NCBI GenBank assembly: GCA_965116885.1
Contig: OZ220741.1
Location: 2,176,001-2,240,000, forward strand
DNA: 64,000 nucleotides
Direction of reading: 5' to 3'
From: Candidatus Latescibacterota bacterium
Lineage (GTDB): Bacteria > Latescibacterota > UBA2968
Shown here: positions 1 to 64,000 of the stretch, one piece after another
How positions within the stretch are numbered: position 1 is the stretch's first letter
Layout of the letters: every line of letters starts with the position of its first letter
Position numbers and translations under genes: made by a program
The notes under the pieces: model-generated
Told to the model about the DNA's origin: nothing
The model's input: the letters and a program-made list of their open reading frames with translations, nothing else
The model's database searches: none

Positions 1-3000
1 ATGCATCCCAAATCTTCACTTTTGCCGCGTATTTCGGTGTTGCGACCCGTGTCCGTTACCATGTGCCTTGTCGCACTATTGGTGTTGGGGGCGGTGGCGT
101 ATGTGCGCATGCCCGTCGAGATGATGCCCGATGGTTTGACACCGCCATTTTTGGCTGTGTCTGTTGGGTTTCGCAATGCCTCTCCACAGGAGACCGATCA
201 ACAGATTACCCTGCCACTGGAAGAGACGCTGCGTACCGTAAAGGGTATTAAGTCCATGCGTAGCTACAGCTCTCGGGGCGTGCGCGTGCATATGGAATTT
301 CGCCAATATACAGATATGGTGGCTGCGTACAATCAGGTTTCAGACCGGCTCGAGCGCCTCAAGCCCTTGCTGCCAGAAGAGGCGCGAGACGAGGTGCGTA
401 TTCACAAATACGATCAGGATTCGAAGTCTGTTATGTATGTGTCTGTGTCGATAGACTCGACCATTACAGAACCCTTTCAGTTTATCGAGACCTTTGTGCA
501 ATATCCTCTGGAGCGCGTGGATGGGGTTGGGCGCGTGGATATTTTTGGCGCGGATCGCAAGGAAGTGATGGTGGAGGTGGATCAAGAGCGCATGAGGGCG
601 CGCGGTGTGCGCATTGGCGAGATTGTTTCGACCTTGAGGGGCGACAATTTTTCACTTGCCGGGGGGTATGTGCGGGAGGGACCAAAGAAATTTTACGTGC
701 GGTCGCTGGCGCAGTATGTCACGTTGCGGGAAATTGAAAATATCCAGATTCAATCGCGGGCAGGCAAGGTGCGCCTGGGCGATGTGGCTTCGGTGGTTTT
801 CGAGGTGCCCGAAAAATCGTGGACGCAGCGCATTGATGGCAAAAGAGGTATGAGTTTTGGTATCAAACAGGAATCGGGTGCAAATATCGTGGATGTGACC
901 GATCGGGTTTTAGCGAAATTGAAAGCTATCGAAGAAGATCCGCGCATGGCCGGGCAGGTGTCGTTTCAAGTGCTGTTCAATCAGGGATTTTTTGTCAAGG
1001 AATCGATTCGCAATCTTCGGGAAACCGGACTTTGGGGCGGGTTATTTGCCGCGCTGGTGTTGTTGTTCTTTTTGCGTACCGTGCGGATGACGGCCATTAT
1101 TACTTTGGCTATTCCGCTGTGTGTGATGATTGCGATGACCGCGTTGTATTTTGTCGGCTGGTCGCTCAATGTGGTGACTATGATGGGTCTTATGGTTGGG
1201 ATTGGGTTGGTTGTGGATAATTCTATTGTGATTTTGGAGAATATTTATCGCCGGCGTGGAAATGGCGAGGCACCCGAAGATGCTGCTATATTTGGCGCGA
1301 GTGAGGTGGGGCAGGCCATTACTATGGCGACGTTTACGACGGTGGTGGTGTTTTTGCCTATGATGTTGTTTAGCGGCGATATGTTTATGACTTTTTACAT
1401 GACGCGCCTGGGCGTTCCGGTTGGGGTGGCTCTGGTGGGGTCGCTATTTGTGGCGCTGTTGTTTATTCCCCTGGCATCTGTGCGATTGGGCAAAGGTCGG
1501 GTGCGTCCCAATTCCAAAATTATTGTGAAGGCGCGAGGAATTTATGAGCGCATGTTGAGTTGGACATTGCGACACCGCCGGGACGCGGTGTTGATCGCGC
1601 TGGCACTTGCGGCAACGACGATGTATCCCCTGGATAATCTGAAGCGCGCAGACCGCCACCGCGGTGGTGCGTTTAACGATTTGGATGTGCGGTTGAGGTT
1701 GCCGCGTCACTTTTCGCCGGAAGAAACCGAGGATATTGTGGGAGAGGTCGAGGAATTTCTGGAGGCGCGGCGTGAAAAATACGGCTATGAAACCCTGCGC
1801 GTTTACTACCGACCTGGTTACGGTAATCTGAGCTTGTATATGCCGGCCAAGAGCGATGATCCTTGGTGGTACGTGGCGTACAAAAATACGCGCAGTGCCT
1901 TGGGGATACCCGTTGCTGGACCAATGGAACGGGCTGAGGTCGCGGAAGATATTAGCAAAAATATGCCCAGATATGTGGGTGTGCGGCATTCTGTGGAAGG
2001 GGCTCGCAATGAGGGCGGTGGTAGTGATCCGGGCGTATCGATTTATCTGGAAGGCGATGATACTGAGGTCCTCATCAGTCTCGTCGATGAGGTCGAGCGA
2101 CGCTTGCGGCAGATCCCGTCTCTCGTCGGTGTTGATACGGATTTGGAACTTGCCGATGACGAGGTGCGGGTCGTGATTGATCGGGAACGGGCGAAACGAC
2201 TTGGGATTTCTGTACGGGATGTTGCGCGCTATATCTCTTATGGTCTGCAAGGGGTGTCGTTGCCTCGTTTTAAGTCCGATGATGGCGAGGTGCGGGTGCG
2301 GCTTTTTCTGGATAGGACAGACCGACAAAATTTGAATCAGTTGCGCAATTTTCCGTTTGAGGCCGACGATGGTACAGAAGTGGCTTTGAACGATGTCGCC
2401 TTCTTCCAGGTCTCGCGGGGAATGGGGCGCATTGCGCGGTACGATGGCAAGGTCAAGTTGCGTATCAGGGCTTATACGACGCGGACAGATATTAGGGGTC
2501 TGGCCGCGGAGATTGACAAAGTGATGGCTGGTCTCGAGTTGCCCCGCGGGTATTCGTGGGACAAGGGAGAGAGTTTCAAACGCCTTGAAGAGGACGCAGC
2601 CTCTGAGCGACTGGGGATTGTGATGGCGGTGACGTGTGTGTTTTTGTTGATGGGCGTTTTGTTCGAGTCGTTTATTTTGCCGTTTTCAGTACTTTTTTCA
2701 ATTCCATTTTCTTTTTTGGGTGTTTACTGGACGCTGTATTTGACAGGTACGCCCATGGATAGGATGGCGTCTGTGGGTGTGATTGTGTTGATCGGTGTGG
2801 TGGTGAATAACGCGATTGTGCTGGTGGATATGGTCAATCGCTTGCGTGCCGATGGCATGAATCGCTTTGATGCAATTATGGAAGCGGGGCACAATCGCTT
2901 TCGCCCCATTATGATGACGACGTTTACAACGGTATTTGGCTTGCTGCCCATGGCTGTGGGCGATAGCAATGCAATGGGCATGTCTTATGCGCCTTTGGGA

Positions 3001-3168
3001 CGCACGATGATGGGTGGGCTGTTGGCTTCGACGTTCCTGACGTTGCTGGTTGTGCCCTTATTTTATACCTTGCTCGACGATTTGCGTCTGGCGTTTCGGC
3101 GTTTGAGCGCGGGTGTGTTTGCCTCTCGCGCGAGGGATGAGGCTTATGATACGGCCGACGATGATTGA
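1..3168 (+). CDS. RND efflux transporter permease subunit (AcrB/AcrD/AcrF family)
   Basis: 1055 aa. N-terminal RPVSVTM TM, TM4 GLVVDNSIVILENI, GVVVNNAIVLVD and RFRPIMMTT motifs. Start lies at the window edge, so it is uncertain. Confidence 0.93.
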   Translation: MHPKSSLLPRISVLRPVSVTMCLVALLVLGAVAYVRMPVEMMPDGLTPPFLAVSVGFRNASPQETDQQITLPLEETLRTVKGIKSMRSYSSRGVRVHMEFRQYTDMVAAYNQVSDRLERLKPLLPEEARDEVRIHKYDQDSKSVMYVSVSIDSTITEPFQFIETFVQYPLERVDGVGRVDIFGADRKEVMVEVDQERMRARGVRIGEIVSTLRGDNFSLAGGYVREGPKKFYVRSLAQYVTLREIENIQIQSRAGKVRLGDVASVVFEVPEKSWTQRIDGKRGMSFGIKQESGANIVDVTDRVLAKLKAIEEDPRMAGQVSFQVLFNQGFFVKESIRNLRETGLWGGLFAALVLLFFLRTVRMTAIITLAIPLCVMIAMTALYFVGWSLNVVTMMGLMVGIGLVVDNSIVILENIYRRRGNGEAPEDAAIFGASEVGQAITMATFTTVVVFLPMMLFSGDMFMTFYMTRLGVPVGVALVGSLFVALLFIPLASVRLGKGRVRPNSKIIVKARGIYERMLSWTLRHRRDAVLIALALAATTMYPLDNLKRADRHRGGAFNDLDVRLRLPRHFSPEETEDIVGEVEEFLEARREKYGYETLRVYYRPGYGNLSLYMPAKSDDPWWYVAYKNTRSALGIPVAGPMERAEVAEDISKNMPRYVGVRHSVEGARNEGGGSDPGVSIYLEGDDTEVLISLVDEVERRLRQIPSLVGVDTDLELADDEVRVVIDRERAKRLGISVRDVARYISYGLQGVSLPRFKSDDGEVRVRLFLDRTDRQNLNQLRNFPFEADDGTEVALNDVAFFQVSRGMGRIARYDGKVKLRIRAYTTRTDIRGLAAEIDKVMAGLELPRGYSWDKGESFKRLEEDAASERLGIVMAVTCVFLLMGVLFESFILPFSVLFSIPFSFLGVYWTLYLTGTPMDRMASVGVIVLIGVVVNNAIVLVDMVNRLRADGMNRFDAIMEAGHNRFRPIMMTTFTTVFGLLPMAVGDSNAMGMSYAPLGRTMMGGLLASTFLTLLVVPLFYTLLDDLRLAFRRLSAGVFASRARDEAYDTADDD

Positions 3169-3179
3169 GAGGATGCGTA

Positions 3180-3266
3180 ATGGAAACAGTCATTGGCATG
3201 ATCGTGGTAACGGGCCTGTGTGGGCTTGTCGCCTTGCTGGTAAGGTGGCAGGCAAAGAAAAAATAA
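3180..3266 (+). CDS. 28-aa single-pass membrane peptide (METVIGMIVVTGLCGLVALLVRWQAKKK), not in the ORF track
   Basis: GAGGA SD before ATG 3180, 11 nt after the RND stop. One hydrophobic helix plus a basic tail, followed directly by a terminator. Confidence 0.6.
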   Translation: METVIGMIVVTGLCGLVALLVRWQAKKK

Positions 3267-3271
3267 TAATT

Positions 3272-3299
3272 GTGGCGGTTTTGAGACCGCCACTTTTTT
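3272..3299 (+). terminator. Intrinsic terminator
   Basis: GTGGCGGT-tttgag-ACCGCCAC followed by T6. Confidence 0.85.
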
Positions 3300-3311
3300 G
3301 TTGGATTTTTT

Positions 3312-4337
3312 ATGCTTGAGATAGACGATTTAGACAAGCGTCCGCTGATGGGCATTACGATGGGCGATCCGTGTGGTATAGGACCCGAAGTGATTTTGAA
3401 GGCTCTGGCGCGTGAGGAAAGCTATCGCGTGTGCAAGCCATTGGTTATTGGGCATCCCGAAATATTGTATCGCGATATGGGTATGGCCGGTGTGCGACTG
3501 GATGTGCGGGTTGTGGATCGACCCGAAGATGGCGCGTTTGAGTTTGGATGCGTTGATGTCTGGTGTCCGGTGGATGTGGATATGGATCAGATCTCAATGG
3601 GCAAAGTGTGTTGCGAGGCGGGTAGAGTAGCGGCTGAGTGGGTGATTCGCGCGGTTGATCTGGCGATGGCGGATCGCATTGACGGGATTGTGACGGCGCC
3701 TTTGAATAAGGAGGCGATGAATCTGGCGGGTTATCCCTACGCGGGGCATACGGAATTGTTGGCTGAGAAATCGGATGCAGGACGCGCACATCTCATGCTG
3801 GTATCTGATCGCATGAATGTGTCGCATGTGACGGGGCATATTGCGTTGCACGAGGTTCCAGATAGGCTTACGGTCGATCTGATTTACGATACGGTTCGGT
3901 TAACCCGAGATGTGCTTATCGGCATGGGGAAGTTAGATCCCAGGGTTGCGGTATGCGGGTTAAATCCACACGCGGGCGAAAATGGCTTGTTTGGTAGCGA
4001 GGATGCAGAGGTTGTCCGTCCGGCTGTTGAAAAGGCTCTGAGCAAAGGCTGGCGCGTTGATGGGCCTCTGCCTGCGGATACGACTTTTTTGAAGGCCTAC
4101 AATGGAATATACGACGGGGTGGTGGCGATGTATCACGATCAAGGCCATGTGCCCGCAAAGCTGGTGGCGTTTGACGAGGCTGTCAATGTGACCCTGGGCT
4201 TGCCGATTGTGCGGACGTCTGTGGATCACGGTACGGCTTATGATATCGCGGGCAAGGGTATCGCTAAGGCCGTGAATATGTTGCAGGCGATTCGCGTGGG
4301 GAGTAAGTTGGCGATTTTTACTTCATCCCCGCGATGA
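3312..4337 (+). CDS. pdxA: 4-hydroxythreonine-4-phosphate dehydrogenase PdxA family
   Basis: TMGDPCGIGPE, TAPLNKE, GHTE, GLNPHAGE, AMYHDQG and RTSVDHGTAYDIAGKG motifs. Could be the PdxA2 catabolic paralog. Confidence 0.92.
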   Translation: MLEIDDLDKRPLMGITMGDPCGIGPEVILKALAREESYRVCKPLVIGHPEILYRDMGMAGVRLDVRVVDRPEDGAFEFGCVDVWCPVDVDMDQISMGKVCCEAGRVAAEWVIRAVDLAMADRIDGIVTAPLNKEAMNLAGYPYAGHTELLAEKSDAGRAHLMLVSDRMNVSHVTGHIALHEVPDRLTVDLIYDTVRLTRDVLIGMGKLDPRVAVCGLNPHAGENGLFGSEDAEVVRPAVEKALSKGWRVDGPLPADTTFLKAYNGIYDGVVAMYHDQGHVPAKLVAFDEAVNVTLGLPIVRTSVDHGTAYDIAGKGIAKAVNMLQAIRVGSKLAIFTSSPR

Positions 4338-4695
4338 CGTCGAGGAGTATGAGGTGTGCGCCGGTATCGCCGAAGATGGGTGTGCGCGTGGGTGCGTTGT
4401 CGGGGAAAAATTCGGCGTAGGCGTCGTTGAAGTCCGAGAAAAGAGAGCGGTCCTGGAGGATGGCGGTTACTTTCAGGACGTTGTCGAGCGATGTTCCCGC
4501 GTCTTCGAGTATGCCCGATATGTTGGTGAGAATGCATCGGGTTTGCGTTTTGATATCGTCTCCGACAATTTCATCGGTTTCCGGATCGACCGGGGGTTGG
4601 GCAGAGATGAAGATGAGGTCGCCGTAGATTATGGCTTGCGAGTAGGGGAATTTGGGGATGTTGCCGCGTTTGCTGGTGAAGGGTTGTTTTTTCAT
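4318..4695 (-). CDS. RidA/YjgF/UK114 family protein
   Basis: PYSQAI, LEDAGTSLDNVLKVT, FNDAYAEFF, PTRT motifs. Confidence 0.9.
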   Translation of the reverse strand: MKKQPFTSKRGNIPKFPYSQAIIYGDLIFISAQPPVDPETDEIVGDDIKTQTRCILTNISGILEDAGTSLDNVLKVTAILQDRSLFSDFNDAYAEFFPDNAPTRTPIFGDTGAHLILLDVIAGMK

Positions 4696-4845
4696 TGTGG
4701 TCTCCTTGTGAAATGAGTATTGAGGATGCGTAATATAATTCCCTATGAGAAAAAATAAAAGGTATATGGGATGGGAGATGGTAGGTGGGAACGTTCTGGC
4801 GTATTGGGTGGTCTAAGGGTTAGTAATTAAAAATAGGAATGCGTT

Positions 4846-5325
4846 TTGGATATCTCAACTCAACGATCTCGGTGGGGAGACGCCGATACGCTTCGGCGTT
4901 TTGTTCTCGCTATTTTGATAATGGGAATTGTCGGTACGGGAGCCGAGCTTGTCCTCCTTGAGCATATGGAGGATTTCTGGCAGTGGGTGCCTCTCGTGCT
5001 CTTTGTGGCGGCGCTTCCGTGCGCTGGCTGGCTCTTTATCGCGCCTGGCGTGGCGAGTGTCCGCGTTTTTCAGATTGTGATGGTGCTGTTCGTTGTTTCG
5101 GGTTTTGTCGGGCAGTGGCTTCACTACAAGGGAAATGTCGAGTTCGAGCTGGAGATGTATCCATCCCGCAGTGGGCTTGAGCTCGTTTGGGAGGCTCTGG
5201 GGGGGGCTACCCCTTCGCTGGCACCAGGGACGATGACACTTCTCGGGTTGCTCGGTTTAGCGGTTTGTTTTCGCCACCCCGGTTTGCGGGCTGGTGAAGT
5301 GAGAAATTCTCAGGAGGGAATATGA
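4846..5325 (+). CDS. Hypothetical four-TM membrane protein
   Basis: Four hydrophobic segments with EH, LHY and PSLAPG motifs. Stop overlaps the next start (ATGA). Confidence 0.75.
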   Translation: MDISTQRSRWGDADTLRRFVLAILIMGIVGTGAELVLLEHMEDFWQWVPLVLFVAALPCAGWLFIAPGVASVRVFQIVMVLFVVSGFVGQWLHYKGNVEFELEMYPSRSGLELVWEALGGATPSLAPGTMTLLGLLGLAVCFRHPGLRAGEVRNSQEGI

Positions 5326-6017
5326 ATATTCGCGGTAGAAGAGAGAAATTTACCAATATGGCGGTGTTACTCGTGTGTTTTGCGATGCTCTGGGGTTGTG
5401 GTGGGTCGAATGTGGAAGAGACACCTGTCTCCGACGCTCCTGCGGAAGAAGCCGCGAGTAGTGCAATGGTCGTCAATCCAAATCTCGCAGGTACCGATGA
5501 ACTCGGCGCGCTTCCCGGGATGAGCAAAGAGCTCGCTGACGCGATTGTGGCGCAGCGCCCGTTCCTCGGTATGGTAGCATTGCACCCGGTCGTGTCGCAG
5601 CATCTCGGTCTGGAGGAGGTCGAGAAGCTCTACGTTCAGATGTTTATTCCGCTTAATCTGAATACTGCCAGCGAGGAGGAGATTCTTCTGGTGCCCGGCG
5701 TGGGAAAGCGGATGGCGCACGAGTTTGAGGAGTACCGTCCTTATACGGCTATTGCCCAATGGCGCCGTGAGATGGGCAAATACGTAGATGATACCGAGGT
5801 TGCGCGGATGGCGCAGTATGTTTTTGTGCCTATCGACTTGAATACGGCTGCTGAGAAGGAGATCCTCGCCATTCCGGGCGTGGGAAAGCGGATGGCACAC
5901 GAGTTTGAGGAGTACCGTCCGTATTCGAGTATGGAACAGTTCCGGCGCGAGATTGGCAAGTATGTCGATGATGGCGAGGTGGCGCGTCTGGAGCGGTACG
6001 TGGAGATTCGACCTTAG
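5322..6017 (+). CDS. Lipoprotein with three helix-hairpin-helix (ComEA-like) repeats
   Basis: Lipobox-like LWGC. Repeats of LNTA..EEIL..PGVGKRMAHEFEEYRPY with a 180-bp DNA period. Confidence 0.85.
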   Translation: MNIRGRREKFTNMAVLLVCFAMLWGCGGSNVEETPVSDAPAEEAASSAMVVNPNLAGTDELGALPGMSKELADAIVAQRPFLGMVALHPVVSQHLGLEEVEKLYVQMFIPLNLNTASEEEILLVPGVGKRMAHEFEEYRPYTAIAQWRREMGKYVDDTEVARMAQYVFVPIDLNTAAEKEILAIPGVGKRMAHEFEEYRPYSSMEQFRREIGKYVDDGEVARLERYVEIRP

Positions 6018-6078
6018 TGTTTTTTTATTCAGATTGCCTATATTGAGTTTGATTATCTAATGTAGAAGATTTTATGCA

Positions 6079-6786
6079 ATGGAGGTTGTGATGTCTGTTA
6101 ATCGCCGACGTTTTCTATGTCAGTCCGCTGCATTGGGTGCGGCGGTTTTTGTGACACCAGGGGTTTTTGCCGAGCAACTGACGCTTACGCCCCGGCAGAC
6201 CGAGGGTCCGTTTTATCCGGATAAGATGCCGCTGGATGTCGATAATGATCTCGTGATAATCAACGATGCGATTACGCCCGCAGTGGGAGAGATTACGCAT
6301 TTGACCGGGCGTGTTCTGGATGTGAATGCCAATCCCATAAAGAATGCCATAGTGGAGATCTGGCAGGTCGATAGCAATGGGGTTTATATCCATACCGAGG
6401 CTCCGAGGCGCGACAGGCGAGACGCGAATTTTCAGGGTTTTGGGCGTTTTGAGACGGGATCTACGGGTGAGTACCGCTTTCGGACGATTAAGCCCGTGCG
6501 GTACGGGGGGTCGCGAACCGCTCATATTCATTTTGCGATTAATAAAAATGGGCACCGGCTTTTGACGTCGCAGATGTACGTGAAAGACAATCCGGACAAT
6601 GAATGGGATTCTATTTTCAGAAATACGGGTCGCGCGTCTCACGATTTGTTGTCCGTGCCGTTTAAGCCATTGCCCGGGTCTGAGGTTGGCGAATTGACGG
6701 CAAATTTTGATGTTGTGATTGGCGAGTCGCCCGAAGACCGGGAAAATGACCGAGGGCGACGAGGCCGACGGCGCGGGTGGTGGTAA
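6079..6786 (+). CDS. Tat-exported intradiol ring-cleavage dioxygenase (protocatechuate 3,4-dioxygenase-like)
   Basis: NRRRFL twin-Arg signal; EGPFYP, VEIWQVD..GVY, FRTIKP..Y, AHIHF (Tyr/Tyr/His/His iron ligands). Start may be 6091. Confidence 0.88.
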   Translation: MEVVMSVNRRRFLCQSAALGAAVFVTPGVFAEQLTLTPRQTEGPFYPDKMPLDVDNDLVIINDAITPAVGEITHLTGRVLDVNANPIKNAIVEIWQVDSNGVYIHTEAPRRDRRDANFQGFGRFETGSTGEYRFRTIKPVRYGGSRTAHIHFAINKNGHRLLTSQMYVKDNPDNEWDSIFRNTGRASHDLLSVPFKPLPGSEVGELTANFDVVIGESPEDRENDRGRRGRRRGWW

Positions 6787-6801
6787 AAAGATAGGATATG
6801 C

Positions 6802-6830
6802 TTGACGGAATGATCATTTCTGGCTATTCT
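6802..6830 (+). promoter_or_regulatory. Sigma70-like promoter with palindromic operator candidate in the spacer
   Basis: TTGACG-N17-TATTCT; the spacer holds the palindrome AATGATCATT (6809-6818). Confidence 0.55.
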
Positions 6831-6891
6831 TTTTTGCACTGATGGTCCATTTCGACGACTGTGGTAAAAGTTCTGGCTAAGGATTTGCTGA

Positions 6892-7293
6892 ATGCATAGA
6901 ACACCCGAGATTGTTTTCCGGGCAATGAAAGAGGATTTTGATGGTAAACCTCTCGTGGAAAGGTCGGCAAGGGCATTAGGAGTTCGCATAAGTGGACCAT
7001 CTGTAGATATCTCAATTGATGAGAAAGGCGAAGTGCTTCCTAAGACGGGAGGGATGTCTGTAACGCCAGATTCTCTTCATCTGCTGCCGTATATAAGAAA
7101 GCCCAAAGCTTTGGGTGGTGAAGGACGCGACCCGGTTTTTTCTTTTCAAGTGATCAATTTGCCTTCTATTTTAGCTCTACGTAGAGATACATCAAGGCAC
7201 GCGCTTGTTGAACCATCGAAGCCCTGTTTGTTCGAGGAATATGAGCAAAATTTACATGGCACCAGAGAAGATTGGGTGAAATGTCATGAGTGA
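6892..7293 (+). CDS. Tse2-like ADP-ribosyltransferase-fold toxin candidate, stand-alone
   Basis: VFR10, LGVR, GGMS56V, RH103ALVEP..LFEEYEQNL pattern recalls the R-S-H triad of the Tse2/ADPRT family. Recognised from memory, not searched. Confidence 0.6.
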   Translation: MHRTPEIVFRAMKEDFDGKPLVERSARALGVRISGPSVDISIDEKGEVLPKTGGMSVTPDSLHLLPYIRKPKALGGEGRDPVFSFQVINLPSILALRRDTSRHALVEPSKPCLFEEYEQNLHGTREDWVKCHE

Positions 7294-7564
7294 AGCTTTC
7301 GAGCGATATCGTTCTTTAGAACGCGATCTCATTTATATCCGCTGGCAACATGCAGGATTTGAATCTGATGAAGAAGAGACTATTCTGGATGTCATGGAAG
7401 AAGTTTGGTATGAATTGAGGGAAAAAGAACAGCAGTTACTGTACAGTGAAGGGACGAAGTCCCTAATCCGCGATACCATACCACATTATTGTTTGATCGA
7501 TGGAGACATTTGGAGGGAGTCCCATTCCGGCAAATTGATTCGTGATCTTGGAGGTGTAGCCTAA
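7286..7564 (+). CDS. Small acidic helical protein, candidate immunity/antitoxin
   Basis: Overlaps the upstream stop; acidic core ESDEEETILDVMEEVWYELREKE. Confidence 0.6.
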   Translation: MSEAFERYRSLERDLIYIRWQHAGFESDEEETILDVMEEVWYELREKEQQLLYSEGTKSLIRDTIPHYCLIDGDIWRESHSGKLIRDLGGVA

Positions 7565-8298
7565 TGTATCTTACTGCACAACGGATTCTGCGGATAAAGG
7601 ACAAGAAGGGGGGGATCAATGTTTTTCTGTATCAACACGGTAAGCATGATTTGCCTCCAAATGCACAATTTAGCAACGTTGACTGGATCACCAATCAGTA
7701 TCCTGGAAAACTTATCGCGGAATCTGTAGATTTAGTGCCAGGAGGCAATGCCGTTCTGAGCTTTATCGATATTGTTGGCAGGGAGGGGCTCGACAAAGAG
7801 TGCATACAGTATTTCCTCGACCAAATGGAATGCAGTGTTAAGGATGTACATACTCCCATTACCGAATCTACTTCGAATCTCGCCGTTAAATTTGGAATTA
7901 CATTGGGATTAAAAGGACAGGAGATAAGAGAGTATAAAGCCCTCAAGGAAAGGGCGATGCATCTGTTGGAGTCGCCCGAGCCTCCCAGGTGGCGCACTGG
8001 GAACCCGTGGATAGTGATTTATCGCAATATTTCTCATAATCAGGAAACATTTAGCTTATCATCAGAAACCGCCGAGAAACTCAAACAGATACATAACGGG
8101 TCTTGGGACTCTTCGAGGGTTTCAATAGATCGACACACAAAGCATAATGTCGAACTCATACACGGTGACCTGATACAGCACATCGCACCGGTCTTAACCG
8201 ATTTAACGCTTGAACAAATTGCTATACAGGGTGGATTAATACTTTGCGATTCTCTGACCCAAAAAAAAATTAAATGGCCTGAACTGAGGGAAATATAG
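7564..8298 (+). CDS. Hypothetical protein, third gene of the AT-rich operon
   Basis: 244 aa, GGAGGT SD, TAATG coupling. No family recognised. Confidence 0.7.
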   Translation: MYLTAQRILRIKDKKGGINVFLYQHGKHDLPPNAQFSNVDWITNQYPGKLIAESVDLVPGGNAVLSFIDIVGREGLDKECIQYFLDQMECSVKDVHTPITESTSNLAVKFGITLGLKGQEIREYKALKERAMHLLESPEPPRWRTGNPWIVIYRNISHNQETFSLSSETAEKLKQIHNGSWDSSRVSIDRHTKHNVELIHGDLIQHIAPVLTDLTLEQIAIQGGLILCDSLTQKKIKWPELREI

Positions 8299-8323
8299 TT
8301 CAGGTAGAAATAAGGGGTATTTT

Positions 8324-8674
8324 TTGCGACGTTTTACTCACATTCTAATTATTGCATTGACGCTCATGGGAACGGTTGCGCCCTGTCTGTGCTGGGCGCA
8401 TCAGGCTTCGATGCCAGAGTGTCATGCTGCAGCAGAGTTGAAAGATTGCTGTTGTAGCAAAGAGGCGGCGGTCGATCAGCAGATGCCGGCGAGCGATCTG
8501 GCTGTTTTGCCGGGTGAATGGCAAAATCCAAAGTTGAATTTGACTTGTGTGACGTTGTATCCCTCGGTCGTTCTTTCCCAGAGTGATTTCCTTCCTTTTA
8601 TGGTGGATGATCGCCAGAGAGCTTTGCGATCACCGCCCGATCTGTATCTTCTCCACGCTGCATTTCTCATCTGA
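8324..8674 (+). CDS. Secreted Cys-rich leader protein (DUF2946/HYC_CC_PP-like) upstream of the cus operon
   Basis: Signal-like N-terminus, CH and CCC motifs, C-terminal RSPPDLYLLHAAFLI; TTG start. Confidence 0.65.
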   Translation: MRRFTHILIIALTLMGTVAPCLCWAHQASMPECHAAAELKDCCCSKEAAVDQQMPASDLAVLPGEWQNPKLNLTCVTLYPSVVLSQSDFLPFMVDDRQRALRSPPDLYLLHAAFLI

Positions 8675-8698
8675 TTTTTCTTTCCTGTGCTTGAATGG

Positions 8699-8777
8699 CG
8701 TTTGGGGATAGGTGTGTACAAAATATTCCCAAATGGTCGTTTTTTTCGCCGCATGTTTTGCGGACTTTTTCCTTTTT
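8699..8777 (+). terminator. Two terminator-like hairpins between leader ORF and TolC gene
   Basis: CGTTTGGGGATA/TATTCCCAAATG then T7; CCGCA/TGCGG then a T-rich tract. Confidence 0.45.
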
Positions 8778-8810
8778 AAATACTAAATATAGATTCTCTG
8801 GAGGTGGCTT

Positions 8811-10070
8811 GTGTATGCTATCCGAGCCATGATCGGACTATGCCTCATGGGTATATCTATTTTACCTGTGCGGGCAGATGAACTGGAGTTGGATGCGTTG
8901 ATTCAGGAGGCTTTGGAAAATAATCCCAATTTGTCGGTTTTACGGGCGCGGTTGGCTGCTTTTGAAGCGAAAATTCCGCAGGCGGGGGCATTGGAAGATC
9001 CGTCTTTTCGTTTTGAGGTGAGCAATGTGCCGTTGAGCGATTTCAATTTGAGTAGTTCGCCGATGAGTGGGAATCAATTTGTGATCAGTCAGAAGTTTTC
9101 TTTGCCGGGGAAACAGCGGGCGCGCGAGCGATCAGCAGAGTTTGCTTCAGATTCTGTTGCATGGCTGTTGCGAGATCGAGAACTGGCAATTGCCAATGCG
9201 GTCAAGCAACCTTTTTTTGACCTGGCTTATGCGACCCGTGCTATTGCAATTATGGAAAAGAATCGGGTGTTGTTGCAAGATCTGGTTCGCATTGCCCGCA
9301 CGAAATACGCCGTTGGAAAAGGGTTGCAACAGGATGTGTTGAAAGCTCAGGTTTCGCTGTCGGCACTGGATACGGAGTTGATTGCTCTGCGGGCTAAAAA
9401 ACAATTGGCAGAGGCGCGTTTGAATCTGGTGTTGAACCGGTCTCCGCAAAGTCCTCTGGACGCGCCGCCAGATACTATTGGTCTTTCGGGTGTGCCGTTG
9501 ACGGTTGATGTCTTGCAAGCGCAAGCCGATGAGGCACATCCATCCCTGAAAGCTATGGATCAATCGATTTTGATGTGGCAAGCAGAGGTTGAGGTTGCGC
9601 GAAGAAATCTCTGGCCGGATATGACGGTGAGTTTGGGATATCGCCAGCGCGTGTTTGCGGCCAATGATCCGGTGAAAGGAAGCGATTTTATATCTGTTGG
9701 CGTCGGCATTCCATTGCCCGTATTTGGCGGACGCAAACAACGCCAGCAGATTGCAGAAGCGCGGGCCAATATGCGAGAGGTTGAAGCTCAAAAGGCCGCT
9801 GAACGCGAGCAGATTCACTACGAGATTCAGCGTCTAATTATTGAGGTCGGGCAACACCGGGAAAGTGCCGAGTTGTTTCGCACTGCGATGTTGCCCCAGG
9901 CAGAGCAGTCGCTGGCGTCGGCTTTGTCGGGATATCGGGTGGATAAGGTGGATTTTTTGACGTTGTTGAATAATCAGATGACGCTGTTGAATTTTGAGAT
10001 CGCACATTATCGACATGTAATTGAGCATGAAAAACGGGTGGCAGATCTGGCGGCGGCGGTGGGGCGTTAG
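8811..10070 (+). CDS. TolC-family outer membrane efflux protein (CusC/CzcC-like)
   Basis: Signal peptide, ALENNPNL, KYAVGKGLQQDVLKAQ, YRVDKVDFLTLL; first structural gene of the cus-type operon. Confidence 0.9.
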   Translation: MYAIRAMIGLCLMGISILPVRADELELDALIQEALENNPNLSVLRARLAAFEAKIPQAGALEDPSFRFEVSNVPLSDFNLSSSPMSGNQFVISQKFSLPGKQRARERSAEFASDSVAWLLRDRELAIANAVKQPFFDLAYATRAIAIMEKNRVLLQDLVRIARTKYAVGKGLQQDVLKAQVSLSALDTELIALRAKKQLAEARLNLVLNRSPQSPLDAPPDTIGLSGVPLTVDVLQAQADEAHPSLKAMDQSILMWQAEVEVARRNLWPDMTVSLGYRQRVFAANDPVKGSDFISVGVGIPLPVFGGRKQRQQIAEARANMREVEAQKAAEREQIHYEIQRLIIEVGQHRESAELFRTAMLPQAEQSLASALSGYRVDKVDFLTLLNNQMTLLNFEIAHYRHVIEHEKRVADLAAAVGR

Positions 10071-10237
10071 GGGCAGGTTTAAAACCTGCCTGATCGTCTA
10101 ACGTAGGGGCAGTGCCCCCGTGCCTGCCCGTTTAAAGTAGGGGCAGTGCCCCCGTGCCTGCCCGTTTAAAGTAGGGGCAGTGCCCCCGTGCCTGCCCGTT
10201 TAAAGTAGGGGCAGTGCCCCCATGCCTGCCCGTTTAA
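10066..10237 (+). repeat. GTAG-type REP cluster: one degenerate REP plus four tandem 34-bp copies
   Basis: GTAGGGGCAGTGCCCCCGTGCCTGCCCGTTTAAA starts at 10103, 10137, 10171 and 10205 with no spacers; GGCAGGTTTAAAACCTGCC hairpin just upstream. Confidence 0.9.
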
Positions 10238-10251
10238 CAAGGAGTTGAGAC

Positions 10252-11640
10252 ATGAAATATCTCATTCCAATTCTATCATTGATTGTGGGATTTGTTGGTG
10301 GGGTCTGGATTTCGGGAGATACGCATACAGAGCAGGTACAGGCGTTGGAAACATATATTTGTCCGATGCATCCGACGGTGGTATCGGATAAGCCGGGTAG
10401 TTGTCCCATTTGTGGTATGGATCTGGTAGTGAAAGAGGTGGATGGTGGGCACGGTCATAAGATGCAGGCGGATCACGAGACATATATTTGTCCGATGCAT
10501 CCGACGGTGGTGTCGGATAAGCCCGGGTCTTGTCCAATCTGTGGTATGGATCTGGTGGTGAAGGAGGCTGATGCGTCGTCAGTTCAGGATGGAAGCGTGC
10601 AGATTGATCCTGTGACGATTCAGAATATTGGTGTGAAGACGATGGTGGTGGAAAAGCAACCTTTGACGCGGACGGTGCGCGCGGTGGGCAGGGTGGATTA
10701 TGACGAGACGCGGATTATGGATGTGAATAGCAAGATTGCGGGGTGGGTTGAGCAGTTGTATGTGGATTATACCGGTCAGTGGGTGAAAAAGGGGCAGCCT
10801 TTGCTGGCGCTTTACAGCCCTGAACTGGTCACGGCGCAGGAGGAGTATTTGACGGCTCTGGATTATGCGGAGAGAATGCGCGGGGGGGTGGATCGAGATG
10901 TGGCGCAAAGTGCCGATGATTTGCTCGTTGCTGCGCGACAAAGGTTGTTGTACTGGGATATTTCGGCGGGTCAGATTGCGGAGTTGGAAAAGACGCGACA
11001 GGTTGGGCGAACAATGCCCATTCTGGCTCCTCGTTCGGGGATTGTGACGCATAAAGATGTGCTGGAAGGGGCGCATATCGGGTCGGGTCAACATCTGTAT
11101 CGCATTGCGGATCTGTCTGTGGTGTGGATTTATGCAGATGTGTACGAATACGAGATGCCGTGGGTTTCCAGAGGGCAGCGCGCAGAGGTGTCGCTGTCTT
11201 ATTTGCCGGGTGAGCAATTTGAAGGCAAAGTGGATTATATTTTTCCTTTTATGAATGAAAAGACGCGCACGGTTCAAGTGCGGATGGTTTTTGACAATGC
11301 AGATGGCGCGCTTAAACCGGATATGTATGCCGATGTGGTGATTCGTTCCGAGGTGGGGCGTGAGGGCGTTGTGATACCTGTTCAGGCGGTGATTCATTCG
11401 GGGACGCGCAGGGTTGTTGTGATGGCTCACGGAAACGGCAGGTTTGAACCGCGCGGGATTCATATCGGGGTGGAGACCGAGGATGGCTATGAGGTCATGC
11501 ACGGGCTAAATCCGGGGGAGCAGATTGTGACTTCGGCGCAATTTTTGATCGATTCAGAGAGCAATTTAAAGGCTGCACTGGCGGGGATGCTTGGAGATCC
11601 TGTGAAACATGGTGGACATAGTGGACATGGTGGACATTGA
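10252..11640 (+). CDS. cusB: CusB-like RND periplasmic adaptor with two heavy-metal-binding YICPMHP repeats
   Basis: Two copies of YICPMHPTVVSDKPGSCPICGMDLV; GWVEQLYVD, YSPELVTAQEEYL, LKPDMYA, AQFLIDSES; His/Gly tail. Confidence 0.88.
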   Translation: MKYLIPILSLIVGFVGGVWISGDTHTEQVQALETYICPMHPTVVSDKPGSCPICGMDLVVKEVDGGHGHKMQADHETYICPMHPTVVSDKPGSCPICGMDLVVKEADASSVQDGSVQIDPVTIQNIGVKTMVVEKQPLTRTVRAVGRVDYDETRIMDVNSKIAGWVEQLYVDYTGQWVKKGQPLLALYSPELVTAQEEYLTALDYAERMRGGVDRDVAQSADDLLVAARQRLLYWDISAGQIAELEKTRQVGRTMPILAPRSGIVTHKDVLEGAHIGSGQHLYRIADLSVVWIYADVYEYEMPWVSRGQRAEVSLSYLPGEQFEGKVDYIFPFMNEKTRTVQVRMVFDNADGALKPDMYADVVIRSEVGREGVVIPVQAVIHSGTRRVVVMAHGNGRFEPRGIHIGVETEDGYEVMHGLNPGEQIVTSAQFLIDSESNLKAALAGMLGDPVKHGGHSGHGGH

Positions 11641-11669
11641 GGCGCGCATTTTGAGGAGGTTGGAACGCG

Positions 11670-14600
11670 ATGCTAAATCGAATTATTGAAGCGAGTGTCG
11701 AGAATCGGTTCCTGGTGGTGATCGCTACTTTGATGGTGATTGGATGGGGGGTGTACGCGATGCTGAATACGCCACTGGATGCGATTCCCGATTTGTCGGA
11801 TGTGCAGGTGATCGTGTTTAGCGAATATCCGGGTCAGGCGCCGCAGGTGGTGGAGGATCAGGTGACGTATCCGCTGACGACTGCGATGCTGTCCGTGCCT
11901 TATGCAAAGACGGTGCGGGGATATTCGTTTTTTGGCATTTCTTATGTGTATGTGATTTTTGAGGATGGTACGGATATGTATTGGGCGCGCAGTCGGGTGT
12001 TGGAGTATCTCAATTCCGCGTCTGATAGATTGCCGCAGGGGGTGACGCCAAAGCTGGGGCCAGATGCGACGGGTGTGGGTTGGGTTTATCAATATACGGT
12101 GCTGGATACGACTGGAAGATACGATCTTTCGGAGTTGAGGTCGATTCAGGATTGGTATTTGCGATATGAGTTGAGCAGTGTGCAGGGCGTGTCAGAGGTG
12201 GCGTCTGTGGGTGGATTTGTGAAGCAGTACCAGGTGGTTGTAGATCCCAATCGCTTGCTGGCATACAATATTCCCTTGCAGAAGATTCGGATGGCGATTC
12301 AGCGCAGCAATAATGATGTGGGGGGGCGGCTGGTCGAACTGGCAGAGACGGAATTTATGGTGCGTGGGCTGGGGTATATCCAGTCTGTGGCGGATATAGA
12401 GCAGATTGCTCTGGGTGTGGATGAACACGGTACGCCGATTCGCGTAAAAGATGTTGCGACTGTGCAGGTGGGGCCAGAACTCAGAAGGGGATTGGCCGAG
12501 TGGAATGGCGAGGGGGAGGTGGTGGGGGGAATTGTGGTAATGCGGTATGGGGACAATGCGCTCAAAGTTATCGATCGGGTGAAAGAGAAGATGGAATCGC
12601 TCAAACCCGGTCTTCCCGAGGGCGTGGTGGTGGTCGCCAATTACGATCGCTCGGCGCTTATTCTGCGCGCGGTTGATCATTTGCAGAAGAAGCTGATTGA
12701 AGAGATCGCGATCGTGGCTGTGGTGTGTATTGTTTTTTTGCTCCATTTTCGCAGTGCTTTTGTGGCTGTTTTCACATTGCCGATGGGGATTTTAATTGCG
12801 TTTGCCGCGATGTATCACCAGGGTGTCAATTCGAATATTATGTCTCTTGGGGGTATTGCAATTGCTATTGGGGCGATGGTGGATGCCGCTATTGTGATGA
12901 TTGAAAATGCACACAAGCATATCGAACGCGATGGCGGGACAAAGTCGCATAGTGAGATGATTATCGCCGCTTCGAAAGAGGTGGGGCCTGCGCTGTTTTT
13001 TTCGCTGTTGATTATTACGCTGTCGTTTTTGCCGGTTTTTACACTGGAGGCGCAGGAGGGGCGGTTGTTTAAGCCGCTCGCATATACCAAAACTTATGCT
13101 ATGGCGGCGGCGGCATTTTTGGCGATTACGGTTGTGCCGGTGCTGATGACTTTTTTTGTGCGCGGCAAAATTCGATCTGAGGCGAAGAATCCCATCAGTC
13201 GTGTGTTGATCTATCTGTACCGGCCCGTGATTGATTGGGTGTTGCGACATCGGGTGCTGACTGTGGTGTTGGGCGGGTTGGTGTTGTTTGTGACGGTGTT
13301 TCCTTTTCGGGATATTGTGGTGTCGCGTTTTTCGGATCGGCCGCAGAGTTTGACTTATAAGGCATTGGTGAAGTTGGACGCGCTGTTTCCTATGGAAAAA
13401 ATTGGATCGGAATTTATGCCGCCTCTGTACGAGGGCGATCTGTTGTATATGCCCACGACATTGCCAGGGATATCGATTACGAAGGCGCGGGCGTTGTTGC
13501 AACAGACCGATAAAATTATTCGCACTTTTCCCGAGGTTGAACACGTATTTGGCAAAATTGGTCGGGCGGAGACGGCGACAGACCCGGCGCCGCTGTCGAT
13601 GATTGAGACGACGATTATGCTCAAGCCCGAGTCCGAGTGGCGAGAAGGGATGACGCCTCAGAAATTAATTCGGGAATTGAATCAGGCGGTGAAATTTCCG
13701 GGATTGACCAATGCGTGGACTATGCCGATTAAGACGCGCATCGATATGCTTTCAACGGGTATTAAGACGCCTGTGGGTATCAAGGTGGTGGGGGATGATC
13801 TGGAGACATTGCAGATGTTGGGCGAGAAGATCGAGACGGTGGTGCGCGATTTGCCGGGTACGCTGAGTGTGTTTGCCGAGCGGGCTGCGGGTGGCAATTA
13901 TCTGGATTTTGAGATCGATAGGCAGGCTGCTGCGCGTTATGGGCTGACGGTTGGGGATGTGCAGGATGTTATTATGTCGGCGTTGGGCGGGATGAATATT
14001 ACGCATACTGTAGAGGGTTTGGAGCGCTATCCGGTGAATTTGCGTTATGGCCGAGAGTTGCGCGACAATTTGCCCGCGCTTCGGCGCGTGCTGGTGCCCA
14101 CGCCGATGGGGGCGCAGATTCCCATTGGACAGTTAGCAGATCTTCACATTCGGAAGGGTCCACCGGGTATTAAGAGCGAGAATGCGCGGTTAAATGCGTG
14201 GGTCTATGTCGATATTGAAGGCGTGGATGTGGGGACTTATGTCGCGCGGGCGCAACAGGCGGTGTTGGAGCAGGTGCAGATGCCACCTGGATACACCGCG
14301 ATCTGGAGCGGTCAGTATGAATATATGTTGCGGGCAGAGAGAAAGTTGAAGGTTGTGGTGCCCGTGACGCTGGCGATCATTTTTGTGCTGTTGTATCTGA
14401 ATTTTAGAAATGTGACTGAGACCGCGATTGTGATGCTTTCACTGCCTTTTGCTCTGGTCGGTGGGATATGGTTGATGTATATTTTGGATTACGATATGAG
14501 CATTGCCGTGGGGGTTGGGTTTATCGCGCTGGCGGGATTGGCTGCCGAGACAGGGGTGGTGATGCTGATTTATCTGGATCAGGCTTATGATAGTATTAGA

Positions 14601-14894
14601 CGCGAAAAAGGCGATGTTTTGACGCTGGCGGACTTAAACCAGGCGGTGATGTCCGGTGCTGTGGAGCGGGTGCGTCCCAAGTTGATGACGGTGTTTTCAA
14701 CGATGATGGGTCTGTTGCCGATTATGTGGTCAACGGGTACGGGGTCCGAGGCGATGAAGCGCATTGCTGCGCCTATGGTGGGAGGGATGGTGTCATCGAC
14801 GATTTTGACGCTGCTGGTGATTCCGGCGATTTATGCGTTGTGGAAAGAGAGAAGGGTATCCGCAGATGACGCAGAAAAAACGCGAGTAATTTGA
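11670..14894 (+). CDS. cusA: CusA/SilA-type Cu(I)/Ag(I) RND efflux pump
   Basis: PLDAIPDLSDVQV, GPDATGVGWVYQY, GSEFMPPLYEGDLLYMP, DPAPLSMIET, NAWTMPIKTRIDMLSTG. Confidence 0.93.
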   Translation: MLNRIIEASVENRFLVVIATLMVIGWGVYAMLNTPLDAIPDLSDVQVIVFSEYPGQAPQVVEDQVTYPLTTAMLSVPYAKTVRGYSFFGISYVYVIFEDGTDMYWARSRVLEYLNSASDRLPQGVTPKLGPDATGVGWVYQYTVLDTTGRYDLSELRSIQDWYLRYELSSVQGVSEVASVGGFVKQYQVVVDPNRLLAYNIPLQKIRMAIQRSNNDVGGRLVELAETEFMVRGLGYIQSVADIEQIALGVDEHGTPIRVKDVATVQVGPELRRGLAEWNGEGEVVGGIVVMRYGDNALKVIDRVKEKMESLKPGLPEGVVVVANYDRSALILRAVDHLQKKLIEEIAIVAVVCIVFLLHFRSAFVAVFTLPMGILIAFAAMYHQGVNSNIMSLGGIAIAIGAMVDAAIVMIENAHKHIERDGGTKSHSEMIIAASKEVGPALFFSLLIITLSFLPVFTLEAQEGRLFKPLAYTKTYAMAAAAFLAITVVPVLMTFFVRGKIRSEAKNPISRVLIYLYRPVIDWVLRHRVLTVVLGGLVLFVTVFPFRDIVVSRFSDRPQSLTYKALVKLDALFPMEKIGSEFMPPLYEGDLLYMPTTLPGISITKARALLQQTDKIIRTFPEVEHVFGKIGRAETATDPAPLSMIETTIMLKPESEWREGMTPQKLIRELNQAVKFPGLTNAWTMPIKTRIDMLSTGIKTPVGIKVVGDDLETLQMLGEKIETVVRDLPGTLSVFAERAAGGNYLDFEIDRQAAARYGLTVGDVQDVIMSALGGMNITHTVEGLERYPVNLRYGRELRDNLPALRRVLVPTPMGAQIPIGQLADLHIRKGPPGIKSENARLNAWVYVDIEGVDVGTYVARAQQAVLEQVQMPPGYTAIWSGQYEYMLRAERKLKVVVPVTLAIIFVLLYLNFRNVTETAIVMLSLPFALVGGIWLMYILDYDMSIAVGVGFIALAGLAAETGVVMLIYLDQAYDSIRREKGDVLTLADLNQAVMSGAVERVRPKLMTVFSTMMGLLPIMWSTGTGSEAMKRIAAPMVGGMVSSTILTLLVIPAIYALWKERRVSADDAEKTRVI

Positions 14895-14946
14895 GCGTTT
14901 TACGCAGATGAAAGGCGAAATGTAGGGGTGGGTTTTTAACCCACCC
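14857..14946 (+). repeat. CGCAGAT short-repeat element plus a GTAG REP-like hairpin
   Basis: TATCCGCAGATGACGCAGA...ACGCAGATG; GTAGGGGTGGGTTTTTAACCCACCC. Confidence 0.6.
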
Positions 14947-14987
14947 GATGTAAACCCCAGAATCATTCACTTTTCAGGAGGTGTGTT

Positions 14988-15341
14988 ATGAAGTCTCGTA
15001 TTTTTGCATTATTGGTCATTGGCGCGACAGCTATAGGCATGGCTGGCTGGATCGGCTGTTCGTCAAAGTCGGAGGCGACGACTGTCGAGGTGAAGTTGTC
15101 AACGATGCAGTGCGCTATGTGCTCGAATACCATAGAGGAAGCACTGAAAGAGGTTGATGGCGTTCAGAGCGTGGAAGTCAATCTGGAGGCGAAAACGGCG
15201 AAGGTGACGTTTGATGCTAAGGCGACCAGTGTTCCCGCTTTGGAGCAGGCTGTTGTCAAGACGGGTTATGCGGCTAATGACAAAAAGGCCGACGCCGATG
15301 CGTATGCAAAGTTGCCCAGTTGCTGCCAGGTTCCTGAGTAA
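14988..15341 (+). CDS. Heavy-metal-associated (HMA, CopZ/MerP-like) lipoprotein
   Basis: Lipobox WIGC, MQCAMC motif, C-terminal AYAKLPSCC. Confidence 0.9.
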   Translation: MKSRIFALLVIGATAIGMAGWIGCSSKSEATTVEVKLSTMQCAMCSNTIEEALKEVDGVQSVEVNLEAKTAKVTFDAKATSVPALEQAVVKTGYAANDKKADADAYAKLPSCCQVPE

Positions 15342-15355
15342 TAATTGTTGGATCA

Positions 15356-15392
15356 AAGCTCCGGATGTTTTGATGCATTCGGGGCTTTTTTT
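15356..15392. terminator. Terminator between convergent genes, probably bidirectional
   Basis: AAGCTCCGGATG/CATTCGGGGCTT followed by a T tract. Confidence 0.75.
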
Positions 15393-16530
15393 ATAACTGT
15401 GCAACACCCAGCCCCAGCAATGCCAGAGTGATAGCCGATAAGACGCCCAATATTACCGGTTTTATACCGCCTGCTTTCATTGCAGCAAATGCCGTAGATA
15501 ATCCCACCCCGGCCATCGCGCAGATAATAATCCACTTGCCGCTCTGGCTCAATAGGCCAGCGAGATCTATATGCCGGTCTCCTGCACCAAACACAAATTG
15601 TTCGGATAAATGTAATGTCACTTCTGGCAAAAAGCCCAGGGTTCGCAGCAGTGCCATTGCCAGAAACAATACGACAAAACCCGGGACCAGCCTGGAATAA
15701 CGCACTGGTTCATCGATATAAATCGCGTGTCGCTGCGTATAAGCAAACCACGCTCCCAGCACAAATACGACAGGTCCCAAAAGTGAAATGCGCACCAGTT
15801 TGACAATGGTCGCCATTTCCCCCGCTGTCTGCCCATCTCCTGCATGCGCGAATCCCGCGGCAATGACCTGTGGTGTTGCGTGAATGCCCAATCCACACCA
15901 GATGCCATATACTTCTGCATCCAGCATTGCCAGAGATCCAACCACGGGAAATATCAGCATCGCCACTACGCCCAGCAGATTGATCACTCCGACCGAATAC
16001 GTTATGTCTTCGTTGTTGGCTTTGATCAGGGGCGCAAGGGCTACAATGGCAGAACTTCCGCAAACTCCTGTGCCCACACCAATCAATAGTCCCATTTTTT
16101 TTTCGATGTTAAACCAGCGCGATATTAGATGGGTGAATGCAACAATTACCGCAATCAACACGGCCGCACCGATCAGGACCTGCACTGCGACGCGAATCAA
16201 ATCGTAAAAATCCAGTCGTGCACCCAGGAGCACAATTCCAACGGGTAGCCACTTTTGCACCACTGTATCTATGCCGGGCTTCAGTTTTGCCGTTGACGGC
16301 ATCACATTGCACAATAGCATGCCCAATAACAATGCCAGTAATACTGCGCTCAGGGGATGTTGGCCCGAGGACAGTGTAAATGGCGGAAAGGGCAATGTGT
16401 TTAAATATATTGCTGCCCACGACAAGATTACACATACCCCAATGCCTGGCCAGGGACTTTCTTTGGGCCAGATAGAGAGTTTTTTGCGAAATTGCGCTTC
16501 AAATGATCGCTCTTTCCCGCTCAGGTTCAT
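15391..16530 (-). CDS. YeiH/UPF0324 putative sulfate exporter family membrane protein
   Basis: GIVLLGARL, GTGVCGSSAIVA, GIHATPQV, ATIVKLVR, AMAGVGL; downstream of cysK. Confidence 0.88.
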   Translation of the reverse strand: MNLSGKERSFEAQFRKKLSIWPKESPWPGIGVCVILSWAAIYLNTLPFPPFTLSSGQHPLSAVLLALLLGMLLCNVMPSTAKLKPGIDTVVQKWLPVGIVLLGARLDFYDLIRVAVQVLIGAAVLIAVIVAFTHLISRWFNIEKKMGLLIGVGTGVCGSSAIVALAPLIKANNEDITYSVGVINLLGVVAMLIFPVVGSLAMLDAEVYGIWCGLGIHATPQVIAAGFAHAGDGQTAGEMATIVKLVRISLLGPVVFVLGAWFAYTQRHAIYIDEPVRYSRLVPGFVVLFLAMALLRTLGFLPEVTLHLSEQFVFGAGDRHIDLAGLLSQSGKWIIICAMAGVGLSTAFAAMKAGGIKPVILGVLSAITLALLGLGVAQL

Positions 16531-16542
16531 ACCTTCATTTCC

Positions 16543-17502
16543 CTATAGAAGCGCGTTTACATTTTGCACTTCGTCGCGCCGAAAATATTCTTCAATACTG
16601 AAGTATCGGGTTCCCGTATCACACAGTACTGTCACGACTACGTCATCGCTCGAAAGTCTCTGGGCCACGCGCCGGGCTGCCAGTACATTTGCCCCCGAAG
16701 AAATTCCGACCAATAGTGCCTCTTCTCGCGCCAGAGTTTCCGTCATGTCAAATGCCTCGCGGTCCTCTATTGTGATTACTTCATCCAGTATATTGCAATT
16801 TAAGATCGATGGAATAAATCCCGCTCCAATTCCCTCGATCGCGTGCGGCCCCCGGCTTTTACCACTCAATACAGCCGAACCCGCAGGCTCAACAGCTACT
16901 ACTTTTGCACCTGGTACTTCTGCTTTGAGGACCTCACCCACACCCGTTATTGTCCCACCTGTCCCTACTCCCGACACAAAAGCCGTTATCTTTCCTCCTG
17001 TTTCTTTTACAATTTCTGGCCCTGTGGTCTGTCGATGCGCTTCTGGATTGGCCGGATTGTCGAACTGCTTTAACTCAATGCAATTTGCATTCTTTTTTGC
17101 GATCTCCTGCGCCCGCTGTTTTGCGCCGTCCATATCGCCCGAGCCGGGTGTGATGACCACTTCGGCTCCGTATCTGGTCACCAGTGCCCGCCGTTCAAAA
17201 CTCATTGTTTCAGGCATTGTCAATACCAGCCGATATTTGAGTTTGGCACATAACATCGCCAGGCCGATCCCGGTATTTCCACTGGTCGCCTCTACAATGG
17301 TCATGCCGGGTTTGAGTGTTTTGGTTTTCTCTGCATCTCGAATCATACTTAGCGCGATGCGGTCTTTTACGCTGCCACCCGGATTGAGATATTCCATCTT
17401 GGCCAGAATGGTAGCGCCCCCCGCTGGCGATAAATTCTCTAACCGAATCATCGGCGTTCCACCAATGATATCGGAAACGCGACCTACAATTGTATCTGGC
17501 AT
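16543..17502 (-). CDS. cysK: Cysteine synthase A
   Basis: NPGGSVKDR PLP lysine, EATSGNTGIGLA, GVGTGGT, GISSGAN. Confidence 0.95.
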   Translation of the reverse strand: MPDTIVGRVSDIIGGTPMIRLENLSPAGGATILAKMEYLNPGGSVKDRIALSMIRDAEKTKTLKPGMTIVEATSGNTGIGLAMLCAKLKYRLVLTMPETMSFERRALVTRYGAEVVITPGSGDMDGAKQRAQEIAKKNANCIELKQFDNPANPEAHRQTTGPEIVKETGGKITAFVSGVGTGGTITGVGEVLKAEVPGAKVVAVEPAGSAVLSGKSRGPHAIEGIGAGFIPSILNCNILDEVITIEDREAFDMTETLAREEALLVGISSGANVLAARRVAQRLSSDDVVVTVLCDTGTRYFSIEEYFRRDEVQNVNALL

Positions 17503-17742
17503 AGTATTCTCCCTTGAAGTACATCCGACGCGAAGGGGTGAGAAATACGAGGTGTGCGCCGGTGTGACAATATAATTCTCAATGGTAAAAAATAAACAGG
17601 TTTATGGGTATTGAGATTTAGAGGTTGGGAGGTTTTTTGAATCAGTTGTGTCTTGAATTATTCACAGGTGATGAGTATATTCGGTTCGGAATATTCTTCA
17701 GTCTGGCGAGATACCTGGATATGCAGGTTAAAGGAGGGATTT

Positions 17743-18651
17743 ATGGCTCTTGCGATGACAGAGCAGCAAGAGAGAGATTTTGATGAGAAGGGATTTGTTA
17801 TTCTTGAGGATTTTTTTACTCAGGATGAGGTCAATCGGCTTTTGCTGGCTATTGATGAGGTGGCAGAGCGGATTCGAGAGGCCGAGGGCCTGGGGCCTGA
17901 TGATCCTTTTGCCGTGCGCAATGCCCTGTCGCAGCACGAGGCGTTTCTCGATTTGGTCGATCATCCGCGCATGTTGCCTCTGGTGGTGGATGCAATTGGC
18001 TGGAATATTCAGATTCGTACCACGCATCTGGATTATCGACCGCCGTATCCCGAGGGTTTGAAAGCAGGCGATGTTGGCGTTGGCAAGGGCGAAGATCAGG
18101 AGGTTGGGTACCGCAATGTGGCTTGGCATCCCGATTTGGCGAGCGATATGCTATTCTTGGGGCCTTCGCTCGATGGACGTCTCCCGTTTATGGAGATTAA
18201 GGTTTTTTACGTGCTTTACGATATGACTGAATCCAATTGTGGCAATCTGTGGTTGGTGCCGGGTAGTCACAAGCGCAAGCCCGAAGAGTTGCGGGAAATG
18301 GGGCGCGAGGTCAATCCAGAAGAGGCGGTTGAGCTCAAGTTGCGGGCTGGTTCTGCGGTGTTGTGGCGAACCGCGGTGTGGCACTGTGTGGGTCCCAATT
18401 TGTCGAGAAAAACGCGGAAGATTATGCATGTGGGGTATAATTACCGATGGCTTCGTCCGACCGATTATATCGAGCAGGATGCCGATCTTATTGAACGAAG
18501 TTCGCCAATTCGGCGTCAGTTGTTGGGCGCGCTGGCTTCGGGAAAAGATCCGCTGGGACCAGAACCCGATTTTCACCCTTCGTCACAATACTGGCTGACT
18601 AAGAATTGGGATGATGTTCCGTTGCGAGCGTGGTCACAGGCGCGAGCTTAA
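17743..18651 (+). CDS. Phytanoyl-CoA dioxygenase (PhyH) family Fe(II)/2OG dioxygenase
   Basis: FDEKGFVIL, WHPD, LVPGSH, VWH motifs. Start reset to the ATG after AAGGAGG. Confidence 0.88.
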   Translation: MALAMTEQQERDFDEKGFVILEDFFTQDEVNRLLLAIDEVAERIREAEGLGPDDPFAVRNALSQHEAFLDLVDHPRMLPLVVDAIGWNIQIRTTHLDYRPPYPEGLKAGDVGVGKGEDQEVGYRNVAWHPDLASDMLFLGPSLDGRLPFMEIKVFYVLYDMTESNCGNLWLVPGSHKRKPEELREMGREVNPEEAVELKLRAGSAVLWRTAVWHCVGPNLSRKTRKIMHVGYNYRWLRPTDYIEQDADLIERSSPIRRQLLGALASGKDPLGPEPDFHPSSQYWLTKNWDDVPLRAWSQARA

Positions 18652-18664
18652 ATGTTAAAAAATA

Positions 18665-18692
18665 AAACCCCAGGAGTGTGTTTCTGGGGTTT
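18665..18692. terminator. Terminator between convergent genes
   Basis: AAACCCCAGGA/TTCTGGGGTTT hairpin. Confidence 0.7.
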
Positions 18693-18720
18693 GTGGTGTG
18701 TCGGGTGCTATTTTTGATTA

Positions 18721-19392
18721 TCAGGGTGAATCAAATTTGTAGCCGACACCGCGCACTGTGGTAATGGCTTTGCCCGATTCACCGAGTTTGGAGCGCAGGC
18801 GGCGAATGTGGACGTCAACGGTGCGCATGCCGCCGTAATAGTCATAGCCCCAGATGCTGTCGAGGAGGTCCGATCGGGTAAATACGCGAGCCTCGTGGGT
18901 GACCAGATGTTTGAGTAGTTCGTATTCTTTGAGTGTGAGTTCGACAACGCTGCCCTTGACGCGCACTTCATAGCGCGCCATATTGATGACGAGGTCGTCT
19001 ATTTTGAGGGTGTGATCGTCGGGGGGATGGTCGTCGTTCCAAAGAGCCAGGCGCAGGCGCGCTTCGAACTCGCGCAGGCTATAGGGTTTGATGACAAAAT
19101 CTGAAATGCCGAGTGAAAAATCGAGGTTGAGTGCGGTCATTTCATCGGTGATGACGAGCAGGGTGCTGTCGGTGGCAGGACGTTGTTGTTGAAGGTGTGC
19201 AATGGCCTGTGCGAGGCGATCGAGGGAGGATTCGGGGTCAATGATGGTCAAATCAATGCCGTTGGCGGGTATGGGAGGCAAATTGCTCCGTCCGCTCAGG
19301 ATCACGTGTTCAACTTGATGCCCGATGTATTCGAGGTCTGATTTAAGACGCGCGCCGTAGGCTTCGTCTGCGAGAAGAAGAATAGTTGCCAT
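18721..19392 (-). CDS. Orphan OmpR-family response regulator, GlnR-like
   Basis: Winged helix LTLKEYELL...WGYDYYGGMRTVDVHIRRLRSKLG; divergent receiver domain; no kinase nearby. Confidence 0.85.
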   Translation of the reverse strand: MATILLLADEAYGARLKSDLEYIGHQVEHVILSGRSNLPPIPANGIDLTIIDPESSLDRLAQAIAHLQQQRPATDSTLLVITDEMTALNLDFSLGISDFVIKPYSLREFEARLRLALWNDDHPPDDHTLKIDDLVINMARYEVRVKGSVVELTLKEYELLKHLVTHEARVFTRSDLLDSIWGYDYYGGMRTVDVHIRRLRSKLGESGKAITTVRGVGYKFDSP

Positions 19393-19421
19393 TGGAGACG
19401 AGATTGGGAATAAGGGAGGAA

Positions 19422-19510
19422 CTGATATTACGCATTTTAATGCGCCCGTGTGTAATATCAGCACTGAAAACTGAAAGCCGAAAATTAGTGGCCTCATGGC
19501 ATTTTGTCAA
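19422..19510 (-). promoter_or_regulatory. Promoter of the regulator gene plus 5'-UTR inverted repeat
   Basis: Minus-strand TTGACA-N17-TAATTT (19510-19482); CTGATATTAC...GTAATATCAG inverted repeat at 19422-19461. Confidence 0.6.
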
Positions 19511-19591
19511 GGTGTATCTAAGAATACGGGCGCAGGCGTTGACAAAACACTTTTATCACTTTTTTTCAAAAAATCGTCTCAGGAGCACATT

Positions 19592-21229
19592 ATGTCTTCT
19601 CCTCATGCAATTGCTCATCCCGCTTTCAGGCCGTCCATTATGGGCAGAAATGGCGTGGTCACATCGGGACACCATCTCGCTTCTCAAGCAGGTATTCAGG
19701 TTATGATGGCGGGTGGCAATGCCATTGATGCGGCTATTGCCACGGCCGCTGCGCTCGGCGTGGTTGAACCACAATCTTCAGGCGCAGGCGGCGATGGTTT
19801 TATTTTAATTTACTCGGCTAAGACGGGCACAGTATCTGCCATTAATGCCACTGGTGCAGCCCCAACGGGTGCGACCCGAGAATTTTATCTCCAACGCGGT
19901 GGTATCCCGATGAAGGGTATTCTGAGCGTTTCCATCCCCGGTCTGGTTGACGGCTGGCTCGTTGCTCACGAGCACTTTGGCACGCGCCCGCTCGAAGATA
20001 TTTTTGCGCCGGCAATCGCCTTTTGCGAAGAGGGCTTTCCGCTCAGTCACAAATTGGCGAATAGTTTGCGGGGGGAAACAAAACGTTTTGCATCCGATCC
20101 ATATACGCGAGCGGTTTTCACAAATGATGGTCAGCCCCTCAGTGCCGGGGATATTGTCTATCAGAAGGATCTGGGTAAGACCTTGAGGAAAATCGCCGCA
20201 GAGGGGCGCGACGCCTATCGCACGGGTGAAATAGCCCGGGATCTCGTTGCATTTAGCCAGTCGCGAGGTGGGTTGCTTACCGAAGCCGATTTGAAAAACC
20301 ATCGCGCTCGCATTGGCGATCCCATTGCCGTGACTTACAAAGGTTATACTGTGTACGAAGCACCGCCCAATTCGAGTGGGCATATTTTACTTCAAGAACT
20401 CAATATTGTCGAAAATTTTGATCTTCAGGCGCTGGGTTGCAATACTGCCGAGAGTATCCACCTTATGGTCGAGGCGAAAAAACTCGCTTTTGCAGACCGA
20501 GAAAAATACATGGCTGATCCAGATTGGGTCGATGTGCCAATTGATGGATTGCTCTCGAAAGATTATGCAAAAGAACGCGCTTCGTGTATCGACCTTGAAC
20601 GCGCTGCTATCCATGTCCCGCCCGGTATCCCGGAATCGGTTGAGGATACTACATGTTTTTGCGTGGCTGACGGCGAGGGCAATGCGGTTTGTCAATTGCA
20701 GAGTATTCAATCTGGCTGGGGATCAAGTCTTATTGCGGGAGATACGGGTATTCTTCTCAATAACCGTATGACGTACTGGCATCTGGAAAAAGATCATCCC
20801 AATTGTCTGATGCCCGGTAAACGAGTTCGCCATACCATGAATCCCGTTATTGTCGCGAAAGACGGTAAACCCGTTCTGATATGCGGCACGCCGGGTGCAG
20901 ATACACAGGTACAGACCAATTTGCAACTGGTGACACATATTCTGGAATTTGGCATGACGCCTCAAGAGGCCGTTGAAGCCCCCCGCTGGCGTTCTCTACA
21001 AAATCCCATGGAATCCACGGTTCCCCATACGTGCGAAGATGTGCTTCAACTCGAAAGCCGTTTTCCTACAATCCAGTGCGAAGCTCTGGCTCGGAAAGGT
21101 CACGACCTTCGCATTCTCTCAGAGTGGGGTGGGCCGGGAAATGCACAGGCTATTCAGATCAATCCCGAGACCGGTGCCCTGATGGGCGGTTCAGATCCCA
21201 GGCGAGACGGATATGCCATTGCTTTTTAA
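19592..21229 (+). CDS. ggt: Gamma-glutamyltransferase
   Basis: GGNAIDAAIA, GAGGDGF, PPNSSG, KLAFADR, DTT nucleophile, PGKRVRHT, GGSDPRRDG. Start reset after AGGAG. Confidence 0.92.
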   Translation: MSSPHAIAHPAFRPSIMGRNGVVTSGHHLASQAGIQVMMAGGNAIDAAIATAAALGVVEPQSSGAGGDGFILIYSAKTGTVSAINATGAAPTGATREFYLQRGGIPMKGILSVSIPGLVDGWLVAHEHFGTRPLEDIFAPAIAFCEEGFPLSHKLANSLRGETKRFASDPYTRAVFTNDGQPLSAGDIVYQKDLGKTLRKIAAEGRDAYRTGEIARDLVAFSQSRGGLLTEADLKNHRARIGDPIAVTYKGYTVYEAPPNSSGHILLQELNIVENFDLQALGCNTAESIHLMVEAKKLAFADREKYMADPDWVDVPIDGLLSKDYAKERASCIDLERAAIHVPPGIPESVEDTTCFCVADGEGNAVCQLQSIQSGWGSSLIAGDTGILLNNRMTYWHLEKDHPNCLMPGKRVRHTMNPVIVAKDGKPVLICGTPGADTQVQTNLQLVTHILEFGMTPQEAVEAPRWRSLQNPMESTVPHTCEDVLQLESRFPTIQCEALARKGHDLRILSEWGGPGNAQAIQINPETGALMGGSDPRRDGYAIAF

Positions 21230-21241
21230 GAAGGAAAAACT

Positions 21242-22420
21242 ATGAAAATCAAAGAGATTCGCGCGGTTGCCGTCAATATTTCTCCCGATCAAAAAACAGA
21301 ACCTCGCGTCCCAAAGCTGCCCACAGATGGTTTTATCAGTCCTATGGCGCGATATCCCGAATTTAAAAGATCGGGGTGGAATCCAAATTGGACTCGCACG
21401 GCTTGTGTCGTGACGGCGCAAGATGGCACCTGGGGGGTGGGTTTTACCAATCACAGTGGGCCAGTGCTCAGTATTATCAACGATCACTTTGCCCCTTTGC
21501 TCGAAGGACAAAATTGCATGGCGACCGAGAAGCTTTGGGATATGATGCGCCGCGCTTCTTCGCCTTATCATACGGCGGGTTTGTCCAGCTATGCCATCAG
21601 TGCTGTGGATAATGCCCTGTGGGACTTAAAGGGAAAAATTTTGCAGCGTCCTGTTTACGAGCTTTTGGGTGGTCCGCAAAAAGACAAAATTTTCTGTTAT
21701 GCCAGCAATACAGATATATCTTATGGTACGGAAAATAGTATTGAATGGTTTCTCGAATTGGGGTTCAAGGCGGTCAAGCTCTTTGCGCGATATGGACCGG
21801 AGTCCGGTATTGAGGGGATAAATAAGACTGAAGAGTTGGTTGCCAAAACGCGCGAGCAGATCGGCGATGATGTCGAACTCATGCTCGATGCTTGGATGTC
21901 GCTCAATGTCGAGTACACGGTTCGTCTCGTCGAAGCATTAAAACCATATCGCCTCAAGTGGCTTGAAGATTACGTGTTGCCCGAAGATATGGAAAGCTAT
22001 ACAAAGGTGCGTCAACGCGTCCCCGGGCAAATTCTCGCAACGGGCGAACACTGGTACACCATCCATCCCTTTGCCACAGCCGCGAGTCAGGGGCTTGTCG
22101 ATATTTTGCAGCCCGATATTCAGTGGGCAGGTGGTGTGACGGCCTTGATGCGGATATGCCATATTGCCGAGGCGCATGGGCTAACGGTTATCAGCCACGC
22201 GGGCATGAATTACCCCTATGGTCAGCACCTTTCTTATGCTATGCCAGCGATACAGTGGGGCGAACGTTCCGAAGGGGTATCGCCTCCGGGCGTTCCGCTC
22301 GAAGAACGCGTCGCGCTGCCGGGAACTCCTGTGATTAAAGACGGTTATCTCATTCCGAGCAATGCCCCCGGCTTTGGTCTTGAAATTACTAAGGACTGGT
22401 TGGAGCAAAAGGTTGTATAA
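21242..22420 (+). CDS. Mandelate racemase/enolase superfamily acid-sugar dehydratase (L-rhamnonate dehydratase-like)
   Basis: AISAVDNALWDLKGK, PVYELLGG, MLDAW/LED/GEH metal ligands, QPDI, PGFG. Confidence 0.85.
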   Translation: MKIKEIRAVAVNISPDQKTEPRVPKLPTDGFISPMARYPEFKRSGWNPNWTRTACVVTAQDGTWGVGFTNHSGPVLSIINDHFAPLLEGQNCMATEKLWDMMRRASSPYHTAGLSSYAISAVDNALWDLKGKILQRPVYELLGGPQKDKIFCYASNTDISYGTENSIEWFLELGFKAVKLFARYGPESGIEGINKTEELVAKTREQIGDDVELMLDAWMSLNVEYTVRLVEALKPYRLKWLEDYVLPEDMESYTKVRQRVPGQILATGEHWYTIHPFATAASQGLVDILQPDIQWAGGVTALMRICHIAEAHGLTVISHAGMNYPYGQHLSYAMPAIQWGERSEGVSPPGVPLEERVALPGTPVIKDGYLIPSNAPGFGLEITKDWLEQKVV

Positions 22421-22434
22421 CTATTGGAGACGAT

Positions 22435-22980
22435 ATGGCGCAAGAGTGGAAACACTTGCTCAAGTTTCGCTGCACTCGCTGTGGAAATTGCTGTCGAGAC
22501 CCCATTGTTCTGGTTACTGACGAAGATGTGCGCCGCATTGTTGAGGGCACAGATCAGGCGGCTTGTGATGTTGTCGATTTTTATAAGCCGAGTGAGATTG
22601 AATGGGGCGAAGACCAGCCGGGCTGGATACGTTTGAAGTCTGGCCAGCGCATTATGGGATTGCGTAGAACTGAGAGCGGATGCCAATATTTGGGTGGAGA
22701 CGATTTGTGTACTATCTACGATTATCGCCCGGTGACTTGTCGAAGGTATCCATTTGATCTCGAGTTTGACGAAGAAGGCGATATCGAGTTGCTCAGCATT
22801 AGCCAATCTACCGATTGTCCGTATGAACTTGATGGGTACAATCCGTTGGGCGAAATTAAGGCTATTGCAAAGTGGGAGACGTGGGAAGAAGAACCCTATT
22901 ATGCCAGACTTAAAGCGTGGAACGCGCGCAAAGAGATGGGCGGGAGAAAGACATTTCTCAAATTTATTGGGTTGGGGTGA
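22435..22980 (+). CDS. YkgJ-family cysteine-cluster (Zn/Fe-chelating) protein
   Basis: CTRCGNCC...CQYL...CTIYDYRPVTCRRYPF. Confidence 0.88.
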   Translation: MAQEWKHLLKFRCTRCGNCCRDPIVLVTDEDVRRIVEGTDQAACDVVDFYKPSEIEWGEDQPGWIRLKSGQRIMGLRRTESGCQYLGGDDLCTIYDYRPVTCRRYPFDLEFDEEGDIELLSISQSTDCPYELDGYNPLGEIKAIAKWETWEEEPYYARLKAWNARKEMGGRKTFLKFIGLG

Positions 22981-22986
22981 AATGGT

Positions 22987-23033
22987 CTGGATCAGGATGA
23001 ACAGGATGATGGTTTGGTAGGATTAGCAGGATG
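22987..23033 (+). repeat. Short degenerate (C/T)AGGAT repeats in the intergenic gap
   Basis: ggatCAGGATgaaCAGGATg...TAGGATtagCAGGATg. Confidence 0.5.
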
Positions 23034-23053
23034 GGTAAGGGAGAAGATAGTCT

Positions 23054-23914
23054 ATGAATCACAACATTTTTGATCGTGCTGAAGAATTTATCTATAACAA
23101 TGCGCGGTTGCTCGAGCGGCAGTTGTTTGCCTATCATTTCAAAGGGGGTTCGCGGGAGCATGTGCTCACAGCACTTCGCGCCTATCAAAATGAAGATGGC
23201 GGATTTGGACATGCCCTTGAACCGGATATTCGCTGTCCAGAAAGTCAACCCGTGCCGGTGCAGCACGCGCTTGAGTTTCTCGATGCCGTGGGTTTTGATG
23301 CCGAGATGGTGCAGCGCGCCTGCGATTATCTGATGACGATTGCGACGCCCGAAGGCGGTGTTCCGTGGTTGTTGCCTTCTGCACATCGCTATCCGCGAGC
23401 ATCATGGTGGAATACAGTTGAAGATCCACCGGCGTCTTTGAATCCAACGGCTGCAATTGCTGGTTTGTTACACAAGAATCGCGTTCGACATGCGTGGGTA
23501 GATCGCGCGACCGCGTACTGCTGGTCAAAGATAGCCGATTTGCAACCTGTGGAAATGCACGAGATGGGTGTGGTGCTGACTTTTCTCTATTATGTGCCGG
23601 ACCGGGCGCGCGCAGAGCGCGAAATTGAGCGTCTGATCGGTGGGATGTTTTCTGCAGGTCTCATCGCCGATGCAAATGCCACGGGCTATGTCCGCAAACC
23701 GCTCGATTGGGCGAATACGCCCGATCATCCGCTTCGCAAGCACTTTCGGGAAGAGGATGTTGCGGCAAATCTCGATGCAATTGTTGCAGGACAACAAGCA
23801 GATGGTGGGTGGAATATTACCTGGCAAGCCGTGAGTCCGGGTTGCGAACTCGAATGGCGTGGCTGGGTGACTTTGGGAACATTGCTGACGCTGCGGGCGA
23901 ATGGGCGGTTGTAA
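23054..23914 (+). CDS. Prenyltransferase/squalene-cyclase repeat-like alpha-toroid protein
   Basis: YQNEDGGFGHALEPD and QQADGGW motifs. Confidence 0.75.
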   Translation: MNHNIFDRAEEFIYNNARLLERQLFAYHFKGGSREHVLTALRAYQNEDGGFGHALEPDIRCPESQPVPVQHALEFLDAVGFDAEMVQRACDYLMTIATPEGGVPWLLPSAHRYPRASWWNTVEDPPASLNPTAAIAGLLHKNRVRHAWVDRATAYCWSKIADLQPVEMHEMGVVLTFLYYVPDRARAEREIERLIGGMFSAGLIADANATGYVRKPLDWANTPDHPLRKHFREEDVAANLDAIVAGQQADGGWNITWQAVSPGCELEWRGWVTLGTLLTLRANGRL

Positions 23915-23931
23915 TTGTACAGAGAGTTATC

Positions 23932-24681
23932 ATGTTGATTGCTAAGATAGAAGGACACTACCACTTTCTCAAGGGTATTGACCCTTACTCTTGCGGCGTT
24001 ATTGCCGATCCCGGCTGGGAGATTGTTCATGTAACACTGGAACAGGCGCTACCCTGGCGGCAGGGGTTTGATCGGGTTGAGGCGCATTTGCAGGAGGTCG
24101 GGCGAGATCGACAGGCATTGTGCGGCATGGAGTTGCGTTCGCCTGCGCCTTTTACTATGGCGGGGTTTATCGCTTTCAATCGGGGTTATTGTCAGGTGCT
24201 CAAGGCATGGGACCTGTACGTGGGAGAGTTGAATCCAGTAGCTCGCACCAATGTGGCACCGCTGTTCGATCCGCCGGGGGAACCGGTGCTGCACGCATTT
24301 TCCTATACGGTGCCGGCAGCGACTGATACACCCCGGACTCTGGTGATCGCCGGGGCAGGGGAATTGCGCGAGGGGATATTATTGGAGCAGGGGATTGTCC
24401 GCAGTGGGGATACCAGTGCAGAAGCGATGCGGGAGAAGGTTGGTTATGTGGTGGATGTAATGGTCGAGCGATTGTTTGGTCTGGGTGGGGCATGGGAGAT
24501 GATCAATGCGGTGGATGTGTACACGGTGCATTCTCTGGACGGGTTGGTAGAGGATATTTTGTTCAATCGCATTGGGCCAGTCCGACGGCACGGTTTCCGC
24601 TGGCACTTTACCCGGCCGCCAGTGGTCGATATTGAATTTGAGATGGATATGCGCGGGGTGCGTCGAGATCTGGTGATATAA
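23932..24681 (+). CDS. CnbZ-like (2-amino-5-chloromuconate deaminase-like) Rid-fold protein
   Basis: PYSCGV, CGMELRSPAPFT, NPVARTNVAP, RPPVVDIEFEMD. Start reset to 23932. Confidence 0.7.
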   Translation: MLIAKIEGHYHFLKGIDPYSCGVIADPGWEIVHVTLEQALPWRQGFDRVEAHLQEVGRDRQALCGMELRSPAPFTMAGFIAFNRGYCQVLKAWDLYVGELNPVARTNVAPLFDPPGEPVLHAFSYTVPAATDTPRTLVIAGAGELREGILLEQGIVRSGDTSAEAMREKVGYVVDVMVERLFGLGGAWEMINAVDVYTVHSLDGLVEDILFNRIGPVRRHGFRWHFTRPPVVDIEFEMDMRGVRRDLVI

Positions 24682-24729
24682 GATCATGGGCAGAGATGGG
24701 GTGGGCTGATTGCGAAATAATATTTTTTC

Positions 24730-24759
24730 TTGACATATTCCACTGAGATTGCGTAAGTT
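24730..24759 (+). promoter_or_regulatory. Sigma70-like promoter of the ilv/leu operon
   Basis: TTGACA-N18-TAAGTT. Confidence 0.55.
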
Positions 24760-24805
24760 ATTCAATCTAAAATACATTATTACTTCTTTTCCCAAGTCTT
24801 CTATT

Positions 24806-25019
24806 ATGCGCTCAATTTCTACATTGGCGATTTCCACAATGCGAGACGGTGTACACCGTTCTTTGCGCCTTTCTATTGCAGGGCGAGTTCTGATCGTTCT
24901 GCACCTTCTCCTGCTCGTGAGCCTTTTTCTATCTATTATCATTCATTAGTTTCAGGCTCTTTCCCCAACTCTTGCGACAGCACCTATAAAAGGACAGAGC
25001 CTGTGATTTACTCATAGGT
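24806..25019 (+). promoter_or_regulatory. Branched-chain amino acid leader peptide and attenuator
   Basis: Leader from ATG 24806 or 24839 to TAG 24949, ending VLIVLHLLLLVSLFLSIIIH; alternative stems GAGCCT/AGGCTC, CAGGCTCT/AGAGCCTG, CCTGTGA/TCATAGG. Confidence 0.7.
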
Positions 25020-25051
25020 CGTTGTCACTTCATGTATTCGGGAAATGTTTA

Positions 25052-25543
25052 ATGACTCAAAAACACACGATAAGTGCCCTGGTCGAAAATCATTTTGGCG
25101 TTCTGTGCCGCGTTGCGGGCCTTTTTTCCAGTCGCGGATTCAATATCGATAGTCTGTCCGTTGGCGAGACAGAAGACCCGAGTATTTCGCGCATGACTAT
25201 TGTCGTCGGTGGTGACGATAGCGTGCTCGAGCAAGTGGTCAAGCAATTGGATCGCCTTATTGATGTCATTCGCGTGATCGATATTACACAGGGCGCATTT
25301 GTCGAACGCGAACTCATGTTGATCAAGGTCAAAGCCGATACAACAACGCGTGCAGAAATTATCCAAATTGCCGAAGTATTTCGCTCAAATATCGTCGATG
25401 TATGTCCCAGATCGATGACCATAGAGGTTACGGGCAAAAATGATAAGATTCAGGCTATCATTGGCATGCTCAGTTCTTTTGGCATCGAAGAAATCGCGCG
25501 CACAGGCACGGTTGCTCTGTTGCGAGATTCCGCTACGCAATAA
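25052..25543 (+). CDS. ilvN: Acetolactate synthase small (regulatory) subunit
   Basis: [46 protein letters not shown]. Confidence 0.95.
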
Positions 25544-25550
25544 GGAGGTG

Positions 25551-25676
25551 ATGCAGATGGATCCCGATCTCGGTGATCTTACTGAAGAACTCGCTCTCGT
25601 TTGGCAGATGGGGAAAGACCGCCAGAGCGTTCCATCTGCCCATTTCCACTTTGATTCTGGCATGTTTAAGGGATAA
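25551..25676 (+). CDS. 41-aa small ORF between ilvN and leuA
   Basis: AAGGAGGTG SD directly before ATG 25551 (in-frame ATG also at 25557); stops 2 nt before the leuA ATG. Confidence 0.4.
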   Translation: MQMDPDLGDLTEELALVWQMGKDRQSVPSAHFHFDSGMFKG

Positions 25677-25678
25677 CA

Positions 25679-27235
25679 ATGTCAAACGTTAAAAACAAAG
25701 ACCGCGTCATTATTTTTGATACCACTTTGAGAGACGCGGAACAGACGCCGGGGGCTTCACTCGCGTTGCGCGAAAAAGTTGAAATTGCCCATCAACTCGC
25801 ACGGCTCAATGTCGATGTTATCGAGGCCGGATTTCCCATATCGTCCGATCAGGACTACAATGCCGTGCGGCGTATCGCACACGAGGTCGAAGGTCCTGTT
25901 ATTTGCGGTCTGTCTCGCGCAATCTTCCAAGATATTGACCGCGCAGGTGAAGCTCTGAAAGACGCGCCAAAGCCGCGCATACACACGTTTATTGGGACAT
26001 CGCCGCTCCATATTTCTATGGTGGGCAAAACGCCCGATCAAGTTCTGCAAATGGCTGTTGATGCGGTTGCACGAGCGAGATCGCATTGCGAGGATGTGGA
26101 ATTTTCACCGATGGATGCTGCGCGTACAGAGCCGCAATATCTGCTCGATGTGATCGAAGCTACTATTGAGGCGGGTGCGACAACGATCAATATTCCCGAT
26201 ACTGTGGGCTATGCCGTTCCCGGTCAGTTTGGCCGTATTATTCGCAATATTTGCGAGAAAGTGCCCAATGTCGATCGGGCTATTATCAGTGTCCACTGCC
26301 ACGACGATTTGGGCATGGCGACGATCAATGCTCTCGAAGCACTCAGAAATGGCGCGCGTCAGGTCGAATGCACCATCAACGGATTGGGTGAACGCGCAGG
26401 CAATACCTCGCTTGAAGAAGTGGTCATGGCCGTCAAAACGCGCGGGGATTATTTCGATCTCTATACGGATATCAAAACGCGCGAAATCGTAAACACAAGC
26501 CGTCTGGTCAGCCGCCTCATGGGTATTGTGGTTCCGCCCAATAAACCTATTGTGGGAGCCAATGCCTTTGCACATAGTTCGGGTATCCATCAAGACGGGG
26601 TGCTCAAAGACCGCGAAAATTTCGAAATTATCGATCCCAGATCTGTGGGATGGGAAGAATCGAGCATTGTGCTCACGGCGCGTTCTGGACGCCACGCATT
26701 GCGCCATCGCCTGGAAGAACTCGGTTATAATCTCAATCAGGATGAATTAAATATTGCTTATGAGCGCTTTGTCAAAGTTGCCGACAAGAAGAAGGAAGTT
26801 TATGACGAAGACCTCATGGCTATTGTGGAAGATGAAATTCGAGATTTTCCCATGCGGTTCGTGTTGGACTATTTGCATACTGTGAGCGGTACTGGCACGG
26901 TTCCCTCTGCGACGGTTCGCATTGGTATTGACGGTAAAAACCACGTTCAGGAGTCAGCCTGGGGTGATGGGCCGGTAGATGCGACGTATCAGGCGATTAA
27001 GAAAGCCACGGACAATACGAATACAAAAGTGGAAGACTATACTATCCGCGGCGTTACCGGGGGGGCCGAAGCGATGGGAGAAGTCACGGTCAATGTGTCG
27101 TGCAATGGACGCATAGTCAGGGGACGCGGTGTTTCAACCGATATTATCGAAGCCAGTGCCAAGGCTTTTCTCGATGCGCTCAATCGCCTGGCCATTCAGC
27201 AAGACAATCACAAGGAGCGAGAACCAACCGTTTAG
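25679..27235 (+). CDS. leuA: 2-isopropylmalate synthase
   Basis: FDTTLRDAEQTPG, HCHDDLG, GLGERAGN, HSSGIHQDG, C-terminal regulatory domain GDGPVDA. Confidence 0.95.
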   Translation: MSNVKNKDRVIIFDTTLRDAEQTPGASLALREKVEIAHQLARLNVDVIEAGFPISSDQDYNAVRRIAHEVEGPVICGLSRAIFQDIDRAGEALKDAPKPRIHTFIGTSPLHISMVGKTPDQVLQMAVDAVARARSHCEDVEFSPMDAARTEPQYLLDVIEATIEAGATTINIPDTVGYAVPGQFGRIIRNICEKVPNVDRAIISVHCHDDLGMATINALEALRNGARQVECTINGLGERAGNTSLEEVVMAVKTRGDYFDLYTDIKTREIVNTSRLVSRLMGIVVPPNKPIVGANAFAHSSGIHQDGVLKDRENFEIIDPRSVGWEESSIVLTARSGRHALRHRLEELGYNLNQDELNIAYERFVKVADKKKEVYDEDLMAIVEDEIRDFPMRFVLDYLHTVSGTGTVPSATVRIGIDGKNHVQESAWGDGPVDATYQAIKKATDNTNTKVEDYTIRGVTGGAEAMGEVTVNVSCNGRIVRGRGVSTDIIEASAKAFLDALNRLAIQQDNHKEREPTV

Positions 27236-27284
27236 TATCCGCAGATGGACGCAGATGGATAGACACTGTTGTGTTTATCTGTGG
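27236..27284 (+). repeat. CGCAGAT short-repeat element
   Basis: TATCCGCAGATGGACGCAGATGGA, same family as the copies at 14857 and 61750. Confidence 0.6.
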
Positions 27285-27314
27285 TTTCAAAGGGTTTTAA
27301 GAATAGAGGCATAA

Positions 27315-28712
27315 ATGGGTCAAAGTTTATTTCACAAAGTTTGGGACGCGCATGCGGTGCGAACGCTGCCATCGGGGCAAACGCAGTTGTTTATCGGCCT
27401 GCATCTCGTTCACGAGGTTACCAGTCCGCAGGCTTTTGATATGCTCAGAGAGCGCGGTCTCACTATTGCGTATCCAGAACGCACATTTGCCACGGTTGAT
27501 CATATTGTACCTACAAGCGATGTTGCCCGTCCATTTGCCGACGGTATGGCCGAGGACATGATGATCGCCATCGAAGAAAATGCCCGACAGTTCGGCCTTT
27601 CTTTTTTTGGTCTGGACGACGAGCGTCAGGGTATTGTCCACGTCATTGGTCCCGAACTGGGTCTGACACAGCCGGGCATGACCATTGCCTGCGGCGATAG
27701 CCACACTTCAACGCATGGAGCTTATGGTGCCATTGCATTTGGCATCGGCACCTCGCAGGTGCGCGATGTGCTCGCTACGCAGTGTCTGGCGATGGATCCT
27801 CTCAAAGTGCGCCGTATTGAAGTATCCGGCACGCTGGGCAATGGGGTTTACGCCAAAGATGTTATTCTCAACATTATCCGCAATCTCGGTGTAAAAGGCG
27901 GTACGGGTTATGCTTACGAATATGCCGGATCCGCTATTGAAGCTATGGATATGGAAGCGCGCATGTCGGTGTGCAATATGTCGATTGAAGGCGGTGCGCG
28001 CGCGGGGTATGTGAATCCCGATCAGACGACTTATGACTATCTGAGGGGACGCACTTATGCACCTTCGGGCGAAGCCTTTGATCGCGCGGTTTCCTGGTGG
28101 CGTTCTATGGCTTCCGATGCCGATGCCGATTACGACGATGTTTATCATCTCGATGGCTCTGCCCTTGAGCCTACCGTGACCTGGGGTATTACACCGGGGC
28201 AGGCACTCTTTGTATCAGAAAAAGTGCCGGCTTTGACGGATCTGCCTGACGATGAGCGCGATGTTGCAGCCGAAGCGTATGATTATATGGACTTAAAGCC
28301 GGGTACGGCTATATCTGGTATGCCTATTGACGTGGCTTTTGTGGGGTCGTGTACCAACAGCCGTATCTCTGACCTCAGAGAAGCTGCCAGAGTTGTCGAG
28401 GGCCACAAGGTGGCCGGTGGCGTCAAAGCGCTGGTTGTGCCGGGGTCCAAATCCGTTCTCAAGACAGCCGAAGCAGAAGGCTTGCACCACATTTTTGAAG
28501 ATGCGGGCTTTGAATGGCGTGGGGCCGGGTGTTCGATGTGTTTGGCTATGAATCCCGACAAATTGCAGGGACGCGAAGTGTGCGCGTCTTCGAGTAATCG
28601 CAATTTCAAAGGGCGTCAGGGAAGCCCCACGGGACGTACCCTCTTGATGAGTCCCGCAATGGTTGCAGCCGCGGCTATCGCCGGTGAGGTTATTGACGTA
28701 CGCGCGATGTAA
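27315..28712 (+). CDS. leuC: 3-isopropylmalate dehydratase large subunit
   Basis: [46 protein letters not shown]. Confidence 0.96.
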
Positions 28713-28725
28713 AGGAAGGTTATTT

Positions 28726-29319
28726 ATGAATTCATCTGTGATTCAGTATGTAGAAGGGCGCGCGATTCCCGTTCGGGGAAATGACATCGATACCGATCGC
28801 ATTATTCCCGCGCGGTATCTTCGCGCTATTACGTTTGACGGCCTGGGTGTGCACGCATTTGAAGACGATCGCAAATCAAATCCCGATCACCCATTTGATG
28901 ATCCGCGCTATCAGGGGGCATCCATACTCATCGCCAATGATAATTTTGGGTGTGGGTCTTCGAGAGAACACGCGCCCCAGGCTTTGATGCGCTGGGGGAT
29001 TAGTGCTATTGTGGGTGAATCTTTTGCCGAAATTTTTCTGGGCAATTGTACGGCTATGGGCGTGCCTTGCCTGACGGCTTCAACCGCGGATATTGTCAAA
29101 ATTCAAGACGCGATAGAAGCAGATCCGCAACGAGAAATGGCGGTTGATCTCAAAGAGAAAAAATTGACATTTGGCGATATAGAAGTCAATCTCCAGATTG
29201 CAGAAGGCAATCGGCTCCAACTCATTGAGGGGGCGTGGGATGCAACGGGTATGCTTCTCGAAGGCCGCGGTGCGGTGCGGAATATCGCCAACAAACTTCC
29301 CTATGTTACGGGCTTTTAA
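28726..29319 (+). CDS. leuD: 3-isopropylmalate dehydratase small subunit
   Basis: DIDTDRIIPARYL, NFGCGSSREHAPQAL, SFAEIF. Start reset to 28726. Confidence 0.96.
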   Translation: MNSSVIQYVEGRAIPVRGNDIDTDRIIPARYLRAITFDGLGVHAFEDDRKSNPDHPFDDPRYQGASILIANDNFGCGSSREHAPQALMRWGISAIVGESFAEIFLGNCTAMGVPCLTASTADIVKIQDAIEADPQREMAVDLKEKKLTFGDIEVNLQIAEGNRLQLIEGAWDATGMLLEGRGAVRNIANKLPYVTGF

Positions 29320-29329
29320 CCTTTTTTAC

Positions 29330-29352
29330 GCCCGCATCTCGCGGGCTTTTTT
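29330..29352 (+). terminator. Intrinsic terminator after leuD
   Basis: GCCCGC-atctc-GCGGGC followed by T6. Confidence 0.75.
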
Positions 29353-29488
29353 GCGAGCTATTATGCATTTCTACATGCGAACAGGCAGGAGATATTATCC
29401 GGGCACTCGTTGCCCGGAGGCCATTGGTTTGGGCATTGGATCGTTTTGCATGACCCAACTTTTTTAATCCCAAACCAGAGGAAATCAC

Positions 29489-31069
29489 ATGTCTAAACTT
29501 GTACAAATTTACGATTCGACCCTTCGAGATGGCGCGCAGGCTGAGGGTATTTCATTTTCGGCTGAAGACAAAACCATGATTGCACAACATCTCGATGCGA
29601 TGGGCATTCACTATGTTGAAGGCGGTTGGCCCAATCCGACGAATCCCAAGGATCTCGAATTTTTTGATCGCGTGCGCGATCTCGAATTTCACAACACCAA
29701 AATTGTCGCTTTTGGCAGTACATGCAGGGTTGACAATCCGCCCGAAGACGATCCCACTCTCACCACTTTGCTCAGGGCAGGTACAGAGGTTATCACGCTC
29801 TTTGGGAAAAGCTGGACGCTTCACGTAACCGATGTGTTGCGGGCGACATTAGACGAAAACCTGCAAATTATCAGGGACTCTTGCGCCTGGCTGAAGGAAA
29901 ACGGCCGAGAAGTTATTTACGATGCCGAACATTTTTTTGACGGTTACAAAGCCGATCCCGAATACGCGCTGGAAACTTTGTTGGCCGCGCAAGAAGGCGG
30001 AGCCGAGGTGCTCGTTTTGTGCGATACCAATGGCGGCATGATGCCATATCAAATACAGGAGATTATCAGCGATATTCAATCCAGGCTCGATGTGCCTTTG
30101 GGTATTCACACGCACAACGACGCGGGAATGGCTGTGGCCAATAGCATTGTCGCACTCGAAATGGGTGCTACACATGTGCAGGGGACTATCAATGGCTATG
30201 GGGAACGCTGTGGCAATGCCAATCTGTGTTCGGTGATTCCAAATATTGAATTTAAGTTGGGGATGAGAGCTATTGGCGCGAAAAATCTGAAAAGACTTAT
30301 GGAATTATCGCGCTTTGTGAGCGAAATCGCCAATGTCTATCACGATCACCGCCAACCTTATGTGGGCGAGAGTGCTTTTGCACACAAGGCGGGTGTTCAC
30401 GTAGATGCGATGCTCAAACAACCCGTCGCGTATGAACACTGCGATGCGGAATCTGTAGGCAATCAGCGCCGTTTTCTGCTTTCAGAACAATCGGGCGGCG
30501 GGGCCGTCGCAGCAAAATTGCACCATCTGATTCCGGGACTGGACAAACGCCATCCAACTGTCCAGAAATTGCTGCAAAAAATTAAGCAACTCGAACACGA
30601 AGGCTATGTTTTTGAAGCCGCCGAAGCGTCGTTTGAAATTATTGCCCGCCAGATATTGGGCAGTATTCGCAAACCGTTTAAGCTCATCAATTACAAGACG
30701 ATCAATCGCAAAAGTGCTGCAGGCTCTGAAGTAGAAGCCATTGTGAAAATAGAAATTGAAGGACAGATCTACCACACGGTTGGCGAAGGCGATGGTCCTG
30801 TCAATGCGCTTGATTCGGCATTGCGCCTGGCGCTTGAACCAAATTATCCCATGCTGAAAGATGTGCGTCTTGAAGACTACAAAGTGCGCGTGTTATCCAG
30901 TGCCGATGGTACGGCAGCCAAGGTGCGAGTGCTGATTGAGTCCTCTGACCGGCGGCGCGTGTGGAGTACTGTCGGTGTATCTGAAAATGTCATCGAAGCC
31001 AGTTGGACAGCACTGGTCGATAGTTTGACTTATAAATTGTTGCTCGACGATATTATCGTCGTTGACTGA
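29489..31069 (+). CDS. cimA: Citramalate synthase
   Basis: YDSTLRDGAQAEG, EGGWP, FGKSW, YDAEHFFDGYK, LCDTNGG, AFAHKAGVH, DYKVRVL. Confidence 0.93.
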   Translation: MSKLVQIYDSTLRDGAQAEGISFSAEDKTMIAQHLDAMGIHYVEGGWPNPTNPKDLEFFDRVRDLEFHNTKIVAFGSTCRVDNPPEDDPTLTTLLRAGTEVITLFGKSWTLHVTDVLRATLDENLQIIRDSCAWLKENGREVIYDAEHFFDGYKADPEYALETLLAAQEGGAEVLVLCDTNGGMMPYQIQEIISDIQSRLDVPLGIHTHNDAGMAVANSIVALEMGATHVQGTINGYGERCGNANLCSVIPNIEFKLGMRAIGAKNLKRLMELSRFVSEIANVYHDHRQPYVGESAFAHKAGVHVDAMLKQPVAYEHCDAESVGNQRRFLLSEQSGGGAVAAKLHHLIPGLDKRHPTVQKLLQKIKQLEHEGYVFEAAEASFEIIARQILGSIRKPFKLINYKTINRKSAAGSEVEAIVKIEIEGQIYHTVGEGDGPVNALDSALRLALEPNYPMLKDVRLEDYKVRVLSSADGTAAKVRVLIESSDRRRVWSTVGVSENVIEASWTALVDSLTYKLLLDDIIVVD

Positions 31070-31089
31070 CCCTTTTCAAAGAGTATCGC

Positions 31090-32262
31090 ATGCAAATCAA
31101 TTCTCGTCGGATTGAACGCCTTCCGCCCTATGTTTTTCACGAGGTCAATGCCCGTAAAATGTACCTGCGGCGCAAGGGCGTTGATATTATTGATCTGGGT
31201 ATGGGCAATCCCGACCAGCCGACACCGCCACATATTATTGACAAGCTCACCGAAGTTGTCCGAGACCCCAAGACGCATGGGTATTCGCCATCGGCGGGCC
31301 TTCCGGCTTTGAGGCGGGCGATTTGTCGCCATTACAAACGGCGTTTTGACGTTGATCTCGATCCGGAAACAGAAGCTATTGTCACGATTGGCTCGAAAGA
31401 GGGGCTGGCGCATATTTGTCTCGCGCTTCTCGATCCGGGCGATCTCGCCATTGTGCCAAATCCGGCATATCCCCTGCATCTTTATGGTGTTGCGATTGCC
31501 AATGGCAATGTCTTCAGCATGCCTTTGCGACCGGAAAAGGAATTTGTGCCCGATCTGCAAATGATCCCGCGGGAACTGTGGCCTAAACCCAAAGTGATGA
31601 TTTTTAATTTTCCCCACAATCCCACGACAGCTACTGTCGATATTTCTTTTTTTGAGGAGATTGTGGATTTTGCCCGCCGCCAAAATATCATTGTTATCCA
31701 CGATATGGCCTATTCGGATATCGCGTTTGACGATACTGTGGTGCCGAGTCTTTTACAGGTTAAGGGTGCCAAAGAAGTCGGGGTCGAATTTTACACGATG
31801 TCCAAGTCCTACAATATGGCTGGTTGGCGCGTCGGGTTTTGTCTCGGAAATCCAGAGGTGATTAAAGCGCTTTCCGTGATCAAAAATTACTATGACTACG
31901 GTGTTTTTACTCCCATACAGGTCGCTGCAATTTCCGCGCTTGATGGCCCGCAAGACTGCGTGCAGCAATCAGCCGCCAGGTATCAGAGCCGCAGGGATAC
32001 GCTGGTAGAAGGTCTCAATCGCATCGGGTGGCCCGTCAATAAGCCCAAGGCGTCGATGTTTGTTTGGGCGCCTATTCCAGAAAAGTATCGGTATCTCGGT
32101 TCTATGAATTTTGCCCTCAAGCTCATGGAAGAGGCAGAAGTCGCGGTTTCTCCCGGTATTGGTTTTGGCGATATGGGCGAGGGATATGTACGCATTTCGT
32201 TGGTCGAAAATGAACACCGAATCCGCCAGGCTGTTCGCAATGTCAAACGCGCGCTTTTTTAA
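31090..32262 (+). CDS. Class I/II PLP aminotransferase (AlaC/LL-DAP aminotransferase-like)
   Basis: LPPYVF, GSKEG, NFPHNPT, HDMAY, SKSYNMAGWRVG, SPGIGFG. Confidence 0.88.
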   Translation: MQINSRRIERLPPYVFHEVNARKMYLRRKGVDIIDLGMGNPDQPTPPHIIDKLTEVVRDPKTHGYSPSAGLPALRRAICRHYKRRFDVDLDPETEAIVTIGSKEGLAHICLALLDPGDLAIVPNPAYPLHLYGVAIANGNVFSMPLRPEKEFVPDLQMIPRELWPKPKVMIFNFPHNPTTATVDISFFEEIVDFARRQNIIVIHDMAYSDIAFDDTVVPSLLQVKGAKEVGVEFYTMSKSYNMAGWRVGFCLGNPEVIKALSVIKNYYDYGVFTPIQVAAISALDGPQDCVQQSAARYQSRRDTLVEGLNRIGWPVNKPKASMFVWAPIPEKYRYLGSMNFALKLMEEAEVAVSPGIGFGDMGEGYVRISLVENEHRIRQAVRNVKRALF

Positions 32263-32279
32263 TAGAAAGGGGATCTCTT

Positions 32280-33476
32280 GTGACGATTAACGAAAATGCC
32301 ATCTATCCCCCAAAAGGTTATAAGGCCGCCGGGCTTCATTGCGGTCTCAAAGAGGGGGATGACAAAGATCTCGCGCTTATTGTTTCAGATCGGGCGGCTT
32401 CGGCAGCGGGGATGTTTACGACAAATCGCGTGTGTGCAGCACCCGTGCATCTCAATCGGGAACATCTGCAAAATGGACGGGCGCGAGCCGTTGTGGTCAA
32501 TAGCAAAAATGCCAATGCGTGTACTGGAGATCAGGGCATGGCCGATGCGCGGCAGATGGCGCAATGGGTGGGTAGTGGGTTGGATGTTGTACCGGAAGAT
32601 GCGCTGGTCAATTCGACGGGGGTCATTGGTGTACCTTTGCCGATGGGGTGCCTTGAAGCGGGTATCCGAAATATCATTCCGGAGCTCGATGTTGGAGGAT
32701 GGGACGATGCCTCAGAGGCGATTATGACGACTGATACCGTGCCGAAGAAAGCATCTGTGCGATGTGATATAGATGGGTGCGAAATTACCATTTCGGGGAT
32801 CGCTAAGGGCGCGGGTATGATTGCGCCAAATATGGCGACTATGCTCGCTTTTGTGCTCACAGATGCGGCCCTTTCCCCCGGGGTACTCCAGGATGCGCTT
32901 TGTGAAGCTGTTACACAATCTTTTAATTGCATTACTGTTGACGGCGATATGAGTACTAATGATACGGTTTTGGCTCTGGCAAATGGCGCGGCGAGGAAGA
33001 GCGAACTCGCAGGCGAAGACCTCTGTACCTTCCAGGACGCGCTTAATGCAGTTTGCATTAGTCTGGCCAAACAAATTGCACGCGATGGCGAGGGGGCGAC
33101 CAAACTCATCACTGTGCGCGTTGAGGGTGCCGCTACCGCGGCTGATGCACGCACGGTGGGGCTGTCTGTCGCCAACTCAAATCTGGTCAAGACCGCTGTT
33201 TTTGGGCGCGATCCCAACTGGGGTCGAATTTTGTGTGCAGCGGGTTATGCCGGCGTGGCGGTGGATCCCGACCGCACAGCCGTTTCAATGGCTGGTATCC
33301 CTATTTATGATAATGGCGGTGGTCTTCCTTTTGACCAGGATCGCGCTATCGAAGCTCTGGATGCTTCCGATATAGATATTGACATCAATCTGAACATCGG
33401 CGAGGCATCGGCTACTATTTATACGTGTGATTTGACTTATGACTACGTTCGCATAAATGCCGAATACACGACATAA
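32280..33476 (+). CDS. argJ: Bifunctional glutamate N-acetyltransferase/amino-acid acetyltransferase
   Basis: NANACTG, IMTTDT, KGAGMIAPNMATML, DGDMSTND, DGEGATK, INAEYTT. Confidence 0.96.
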   Translation: MTINENAIYPPKGYKAAGLHCGLKEGDDKDLALIVSDRAASAAGMFTTNRVCAAPVHLNREHLQNGRARAVVVNSKNANACTGDQGMADARQMAQWVGSGLDVVPEDALVNSTGVIGVPLPMGCLEAGIRNIIPELDVGGWDDASEAIMTTDTVPKKASVRCDIDGCEITISGIAKGAGMIAPNMATMLAFVLTDAALSPGVLQDALCEAVTQSFNCITVDGDMSTNDTVLALANGAARKSELAGEDLCTFQDALNAVCISLAKQIARDGEGATKLITVRVEGAATAADARTVGLSVANSNLVKTAVFGRDPNWGRILCAAGYAGVAVDPDRTAVSMAGIPIYDNGGGLPFDQDRAIEALDASDIDIDINLNIGEASATIYTCDLTYDYVRINAEYTT

Positions 33477-33483
33477 TATTCAC

Positions 33484-34689
33484 ATGCCCAAATCTCCTTT
33501 TACACAGCGGGTTCTCAATATTCAGGCATCTGCGACTGTATCGGCTTTTGCCAGGGCAGGAGAACTGAGACGGCAGGGTGTAGATCTCATTTCTCTCGTT
33601 GCAGGGGAACCCGATTTTGAGACGCCTGAACATATAAGAGATGCTGCGATTCGCGCGATTAATGCGGGCCATACGCGATATACGAATCCCGCGTCGGGTA
33701 TTCCCGAACTCAAAGACGCGATATGTGATAAATTTGAGCGCGACAATAATTTGTATTATGACCCCTCACAAATTATCGTGACGTGTGGGGCAAAACAAAC
33801 CATCTTTGACGCCATTATTGTTTTAATAGAGGAGGGGGACGAAGCCATTATTCCCGCTCCTTATTGGACGAGCTATGCTGATCAGGTGCGCTTAATGGGT
33901 GGCAATCCGATCATTGTGCCGACCACACAAGATTCGGATTTTTGCATGACGGCGCGACAGCTTCAGGATGCTATTACTCCACGAACAAAATTTGTGCTCT
34001 TAAATAGTCCCTGCAATCCGACGGGAACTGTTTATACCCGCGAGAACCTGAATGCACTGGCCGATGTGATTGCGGGTGCTAATATTTATGTGATTGCCGA
34101 TGAAATCTACGAAAAGCTCCTCTACGAAGATGCCGAGCATGTGTCTATCGCCGCTTTGTTGCCCGAGTTGGCAGACAAAACACTGACGGTTAATGGCGTC
34201 TCAAAATCCTATGCAATGACCGGATGGCGCGTGGGGTATGGCGCGGGTCCCCAGAATTTGATTGATCTTATGATTAAAGTCCAGACTCAGGAGACCACAA
34301 ATACGTGCTCGATTTCCCAATACGCCGCACTCGAAGCCCTTACAGGACCTCAAGATTGTGTCGAAGCGATGCGACGAGCTTATGTTAAACGACGCAATCA
34401 AATCGTTTCTCGCCTCAATCGGATGCCGGGTGTGTCTTGCAATATGCCCCGGGGCGCGTTTTATGTTTTTCCCGATATCTCTGAATATATTGGCAAGCCG
34501 TCATCTTGCGGGCATATTGATAGCGATGTTGCGCTTTGCAATTTTTTGCTTGAAGAAGCGCGTGTCGCCTGCGTTCCCGGTACGGGTTTTGGAGCACCGG
34601 GGTATCTGCGGTTTTCCTATGCCGCTTCACCCGAGCAAATCGCCCGGGGCATGGATCGGATTGAAGCGGCGTTGACCGCACTTTTATAA
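33484..34689 (+). CDS. Aspartate aminotransferase family PLP enzyme
   Basis: GEPDFETP, GAKQ, NSPCNPTG, DEIYE, SKSYAMTGWRVGY. Confidence 0.9.
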   Translation: MPKSPFTQRVLNIQASATVSAFARAGELRRQGVDLISLVAGEPDFETPEHIRDAAIRAINAGHTRYTNPASGIPELKDAICDKFERDNNLYYDPSQIIVTCGAKQTIFDAIIVLIEEGDEAIIPAPYWTSYADQVRLMGGNPIIVPTTQDSDFCMTARQLQDAITPRTKFVLLNSPCNPTGTVYTRENLNALADVIAGANIYVIADEIYEKLLYEDAEHVSIAALLPELADKTLTVNGVSKSYAMTGWRVGYGAGPQNLIDLMIKVQTQETTNTCSISQYAALEALTGPQDCVEAMRRAYVKRRNQIVSRLNRMPGVSCNMPRGAFYVFPDISEYIGKPSSCGHIDSDVALCNFLLEEARVACVPGTGFGAPGYLRFSYAASPEQIARGMDRIEAALTALL

Positions 34690-34702
34690 AGGACGATCAT
34701 TT

Positions 34703-35671
34703 ATGAGCGACCGATCTTATCTCGACTTTGAACAGCCACTGGCCGAGTTGGAGGAGAAAATCGCCGCGCTTCAGGAACGGGCCAAAGCGGAGGGTCTGGA
34801 TGTGACTGACGCAATTGACGTTCTCGAGAAACGTCGCGAGAAACTCGAACGCGATATTTTTCGCAATCTCACGCGGTGGCAAAAATATCAGCTATCACGC
34901 CACCCTCAGCGACCTTATTCGCTGGATTATATCGACCGTATAACTTCTGATTTTATCGAGTTGCACGGCGACCGCTGTAGTGGGAATGATCAGGCGATTG
35001 TCGGGGGGTTGGCGTATTTTGAAGGCCAACCCATCGTCGTTATCGGACAACAAAAGGGGCGCAATACAAGCGAGAATCTCAAGCGCAATTTTGGCCTTCC
35101 ACATCCGGAAGGATATCGCAAAGCCCTGAGGTTGATGCAGTTGGCTGCCAAATTTGGTCGTCCCGTGCTTTGTATGGTCGATACGCCGGGTGCGTTTCCA
35201 GGGCTGGCCTCGGAACAGCGAAGTATATCAGAAGCCATTGCTCGCAACCTTTTAGAGATGGCGCGGCTACCCGTTCCTATTGTCGTTGCAATTATCGGTG
35301 AAGGCGCGAGCGGAGGGGCACTGGGTATTGGGGTGGGTGACCAAATCCTCATGCTCGAAAATGCCTGGTATTCAGTGATCAATCCCGAATCCTGTTCGCT
35401 CATTCTCTGGCGCAACCGGGACAAGCGCACGGAAGCTGCAGAAGCTATGAAGATCGCGGCAGAAGATCTTCTGGACCTCGGTGTTATTGACTGCATTGTG
35501 CCAGAGCCTTATGGGGGGGCACATCGCGATTTTGATCTGGCAGCACAAAATCTGAAAAAAGCCGTTTCAGATGCGCTTGTAGAGATTGTTAAAATACCCG
35601 TTGAAAATCTTTCAAAATTACGGGTTGAAAAATTCAATCGGATGGGGATTTGGGAAGAATCTCATAGATAG
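34703..35671 (+). CDS. accA: Acetyl-CoA carboxylase carboxyltransferase alpha subunit
   Basis: LDFEQP, RHPQRP, ELHGDR, PEGYRKALR, DTPGAFPG, GEGASGGALG. Confidence 0.96.
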   Translation: MSDRSYLDFEQPLAELEEKIAALQERAKAEGLDVTDAIDVLEKRREKLERDIFRNLTRWQKYQLSRHPQRPYSLDYIDRITSDFIELHGDRCSGNDQAIVGGLAYFEGQPIVVIGQQKGRNTSENLKRNFGLPHPEGYRKALRLMQLAAKFGRPVLCMVDTPGAFPGLASEQRSISEAIARNLLEMARLPVPIVVAIIGEGASGGALGIGVGDQILMLENAWYSVINPESCSLILWRNRDKRTEAAEAMKIAAEDLLDLGVIDCIVPEPYGGAHRDFDLAAQNLKKAVSDALVEIVKIPVENLSKLRVEKFNRMGIWEESHR

Positions 35672-35804
35672 CGAGATATTACATCCGGCCTGAAATTCAT
35701 GTCGGAAAATCTTGCAAAATTTTTTTTCTATAGCGATGTTCTTAAGTTTCAAGACCTTATTTCAATCGCGCAAAAAAAACCGACATTAAAGGGCAATTTA
35801 GTAG

Positions 35805-35833
35805 TTGACGCGCGGACTTTGACTGTATATATT
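35805..35833 (+). promoter_or_regulatory. Sigma70-like promoter with no recognisable CDS downstream
   Basis: TTGACG-N17-TATATT. Confidence 0.65.
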
Positions 35834-35903
35834 CTATTTGTGATTCGAAAGGATTTTTTTTGTATCTTCATATTTTTAATATGGTTATGGATATTTCTAT
35901 TTT

Positions 35904-36098
35904 GGTGGATGGGGGTTGTTCTAATCTTTAAGCCCTGAATTGGTCCAGGAAAAATTTGGGTTGGACTTTAACGGTCAAACTATGGTATTACCGGGGGAGA
36001 TAATACTATGGTACTGGCCGACAATATGAAGAAACCACATCCCTATTTTGGTGCACTCCAATTAGTGGAGGCTGATGGAAAAGATACCTTCATCCACC
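35904..36098 (+). ncRNA. Candidate ~195-nt rod-like structured RNA (6S/SsrS-like)
   Basis: 13-bp closing stem 35904-35916/36086-36098, nested stems, internal bubble, 12-bp apical stem; G-U pairs favour the + strand. Confidence 0.5.
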
Positions 36099-36103
36099 TG
36101 AAC

Positions 36104-36136
36104 AAAAAAGCGGTCCTATCTGGATCGCTTTTTTTG
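36104..36136. terminator. Intrinsic terminator ending the candidate RNA, overlapping the comEC stop
   Basis: A6-GCGGTCC-tatct-GGATCGC-T8. Confidence 0.8.
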
Positions 36137-38506
36137 TTTTTGTTCAGTTTTGAGCCACGGTACGATATCGATGTGTCCGCGATCTATTCTCATTGCGATT
36201 GCACCCGAATGATCGGTTCTCCAAATTTGTATCCCCATATCGCGAAAGCGTTGTAAAACTTCTGGCGAAGGATGCCGGAACTTATTGTTTATTCCGCAAG
36301 ATATGGCTACAACGCTGGGATTGACACCCGCGAGAAACTCGGGTGTTGAGGATGTGCGCGAGCCGTGGTGCGCAGCTTTGAGGATGTCTGACCGGAGGCG
36401 ATGATTCCAGAGCAGCAGATCGCTATCTGTCTCGTGTTCTATATCTCCAGTCAATAATATCGCTGTTTCCCGATAGACGATTCGAACGACGACAGAACCA
36501 TTGTTTGCGCCATCGGGCGCCGGTCCCGAGTCGGAGACATAAGCCGATGTCGGATGTAGTACCAGACCGCCAATCCCCACCAGGCTATCTCCCGCAGCCA
36601 CAGCCTGATATCTGATGCCTTTTGTCTTTACGACCTCTTGAAGTCGTTTGCCCGTAAAAGAATCGACGTGCTGTCCCGCATCGAGATAATGACCTACCGA
36701 TATCTGTTCCAAAACGGAAATCAGGCCACCGATATGATCGGCATGCGGGTGAGATCCCACCACGACATCTATATGATCAATATTCTGACTTTTGAGAAAT
36801 GGCAGAATTACGCGCTCTCCCATGTCGGTGTATTGCGTGCGAATACCACCATCGACCAGAAGTGTTCGCCCATTCGGATATTTGAGAAAAATAGCATCGC
36901 CCTGGCCGACATCGAGGAAATAGATTTCAAGGGCGGACTCTGTTTGCCAGATATTTTTCCAGATTCCGATATTTGCCAGAACAAGGGCGATTATGAGACA
37001 ATAGGTACCCCAAAGCCGTCTGACGGTGGGGTGAATCAGAGGAATCAGGACCAGATAAATAGCAAAGATAACCCAGGAGGGACGCGCAACTTCAAAGGCG
37101 GACCACTCTGGCTCGGCCATAAATTCTGTACATTTGATTGCCGTGCTCAGAATGAGCCAATTCGCGGCGTTTAATATCGTCGCTATGGGTTCCCAACAGG
37201 CGAAGGCCAATACAGTCAGGAGTCCCAGTGCAACGCCAACACCTATGAGTGGTACGACAATTAAATTTGCAATTAAGCCAATAACCGATACCAGTCCAAA
37301 ATATGCCACAATAAAGGGTAGGGTTGTTGCCTGAGCAGCGAGAGAAACAGCCAGAGGTCCTGCGATACAGGTATCGTACCATCCCTTTTTTTGGGGTAAC
37401 AGAGCGCGCAGTGGTCGATAAAAAATTAAAATGCCACCCGTGGCTACAAATGACAGTTGAAAACCCACATCGAACAGGTCCTGTGGTCGAGCGATCAACA
37501 GTCCCAAACCCGCTATGCCCAGGATGTTTCCTCCGTCTATATCGCGCTGTCCCACCATGCCCAAAAGTGCCACACATCCCATTGTGGAAGCGCGCACAAC
37601 CGAGGGGGGCAATCCGGTTATCAGCGCGTAAAATACCAGCGCGAAGATCGTCAATGCGGCAGTGATACCTCGCCCGATTCCCAGTATCTTTAGCGAGAAA
37701 AATACAGCTCCAGCAATCAATCCCACATGGAGTCCAGATACCGCTAAGACGTGGTTGACGCCGGTTTGCGTAAATGCGGTTTTGACTTCTTTGGGCACCG
37801 CCTGCTTTGCGCCTAAAAGCACCCCTTTTAAGAGGCCAGCAGGTCCGCCGGAAAGATTCTGCTCAATTGCCTGGCGAATGAGATTTCTGACGGGTAATAC
37901 GATCTGCGCCCACCAGTCGTCTTTTTCCCGTCGCTGTGCAATAATCTGAGAAGGCTTATGCACCGTTCCCAAAGCATCAATACCCCTTCGTTTCAGAAAA
38001 TCCCGGTAATCAAATGCACCCGGATTTCGCGGGGGACCCGGTTGATAAAGCTGCATCTGCAGTTGCATGCGATCCCCGTAAGTGGGCAATGCAGTACCCG
38101 CCTTAAACCTGATCAGCGCCCTGCCGCTTACAGCGCGTACCGTGTCTTTGAAGACGATTTGAAGTACGTTAAACACGGTGCGATAATCGCCATCGATGCG
38201 TTCTGGGTCCGACGATACCAATCCTTCGACTTCGGCAAGTGTGCGGTCTGCAGGTAAGAACAGGACAAAGTGATCTACAGCGCGTTCCAGGCTCTGCGCG
38301 CTTCTCAATGCACCCAGCAAAATGAGAAGGCCCGCAAAAAAGATGCTCATCTTTCCCTTATTCCAGTGTCTCCACAGCCCCACGCCACAAATACAAATAA
38401 GGGTAAAGGCGCAGAGTATGGTGGGTGCCGGAAATACCCCAATATACCTGTGTAAACCGATTCCCAAAGCGAAGTACAGCGCAGTCCACAATGCGGGTCG
38501 TCTCAT
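36116..38506 (-). CDS. comEC: DNA internalization competence protein ComEC/Rec2
   Basis: NPGAFDY, HVLAVSGLHVG, GFQLSF, LDVGQGDA, SHPHADHIGG, HHGS, FRHP. Start reset to 38506 (alternative 38551). Confidence 0.95.
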   Translation of the reverse strand: MRRPALWTALYFALGIGLHRYIGVFPAPTILCAFTLICICGVGLWRHWNKGKMSIFFAGLLILLGALRSAQSLERAVDHFVLFLPADRTLAEVEGLVSSDPERIDGDYRTVFNVLQIVFKDTVRAVSGRALIRFKAGTALPTYGDRMQLQMQLYQPGPPRNPGAFDYRDFLKRRGIDALGTVHKPSQIIAQRREKDDWWAQIVLPVRNLIRQAIEQNLSGGPAGLLKGVLLGAKQAVPKEVKTAFTQTGVNHVLAVSGLHVGLIAGAVFFSLKILGIGRGITAALTIFALVFYALITGLPPSVVRASTMGCVALLGMVGQRDIDGGNILGIAGLGLLIARPQDLFDVGFQLSFVATGGILIFYRPLRALLPQKKGWYDTCIAGPLAVSLAAQATTLPFIVAYFGLVSVIGLIANLIVVPLIGVGVALGLLTVLAFACWEPIATILNAANWLILSTAIKCTEFMAEPEWSAFEVARPSWVIFAIYLVLIPLIHPTVRRLWGTYCLIIALVLANIGIWKNIWQTESALEIYFLDVGQGDAIFLKYPNGRTLLVDGGIRTQYTDMGERVILPFLKSQNIDHIDVVVGSHPHADHIGGLISVLEQISVGHYLDAGQHVDSFTGKRLQEVVKTKGIRYQAVAAGDSLVGIGGLVLHPTSAYVSDSGPAPDGANNGSVVVRIVYRETAILLTGDIEHETDSDLLLWNHRLRSDILKAAHHGSRTSSTPEFLAGVNPSVVAISCGINNKFRHPSPEVLQRFRDMGIQIWRTDHSGAIAMRIDRGHIDIVPWLKTEQKQKKRSR

Positions 38507-38630
38507 GTTGTTTCCTTTTTTGATCCCGTATTGTGGCAATTTTCGTGCCATCTCTCATGGCGTGCTCATCTTCGCTATTTGAGGAAAAAACTGTTCACAT
38601 GATGAAAAAAAATGTTCCCCCTTTTCGTCA

Positions 38631-38659
38631 TTGACTTTCCCCATGTGAGATGGTATATT
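38631..38659 (+). promoter_or_regulatory. Sigma70-like promoter of the truA-gatB operon
   Basis: TTGACT-N17-TATATT with TG extension. Confidence 0.65.
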
Positions 38660-38727
38660 TCCAAAACTGTATGCTTTAGTGGAAGTTAGGATCGTTACTC
38701 TCTTTGCATTTGGTGCGGGCCGTTATC

Positions 38728-39468
38728 ATGCAGATTCGCCTGACGCTCGAATACGATGGGACCGACTTTAAGGGCTGGCAAATTCAGCCTGACCAACGCA
38801 CGGTCCAGGGCGAGCTTCAGGCACGCCTTGAGCAACTCTATGGCGCACCGGTCCCGGTTATGGCGTCTGGTCGTACAGATGCAGGCGTTCACGCACTCGG
38901 GCAGGTCGTCAACTTTACGCCTACACGCGATATTCCGCTCGATCGCTTGCAGCACGCGCTCAATGGCATGTTGCCGCCCGATGTTGCGGTCAAAAGTGCC
39001 GATTATGTCGGCTCTGACTTTCACGCGCGTTTCGATGCCCAACGCCGTCATTATTTTTATTGTATCCGGCATAACAAACAGCCTATTGGTCGGCATTATG
39101 CGTGGTATATGCGCGGCGAACTCGATCTCAATGCAATAAAACGGGCGAGCAAAATTCTCATTGGACAACACGACTTTACGTCTTTTTGTGTGGCGGCCAA
39201 TGAAAAAGAAAATCGAGTCTGTCAGGTCTATACATGCGATTGGCAACGGCAGGGCGACGAACTCATATTTTATATTTCCGGTAACCGCTTTTTACGCGCA
39301 ATGGTGCGCAGTATCGTTGGCACCCTCGTAGAAATGGGTCGAGGGGCGCGACCAGCCGAATCTATGCGCGATATTCTCGGTGCTCGCAACCGCCAAAGTG
39401 CCGGAGAATCCGCTCCTGCCCAGGGTTTGTTTCTCGAAAGGGTGATTTACGACGGTGAACTCCCGTGA
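38728..39468 (+). CDS. truA: tRNA pseudouridine(38-40) synthase
   Basis: YDGTDFKGWQ, SGRTDAGVHA, FHARF, GQHDF, FLRAMVR, APAQGLFL. Confidence 0.96.
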   Translation: MQIRLTLEYDGTDFKGWQIQPDQRTVQGELQARLEQLYGAPVPVMASGRTDAGVHALGQVVNFTPTRDIPLDRLQHALNGMLPPDVAVKSADYVGSDFHARFDAQRRHYFYCIRHNKQPIGRHYAWYMRGELDLNAIKRASKILIGQHDFTSFCVAANEKENRVCQVYTCDWQRQGDELIFYISGNRFLRAMVRSIVGTLVEMGRGARPAESMRDILGARNRQSAGESAPAQGLFLERVIYDGELP

Positions 39469-40586
39469 GGATGAGTGCCGTGAAGCACCCCCTGCTGATT
39501 TTGCTATTGGGCTTGTGTATTGGCCTGGCGCTATTTCCCCTGCTCAATCGGTCTTCGTCCAACACGAGCGCGGTAAGTACAAGTATTGAGACGTCGCGCC
39601 GAAATGCCATTGTTCGTGCTGTTGAAAATGTGGCGCCAGCAGTCGTTAGCATCAATACGGTTTACGATCGGGATTATCCCCGATATCACGATCCCTTTTT
39701 TGAACCCTTTGAACCTTTTTCCAACAGACAGCGCATTCCTGGAATCGGCTCGGGGTTCGTGATACAGACCGATGGTTATATTCTGACCAGCAGCCATGTT
39801 GTCGATGGTGCTCGGGAAATTTTTGTCATCTTTCCCGATGGTCGTCGGTTTGATGTCCTCGATATTTTTATAGATCGTCAATGGGATCTTGCCGTTGTAC
39901 AGATTGATGCCGATAGTCTCTATGTTCCCGAGATTGGGACATCTGAAGGCGTTATTATCGGCGAATGGGCAATCGCGCTTGGAAACCCTTTTGGCTTGCA
40001 CTTTGAAGATCTCAATCCCACCGTTACGGTTGGTGTTATTAGTGCAGTAGATCGCATTGTTCGCCCAGAGCAAAACGAACGTGCCTACAAAGGCATGATT
40101 CAAACGGACGCTTCAATTAACCCCGGCAACAGCGGCGGTCCTCTGGTGAATAGCCTCGGCCGGGTTATTGGCATTAATTCGTTTATTTTTTCGCAGGGTG
40201 GATCGCTGGGCATCGGTTTTGCTGTGCCCATTGATCGCGCAATCCAGGTGGCTTGCCAACTCATTGACCAGGGTAGCCGCGAGTTCTGGACTGGGCTGGA
40301 TATTCACAACCTCAACCCGCATATTGCTCGCACCCTTGGGGTTGAGACAATTAAAGGTGCTTTGATCACTGTCGTCGATCCCCTCAGCCCAGGTGAAAGT
40401 GCCGGGTTGTTGCTCGGTGATGTGATTGTGATGGTCAATGATACAAATACCAGTAGTGCTGATGATGTCGTAGATGCTTTTCGGTACGCGGCTGTTGGCG
40501 ATACATTTAATCTCAAAATTTTGCGTGGTCGAGGCCACGTATTTGATACCCAACTCGTCTTAGAAGCCGACCCGCGCAACGAGTAA
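39465..40586 (+). CDS. HtrA/DegP-family serine protease with one PDZ domain
   Basis: GSGFVI, TSSHVV, DLAVV, IQTDASINPGNSGGPL; C-terminal PDZ. Confidence 0.92.
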   Translation: MRMSAVKHPLLILLLGLCIGLALFPLLNRSSSNTSAVSTSIETSRRNAIVRAVENVAPAVVSINTVYDRDYPRYHDPFFEPFEPFSNRQRIPGIGSGFVIQTDGYILTSSHVVDGAREIFVIFPDGRRFDVLDIFIDRQWDLAVVQIDADSLYVPEIGTSEGVIIGEWAIALGNPFGLHFEDLNPTVTVGVISAVDRIVRPEQNERAYKGMIQTDASINPGNSGGPLVNSLGRVIGINSFIFSQGGSLGIGFAVPIDRAIQVACQLIDQGSREFWTGLDIHNLNPHIARTLGVETIKGALITVVDPLSPGESAGLLLGDVIVMVNDTNTSSADDVVDAFRYAAVGDTFNLKILRGRGHVFDTQLVLEADPRNE

Positions 40587-40601
40587 TCCCCGATTGGAGC
40601 C

Positions 40602-41333
40602 TTGTCAATGAATGCCAAAGCAGCCCTGCCCAGCCTGTTTACCATTAGCAGTTTGTTTTGTGGTTTTTTATCTATGTACTATGCTGTGGATGGGCGTTTT
40701 ATCGGTGCAGCACTTCTCATCGTTATTGCGGGGTTTCTCGATGCGTGCGACGGGAAAATTGCGCGATACTTCCATACGTCCAGCAACTTTGGTGTCCAAT
40801 TTGATTCCATTGTCGATGTCTGCTCTTTTGGCGTGGCCCCGGCTTTGCTCATGTTGTACTATCTCGATACCTTGCTGGTCATTATCTGGTTGCCTTTTGT
40901 TGTTTGTTTTTTATTTCTGCTTTGCGGTGCGCTGAGGTTGGCGCGTTTCAATACGCAATTAAAGGGATTTGACAAAGAAAATTTTTCTGGTCTCCCGATT
41001 CCAACGGCAGCGGGTACCCTGGCCGCATATATTCTTTTTTCAGAACATGTGTGGCAGAGCAGCACCCACGCGCCTCATTTTGCTATTGCCTTGTGTGTTA
41101 TGCTCTCATTTCTCATGATCAGCACAATTGAATACAGTGCGTTTCCGAGGTTATCCATAGAAACCAGACGCGGTCGCATACGCTTGATTTTTCTACTATG
41201 TATTATTGTGCTTATGTTTTTTTATACTTATGAAGTATTCTTTCCCGTGGCTCTCGCCATTTCCCTATCTGGTCTGTTCAGATGGTTGTATTATACCATC
41301 ACAGATCGTGAAGTGGCAGATGTACGGGACTAA
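40602..41333 (+). CDS. pssA: CDP-diacylglycerol--serine O-phosphatidyltransferase
   Basis: DACDGKIAR...FGVQFDSIVDVCSFGVAPA, LRLARFN, FSGLPIP. Confidence 0.9.
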   Translation: MSMNAKAALPSLFTISSLFCGFLSMYYAVDGRFIGAALLIVIAGFLDACDGKIARYFHTSSNFGVQFDSIVDVCSFGVAPALLMLYYLDTLLVIIWLPFVVCFLFLLCGALRLARFNTQLKGFDKENFSGLPIPTAAGTLAAYILFSEHVWQSSTHAPHFAIALCVMLSFLMISTIEYSAFPRLSIETRRGRIRLIFLLCIIVLMFFYTYEVFFPVALAISLSGLFRWLYYTITDREVADVRD

Positions 41334-41355
41334 AAATTCACTTTTTTTGTAAAGC

Positions 41356-41640
41356 GTGGTTATGGGGCGAAGAAGTCTGGGAATTCTCATTGTTGCGATT
41401 TTTGTCGGCATTCTTGCTGGCAACGTGGTTGGTCAGGTTCTGGCTGTTGTTTTTGACAGTCTTGGCCTGGAAAATAATGTAGCGCAAAAAGTACTTGTTG
41501 AATCTTATGTCTATAAGCTCAATCCCATTGAGATCAACTTGATCATTATGACCTTTACATTGGGTTTTTCAATCGACTTCAATGTGTTGAGCTTTCTCGG
41601 TATTGGGGTAGCCTGGTACTACGTTAAGTATTCCTATTGA
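41356..41640 (+). CDS. DUF4321-like small membrane protein
   Basis: Two hydrophobic segments, INLIIMTFTLGFSIDFNVLSFLG. Confidence 0.7.
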   Translation: MVMGRRSLGILIVAIFVGILAGNVVGQVLAVVFDSLGLENNVAQKVLVESYVYKLNPIEINLIIMTFTLGFSIDFNVLSFLGIGVAWYYVKYSY

Positions 41641-41660
41641 GTTATTTCAGGAGGTGTGAC

Positions 41661-41897
41661 ATGTTCGGCATGGGACCGTGGGAAATCGTATTGATTTTGG
41701 TCGTTGTCCTGCTGGTGTTTGGTGCAAAACGCATTCCCGAAATTGCCCAGTCTCTCGGCAAGGGCATTACCGAATTTAAGCGCGGCGTAAAGGACGTTCA
41801 GACGGAAATAGAAAATAACGTCAATACTGCTCCGCCTCCCGAACCACAACCCACACAGACCACACAGACCACATCGGGTACAGAAACAAAATCGTAA
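41661..41897 (+). CDS. tatA: Twin-arginine translocase TatA/TatE
   Basis: MFGMGPWEIVLILVVVLLVFGAKRIPEIAQSLGKGITEFK; AGGAGG SD. Confidence 0.95.
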   Translation: MFGMGPWEIVLILVVVLLVFGAKRIPEIAQSLGKGITEFKRGVKDVQTEIENNVNTAPPPEPQPTQTTQTTSGTETKS

Positions 41898-41909
41898 TCT
41901 GGAGGCAGG

Positions 41910-43367
41910 GTGGCTGACGATTCTGTTTTTTCCGCCCAAACAGCGCGAGGGCTTGTACACGGCATTCGCAGAGGGGTGCATACAGCCCGCGAAATAACGG
42001 AAGAGATCCTCGCGCACATCCAAAATACAAATCCCGATATCAATGCCTTCATCACTATTGATGAAGAAGGCGCGCTCAAAGCAGCAGATGCTGTCGATCA
42101 AAAGGCCGCGGAGGATCAGGTCCTCGGCCCTCTCGCAGGTGTCCCGATTGCGCTGAAAGATGTGTTGTGTACCAAGGGGCTGCGCACGACCTGTGCTTCA
42201 AGAATTCTCGATAATTTTATCCCGCCTTATGACGCAACCGTTGTTTCCCGTCTGCGTCAAGCCGATGCAATTATCCTGGGCAAACTCAATATGGATGAGT
42301 TTGCCATGGGCTCTTCCAGCGAAAATTCCCATTTTGGTGCGGTCAAAAATCCACGCGATCAAACCCGCGTGACAGGCGGGTCCAGCGGTGGTTCTGCAGC
42401 TGCTGTTGCCGCCGGTCAGGCTCTTATGACCCTGGGGTCTGACACTGGGGGGTCTGTTCGTTTGCCCGCTTCTTTCTGCGGTGTGGTGGGGATTAAACCC
42501 ACTTATGGTCGCGTTTCTCGTTATGGCCTGATCGCTTATGCCTCTTCGCTTGACCAAATTGGCCCATTTGCGCGTACTGTCGAAGATGCGGCCACTCTGC
42601 TCGGCGTCATTGCCGGGCACGATCCCCGCGATTCTACTTCTGCCCATGTACCGGTGCCCGATTACCTTTTGGCCTGTCAAAGAGGCGTTGATGGTCTCAC
42701 CATTGGCTTGCCGACAGAGTTTTTCGGCGAGGGTCTGCAAGCCGATGTTCGCAATGCCGTTATGCAGGGGGTTGAAATTCTGGAAAAAAATGGCGCATCT
42801 ATTCGCGAGGTTTCGCTGCCTACTGCTGGACATCCCGCTTTTGCAATTGCCGCATATTATATTATCGCTACGGCTGAAGCGTCGTCCAATTTGTCGCGTT
42901 ACGATGGGGTGAAATACGGTTTCCGCGATGAGGCGGAAAGCCTGATTGATATGTATGTTCAAACGCGCAGCAAGGGTTTTGGCGCAGAGGTCAAGCGTCG
43001 CATTATGCTGGGGACTTATGCTCTGAGTGCGGGGTATTACGATGCGTATTACCGCAAGGCGCAACAGGTGCGTACGCTTATTCGTCGAGATTTTGACCGC
43101 GCGTTTGAATCCTGCGATCTCCTCGCTTCGCCCGTATCGCCTACTCCGGCGTTTAAGCTGGGTGAAAAACTCGACGATCCGCTTCAGATGTACCTTTCCG
43201 ATATTTATACCGTTTCTGTGAATCTCGCGGGTATTCCCGGTATTTCGGTGCCTTGTGGTACATCGACCGAAGGCTTGCCCGTGGGCTTGCAGTTGCTCGG
43301 CAATGCCTTTGCTGAAGAAACCATTTTGAGCGCGTCTGCGGTTGTTGAAAGAGAATTGGCGTTATGA
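41910..43367 (+). CDS. gatA: Asp/Glu-tRNA amidotransferase subunit A
   Basis: [50 protein letters not shown]. Confidence 0.96.
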
Positions 43368-44815
43368 CTTACGAATCCGTCATCGGCCTGGAAGTGCATG
43401 CCCAGCTTGCGACTGCTACTAAAATTTTTTGTGGATGTAGCGCCGAATTTGGCGCCGATCCCAATACCCATGTTTGTCCTGTGTGTTTGGGCTTGCCTGG
43501 CGCGCTTCCCGTGTTGAATCAAAATGTGGTTGAACTGGCGATGCACATTGCGCTTGCCGCGGGTTGTACCATTCAACCGCGTAGCCGTTTTTTGCGGAAG
43601 AATTATTTTTATCCCGATCTGCCCAAGGGGTATCAGATTTCGCAGTTTCAATCGAATGAAGAAATGCCCCTGGCTACTGGTGGAGGTGTTGACGTGCCCA
43701 CGGCTGATGGGGGTAGAAAGACCATTCGCCTTACGCGTATCCATATGGAAGAAGATGCTGGCAAGAGCATCCACCAGGAGGCTTTTGTGGCTGCCGGGGA
43801 GTCTCTCGTGGATGTCAATCGCTGTGGTGTGCCGCTTATCGAGATTGTGAGTGAGCCGGATCTCTCGACGTCGGAGGAAGCTTTTCACTATCTGACGAGT
43901 TTGCATCAGTTGCTGGTGTACACGGGTGTTTCTGAAGGCGATATGGAAAAAGGACATATGCGGATCGATGCCAATGTGTCGATTCGGCCCGTTGGAGAAA
44001 CCCGGCTCGGTACGAAGGTTGAGATCAAGAATGTCAATTCTTTTCGCAATTGCCAGCGTGCTATCGAGTCCGAGATTCAGCGGCAGATTGATTTGGTTGA
44101 GACCGGAGGTGAGATTGAGCAGGCGACTATGCTCTACGATCCCGATCGCAATATTTTGCGGGCTATGCGTACAAAAGAGGAATCGGACGATTATCGCTAT
44201 TTCCCCGATCCGGATCTGGTTCCCCTTGTCGTAGATGGTGCCTGGGTCAAGCGCGTTCAGAGCCAGATTCCAGAGTTGCCAGAGGACAAACGCGCGCGGT
44301 TTGCAGAGGTTTACGATATTTCTGCCGATCAGATTGATGTGCTTACCGCGGATCGAGATGTTGCCGATTATTTTGAAGCTGCTGTTGCGGCGGGTGTGCA
44401 GAGCAAGCTTGCGGCCAATTGGATACAGGGCGATGTGATGCGCGTTCTCAATGATCGGAAGATCGCGATTGGCGATTTGCGCGTTTCAGCCGAATCTCTC
44501 GCGGAGTTGATCGGTTTGATCGATAAGGGCGATATCAGCACCAGTATCGCGAGGACGGTTTTTGACGATATGGTCGAGACGGGGGATAGTCCATCAGCTA
44601 TTGTGGAGAAAAAGGGGCTTGTGCAGATTAGCGATGCGGGTGAACTCGATGGCGTGATCGATCAGATTATTGCTGATAATCCCGACGAGGTGGAACGGTT
44701 TAAAGGCGGGGACCAGAAGCTTATGGGGTTCTTTATGGGGCAGCTTATGAGAGCTACAAAAGGTCAGGCGAATCCCCAAAAAGCCAGTCAGTTGTTGCGG
44801 GAGAAATTGAGTTGA
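43364..44815 (+). CDS. gatB: Asp/Glu-tRNA amidotransferase subunit B
   Basis: [42 protein letters not shown]. Confidence 0.97.
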
Positions 44816-44841
44816 TGTAAATCGAAGAAAGGTATTAAAAA

Positions 44842-45087
44842 ATGACTACTTCAAATGTCTCGGCAGATGCTACAAAAGTTGCAGATTTAACAATTGATGA
44901 GTTTAGAGAGCTCGTGCAGGAAGTTGTCATACAAACGCTCTCAGAAATGATGAGCGATCCGGATGAAGGGCTGGAATTGCGCGATGACTTCGTCGAAGAA
45001 CTTGAGCAATCCATTGCTGATGTGAAAGCTGGTGGCAAAACTGTGCCTGCACAGAAAGTCGCTGAAGAACTGGGGCTGACCTGGTGA
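44842..45087 (+). CDS. Putative type II antitoxin
   Basis: Acidic 81 aa (DPDEGLELRDDFVEEL...VAEELGL), coupled to the downstream RelE gene. Confidence 0.75.
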   Translation: MTTSNVSADATKVADLTIDEFRELVQEVVIQTLSEMMSDPDEGLELRDDFVEELEQSIADVKAGGKTVPAQKVAEELGLTW

Positions 45088-45347
45088 TGTATGAGGTAGA
45101 ATTTACGTCCAATGCCGAATCCGATTTAGGCCGTTTGGATGCGCCAATAGCACAGCGAGTGCTTACAAGACTGCGATGGTTAGCCGAGAATTTTGATGCG
45201 ATTAGACCCGAAGCGCTTAGGGGAAATTGGAGGGGTATGTTCAAGTTGCGAGTTGGCGATTATCGCGTACTCTATACCTTTAATCGGACAAAACGAGAGA
45301 TTGTTGTTCACTATGCCAGACATCGTCGTGAAGTGTACAGAGATTAG
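45084..45347 (+). CDS. RelE/ParE family type II toxin
   Basis: YEVEFT..A..DL, LRG, KLRVGDYRVLY, HRREVY. Confidence 0.9.
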   Translation: MMYEVEFTSNAESDLGRLDAPIAQRVLTRLRWLAENFDAIRPEALRGNWRGMFKLRVGDYRVLYTFNRTKREIVVHYARHRREVYRD

Positions 45348-45379
45348 ATGATGGCTGATGAGTTGTTCACTAAAATGGG

Positions 45380-45475
45380 TCAAGTCCAGCTTGTATAGTC
45401 GGCGGCGACTGCTGATCGCACAATCTCTGCTGAAGCTACGAGAATCCCAATGCTTCAGCTTTGGGAGTATGTCAA
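45380..45475 (+). mobile_element. Orphan IS200/IS605 right end / omegaRNA 3' remnant
   Basis: GAAT-CCCAA-tgcttcagct-TTGGG-agtatg-TCAA; upstream GCTGAAGC complements loop GCTTCAGC. Left boundary uncertain. Confidence 0.7.
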
Positions 45476-47040
45476 ATCAGCGTGTTCACGTTATTCTCGG
45501 GCCTGGTATAGTCGATAAACTCAGTCGGATTTGTTCCATTGAGGTATTCCTCAATGTTGGTGTATCCGTCGTTGTCCTTGTCCTTTGAGGTGTTGGCAGC
45601 GTCATGCGGATCAAACCCGTATCTCTTTTCCCATTCGTCTGGCATACCGTCCGCATCACTGTCAAGCGGGGCAGGCAGACTTTTGAGTTCGGGCCACCCA
45701 CCAACATCTGCCTGTGAATCAATAATACCGCATTTTTTTGATTCATTGGGTACGCGGTTATTCTTCTCGTATGTTCCGCCTTCATAAGTGGCATAGCCAT
45801 TACGGGTTTCGTCAATAATGCGTGTATCCACTGCATCGCGTTTGGGCAGTGAGGCGCCTGCATTCTCAAGAACAGCGTGATAGGCATCTTCAGCCGTTTG
45901 CTGGTTGATAGGTATAGCGTCAAAAGGTCGGTCGAGTTTTAATTTTGGAATATGCGAACTTCCGTCCTCAGGCTGCACGCCACCATCCCAGTTATTCGCA
46001 GTAACTGCGGAATTGCCATGAACTACATTATCGGCAACATACCATTTGCCGAAACCATCTGCTGAATCATTAGATGTAGGATTAACAATGCGGTACGTCA
46101 CCTCACTTGAACGGGTTGCAGGTCCCGGCTTGTAGTAATTGGCTACCATGTTGACTACGGTAAAGTTAAACTTCTCATTGCCTGCCTGTTGTTTCTCACC
46201 ACCATAGGCACTGTTATAACCCCAGTTGTACACCACGTTATTTCTGAAATCGTTATATCCGCAACCAGAAGCAAAACGCGGATTCCGGCTGGTGTGGTGT
46301 GCCAGCAGGTTGTGATGGTACGTGCTGCGGTTTGATCCCCATATTCCCCCGAACCCATGGGTGCCTTTAACATGGCCAGCATCGTACAAACTTTCCGATA
46401 TCAGACACCATTGAATGGTTACATTTTCGCAATGGTAAATAGACACCGTTTCATCAATGCTCCAACTCGCTGACACATGATCGAGGATAATGTTCTTGTG
46501 ATACCTGCTGGATATGGCATCTGAGTCATCGCCGGTTTCATCTCCCAATCTTACCCTTATATACCTGATAATAACTTCGCTGGTATTAATTGAGAGCGGG
46601 TATCTCCTGATGCAAATCCCATCACCTGGGGCAGTTTGTCCGGCGATGGTGATGTACGGGTTGGAGATTCTTAAACGCTTTTCAAGGGTAATCGTCCCCG
46701 AAACTCCGAACACGACGATACGTGGTCCTTCAGTTTCGCATGCCTCGCGCAAGCTGCCTGGTCCAGAGTCGTTCAGATTCGTTACAATGATGACTTTTCC
46801 ACCTCTACCTCCGCGCGTCATTGCGCCATAACCTTCGGCACCCGGAAATGCTGGAATAGATGGAATGTCTTCTGCATATACATTCGGAATCAGTGCGAGA
46901 ATACCAATACACACAAAAAGCAAATAGATGTGCAGAAGTATCGGCTGGCAAACATAGATTCGGTGATTGGTGTCAGTGGGGACGTGAAATGTATCTAACG
47001 TGGGTTCCGTAGTTGAAGGGTTACGTTCTATGACAGACAT
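45472..47040 (-). CDS. Pectate lyase (PL1-like) with C-terminal Ca-binding TSP3-like repeats
   Basis: AFPGAEGYG, GGRGG, VTNLNDSGPGSLR, TIAGQTAPGDG, DHVSASWSIDE, DSDADGMPDEWE, DNDGYTNIEEYLN. Confidence 0.88.
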   Translation of the reverse strand: MSVIERNPSTTEPTLDTFHVPTDTNHRIYVCQPILLHIYLLFVCIGILALIPNVYAEDIPSIPAFPGAEGYGAMTRGGRGGKVIIVTNLNDSGPGSLREACETEGPRIVVFGVSGTITLEKRLRISNPYITIAGQTAPGDGICIRRYPLSINTSEVIIRYIRVRLGDETGDDSDAISSRYHKNIILDHVSASWSIDETVSIYHCENVTIQWCLISESLYDAGHVKGTHGFGGIWGSNRSTYHHNLLAHHTSRNPRFASGCGYNDFRNNVVYNWGYNSAYGGEKQQAGNEKFNFTVVNMVANYYKPGPATRSSEVTYRIVNPTSNDSADGFGKWYVADNVVHGNSAVTANNWDGGVQPEDGSSHIPKLKLDRPFDAIPINQQTAEDAYHAVLENAGASLPKRDAVDTRIIDETRNGYATYEGGTYEKNNRVPNESKKCGIIDSQADVGGWPELKSLPAPLDSDADGMPDEWEKRYGFDPHDAANTSKDKDNDGYTNIEEYLNGTNPTEFIDYTRPENNVNTLI

Positions 47041-47229
47041 GATGCTCCTTTATGATCTTGTTTTTTGGTACAAAAAATCCGGATTTTTATCTGCAAAGCC
47101 CGTAAAACCCAAGTCCTTCAGGCTTGGGATATCAGGGCTTACGATTTTATGGTGTGGTGCTTTAGCATGGCGGCACAATCCTCAAGGGATTGTGGGCAGT
47201 GCATCAACAAGATTTATTCCATATTTCAC

Positions 47230-47258
47230 TTGACATAAATAGCACATAAATATATATT
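47230..47258 (+). promoter_or_regulatory. tnpB promoter, predicting a leaderless mRNA
   Basis: TTGACA-N17-TATATT ending 6 nt before the ATG at 47265; no SD. Confidence 0.6.
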
Positions 47259-47264
47259 TTTATT

Positions 47265-48389
47265 ATGGTTAAATCATTCAAATACAGATTGCGACCGACC
47301 AAAAAGCAAGAACAAATCTTGCTGGCGCATATTGATAAATGTCGTATTCTGTATAACCAACTACTCTGTGCGAGAATACAAGCATGGAAAAATGAGAATA
47401 AGTCTCTCTCGCAATATGACCAGACCAAAACAATACCATTGCTAAAACAACAACACGCCGCTTTCAAGCACGTATATAGTCAAGTGTTGCAACAAGTATC
47501 ACAGAGAGTAGATTTGGCATTCAAAGGATTCTTTCGGCGTCTCAAAGAGAAGTCAAAGACAGGCGAGAAAGCGGGTTTTCCCAGATACAAGAATGAGAAT
47601 CGCTATGATTCTATCACCTACCCTCAGTTTGCCAATGGATGTAGGTTGGACAACAAGGGCTTGCGATTGGGCAGTATTGGTTGCATTCGCATTGTCCAGC
47701 ACAGGTCACTTGAGGGTATCCCTAAGTCTTGCACAATCACGCGCACAGCAACAGGCAAATGGTTTGTATCTATCTCTTGCGATATTGGCGAAAAAGATAA
47801 GAAACCAAACACTAACTCTGCTGTTGGCATTGACGTGGGTCTCTATTCCTTTGCTGTGACCAGTGACGGACAGAAAATAGAGAATCAGAGATTCTTTCGC
47901 AAAGAGGAAAAAACGCTTGCCAAAGCACAGCGCAAATGGGACAAAGTGAAAAAAAGACCCAAGACCGACGCCGTAAGAGAAAAGCGTCGTAAAGTCATTG
48001 GTAGAGTGCATGAGCGTATCCGTAATAAACGACATAACTTTGCACACCAAGAGTCAAGGAAAATGGTCAATCGTCACAATTTCATAGCCGTCGAGAAATT
48101 GGACGTTCAAGAAATGCAAAAGAACAGACGATTGGCTAAATCAATATCAGACGTAGCGTGGTCCCTGTTTCGGCACTGTCTCAAATACAAAGCGGAAGAA
48201 GCTGGTATAGGATTCAAAGCCGTCAAGCCTGACTATACGTCACAAGATTGCTCTGCATGCGGACATAGAGAGAAAAAGACACTCTCAGATCGTGTGCATC
48301 ATTGCAAGGCGTGTGGCTATAAGACGGACAGAGACCACAATGCTGCGATAAACATATTGACGTTGGGGCTACAACGTCAGGCGGATTGA
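47265..48389 (+). CDS. tnpB: RNA-guided endonuclease TnpB
   Basis: N-terminal FKYRLRPT HTH; RuvC-I GIDVG, RuvC-II AVEKL, zinc finger CSACG/CKACG, RuvC-III DRDHNAA. Confidence 0.95.
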   Translation: MVKSFKYRLRPTKKQEQILLAHIDKCRILYNQLLCARIQAWKNENKSLSQYDQTKTIPLLKQQHAAFKHVYSQVLQQVSQRVDLAFKGFFRRLKEKSKTGEKAGFPRYKNENRYDSITYPQFANGCRLDNKGLRLGSIGCIRIVQHRSLEGIPKSCTITRTATGKWFVSISCDIGEKDKKPNTNSAVGIDVGLYSFAVTSDGQKIENQRFFRKEEKTLAKAQRKWDKVKKRPKTDAVREKRRKVIGRVHERIRNKRHNFAHQESRKMVNRHNFIAVEKLDVQEMQKNRRLAKSISDVAWSLFRHCLKYKAEEAGIGFKAVKPDYTSQDCSACGHREKKTLSDRVHHCKACGYKTDRDHNAAINILTLGLQRQAD

Positions 48390-48455
48390 CCGCCAAGAAG
48401 CCCAACTGCTTCAGCGTTGGGAGTAGTCACACCTTTTTACGAAGTATGACAATCC

Positions 48456-49814
48456 CTAACCTCGCAACCAGGCGCCTTCTGTGAATCTCTCGCCTAATCG
48501 ATTGCTAAGTTTTGTTGCGATATCTGGATTTTCACGGGCGATATTGTTCAGTTCATCTGGATCATTTTTTAGGTCGTAAAGCTCATTGATATCGTTTTGG
48601 TTTTCGATCAGTTTGTGTGTTTTCGTGCGGATCAACCTGAAATTGCGAATTTGGCTGACCGATTCTGTGCGGTGATCATCCGTCTCGCCTCTTAAAACGG
48701 GTCCCAGTGACTGCGCGTCGATATTTTCCTGTGGTGGCAATCCGGCCCATTCGCAGATTGTCGCGTTGGTATCGATCAATTCTACCGGTTCATCCGACAC
48801 CCTGCCCCCTTCAATACCAGGTCCAGCCACGATAAGCGGCACGCGCAACGATGCCTCATAGGGCACGCTCTTGCCATAAAGCCCGTGATCGCCGAGCATT
48901 TCACCGTGGTCGCTGGCAAAAATAATGTACGTGTTGTCCATCATGCCCCGCTTTTCAACCGCGTCTAATATTTCGCCAATTTGAGCGTCAATTAACTCGA
49001 TATATGCACAATATTGCCGTCGCGTCTTTAGAATCTCAGCCTCGGTCAGACCTTTTCTGCTGCTTTCGACATTTCTGGGTTTACCTTTGCTTGTTGCTGG
49101 AATCGGAGCTGGCATTTCGGCATTGCGATATCGATCTGCATATTCAGTCGGCGGATCAAATGGGCTGTGTGGCCCCACAAAACTCACAAACAAATGCCAG
49201 GGGAAATCGTCTGGTATGTCTTCGATCCACTGTACAGATCGCTGTCCGATGTACGTATCTGCAAATGCTTCTGTTGGGAGTATCGAATCGTGACTTGTTC
49301 TGGGGCCACTTCGCGCTGAATAATCATCGACAAACGCATCGAGTAATCCTTTTTCTTTTAAAAAATGATTGTAGGGTCCCTGGGGAATTCTGCCCCTGCC
49401 AGCATGGCTTTTGCCTTCGACTTCAACGGGATGCGTGAACCCCCACATATACGTAGCTGGCCTATCTCCGTCGCGTCCGTTGTACCCATCGGGTTTTGCC
49501 AGATCCAGTTTGCCCACGCAGCCTACGTAGTAATTGTGATCGCGTAGCCGTTGGTAATACGTTGTGGCTGTGCGCGGCAGAAAGTTGTTGTTACCCAGTG
49601 CTCCCAGGCGAACGGGTTGCAGGCCGGATGCGACCACAATGCGAGATGGCGCGCAAACCGGACAATTTGTTATACATTGTGTAAACTGAATGCCGCGCTC
49701 GGCCAGCCGGTCCAGATTGGGTGTTTTGACAAAATCAGCGCCCATTGATCCCAGATAATCCCATCGGTGCTGGTCGTCCATGATATAGAGAATATTCGGT
49801 CGATTTTGAGACAT
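48456..49814 (-). CDS. Sulfatase (formylglycine-dependent, choline-sulfatase-like)
   Basis: RPNILYIMDDQHR, CAPSR, GPHSP, SDHGEMLGDH, ELYDLKNDPDE. Confidence 0.92.
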   Translation of the reverse strand: MSQNRPNILYIMDDQHRWDYLGSMGADFVKTPNLDRLAERGIQFTQCITNCPVCAPSRIVVASGLQPVRLGALGNNNFLPRTATTYYQRLRDHNYYVGCVGKLDLAKPDGYNGRDGDRPATYMWGFTHPVEVEGKSHAGRGRIPQGPYNHFLKEKGLLDAFVDDYSARSGPRTSHDSILPTEAFADTYIGQRSVQWIEDIPDDFPWHLFVSFVGPHSPFDPPTEYADRYRNAEMPAPIPATSKGKPRNVESSRKGLTEAEILKTRRQYCAYIELIDAQIGEILDAVEKRGMMDNTYIIFASDHGEMLGDHGLYGKSVPYEASLRVPLIVAGPGIEGGRVSDEPVELIDTNATICEWAGLPPQENIDAQSLGPVLRGETDDHRTESVSQIRNFRLIRTKTHKLIENQNDINELYDLKNDPDELNNIARENPDIATKLSNRLGERFTEGAWLRG

Positions 49815-49840
49815 AGGTTCTCCATTCTTTGATGTTGTTG

Positions 49841-51754
49841 TCAGGGGTTGTTAAATTTTGATACGGTATCCAGGCTAAGGCCTCCGCGGATGAATGTTTC
49901 CCAACTGTGTACGGGGAGTTCTTTCAAGATATTCAGGAGATTTTCCCGGTTGATTTGAGAAACTTCATCCGGGCTCAAGTTGACCAGGCGAATCAGCGCG
50001 TCCATGGCGAATCCGACGTCGATGACATTTTTGTCCGTTCGGATGATGTCTTTTAAGGTTTCGATTGTTGGCTCAAGTGTATTGCCGAGGATTTTGGTGC
50101 CGTGGGAACAGAGGATGACGATGGACCACAGGGCGTTTTCCCGGACGGCAGAGCGAACAGGCTCATAGCGGTCGAGGCCAAAATCGACGCCACCGCCTTC
50201 GCAGACGTCGCAGTCGTCGGTTGGGCGAACAAATTTGATGCTTCGTTTTTGTGCTTTGTCCATGCCAGGGCGGTTTTCTTCGCGGCTGAGGCTTTGCAAG
50301 AGCGCATCGATGCAAGCGGGGATCAGGTCAGTGCCTGTGCCGGTAGCCACTGCACGGCGACCCAAACAGCCCAGGGTTCCCGCGGCTACAGAGCGGACAT
50401 AGACAGAGGAGTCGTTGTGTAAGCGGGTGGTAACTGCGTTCAGCACGTTCTTTGTGAGATGGCTGGCGTCGCCCAGGCCATAGACGCCTGCTTTGCGAAT
50501 CCATTTGATGGGCGATTGGGTTGCTTCGATGAGTGTGTCTGTCGCGTCTGGTCCCACGGCGATCAGGCCATAAGTGGCTGCGCGTCGCACATTTTCGCGG
50601 TCGGTATAGAGCGCGCGTCCGAGAAATTTGGTGGCCAATGCCGGGTCGCCAATTGAGGCGAGTTTGTAAGCTGCCCCAATTCGAGCGGGTTCAGCTTCGT
50701 CATATTTGGCGTGGAGTTGTTCGAATAGGGCCTGGGCTTCGCGCTCTTTTTTTGGGGGCGAAGCAGATTCTGATTCGGGACGCGGTGGCGGTGCCTGGCC
50801 GGTTTTGATCCAGTGATGATGATAGCGCCACACTTCGGTGGCATCGTCTGGTGCTTCGGAGAGGTTGACGCTGGTGATGGGATCGATGCCGAGGTCGTTC
50901 ATTGGTACAAGGGTTGTTGACCCGTTGGGTGATGGATCGGTGGTGCGGTAGAGCCAGAAGCGCCACATAAAGCGCGGGTTGTCGTCCCAGGTGCGCCAGT
51001 CATCGCGCCGATGGTTGCCTCTGTGGAAGGTGTTGTGCGAGTAGATGATTACGCTGCCTGCACGGAGTGGTCCTGCTTCAAAGGGGAGTACGAGAGGCCA
51101 TTGTGTGTTGGTGACGGCATCGCGCATGCGAATGTCGTGGGCGGTGCGCTGGTTGACGATGTCTTCGATGTCGTATTTGGATTGGGGACCACTGACGTGT
51201 TCGCTTTGCATGTCGAAGAAGTAGGCAAAATCGAGGTGGTCTGCGCCCGCAAAGTTGTCGTGGTTTTCTTCGTGGTTAAAGGTCCAATATTGTGAGTAGG
51301 GGATGGTTGCTGTGGGCCCCATTTCTGCGGTGACATCTTGAGGATAGTACAGCATTTCCAGTTGGATGGCCTGATGGTGGCGCTGTTTTCGGCTGTTGTA
51401 GGGACCGTTGTCGTCTTTGTGCCAGTGTTGATCTCTGGGTCCACTGGTAAAGACTGCGTTGTGGGTAAAGGGGACGATGGCCCAGTTTTTACCTGCGAGC
51501 TGGTCGCAGGCTGAGACGAGGCCGGGTGCGTTGAGGACTTCGAGTACGTCGGGGATGATGCCTGTTGTGACGCGTTTTTTTTCGCTTAAAGCCTTTTTTT
51601 CGCGGTCGTAAACGCGTTTGTGGATTTCGGCGGGGATGCCCAGGTCTTCGGGGGCGAGTATGACTATGCCCCGGCTTGCAAAATCTGTGACCAGACGGTC
51701 GGGTGTGGTATATGTGAGGGGGGTAAAATCAGATGTTCGGGCGCGGGAACTCAT
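49841..51754 (-). CDS. PhyH-like Fe/2OG dioxygenase fused to a HEAT-repeat domain
   Basis: WHKD and FHRG in the N-terminal half; VRRAATYGL, IRKAGVYGLG, VRSVAAGTLG repeats in the C-terminal half. Confidence 0.78.
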   Translation of the reverse strand: MSSRARTSDFTPLTYTTPDRLVTDFASRGIVILAPEDLGIPAEIHKRVYDREKKALSEKKRVTTGIIPDVLEVLNAPGLVSACDQLAGKNWAIVPFTHNAVFTSGPRDQHWHKDDNGPYNSRKQRHHQAIQLEMLYYPQDVTAEMGPTATIPYSQYWTFNHEENHDNFAGADHLDFAYFFDMQSEHVSGPQSKYDIEDIVNQRTAHDIRMRDAVTNTQWPLVLPFEAGPLRAGSVIIYSHNTFHRGNHRRDDWRTWDDNPRFMWRFWLYRTTDPSPNGSTTLVPMNDLGIDPITSVNLSEAPDDATEVWRYHHHWIKTGQAPPPRPESESASPPKKEREAQALFEQLHAKYDEAEPARIGAAYKLASIGDPALATKFLGRALYTDRENVRRAATYGLIAVGPDATDTLIEATQSPIKWIRKAGVYGLGDASHLTKNVLNAVTTRLHNDSSVYVRSVAAGTLGCLGRRAVATGTGTDLIPACIDALLQSLSREENRPGMDKAQKRSIKFVRPTDDCDVCEGGGVDFGLDRYEPVRSAVRENALWSIVILCSHGTKILGNTLEPTIETLKDIIRTDKNVIDVGFAMDALIRLVNLSPDEVSQINRENLLNILKELPVHSWETFIRGGLSLDTVSKFNNP

Positions 51755-51878
51755 GTTTCAGGTTCTCCTTTGGGGTTGAGAGAAATTTGATTTTTAGATC
51801 ATTTTCCGGTACTATGTCTATTGGCTTTGTTATGATACAAAAATTTTATGTCTGGGTAAACAGGGTATCAACTCTTAT

Positions 51879-52559
51879 ATGACAGCTCTAATCGTTTTTG
51901 TCAAAAATCCAATTCCCGGTGCGGTCAAGACCCGCTTGCAGACGCGCTATGCACCCGATCAGGTTGCTGATCTGTACACTGCGTTTGTGCGCGATGTGCT
52001 GGCCCGGGCAGAGCGTATTGATGTCGATAGACGGGTGATCGCTTTTGATCCGCCCGATGCAGAGTCCAGGGTTCGCGCACTTTTTGGTGGTGGGGTGAAG
52101 GCTCAATGGCAGTTCGTTCCCCAGGTGCAGGATGACCTCGGTGTGCGTATGCGAGAAGCACTGGTTCAACAACTCGATGCAGGTGCATCAGCAACTGTTC
52201 TCATTGGGACGGATATCCCTTCTCTTCCAGTTCACCATATTACACAGGCATTCGATTTGTTGCGTACAGTGGATGTTGTTTTAGGTCCGAGTACAGATGG
52301 TGGATACTATCTCGTTGGTGTTTCAAAATCCATACCGGAGATTTTCGAGGGTGTGGAATGGAGCACGTCCAGCGTTTTGTCGCAGACCATTGACCGCGTT
52401 CAGCGCGCAGGGAATACGCTCGGTCTTGTTCCCCCCTGGTTTGATGTGGATACGCCAGAGGAACTCGATTTTGTTCTCGCCCATGCGCGCGCTACAATAC
52501 TCGCTACGGGCATAGATCTCCTACCGCATACGCATGGCTGCTTGTCGAACTTGACTTGA
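51879..52559 (+). CDS. TIGR04282/DUF2064 family glycosyltransferase-like protein
   Basis: FVKNPIPGAVKTRL, DLGVRM, IGTDIP, LGPSTDGGYYLVG, FDVDTPEEL. Confidence 0.88.
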   Translation: MTALIVFVKNPIPGAVKTRLQTRYAPDQVADLYTAFVRDVLARAERIDVDRRVIAFDPPDAESRVRALFGGGVKAQWQFVPQVQDDLGVRMREALVQQLDAGASATVLIGTDIPSLPVHHITQAFDLLRTVDVVLGPSTDGGYYLVGVSKSIPEIFEGVEWSTSSVLSQTIDRVQRAGNTLGLVPPWFDVDTPEELDFVLAHARATILATGIDLLPHTHGCLSNLT

Positions 52560-52611
52560 TCTTTTTGGGCGCGTATCTTGCGAAGCCATCATTTCGAGAT
52601 AGGAGTTCTCA

Positions 52612-53580
52612 ATGGTTATTCGCTATATTCTCGCGCTTTTTTTTGCTTTCTCTTGTTTGCATCCCGCAATTGCTCAGGAACGCTACAAATTTGCTTTTGT
52701 CACGCATGGCGGACCGGGAAATCCATTCTGGAATGTGGTGATTAAGGGTATGGAAGATGCGGCCAGGCGCTATGACGTGGATGTGCAATGGCTGAGCAAT
52801 CCCACCTTTTCAATTGCGGATATGCCCAATTTTCTCGACGACGCTATCGCAAACAAGGTCAACGGTATTGGCATTACGTGCCCGGATCCCGAAGCTATTC
52901 GGGAGAGTGTTGAGCGCGCACACGCGGCGGGTATTCCCATTGTTGTGCTCAATACGGCTGATCCCAACGCGGGGGGAGATCATGCACTGCCTACGCAATT
53001 TTACGTGGGGGCCAGCGAGTATCTCGGCGGTCAATCCAATGCAAGAGCTATTCTCGCCGAGGCGGAAAAGCGCGGGATAGCGGTTCAACGCGCCGTATGT
53101 CCTATACAGGAACTCGGGCACAGTGGTCTCGAAGCGCGGTTTGCTGGTTTTTCGAGTATTTTTGAGGAGAGAGGTATTGTTGTTGATGGCTTGACCATAT
53201 CTAATGATGTCGAGCAGTCTGCTGGCTTGTTGCGCGACTATTTTCTCGGGCATCCCGAAACCAATGCCATCGCTACCCTGGGACCACTGCCAGCGGATGC
53301 TTTTTATCTTTTTGTTGAGGAAGAGGGGAAAAAAGCTGGGGAAATTTTACATGTTACCCACGATACGAGTACGTCTATATTTGACCATATTCGGAGGGGA
53401 TATACGGTTCAGGCTGTCGATCAACAGCCCTATTTGCAGGGTTATCTGACTGTTTCTTTTTTGTATTTGAATAATGCCTATGGTCTTACGCTCGCACAGG
53501 ATGTGCTCACAGGTCCTTTCGCCATTAATGCAACAAATGTTGATCGCATTGCCAGATTAGTGGCTGCAGGTTATAGATAG
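52612..53580 (+). CDS. Sugar ABC transporter substrate-binding protein (Peripla_BP_4)
   Basis: Signal peptide, NPFWNVV, AGIPIVVLN, VDQQPYLQGY. Confidence 0.9.
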   Translation: MVIRYILALFFAFSCLHPAIAQERYKFAFVTHGGPGNPFWNVVIKGMEDAARRYDVDVQWLSNPTFSIADMPNFLDDAIANKVNGIGITCPDPEAIRESVERAHAAGIPIVVLNTADPNAGGDHALPTQFYVGASEYLGGQSNARAILAEAEKRGIAVQRAVCPIQELGHSGLEARFAGFSSIFEERGIVVDGLTISNDVEQSAGLLRDYFLGHPETNAIATLGPLPADAFYLFVEEEGKKAGEILHVTHDTSTSIFDHIRRGYTVQAVDQQPYLQGYLTVSFLYLNNAYGLTLAQDVLTGPFAINATNVDRIARLVAAGYR

Positions 53581-53589
53581 GGATTTCTG

Positions 53590-54768
53590 TTGAAGCCTTA
53601 TGACGCCATTCGCACCCGCCTTGCGCGCTCTCCAGAAGCTGGCGCCGCAGCGGGTTTTTCCGTTATATTTTTGGTTTTCGCACTCGCCACGCCAGATACA
53701 TTTCTCTCCCATAGCGCGATTTCTTCCATTCTCAATAGTCAAGCCGTTCCAGGCATCCTTGCGATCGGTATTACGCTGTTGATGATTTCTGGAGAGTTTG
53801 ACCTTTCAGTTGGTTCTATTCTGGGGGTGTCTTCTCTCGCATTTCTCTATGCGACTGTAAATGGTGTGCCTGTTTTGCTCGCGGCAGGAATTGGATTACT
53901 CGTCGGCTGTTTGCTCGGTTTGATCAACGGATTGCTTCTCGTATCGACGGGTATTCCTTCTTTTATTATTACGCTGGGGACGATGCTCGCGTATCGCGCT
54001 ATTCCACTTACGGCTATTTCCGGTGGGCGCATTATCCGATATGCCGATTATTCGCGCGAGTCTCCGATTCTCGAAGTGCCCGGTCCAGTGGTTTTTATTT
54101 TAACGCTCGCACTTTTTTTTCTCGTTCTGTGGATAGCGCGGGATATCTGGCGGGCGAGAAATCAGTCCGTAAAGTCCAAAATCCTGGTTGCTGCAGCGCT
54201 TCTTTTTATCGCTTATCTCGTCATTGAGGCACTTATACCCCATCCTTTGGTGCCGGTTAAAATTGATTTTTTTTACGCGCTCAACGGACGCATTGAACCG
54301 GGGAACTACCGCACTGGCATTCTGTGGTGGATAGGGCTGACTGCGGTTTTTGCGATTATTTTGAGTCAGTCTCGTTTTGGCAATGCTGTTTTTGCTACGG
54401 GGGGCAATGCCCAGGCGGCGCGTTTGCAGGGTATTCGGATTGACCGCGTGCGCGTGACCAATTTTGTTATTTCGGGATTTCTCGCTGCGCTCGCGGGTAT
54501 TATTCAGGTCGCACGCCTCAAAAGCGTTGATCCTCTGCGCGGTACGGGGCTGGAACTCGAGGTCATCGCCGCGGTCGTCATTGGTGGCACGCTGCTTACA
54601 GGGGGTTATGGCAGTTTGATCGGTTCGGCTATTGGCACTGCGCTGACCGGTATGTTGCGTACGGGGCTTGTACTTATGCAGGTTCCTTCCAATGCTTTTA
54701 GAGGGGCTATTGGCGCTATTATGATTGCGGCTGTTGTGATTAACAATTTTGTGCGGAAAGAACGCTGA
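53590..54768 (+). CDS. Sugar ABC transporter permease (BPD_transp_2)
   Basis: ISGEFDLSVGS, IPSFIITLG, FATGGNAQAARLQGI, ELEVIAAVVIGG; extra internal TM hairpin. Confidence 0.9.
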   Translation: MKPYDAIRTRLARSPEAGAAAGFSVIFLVFALATPDTFLSHSAISSILNSQAVPGILAIGITLLMISGEFDLSVGSILGVSSLAFLYATVNGVPVLLAAGIGLLVGCLLGLINGLLLVSTGIPSFIITLGTMLAYRAIPLTAISGGRIIRYADYSRESPILEVPGPVVFILTLALFFLVLWIARDIWRARNQSVKSKILVAAALLFIAYLVIEALIPHPLVPVKIDFFYALNGRIEPGNYRTGILWWIGLTAVFAIILSQSRFGNAVFATGGNAQAARLQGIRIDRVRVTNFVISGFLAALAGIIQVARLKSVDPLRGTGLELEVIAAVVIGGTLLTGGYGSLIGSAIGTALTGMLRTGLVLMQVPSNAFRGAIGAIMIAAVVINNFVRKER

Positions 54769-54776
54769 GGCTATAT

Positions 54777-55526
54777 GTGGCTTTGCTCGAACTCAAAAAT
54801 ATCGGTCGCCGATTTGGGCATATTGTCGCGCTGAAAGGTATTGATTTCACGCTTGAGGATGGTGAAGTTCTCGCGCTTTTAGGCGATAATGGGGCGGGTA
54901 AATCTACGCTGATTAAGGTGATTACGGGTGTTTATCCGCCGAGTGAAGGCGATATGTATTTTGAGGATGAGATCATTCGGTTCGACTCGCCGCAGGATGC
55001 CCGAGATCTGGGTATTGAGACCGTTTATCAGGATCTCGCGCTCGTGCCGAGTATGAGCATTGCGCGCAATTTTTATCTGGGGAGAGAACTCGTCAAGCGG
55101 GTCGGTCCGTTTGCGCTTTTCGACCAGGCTGCGATGGATGCAGGTGCGGCTGCGGCGCTGGGTGAGATAGGTATTCACATTCGCAATGCTGACGAATCCG
55201 TTGCCCGTCTTTCCGGTGGCGAGCGACAGTCGATTGCCATCGCCCGCGCCCTTCACTTTGGGTCTCGCGTGCTCATTCTCGATGAGCCGACTTCTGCCCT
55301 TTCTGTTGGCGAAACGCGCAAGGTGCTCGGCTATATTGCGGCTGCTAAAGAAAAAGGATTGGGAGTTATTTTTATTACGCATAATATTACCCATGTGTTT
55401 GAAGTTGCCGATCGGGCAACGATTCTCAGTCACGGCGAAAAGGTCGGCGATTTTCCGATCTGCAATGTCACGCAGGACGATGTCGCGGCTATGGTGATGG
55501 GGCAGGGTATCCCTGAACATCTTTAG
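54777..55526 (+). CDS. Sugar ABC transporter ATP-binding protein
   Basis: GDNGAGKST, LSGGERQ, LILDEPT, ITH. Confidence 0.93.
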   Translation: MALLELKNIGRRFGHIVALKGIDFTLEDGEVLALLGDNGAGKSTLIKVITGVYPPSEGDMYFEDEIIRFDSPQDARDLGIETVYQDLALVPSMSIARNFYLGRELVKRVGPFALFDQAAMDAGAAAALGEIGIHIRNADESVARLSGGERQSIAIARALHFGSRVLILDEPTSALSVGETRKVLGYIAAAKEKGLGVIFITHNITHVFEVADRATILSHGEKVGDFPICNVTQDDVAAMVMGQGIPEHL

Positions 55527-55648
55527 ACGAATAGACGAATGGAAATACATACTGGTTTTGGGAGGATGGGCGGGGTTCGTTGATGAACTGGCCTGAGAAG
55601 CGGCCAGTTGTACCCCGTTCCGTTGATTCGTTGATTCGCATTAATCCT

Positions 55649-57031
55649 ATGTCCAAACCACTCGAAACGACAGTAGAATCCACTGAGCGCAAAGTCGATC
55701 TTTCGCTAACCGGGAAGATCCTCGGTATGACCTTGCCCGTTGCTGCGGGCGGTCAGATCGAGAGTGTTGTACTCATGGTTCAACTTATTTTTATTGGGAT
55801 GCTCGGTCCTGCCGCCCTTTCTGCGGTGGGTATTGCTCAGGTGTTTACGCGCGTGCTCTTTACGGCGATGATGTCCATTTCGAGAGGCGCGCTGACAATG
55901 GTCGCGCAGGCGATTGGCGCAGATTCTATGCGCGAAGCCAGTGCATCGGCGAAGCAGGCGTTTTCTCTGCTTTTTTTCTTCAGTATCGCTTTTGGCCTGG
56001 GCAGTTTGGCCCTTTCGCCTTTTTTGATTCCGATGATGACCTCTGATCCGAAGGTAGCAGCTATGGGTACGCCGTATTTACAGGTTTTTTTTCTGGGCGT
56101 TCCCTTTATGACGCTGAATCGCGCGATTACGAGTTGCTTCCAGGGGGCTGGGGATACGCGTACACCTTTCTTTTTGAGTTTGATCAGTAGTAGCATTCAA
56201 ATTGTCATGTGTTATCTCCTCATTTTTGGTTACTGGGGTTTGCCGGAGATGGGCGTTGTGGGAGCTGCTGTGGCTGGTCTTTTGGGGCGCAGTACGGCAA
56301 CATTGATCGGACTTGGGTGTCTTTATAGCGGGCGTTTTGCGCTCACGCTTTTGCCCGATACATCTTACAGGTTTAACTGGGGCGTTGCGCGCCGTATCCT
56401 CAAAATTGGCGTGCCTTCCGGGCTTCAGGGGATTTTGCGCAATGGCTCAGGTGTGGTTTATCTCAAACTCATTGCCATGTCCACATTATCTACAACTGCG
56501 GTTGCAGCGTATGCGATTGGGAGTCAATTGGAACACATTTTGCGGCGAACCGGTCTGTCTTTTGGTACGGTTGCGACAGCTATGGTGGGGCAGCATTTGG
56601 GGGCGAAAGATCCCGCGGGTGCAGAGCGCCACGGTTGGACTATTCTCTTTATTTCAGTTGTGACCAATATCGCGCTGTCGCTGCCTGCTGTGGTGTTTGC
56701 TGGACTTTTTATGTCGGTCTTTACGGATGCACAAGAGGTGATCAGTACCGGTATCATTTATCTTTATGCGATGGTCGTTGCCGAACCATTTTTGTGTGCC
56801 TCCAATACGAGTAGTGGTAGTCTCAGAGGTGCTGGCGATACGATGCCTCCGATGTATTATACTCTGATTGCCCAGTGGCTGGTTCGCCTGCCTGTCGCTT
56901 ATGTTCTGGGGTTTATGCTTGGGTTTGATATTTACGGGATATGGGCCGCGCTTATTGTTTACAGTATTGTACAGGGAGTCCTTACTGTTCGCAAGTTCGC
57001 TCAGGGCCATTGGAAGATGCATCAGATTTAA
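55649..57031 (+). CDS. MATE family efflux transporter
   Basis: LGPAALSAVG, GAGDTRTP, MGVVGAA, LKIGVPS, LRGAGDT. Start reset to 55649. Confidence 0.9.
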   Translation: MSKPLETTVESTERKVDLSLTGKILGMTLPVAAGGQIESVVLMVQLIFIGMLGPAALSAVGIAQVFTRVLFTAMMSISRGALTMVAQAIGADSMREASASAKQAFSLLFFFSIAFGLGSLALSPFLIPMMTSDPKVAAMGTPYLQVFFLGVPFMTLNRAITSCFQGAGDTRTPFFLSLISSSIQIVMCYLLIFGYWGLPEMGVVGAAVAGLLGRSTATLIGLGCLYSGRFALTLLPDTSYRFNWGVARRILKIGVPSGLQGILRNGSGVVYLKLIAMSTLSTTAVAAYAIGSQLEHILRRTGLSFGTVATAMVGQHLGAKDPAGAERHGWTILFISVVTNIALSLPAVVFAGLFMSVFTDAQEVISTGIIYLYAMVVAEPFLCASNTSSGSLRGAGDTMPPMYYTLIAQWLVRLPVAYVLGFMLGFDIYGIWAALIVYSIVQGVLTVRKFAQGHWKMHQI

Positions 57032-57038
57032 TCGTTTA

Positions 57039-57067
57039 TAGACAATTGGTTGGTTTGGGTATATAAT
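57039..57067 (+). promoter_or_regulatory. Sigma70-like promoter of the metal cluster
   Basis: TAGACA-N17-TATAAT. Confidence 0.65.
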
Positions 57068-57120
57068 CATACATTATGCCGATTCGCAGGGGATTTTCAT
57101 TGTCACCATCAGGAGGATGA

Positions 57121-58383
57121 TTGATGCCAAAATTATGTTATCGATACGCCTTCGTATTGTGTGGCCTGATATTGATGTCATGGACGACACTGGTTGCCGA
57201 GACAAGGGTGCTGGGAAATGCCCGGGCCAGTGTCGCTTTAACGCGTTTTGTGCAAGCTGTTGTCGATTCCAATTACCGCGTGCAGGCGGCACGCGCGGGT
57301 TTAGAAGCGAGCAGTGCGTTTAGGGATGCCGCGTCGCGTCCCCTCTACAATCCCGAATTGTCGTTGGATGCTGAGAATGCACAGGCCAGGATACGCACAC
57401 TATCGATTAGTCAGACACTGGACTGGGGCGGCAAACGCAAGGCGCGTACCGCAGTGGCGGAGTTGGACCGGCTCGTTGCCGAGGCGGAGTATCTGGATGC
57501 CCGATGGGCGGTTGCGGTAGATTTGCTCAATGGTCTCGTGCAATACCAGACTGGCGTTGAACGCGCTCGCCTGGCCCGGACGCGCCAGCAGTTGATGGAG
57601 GAGTTTGCGACATTGGCGCAGCGCCAGTTTGAGGCTGGCGAGTTAGATCAGGTGGCACTTGATCAGGCTCTCCTTTCCCTTACCGAGGTGCGCATTCAAA
57701 AAGCAATGGTGGCCGCAGATCTGGCCGAGGCGCAGCAAGCGGTGTACAGCCTTGGCCCGCGAATACCCGAGGCGCAGTGGCCCTCTCTTCCCGAAAAATT
57801 ACCAGAGATACCTGAGCAAAGTGCTGATTCGCAGGCTCTGGTTCTGGCACTACCCGGGGTTGTAGCTGCGCGGCAGCGAGTCACTATGGCTGATGCTGTG
57901 GTGGGATTGCAACGACGCGAACGTCGCCCAGACCCGACACTGAGTTTCACTGGTGGGTACGAAGATGGCGAAAGGTTGATCGGTTTGGGTCTGTCCATTT
58001 CGCTTCCATTCAGGAACCGCTTTGCACATGAAATTACCGCAGCTATGGCAGAGCGCGTCCAGGCGCAACAACTCGCCGATGACGCAGTGCAGATGGCACA
58101 CGCTTCCCTGACCAGTGCGGCAGAGCGCTACGGGTTATCGCGCTCTGCTTGGGATGCTTGGGAACAGTTGGGACGGAAAAGTCTGGACCGAAAAAGCGAG
58201 GAACTGCGCCGACTCTGGCAAGCCGGGGATATGGATATGGCTGACTATTTTGGACAATTGGGAGAGGCTCTGGATGTACGAGAAAGTATCATTGATCTAC
58301 GCGGTCAGACCTGGCAGGCCTGGTTTGAGTGGCTCCGCGCATCGGGTCAGGTGAATGTCTGGCTCGATCTTACACATGAATGA
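57121..58383 (+). CDS. TolC-family outer membrane protein (CzcC-like)
   Basis: YNPELSL, SQTLDWGGKRKAR, FEAGELD, LSISLP, WQAGDM. Confidence 0.85.
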   Translation: MMPKLCYRYAFVLCGLILMSWTTLVAETRVLGNARASVALTRFVQAVVDSNYRVQAARAGLEASSAFRDAASRPLYNPELSLDAENAQARIRTLSISQTLDWGGKRKARTAVAELDRLVAEAEYLDARWAVAVDLLNGLVQYQTGVERARLARTRQQLMEEFATLAQRQFEAGELDQVALDQALLSLTEVRIQKAMVAADLAEAQQAVYSLGPRIPEAQWPSLPEKLPEIPEQSADSQALVLALPGVVAARQRVTMADAVVGLQRRERRPDPTLSFTGGYEDGERLIGLGLSISLPFRNRFAHEITAAMAERVQAQQLADDAVQMAHASLTSAAERYGLSRSAWDAWEQLGRKSLDRKSEELRRLWQAGDMDMADYFGQLGEALDVRESIIDLRGQTWQAWFEWLRASGQVNVWLDLTHE

Positions 58384-58492
58384 GTTTGAAGTTAAAAAAA
58401 CTGCAAATACAAATGAAAATGATAAAGGCCAACAACCGCCCGGGTTGATGGCCAGCACGTCAACATGGGTCTGGCAGAAGAGGTGAGGTCAA

Positions 58493-59743
58493 TTGGTTTT
58501 AAAAGTTCTCCAAATATTGACCGATTTCTTTGATTTTCTCTGGTTATCGTTCCTGTTGTTAGCACCTATGCTAATGCTGGGGCTATTTCTTTCCGGTCTG
58601 ATTCACGTATTTATCTCGCGTGAGGCCATTTTGCGGTGGTTGCGCGAGGATAACTTGAAATCGGTGAGTACAAGTGCGGCGGTTGGCGTGCCCGTGCCGC
58701 TTTGCAGTTGCTCGGTTGTGCCAGTAGTTGCCGAGATGCGCAATAAGGGCGCGTCCCGTTCATCCTGTATGTCTTTTTTGATCACGGCGCCGGAAACAGG
58801 TGCGGATTCGATTCTGGTCACGAACGCATTTTTTGGATTTATTGTCGCTATTGTCAGGCCCTTCATCAGTTTTATTACCGCAGTTGTCGCCGGTATATTT
58901 TGTATGGGTCTCATGCGAGATGATCGCGACGAGACTGAGGGGAGCGATCGTGGTCGTGACCGTGGTCGAGACTGCGACCATGAATGTGATCACGACCATG
59001 GGCACGAACCTCTGGTGGCTGGAAGCGATGATTGCTACGTTAGCCCCTCACAATTGAAGACGTTATTTTTTGGCTGGGTGAGGGTGATCAATCACCACAA
59101 ACGCGATGTGGTTCGGGCCGACAACAAACAAATTTCTGCGGACGACTTGACTTTTAAAAAAGTCGTCAGGCATATTTTTCGCTATGGCTTTGTCGAAATA
59201 GCGGACGATATTCTGTTTGCGTTGATCGTGGGCATCGCGCTGGGAGGCGTGATCTATCTGGCGATTCCGAGCGATCTGATGTCAAATGCGTATGCGCGCT
59301 GGTTGTCATATCCCGTTATGGTGCTGGTTGGGGTACCTCTCTATATCTGTGCGTCCGCGAGCACTCCGATAGCCGCCGCGCTGGTCGCCAAGGGGTTCAG
59401 CCCCGGAGCGGCGCTGATTTTTCTGATGACCGGACCGGCGACTAATACGGGTACTATCGCGATCATCGTCAGTCAGTTTGGGTCACGCTTTGCATCCATC
59501 TATGTCTCATCGGTGATCGCAGTTACTGTCGTACTGGGCATTGCAGTTGATATTCTGCTTCTCGCCCTCGGCGTGACGATTCCCGTGTACCTTGGTCCCT
59601 CGGAGTCAGAGACCATTCAACTCATCCAGTGGGGCAGTGCTTTTGCCATGATCGCCCTGATTGTTTGGCGATTTCGCGCAGGTGCTTTTAAGAGTGGCTA
59701 TGAGGATATGTTGTTCAATATCCGACCTCTGTTCAAACTGTGA
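58493..59743 (+). CDS. SO_0444/ArsP-type metal permease
   Basis: GVPVPLCSCSVVP, FLITAPETGADS, His/Cys loop, PLYICASASTPIAA, FLMTGPATN. Confidence 0.85.
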   Translation: MVLKVLQILTDFFDFLWLSFLLLAPMLMLGLFLSGLIHVFISREAILRWLREDNLKSVSTSAAVGVPVPLCSCSVVPVVAEMRNKGASRSSCMSFLITAPETGADSILVTNAFFGFIVAIVRPFISFITAVVAGIFCMGLMRDDRDETEGSDRGRDRGRDCDHECDHDHGHEPLVAGSDDCYVSPSQLKTLFFGWVRVINHHKRDVVRADNKQISADDLTFKKVVRHIFRYGFVEIADDILFALIVGIALGGVIYLAIPSDLMSNAYARWLSYPVMVLVGVPLYICASASTPIAAALVAKGFSPGAALIFLMTGPATNTGTIAIIVSQFGSRFASIYVSSVIAVTVVLGIAVDILLLALGVTIPVYLGPSESETIQLIQWGSAFAMIALIVWRFRAGAFKSGYEDMLFNIRPLFKL

Positions 59744-59801
59744 TATCTATACTCAACCCGGATCATTTGAGTTTTTGGTTTAAATCACTGCGGATTCGAA
59801 T

Positions 59802-60635
59802 TTGCTACCTCTTTTTATAGGATACTCTATCGCTATCATTGCCGCGTCTTTGCTCGGCGGATATTTGCCAGCAAAGGTTACCATGACGCATACGCGCATC
59901 CAGACGGTGATGAGTTTTGTTGCGGGTTTCATTCTGGGCATCGCTCTGTATCATCTCGTGCCGCACGGTCTGGTATGGATTCCCGGGCCGGGTGCTGTTG
60001 AAAAAGCCATGGGATTGATGATGTTCGGCATCGTATTAATGGTTCTGTTGCTGCGTATCTTTCACTTTCACCAGCACGATTTCAGCGATGAGGCAGGTGA
60101 TTTTCTCTACGAGCATACCAGTCCCGAAAGCAGGGTGATCGGCATTGCTCTGGGGCTGGGTCTGCATACTGTGACCGAGGGGCTCGCCCTGGGTACCAGC
60201 ATCCGGGTTGGTGAACTACACGATGGCAAAGCTGGTTTAGCAGGACTCGGGGTGTTTCTTGCGATTCTTTTGCACAAGCCACTCGACGCGTTTTCCATTA
60301 TCGGTTTGTTGCAGGCCGCGGGTTATAGTCTCCGCACTCGTATAGCAGTCAATATCGGATTTGCCATGCTCTGTCCGGTGGTGGCTTTGTTGACTTTTTG
60401 GGGGATTGGGTTTTTGGGACACTGGGAGGAAGAGGTGACCGGGTATGTGCTGGTCTTTGCAGCCGGCGCGTTTCTGTGTATTTCCCTGAGCGATCTGCTA
60501 CCGGAAATCCATTTTCACAGTCACGATCGCGTCAAGCTCACGGTGTGCTTTCTCGTGGGGATCGCTCTCGCGTATGGGCTGTATTTTATCGAGTCCGGAG
60601 CGGTGCACGGGTTGGAGACGCACGAAATACATTGA
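59802..60635 (+). CDS. ZIP family metal transporter
   Basis: GLGLHTVTEGLALG, AILLHKP, AAGAFL...DLLPE. Confidence 0.88.
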   Translation: MLPLFIGYSIAIIAASLLGGYLPAKVTMTHTRIQTVMSFVAGFILGIALYHLVPHGLVWIPGPGAVEKAMGLMMFGIVLMVLLLRIFHFHQHDFSDEAGDFLYEHTSPESRVIGIALGLGLHTVTEGLALGTSIRVGELHDGKAGLAGLGVFLAILLHKPLDAFSIIGLLQAAGYSLRTRIAVNIGFAMLCPVVALLTFWGIGFLGHWEEEVTGYVLVFAAGAFLCISLSDLLPEIHFHSHDRVKLTVCFLVGIALAYGLYFIESGAVHGLETHEIH

Positions 60636-60657
60636 CGCTGAGGAATGTTAAAAAAAG

Positions 60658-60692
60658 AAAAGGCGGTCCATTACGCGGTGGATCGCCTTTTT
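60658..60692. terminator. Intrinsic terminator
   Basis: AAAAGGCGGTCCA/TGGATCGCCTTTT. Confidence 0.75.
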
Positions 60693-60714
60693 GCTAATCC
60701 ATAAAGGAGACGTT

Positions 60715-61722
60715 ATGGGATCGATAAAGGCAGCAGTAGTGGGGCTTGGATTGGGCCAGCATTTCGTTCGTGGGCTGGTTGGGCATCCGGATGTGGATAG
60801 AATTGTTCTGGTAGATCTGGACGCCGATCGAGCGGAAATGGTTCAAAGGGAGTACGACGAGGTGGATGCCGTCTATGAGATGATTGAGGTTATGCTCGAA
60901 AAGGAGCGTCCTGACGCAGTGTGTGTCGTGACTCCCGACCATCTCCATCGGCCACATTCAACGGCTTGCTTTGAGGCTGGCGCCCATGTGTTGCAGACAA
61001 AACCGCTTGCGACGAATCTCGAGGACGCGCGTGCAATTTTGGCTGCGGCGAAGGCGACGGGGAAGAAAGTGATGGTCGCGCACGAGCGCAGGTTCCGGCC
61101 ACGCGTCAAGCGAATCAAAGCGATTCTCGATGCTGGCGAAGTAGGCGATCTGATTCACCTCCGTATCGATGCGATTCAGGACAAACGCGGGCAGTTTGCG
61201 CGTTCGCCCTGGTATGCGTCGGTAGAGGCAGGGCGGAGTGCCCTGAACGGTTCGGGCATTCACGAAGTGGATCTTGCGCGACATTACGCAGGCCTACCTG
61301 TCGAGTCTGTCTGTGCGTTCGCCAATCGGCTCGGCAATCTGGCGTTCCCAAGAGATAAGACAACATCCGCCCTGTTCCAGTTTGCAGGTGGCGTCGTGGG
61401 GCAGGTCACGGTGACCTACGAGGCGCGATGGCCGCGTTCGAATTTTTTCGACGATACGTTCCGAGTGGTTGCTTCTGCAGGCATGATTGTGGGATCGCAT
61501 GTCTATCGCGAAGGGGCAGAGGACTGGGAAGATTTAAGCGGTTTGGACAACAGTACAGCGTCGGGGATCACGGGGGCCGTTCATGCGTTTGTCGATTCGG
61601 TCGTGAACGATGCACCGATCGCGGTGACCGGTGAAGATGCTTTCGACTCGCTCGCGGCGGCATGCGCGGCCGATACATCGGCAGAACGGGGCGAGATGGT
61701 GCCGCCAGAGACGCTGGATTGA
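60715..61722 (+). CDS. Gfo/Idh/MocA family oxidoreductase
   Basis: VVGLGLG, TPDHLH, HVLQTKPLA, GIHEVD. Start after AAGGAG. Confidence 0.9.
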   Translation: MGSIKAAVVGLGLGQHFVRGLVGHPDVDRIVLVDLDADRAEMVQREYDEVDAVYEMIEVMLEKERPDAVCVVTPDHLHRPHSTACFEAGAHVLQTKPLATNLEDARAILAAAKATGKKVMVAHERRFRPRVKRIKAILDAGEVGDLIHLRIDAIQDKRGQFARSPWYASVEAGRSALNGSGIHEVDLARHYAGLPVESVCAFANRLGNLAFPRDKTTSALFQFAGGVVGQVTVTYEARWPRSNFFDDTFRVVASAGMIVGSHVYREGAEDWEDLSGLDNSTASGITGAVHAFVDSVVNDAPIAVTGEDAFDSLAAACAADTSAERGEMVPPETLD

Positions 61723-61749
61723 CGTTATCTATCACTTATGCCCGCCACA

Positions 61750-61800
61750 ATCTGCCTTCATCTGCCTTTATCTGCGTCCATCTGCGTCCATCTGCGGATA
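61750..61800 (-). repeat. Five 10-bp ATCTGC-core repeats (CGCAGAT family)
   Basis: atctgccttc atctgccttt atctgcgtcc atctgcgtcc atctgcggat. Confidence 0.75.
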
Positions 61801-61809
61801 ATGTTCTTT

Positions 61810-63060
61810 TTATGTCCGCCACAATCTGGGGACTCTGACGGGTGTTTCCGTTACCGGCCAGTATTCGGGGGGCGCGTCTTCCCAATGGGGTACGGTGCGT
61901 GCGTCTCGATCAAAGATGATCTGTCCATTGCGAATTGTGAGCCGACAGATCAGGCGTTGATTGGTATCTATTCGCGTATAGCCGCAGTCTTGAAATGAGA
62001 AATTTCCGGTTTCGAGGGCCAGTACCGCTATATCCGCTTCTGCTCCTACCGATAGTGTGCCCAATTCCGGGCGTCCGATTGCACGCGCTGGTGTCGCGGT
62101 TGATCTGTAAATGACGTCTTCGAGGGTCATGCCCATTGCCAGACATTTTGACATGGTGTCTTGCATGCTGAATACGGTACCAGCAATATTACCCATGTGC
62201 AGGTCTGTGCTGATGGAGTCGGGAGCAAATCCATTGGCAATGGCTCGCGCGCCGTTTCGATACCAGAAGCTCGCGGCGCCGTGCCCCAGGTCAAACCAGA
62301 TTCCGCGTTGTCTGGCTTCAAACATATACGGTTCGACGTTTCCGTTGTTATCTACTACGGGGAATTGCCGCGCATAGACATGGGTGTGAATATCACCTGG
62401 GCGGAGTTTGTCGAGAATCAGCGTGGGATAGGGCCGCTCGGGTCGCGGCCAAAAATCGACCATGACGGGCATGCCGCATCCATCGCCTGCTTCAACTGCT
62501 TTTTCCACCGATTCCCAGGGGGGGTGCATGTCGTCAAATGGCGCACTTGTCCAATAATGCGCTGTTTTGATGCCGACGACGACTTCGCTGTGTTCGCGGG
62601 CGGCTTTTGCAGCGCCATCTACGTCAAAGGTCCGAATATCCTGTTCGGGCGCGCCCATACCGGGTGCAGAAATATTTACATAGGCCAGCACCCGCGTTTT
62701 TGCATGCTCCATGACGGTACGGCGAAAATGCGCTATTTCCTCGCATCCCGCGGTGCCCGTATCTACGCATGTTGTTACGCCAGAATGTGGGAAATGTGCG
62801 TCCGGATTCAGGCTTGCACTGAAGAGGCCTTCTCCTGGTGCTCGGGTGAAGTAGGCGTGGATGTGAATGTCGATTAATCCGGGTGTTACTATCAGATCCG
62901 ATACATCTACCACATGGTCTGCTTCTTTTGTGTCGATATCCGCTTCCACTTTTGCAATTTTGTCATCCGCTATTCCCACATCGCATAATCCATTTATCTT
63001 ATTGGCAGGATCAATCACTCGCCCGCCTTTCAACAGCAGGTCGAATTTACTCTCGGCCAT
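61810..63060 (-). CDS. Amidohydrolase/deacetylase family metallohydrolase (dihydroorotase-like)
   Basis: LLKGGRVIDP, PGLIDIHIH, GDIHTH, DLGHG, ISTDLH, GAEADIAV. Confidence 0.88.
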   Translation of the reverse strand: MAESKFDLLLKGGRVIDPANKINGLCDVGIADDKIAKVEADIDTKEADHVVDVSDLIVTPGLIDIHIHAYFTRAPGEGLFSASLNPDAHFPHSGVTTCVDTGTAGCEEIAHFRRTVMEHAKTRVLAYVNISAPGMGAPEQDIRTFDVDGAAKAAREHSEVVVGIKTAHYWTSAPFDDMHPPWESVEKAVEAGDGCGMPVMVDFWPRPERPYPTLILDKLRPGDIHTHVYARQFPVVDNNGNVEPYMFEARQRGIWFDLGHGAASFWYRNGARAIANGFAPDSISTDLHMGNIAGTVFSMQDTMSKCLAMGMTLEDVIYRSTATPARAIGRPELGTLSVGAEADIAVLALETGNFSFQDCGYTRIDTNQRLICRLTIRNGQIIFDRDARTVPHWEDAPPEYWPVTETPVRVPRLWRT

Positions 63061-63181
63061 AACTAACCTCCAATCGCGTGTTTTGGAAATTCATCCTCTT
63101 GAGTATTATGTGCTATAATCGTATATTTAACAAGAGTCTCGCCAGGTGACCAATATATGAAAATTTTTGGGAATTAAACCA

Positions 63182-64000
63182 TTGATTGCCAATACCAAAA
63201 GATGTGTTCGCGTTTTCTCTATCTGTTGGTGTATTTTCTTTTTTGCGACGTGCAACCAGACGCCGCCTCTTCCGGGTTCTGATTCCTCTACTTCCGAATC
63301 CGCGCTTCCGTCTATTTATACCTACACGATTGTCAATACCTATTTACACGATCCCAATGCTTTTACGCAGGGGTTGGTTTTTGAAGATGGTTTTTTTTAT
63401 GAAGGTACCGGAAACTACGGTGCTTCAACCATTCGCAAGATTATGCCTGCCACAGGCGCGGTTTTGACGCAGAAAAGCATTGCTCCTAATTTTTTTGGCG
63501 AGGGCATCGCGATTTTTGACGACCGCCTGTATCAACTTACGTGGAAATCGGGTATATGCTTTGTGTACGATAAGAATACGTTTGAGTTACAGGTCCAATT
63601 TACCTATCCCACGGAGGGTTGGGGGCTTACTCACGACGGCGAAAAGCTGATTATGAGCGATGGTACGAATATTATTTATTTTCGGGATCCCAATACATTT
63701 AGGGAAATTGGGCGTATCGAAGTGACCGATAGCACGGGTCCCGTTCATTCTCTCAATGAGCTGGAATATATTGAGGGGCAAATTTTTGCCAATGTATGGC
63801 AAACCGATCGCATTGCTCGCATTGATCCCAAAAGCGGTAAGATTACGGGATGGATTAATCTCGCGGGTATTCTCTCTCAAACCGATCGCTTGAATCACCG
63901 CGTTGGTGTGCTAAATGGCATTGCCTACGACGCTGTGACCGATCGCATTTTTGTTACGGGTAAGTGGTGGCCCAAATTGTTTGAAATCAAACTCGTTCAG
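63182..64000 (+). CDS. Glutaminyl-peptide cyclotransferase, truncated by the window end
   Basis: Not in the ORF track. Hand translation gives HDPNAFTQGL, YEGTG, FFGEGI, YQLTW, EGWGLT, LNELEY, VLNGIAYD, VTGKWW. TTG start uncertain. Confidence 0.88.
   Translation, partial: MIANTKRCVRVFSICWCIFFFATCNQTPPLPGSDSSTSESALPSIYTYTIVNTYLHDPNAFTQGLVFEDGFFYEGTGNYGASTIRKIMPATGAVLTQKSIAPNFFGEGIAIFDDRLYQLTWKSGICFVYDKNTFELQVQFTYPTEGWGLTHDGEKLIMSDGTNIIYFRDPNTFREIGRIEVTDSTGPVHSLNELEYIEGQIFANVWQTDRIARIDPKSGKITGWINLAGILSQTDRLNHRVGVLNGIAYDAVTDRIFVTGKWWPKLFEIKLVQ

Follow-up and report, generated by a model that had tools for sequence, protein, structure and literature searches.

Three co-oriented and overlapping genes lie behind a promoter-like sequence between positions 6802 and 8298 of the window (the 64,000 nucleotides of contig OZ220741.1, from a Candidatus Latescibacterota bacterium, analysed here). 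A Dioxygenase_C gene precedes the block, followed by the conserved promoter. The features are as follows:

6802..6830, + strand: sigma-70-like promoter, TTGACG (-35), 17-nt spacer, and TATTCT (-10), found by consensus scan
6809..6818, no strand: AATGATCATT, a perfect 10-bp palindrome in the promoter spacer, read from the sequence; possible operator
6892..7293, + strand: ORF1 (A1), 133 aa; predicted toxin, a stand-alone Tse2-like ART-fold protein
7286..7564, + strand: ORF2 (B1), whole gene, 92 aa; predicted antitoxin
7286..7465, + strand: ORF2 N-terminal domain, residues 1-60; acidic, cassette-specific, and the predicted toxin-neutralising part
7466..7564, + strand: ORF2 C-terminal tail, residues 61-92 plus stop; module in common with the otherwise unrelated B2 antitoxins
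7564..8298, + strand: ORF3 (C1), 244 aa; constant third component of two alpha/beta domains

The three ORFs are translationally coupled, as a prior sequence-only reading had described: all are on the + strand, ORF1 and ORF2 overlap by 8 nt (ATGAGTGA), and ORF2 and ORF3 meet at a TAATG junction with a 1-nt overlap. The Shine-Dalgarno sequence of ORF3 (GGAGG, 7550-7554) lies within the last codons of ORF2. The block is also AT-richer than its flanks, with a GC content of 0.438 relative to a window mean of 0.508 (sd 0.026, 1497-nt windows), which places it within the lowest 1.8% of such windows.

The promoter attributed to the block is present, and its support comes from conservation, not from site count; positions 6600-8900 hold 3 promoter-like sites against 3.9 +/- 1.9 in shuffled sequence, a count that alone is no excess over chance. 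Of the 16 type-1 (A1+B1) loci listed, 9 keep both hexamers ahead of ORF1, namely the window, L001, L002, L003, L007, L013, L020, L022, and L024. The -10 element and early leader (TGGCTATTCTT...CCGACGACTGTGGTAAA) are further found upstream of type-2 cassettes in L016, L023, L006, and L014. The spacer palindrome fares less well: it is a perfect 10-mer in the window, but relatives carry only an imperfect GAAAT...ATTTC. An RNA-library contig identical to the window starts at 6838, only a weak hint. Contigs cannot prove a transcript, and stretches that they leave uncovered (X13, X16, X18) carry no meaning.

A Tse2-like protein and its acidic partner

The Pfam profile PF18648 (ADPRTs_Tse2) matches ORF1 over nearly its full length (profile positions 8-136 of 137; E 1.7e-4, 22.7 bits) and recognises 21 of 22 ORF1 family members at E<=0.01 (best 4.6e-8); the precomputed PF18648 label is present on 14 of 30 ORF1 relatives. 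Because ORF1 scores below the curated gathering cut-off of 26.6 bits (22.7 bits, and 22.2 bits in the genome scan), we file it as a divergent sister group rather than a curated member. PF18648 is the sole Pfam family in ORF1, in line with the stated lack of a PAAR or RHS domain. By eye, the N-terminus is hydrophilic.

The modelled structure of ORF1 (AF2, pLDDT 75.5, with 1 of 5 models confident) has Tse2 as its top Foldseek match (5ako_C; prob 1.00, TMq 0.56). In a VIA comparison with the same chain, 112 aa align at Z 9.2, an rmsd of 3.1 A, and 24% identity; the rows after Tse2 are the ART-fold proteins KptA/Tpt1 at Z 5.5-6.0. A PDB sequence-profile search with the ORF1 family gave a best E of 0.31, and Tse2 was absent from its matches. 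Tse2 has an Arg-Ser-His triad, and the residues proposed to correspond to it, R10 (VFRAM), S56 (GGMSV), and H103 (HALVEP), are invariant in 22/22 aligned family members, as is E107; their equivalence in position to the Tse2 residues is putative. Going by profile and model, then, ORF1 is a stand-alone, divergent protein of predicted Tse2-like ADP-ribosyltransferase fold, as the sequence-only reading had supposed. The relevant passage of a review words the ART activity of Tse2 itself only as "may involve" (PMC4899435). That ORF1 is a cytoplasmic toxin belongs to the TAC-like reading below, its toxicity and use of NAD being predictions.

ORF2 is the small and strongly acidic protein that had been described (92 aa, pI 4.63, net charge -10). 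The acidity is marked in residues 1-60 (16 D/E versus 7 K/R; domain pI 4.39), and this N-terminal domain is highly conserved within type 1. A relative of B1 is present at 20/20 A1-bearing loci. A search of PDB sequences with the ORF2 family profile yielded nothing meaningful and, at E<=10, no chain of Tsi2.

A constant third gene behind exchangeable cassettes

ORF3 folds in its AF2 model (pLDDT 85.5, pTM 0.76) into two alpha/beta domains, about residues 1-141 and 148-244. It has no family in Pfam (E<=1), NCBIfam, PADLOC, or PHROGs, no Foldseek match in the PDB at E<=1e-3, and no usable match in the ESM Atlas; the best VIA comparison reaches Z 4.4. Pfam gives no likeness to SecB or any chaperone, and no SecB row stands among the matches listed by Foldseek and VIA. 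The PDB sequence-profile search with the ORF3 family yielded nothing meaningful; its best match, a heat-shock protein, had an E of 0.018 and spanned residues 58-170. ORF3 has at least 120 close homologues and belongs to a superfamily of 617 database clusters at E<=1e-3, none of which is annotated; look-ups give just "hypothetical protein", and 0 of 38 sampled members carry a Pfam family. A metagenome scan for the superfamily recovered 2 loci, while tblastn against plasmids and a search of viral contigs recovered none. The C-terminal domain also occurs as stand-alone proteins of 103-121 aa and at the end of proteins of 246-474 aa. In three loci (L057, L067, and L074), its gene immediately precedes or overlaps a PD-(D/E)xK-like gene (PDDEXK_5, sub-threshold at E 4e-4 and 1.7e-3).

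The 29 C1-type loci comprise 20 with the Tse2-like A1+B1 cassette, 8 with an A2/B2 pair or its remnant, and 1 with B1 only (L055, where A1 is deleted and B1 retained). Seventeen of the 20 A1+B1 loci are fully intact, with L001, L024, and L025 decayed, and intact A2+B2 is present at 6/29. L009 is a hybrid that combines a frameshifted A2 with a B2::B1 fusion, and L008 holds an A2/B2 remnant. The type-2 pair (A2, 170 aa, and the TPR-like B2, 140 aa) is unrelated to A1/B1. A third pair, A3/B3, occurs in the same layout with C2, an ORF3 paralogue of 23% identity; B3 is present in 8/8 C2 loci, and A3 is intact in 4/8. Of the 25 species-level genome loci where ORF3 has a relative, tblastn found all three genes in the same order in 17 (two of them decayed), and the remaining 8 carry an alternative upstream pair, or remnants, in the same slot; the triplet is co-conserved in this sense. 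The module is found in at least four chromosomal contexts and therefore moves as a unit.

The junctions are shared across the cassette types. A and B overlap by 8 nt in type 1 and by 4 nt in types 2 and 3. In all three types, B runs in frame up to the C start, its stop overlaps or abuts that start, and GGAGG lies inside its last codons; the Shine-Dalgarno sequence with a TAATG/TGATG junction marks the B/C boundary in 25 of the 26 loci listed. A B gene or B remnant abuts C in 37/37 loci examined.

On the C tree, the cassette types are intermingled: the six type-2 rows require six changes, of which starred branches force at least three (500/500 shuffles score as low), and a sister pair at 100% joins L012, of type 1, to L018, of type 2. 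There has been repeated exchange of A together with the B N-terminal domain before a conserved unit of tail and ORF3. Each A type is strictly paired with its own B type, and the system is modular, with ORF3 as its constant element.

The 24-aa core of the tail reaches 79% identity between type-1 and type-2 B proteins whose N-terminal domains are unrelated, and its pooled dN/dS is 0.47 (31 of 253 pairs, preselected and non-independent). The last four tail residues are constrained by the Shine-Dalgarno sequence of ORF3, not by protein function. Tail identity follows C identity with a Spearman rho of 0.41 (96 cross-type pairs); the association is modest in a Mantel comparison (rho 0.27, with 57/2000 permutations as high) and could reflect plain physical linkage. 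A complex prediction of ORF3 with ORF2, from their own alignments and without control runs, gave no verdict (score 0.01 against a mark of 0.32) and weighs on neither side as to binding. The B2::B1 hybrid of L009 and the fusions of B3 to C2 in L070, L071, and L072, where B3 continues in frame into C2 from about residues 128-138 through its end, support a link between tail and third component.

Decay follows an order in which the toxin gene goes first: in 7/37 loci (L001, L009, L055, L060, L062, L071, L072) B is present but A is broken or missing, and an intact A without B occurs in 0/37. ORF3 is intact beside a dead toxin in L001, L008, L009, L060, and L062. In L024, ORF3 is truncated and A1 and B1 read intact, with A1 carrying G75S at an otherwise invariant glycine; in L070, A3 is intact beside a C2 that lacks its N-terminal domain. 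Survival therefore does not always require a full-length C.

Two motif impressions of the alternative toxins were unsupported. For A3 as an R-S-E type ART, hhalign detected no relation between the ORF1 family and the A3 family (prob 0.6%), and for A2 as a PD-(D/E)xK nuclease, it detected none between the A2 family and the nuclease-like neighbours (prob 0.2%). The ESM Atlas places A2 with clusters of hypothetical proteins (score 0.97), with a lead to Hjc at 0.78. PDB sequence-profile searches with the A2 and A3 families gave nothing meaningful, and PHROGs gave 0 matches for 8 proteins. All members with genomic context come from uncultured Latescibacterota.

Relation to known systems and proposed explanation

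In toxin-antitoxin-chaperone (TAC) systems, as the cited sections describe them, HigBA, MqsRA, and HicAB pairs all depend on a single family of SecB-like chaperones, which acts through ChAD tails, C-terminal extensions that vary and can be transferred (PMC5105189). The block shares with TAC (M. tuberculosis HigBA1-SecB(TA), E. coli HigBAC) the co-orientation and coupling of three genes, with the toxin first, the antitoxin second, and the third component last; a single third-gene family for unrelated TA pairs; and a variable, transferable C-terminal extension of the antitoxin that adjoins the third gene (PMC5105189; 10.1101/2024.02.24.581848). Antitoxins of unrelated families here likewise carry a common C-terminal extension adjoining ORF3, which ORF3 would bind. 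It differs in its third protein, which has 244 aa in two domains, no SecB, Pfam, or solved-fold match, and a chaperone role only as a candidate function, and in its toxins, which are not of the HigB, MqsR, or HicA type.

The earlier comparison with CmdTAC, an anti-phage system of E. coli, proved the most useful lead; the three-gene architecture and the ART-fold toxin match. In the portion of the report cited, CmdT is an ART, CmdA begins with two helices and continues as a long unstructured C-terminus, and the third gene protects the antitoxin (PMC11618068); both systems have a small antitoxin in which N-terminal helices precede an extended C-terminal region. In contrast to ORF3, which has no SecB match, CmdC is a SecB-like tetramer, and CmdT is likened to exotoxin A, with catalytic Y41, and not to Tse2 (same passages, PMC11618068). 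The system in the window is not known to have a phage trigger, and no PADLOC model matches ORF1-3.

Tse2-Tsi2 (P. aeruginosa H1-T6SS; PDB 5AKO; PF18648) supplies the closest structure and the sole Pfam family for ORF1, and its partner gene is also directly downstream, small, and acidic. Unlike that pair, ORF1 lies below the Pfam cut-off, its genome is without T6SS, the ORF2 profile misses Tsi2, a third gene is co-inherited, and the toxin is exchangeable for non-ART cassettes. Panacea, in the cited account, similarly combines one conserved module (PanA) with many unrelated toxins (PMC8832971), but its systems have two genes, and it is the antitoxin that is promiscuous. In the block, every toxin comes with an antitoxin domain of its own, and what stays constant is a short tail together with a third protein encoded separately. 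DarTG differs in its macrodomain antitoxin, which reverses ADP-ribosylation; no Pfam family is found in ORF2 or ORF3 at E<=1. PADLOC-DB v2.0.0 gave 0 families at E<=1 for ORF1-3, for the type-2 proteins A2 and B2, and for the hybrid of L009. The combination has no name in PADLOC, Pfam, NCBIfam, or PHROGs, which agrees with the initial failure to recognise a named system.

Related genomes keep ORF3 while toxin/antidote pairs change, and this suggests a new variant of the anti-phage toxin-antitoxin-chaperone systems. We propose, with belief and doubt evenly balanced, that the block encodes a three-part module built like a TAC system (toxin, antitoxin, third component), in which a protein other than SecB takes the third place. 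ORF1 would act as a cytoplasmic toxin of Tse2-like ADP-ribosyltransferase fold, and ORF2 as its cognate antitoxin, with the acidic N-terminal domain binding and neutralising ORF1. The C-terminal tail of ORF2 would serve as a transferable tag and ORF3 as its constant partner, whose C-terminal domain may hold and stabilise the antitoxin while the N-terminal domain is left free to sense a trigger, e.g., phage infection or stress. Once ORF3 is diverted, ORF2 would be lost, putatively by proteolysis, and ORF1 would arrest the cell in a presumed defence response. The sequence-only reading of a cytoplasmic toxin-antitoxin-third-component module is supported, with none of these results contradicting it.

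More tentatively, and in our judgement with the chances against it, ORF3, as a two-domain protein of novel fold found in at least 617 clusters, may found a second, SecB-unrelated "addiction" class, in which the C-terminal domain reads a short tag on otherwise unrelated antitoxins and the N-terminal domain senses phage or stress. A single sensor could then arm interchangeable warheads: a Tse2-like ART, something nuclease-like, and a further toxin of unknown kind. The stand-alone C-domain proteins beside PD-(D/E)xK genes would then be the minimal ancestral form.

An unlikely alternative, though the best placed of the rivals, is a conventional type II TA pair with an accessory regulator or second antitoxin, in which ORF3 would bind operator DNA or the toxin, mainly through its C-terminal domain, instead of chaperoning the tail of ORF2. 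The third genes of omega-epsilon-zeta and paaR-paaA-parE are such regulators. The C-terminal domain does stand alone or at a protein end, it has the position of an antitoxin by PD-(D/E)xK-like genes in L057, L067, and L074, the fusions of B3 to the C-domain would resemble a two-domain antitoxin, and a palindrome sits within the promoter spacer. That palindrome is not conserved, however, and the ORF3 domains are not basic (pI 6.07 and 6.32) and show no HTH, RHH, or AbrB family or fold in Pfam, Foldseek, or VIA. Furthermore, the same C serves three unrelated A families, so direct toxin binding is not easily the explanation.

Less probable still is a plain two-gene TA or toxin-immunity pair upstream of an unrelated conserved gene, with the common tail and the swaps produced by hotspot recombination. 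The modest correlation of tail and C, the Shine-Dalgarno constraint on the tail end, and the survival of ORF3 beside dead toxins would fit it, but ORF3-type genes travel with an upstream pair or remnant across the chromosomal contexts, C2, at 23% identity, is preceded by a pair of its own arranged alike, B or its remnant abuts C throughout the 37 loci examined, and B and C form in-frame fusions, with all three B types in frame up to the C start. We regard as very improbable a role in interbacterial competition, in which ORF1 would be secreted as an effector, ORF2 would confer immunity to it, and ORF3 would serve as adaptor for secretion or as chaperone of the effector: pair swapping is indeed typical of polymorphic toxin loci, but TssC/VipB (PF05943) and Hcp (PF05638) have 0 matches in the genome (1 contig, 98.4% complete; E. 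coli controls positive), so T6SS delivery of ORF1 is unlikely, its 133 aa hold the toxin domain alone, the ORF2 profile does not reach Tsi2, and no VgrG, PAAR, or Rhs genes flank the module in the window or in the 12 loci with scanned neighbours. The same genome result and the conserved promoter behind the dioxygenase gene speak against ORF1-ORF2 being an orphan RHS tail. What favours competition is that the closest structure, Tse2, is described in the cited passages as a T6SS effector that depends on Hcp1 and whose immunity protein is acidic and cytoplasmic (PMC6099711, PMC4899435).

TAC systems in the cited papers, as far as their quoted parts extend, all rely on a SecB-like chaperone, and TACs were recently shown there to sense phage structural proteins. 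If the TAC-like reading is true, the design of a "tagged antitoxin + dedicated guardian" would have evolved more than once, and a function would be gained for a protein family whose clusters, at least 617 of them, are without annotation. Tse2-like toxins would extend from secreted T6SS weapons to intracellular TA use, and the pairing of the same third gene with three toxin types would constitute a natural swap experiment on the uncoupling of sensor and warhead. Counting against the TAC-like reading, defence-island neighbours are few among the loci: L010 and L018 lie beside DUF433/DUF499, and L015 lies beside a HerA-like gene.

A Tse2-like gene heading a coupled triplet

The block is a real, conserved and modular three-gene system built on a constant ORF3 and an exchangeable upstream pair. 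Its genes in the window are as follows:

6892..7293, + strand, ORF1 (A1), predicted Tse2-like toxin, 133 aa
7286..7564, + strand, ORF2 (B1), acidic predicted antitoxin, 92 aa
7564..8298, + strand, ORF3 (C1), third component, 244 aa

As the sequence-only reading had described, the three ORFs are coupled, with ATGAGTGA as the ORF1/ORF2 overlap and TAATG as the ORF2/ORF3 overlap; ORF2 is acidic (pI 4.63, net charge -10); and the block is AT-richer than its surroundings (GC 0.438, where the window averages 0.508, which places it among the lowest 1.8% of stretches of the same length). The promoter assigned to it, TTGACG-N17-TATTCT, is present at 6802-6830, and both hexamers are kept 5' of ORF1 relatives at nine loci; promoter-like sites in the region number three against 3.9 expected, a count not above chance. 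The spacer palindrome is likewise there, 10 bp at 6809-6818 and perfect in the window, but the perfect form is confined to the window. Four metatranscriptomic libraries hold contigs related or identical to the module, although such contigs cannot prove a transcript, start or strand, and such libraries can hold DNA. A single 2025-nt contig (library X17, 102 differences) spans 6700-8060 unbroken; a 220-nt contig (library X13, 0 differences to the window) spans 6838-7050 and begins about 8 nt past the -10 hexamer, an end compatible with, but no proof of, a transcription start near 6838.

The sole Pfam match of ORF1 is PF18648 (ADPRTs_Tse2), which at E 1.7e-4 and 22.7 bits lies below the 26.6-bit cut-off and spans profile positions 8-136 of 137. 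Its relatives from the database search number 30, with 62-92% identity; 29 are 131-133 aa long and the remaining one (P0030) is a 79-aa fragment. PF18648 is matched at E<=0.01 by 21 of the 22 aligned relatives (best 4.6e-8), and the residues previously singled out, R10, S56 and H103, are invariant in 22/22, as is E107. A PDB search with the ORF1 family profile did not pick up Tse2. The best Foldseek match of the AlphaFold2 model (pLDDT 75.5; one of five models confident) is Tse2 (5ako_C; prob 1.00, TMq 0.56), and VIA-align places the model on Tse2 with Z 9.2 (rmsd 3.1 Å, 112 residues, 24% identity); the next rows, ART-fold KptA/Tpt1, fall well under Tse2 at Z 5.5-6.0. The PF18648 matches and the top structural match uphold the Tse2-like fold first suggested for ORF1, which is a divergent, stand-alone Tse2-like protein of the ADP-ribosyltransferase (ART) fold. 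Of Tse2 itself, a review says that its toxicity depends on NAD and goes no further than that ART activity "may" be involved (PMC4899435).

Exchange of the upstream pair

Scanning a single genome for each species gave 25 loci with an ORF3 relative. The MAGs concerned carry the title Latescibacterota or Latescibacteria, apart from two whose title is Gemmatimonadota. These two (L014 and L019; G047:C39 and G126:C54) are grouped in the window's order and class, and their titles may be misassigned. By tblastn, ORF1-ORF2-ORF3 recur in the same order at 17/25 loci, bearing out the expected conservation of the triplet, and at the remaining eight a different pair, or a remnant thereof, occupies the same slot. 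That pair (type 2) comprises A2 (~170 aa, no Pfam family) and B2 (136-144 aa), whose TPR matches are weak and below threshold. In five genomes, C2, a distant ORF3 paralogue (~243 aa, 23% identical), has yet another pair ahead of it, made up of A3 (125 aa) and B3 (119-125 aa); A3, B3 and C2 have no Pfam match. Pairing is strict, each A type occurring with its own B type. Across all three types A and B overlap by 8 or 4 nt, and the B stop overlaps or abuts the C start. The full tally is 37 loci, 29 C1-type and 8 C2-type.

Table. State of the cassette at the C1 and C2 loci
C1, type 1, A, B and C intact: window and 16 others (n=17)
C1, A1 with in-frame stop at codon 86: L001 (n=1)
C1, C truncated: L024 (n=1)
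C1, decay of all three genes: L025 (n=1)
C1, A1 cut down to its final 11 codons beside an intact B1, with C frameshifted: L055 (n=1)
C1, type 2 intact: L006, L010, L014, L016, L018, L023 (n=6)
C1, A2 frameshifted, with 192-aa B2::B1 hybrid: L009 (n=1)
C1, A2/B2 remnant, C intact: L008 (n=1)
C2, intact: L059, L061, L063 (n=3)
C2, A3 stop at codon 3: L062 (n=1)
C2, A3 absent: L060 (n=1)
C2, B3::C2 fusion: L070, L071, L072 (n=3)

Exchange of A/B pairs has occurred repeatedly. On a quick IQ-TREE phylogeny of ORF3 (31 rows, outgroup C2), the six type-2 rows need six changes, at least three of them forced by well-supported branches, and the scatter of the type label equals that in all 500 shuffles. 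For example, L012 (type 1) has L018 (type 2) as its sister with 100% support, and a 96% clade unites L006 (type 2) with L007, L020 and L050 (type 1). The left edge of the exchanged segment falls within the leader, since type-2 cassettes in L016, L023, L006 and L014 are also preceded by the -10 and the first part of the leader. The right edge lies inside B, where B1 and B2 have unrelated N-domains followed by a common tail (residues 61-92 of ORF2; consensus ...W.D.DI.R.SNS.TP[VI]R.L.EVA), whose 24-residue core reaches 79% cross-type identity (L004 vs L016). With L027, L021, L008 and the C2 loci left out, tail identity correlates with ORF3 identity at Spearman rho 0.41 over 96 cross-type pairs and 0.27 over all 253 pairs (57/2000 permutations as high). 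The GGAGG Shine-Dalgarno of ORF3 coincides with the last four tail residues, which are therefore under nucleotide-level constraint. Pooled dN/dS of the tail core is 0.47, from 31 of the 253 pairs, picked at >=50% identity and non-independent.

Decay, fusions and a proposed mechanism

Three genomes from the same genus as the window have a C2 locus in which B3 reads in frame into C2 from ~128-138 to the end, and the C2 N-domain is deleted:

L070:2968-3642, - strand, in-frame B3::C2 fusion, A3 intact
L071:2902-3648, - strand, in-frame B3::C2 fusion, A3 broken
L072:2881-3636, - strand, in-frame B3::C2 fusion, A3 absent
L072:2384-2875, - strand, PIN-domain gene (PF01850, E 2.3e-5, 25.4 bits, above cut-off) directly after the fusion

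The junction falls at similar short motifs, ENDF in B3 and ENFD in C2. Across the 37 loci, B is present with A dead or missing at seven (L001, L009, L055, L060, L062, L071, L072), and an intact A without B at none. A damaged C beside an intact A is found at L024, whose A1 carries G75S at a glycine invariant elsewhere, and at L070, where the loss is limited to the C2 N-domain. This pattern is as expected if A is a toxin and B indispensable to it, and it points to the C-terminal domain of C as the portion that works with B.

In toxin-antitoxin-chaperone (TAC) systems, one family of chaperones governs unrelated toxin/antitoxin pairs via variable, transferable antitoxin C-terminal ChAD tails (PMC5105189). 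In CmdTAC and HigBAC the chaperone is also a sensor of phage proteins; once it is diverted, the antitoxin is lost and the toxin set free (PMC11618068; 10.1101/2024.02.24.581848). The anatomy of the module matches this published logic, which is why we propose that ORF1 would be the toxin; ORF2 the antitoxin, its N-domain neutralising and its tail serving as a tag; and ORF3 the guardian of that tag, with a C-domain that would hold ORF2 and an N-domain that may be the sensor. ORF3 differs from the TAC chaperones in having no SecB likeness by sequence (Pfam) and no SecB-like fold among the Foldseek and VIA matches listed. For this reason we propose that the module works like a TAC, through inferred binding steps, not that it is a TAC family member.

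Less probable readings make ORF3 a regulator or second antitoxin module, or a gene that is simply linked to the pair. A further one, a secreted toxin with ORF3 as adaptor, sits poorly with the window's genome (1 contig, 98.4% complete), where PF18648 occurs in ORF1 only and neither TssC/VipB nor Hcp was found, an E. coli control being positive for both.

The third component and its neighbours

ORF2 and ORF3 fall in no named family: neither has a match in Pfam, PADLOC, NCBIfam or PHROGs. The predicted ORF3 fold (pLDDT 85.5, pTM 0.76; two of five models good) has two alpha/beta domains, ~1-141 and 148-244. Foldseek gave no PDB match at E<=1e-3, a VIA search against all representatives reached a top Z of 4.4, under the level the tool counts as meaningful, and the ESM Atlas gave no usable match. 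Among 1.84 billion cluster representatives, a C1+C2 profile matched 617 proteins at E<=1e-3, of which 342 still match at <=1e-10 and 77 at <=1e-30; most are 235-250 aa and match from residue 1. A Pfam domain is found in 0/38 sampled members, and for 20 looked up the sole name in any source is "hypothetical protein". The N-terminal MYLT.HRV and G17, H25, G48, P59, F67 and D69 are invariant across C1 and C2. Within this phylum, where genomic context was read, 39/168 genomes match the profile at E<=1e-3 (families f1 15/30, f2 10/22, f4 13/76, others 0), including 14/20 of the window's genus. Among the titles and abstract starts listed from openly accessible literature, none gave an account of this gene family or of a TAC-type system with a non-SecB third protein. 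The module adds a variant to the tripartite toxin-antitoxin systems, and its third component is uncharacterised and widespread.

The ORF3 C-terminal domain (~145-240) is also found by itself, in proteins of 103-121 aa, and as the last part of proteins of 246-474 aa:

L057:1519-2326
L067:1472-3230
L074:2488-3772
L028:384-722
L064-L066, L068 and L073

At the first three, a PD-(D/E)xK-like gene of 165-174 aa comes immediately after the C-domain gene or overlaps it (PDDEXK_5 at E 4e-4 and 1.7e-3, both sub-threshold), and the two may form a two-gene toxin-antitoxin relative of the system.

The module is found in at least four genomic contexts:

Downstream of a Dioxygenase_C gene: window, L007, L013 and L020, joined on the basis of ORF reading by L004, L006, L008, L009, L016 and L023
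L012 (2501-9249): within a corrinoid methyltransferase operon, between B12-binding protein and RACo activator
L010 (61-3953): after DUF433 and DUF499 genes
L015 (1035-3763): near a 700-aa HerA-like (DUF87) protein and a 150-aa ORF

Judged by upstream sequence, the corrinoid insertion is shared by L005, L011, L015 and L017; there the module lacks its own promoter, and the ORF1 RBS directly follows the upstream gene. L018 (43-3903) has the same 1105-aa DUF499 ATPase-like ORF and DUF433 protein as L010, and the neighbours in L010, L018 and L015 are candidate conflict genes. The C2 version in L061 lies between RraA/sulfatase and other metabolic genes.

Finally, a 116-aa Cys-rich ORF (window 8324-8674; CLCW...CHAAAE..DCCCSKE), whose N-terminus is hydrophobic and which has no Pfam family, is conserved just 3' of ORF3 in L004, L009, L016 and L023, with OEP/efflux genes next. 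A 462-aa membrane-fusion-type ORF (window 10252-11640), 5' of a 1074-aa ORF (11670-14894), has a 28-residue segment in tandem duplicate and a His-rich C-terminus (HGGHSGHGGH); its sequence suggests a Cus-like metal-efflux adaptor whose metal-binding heads are doubled.
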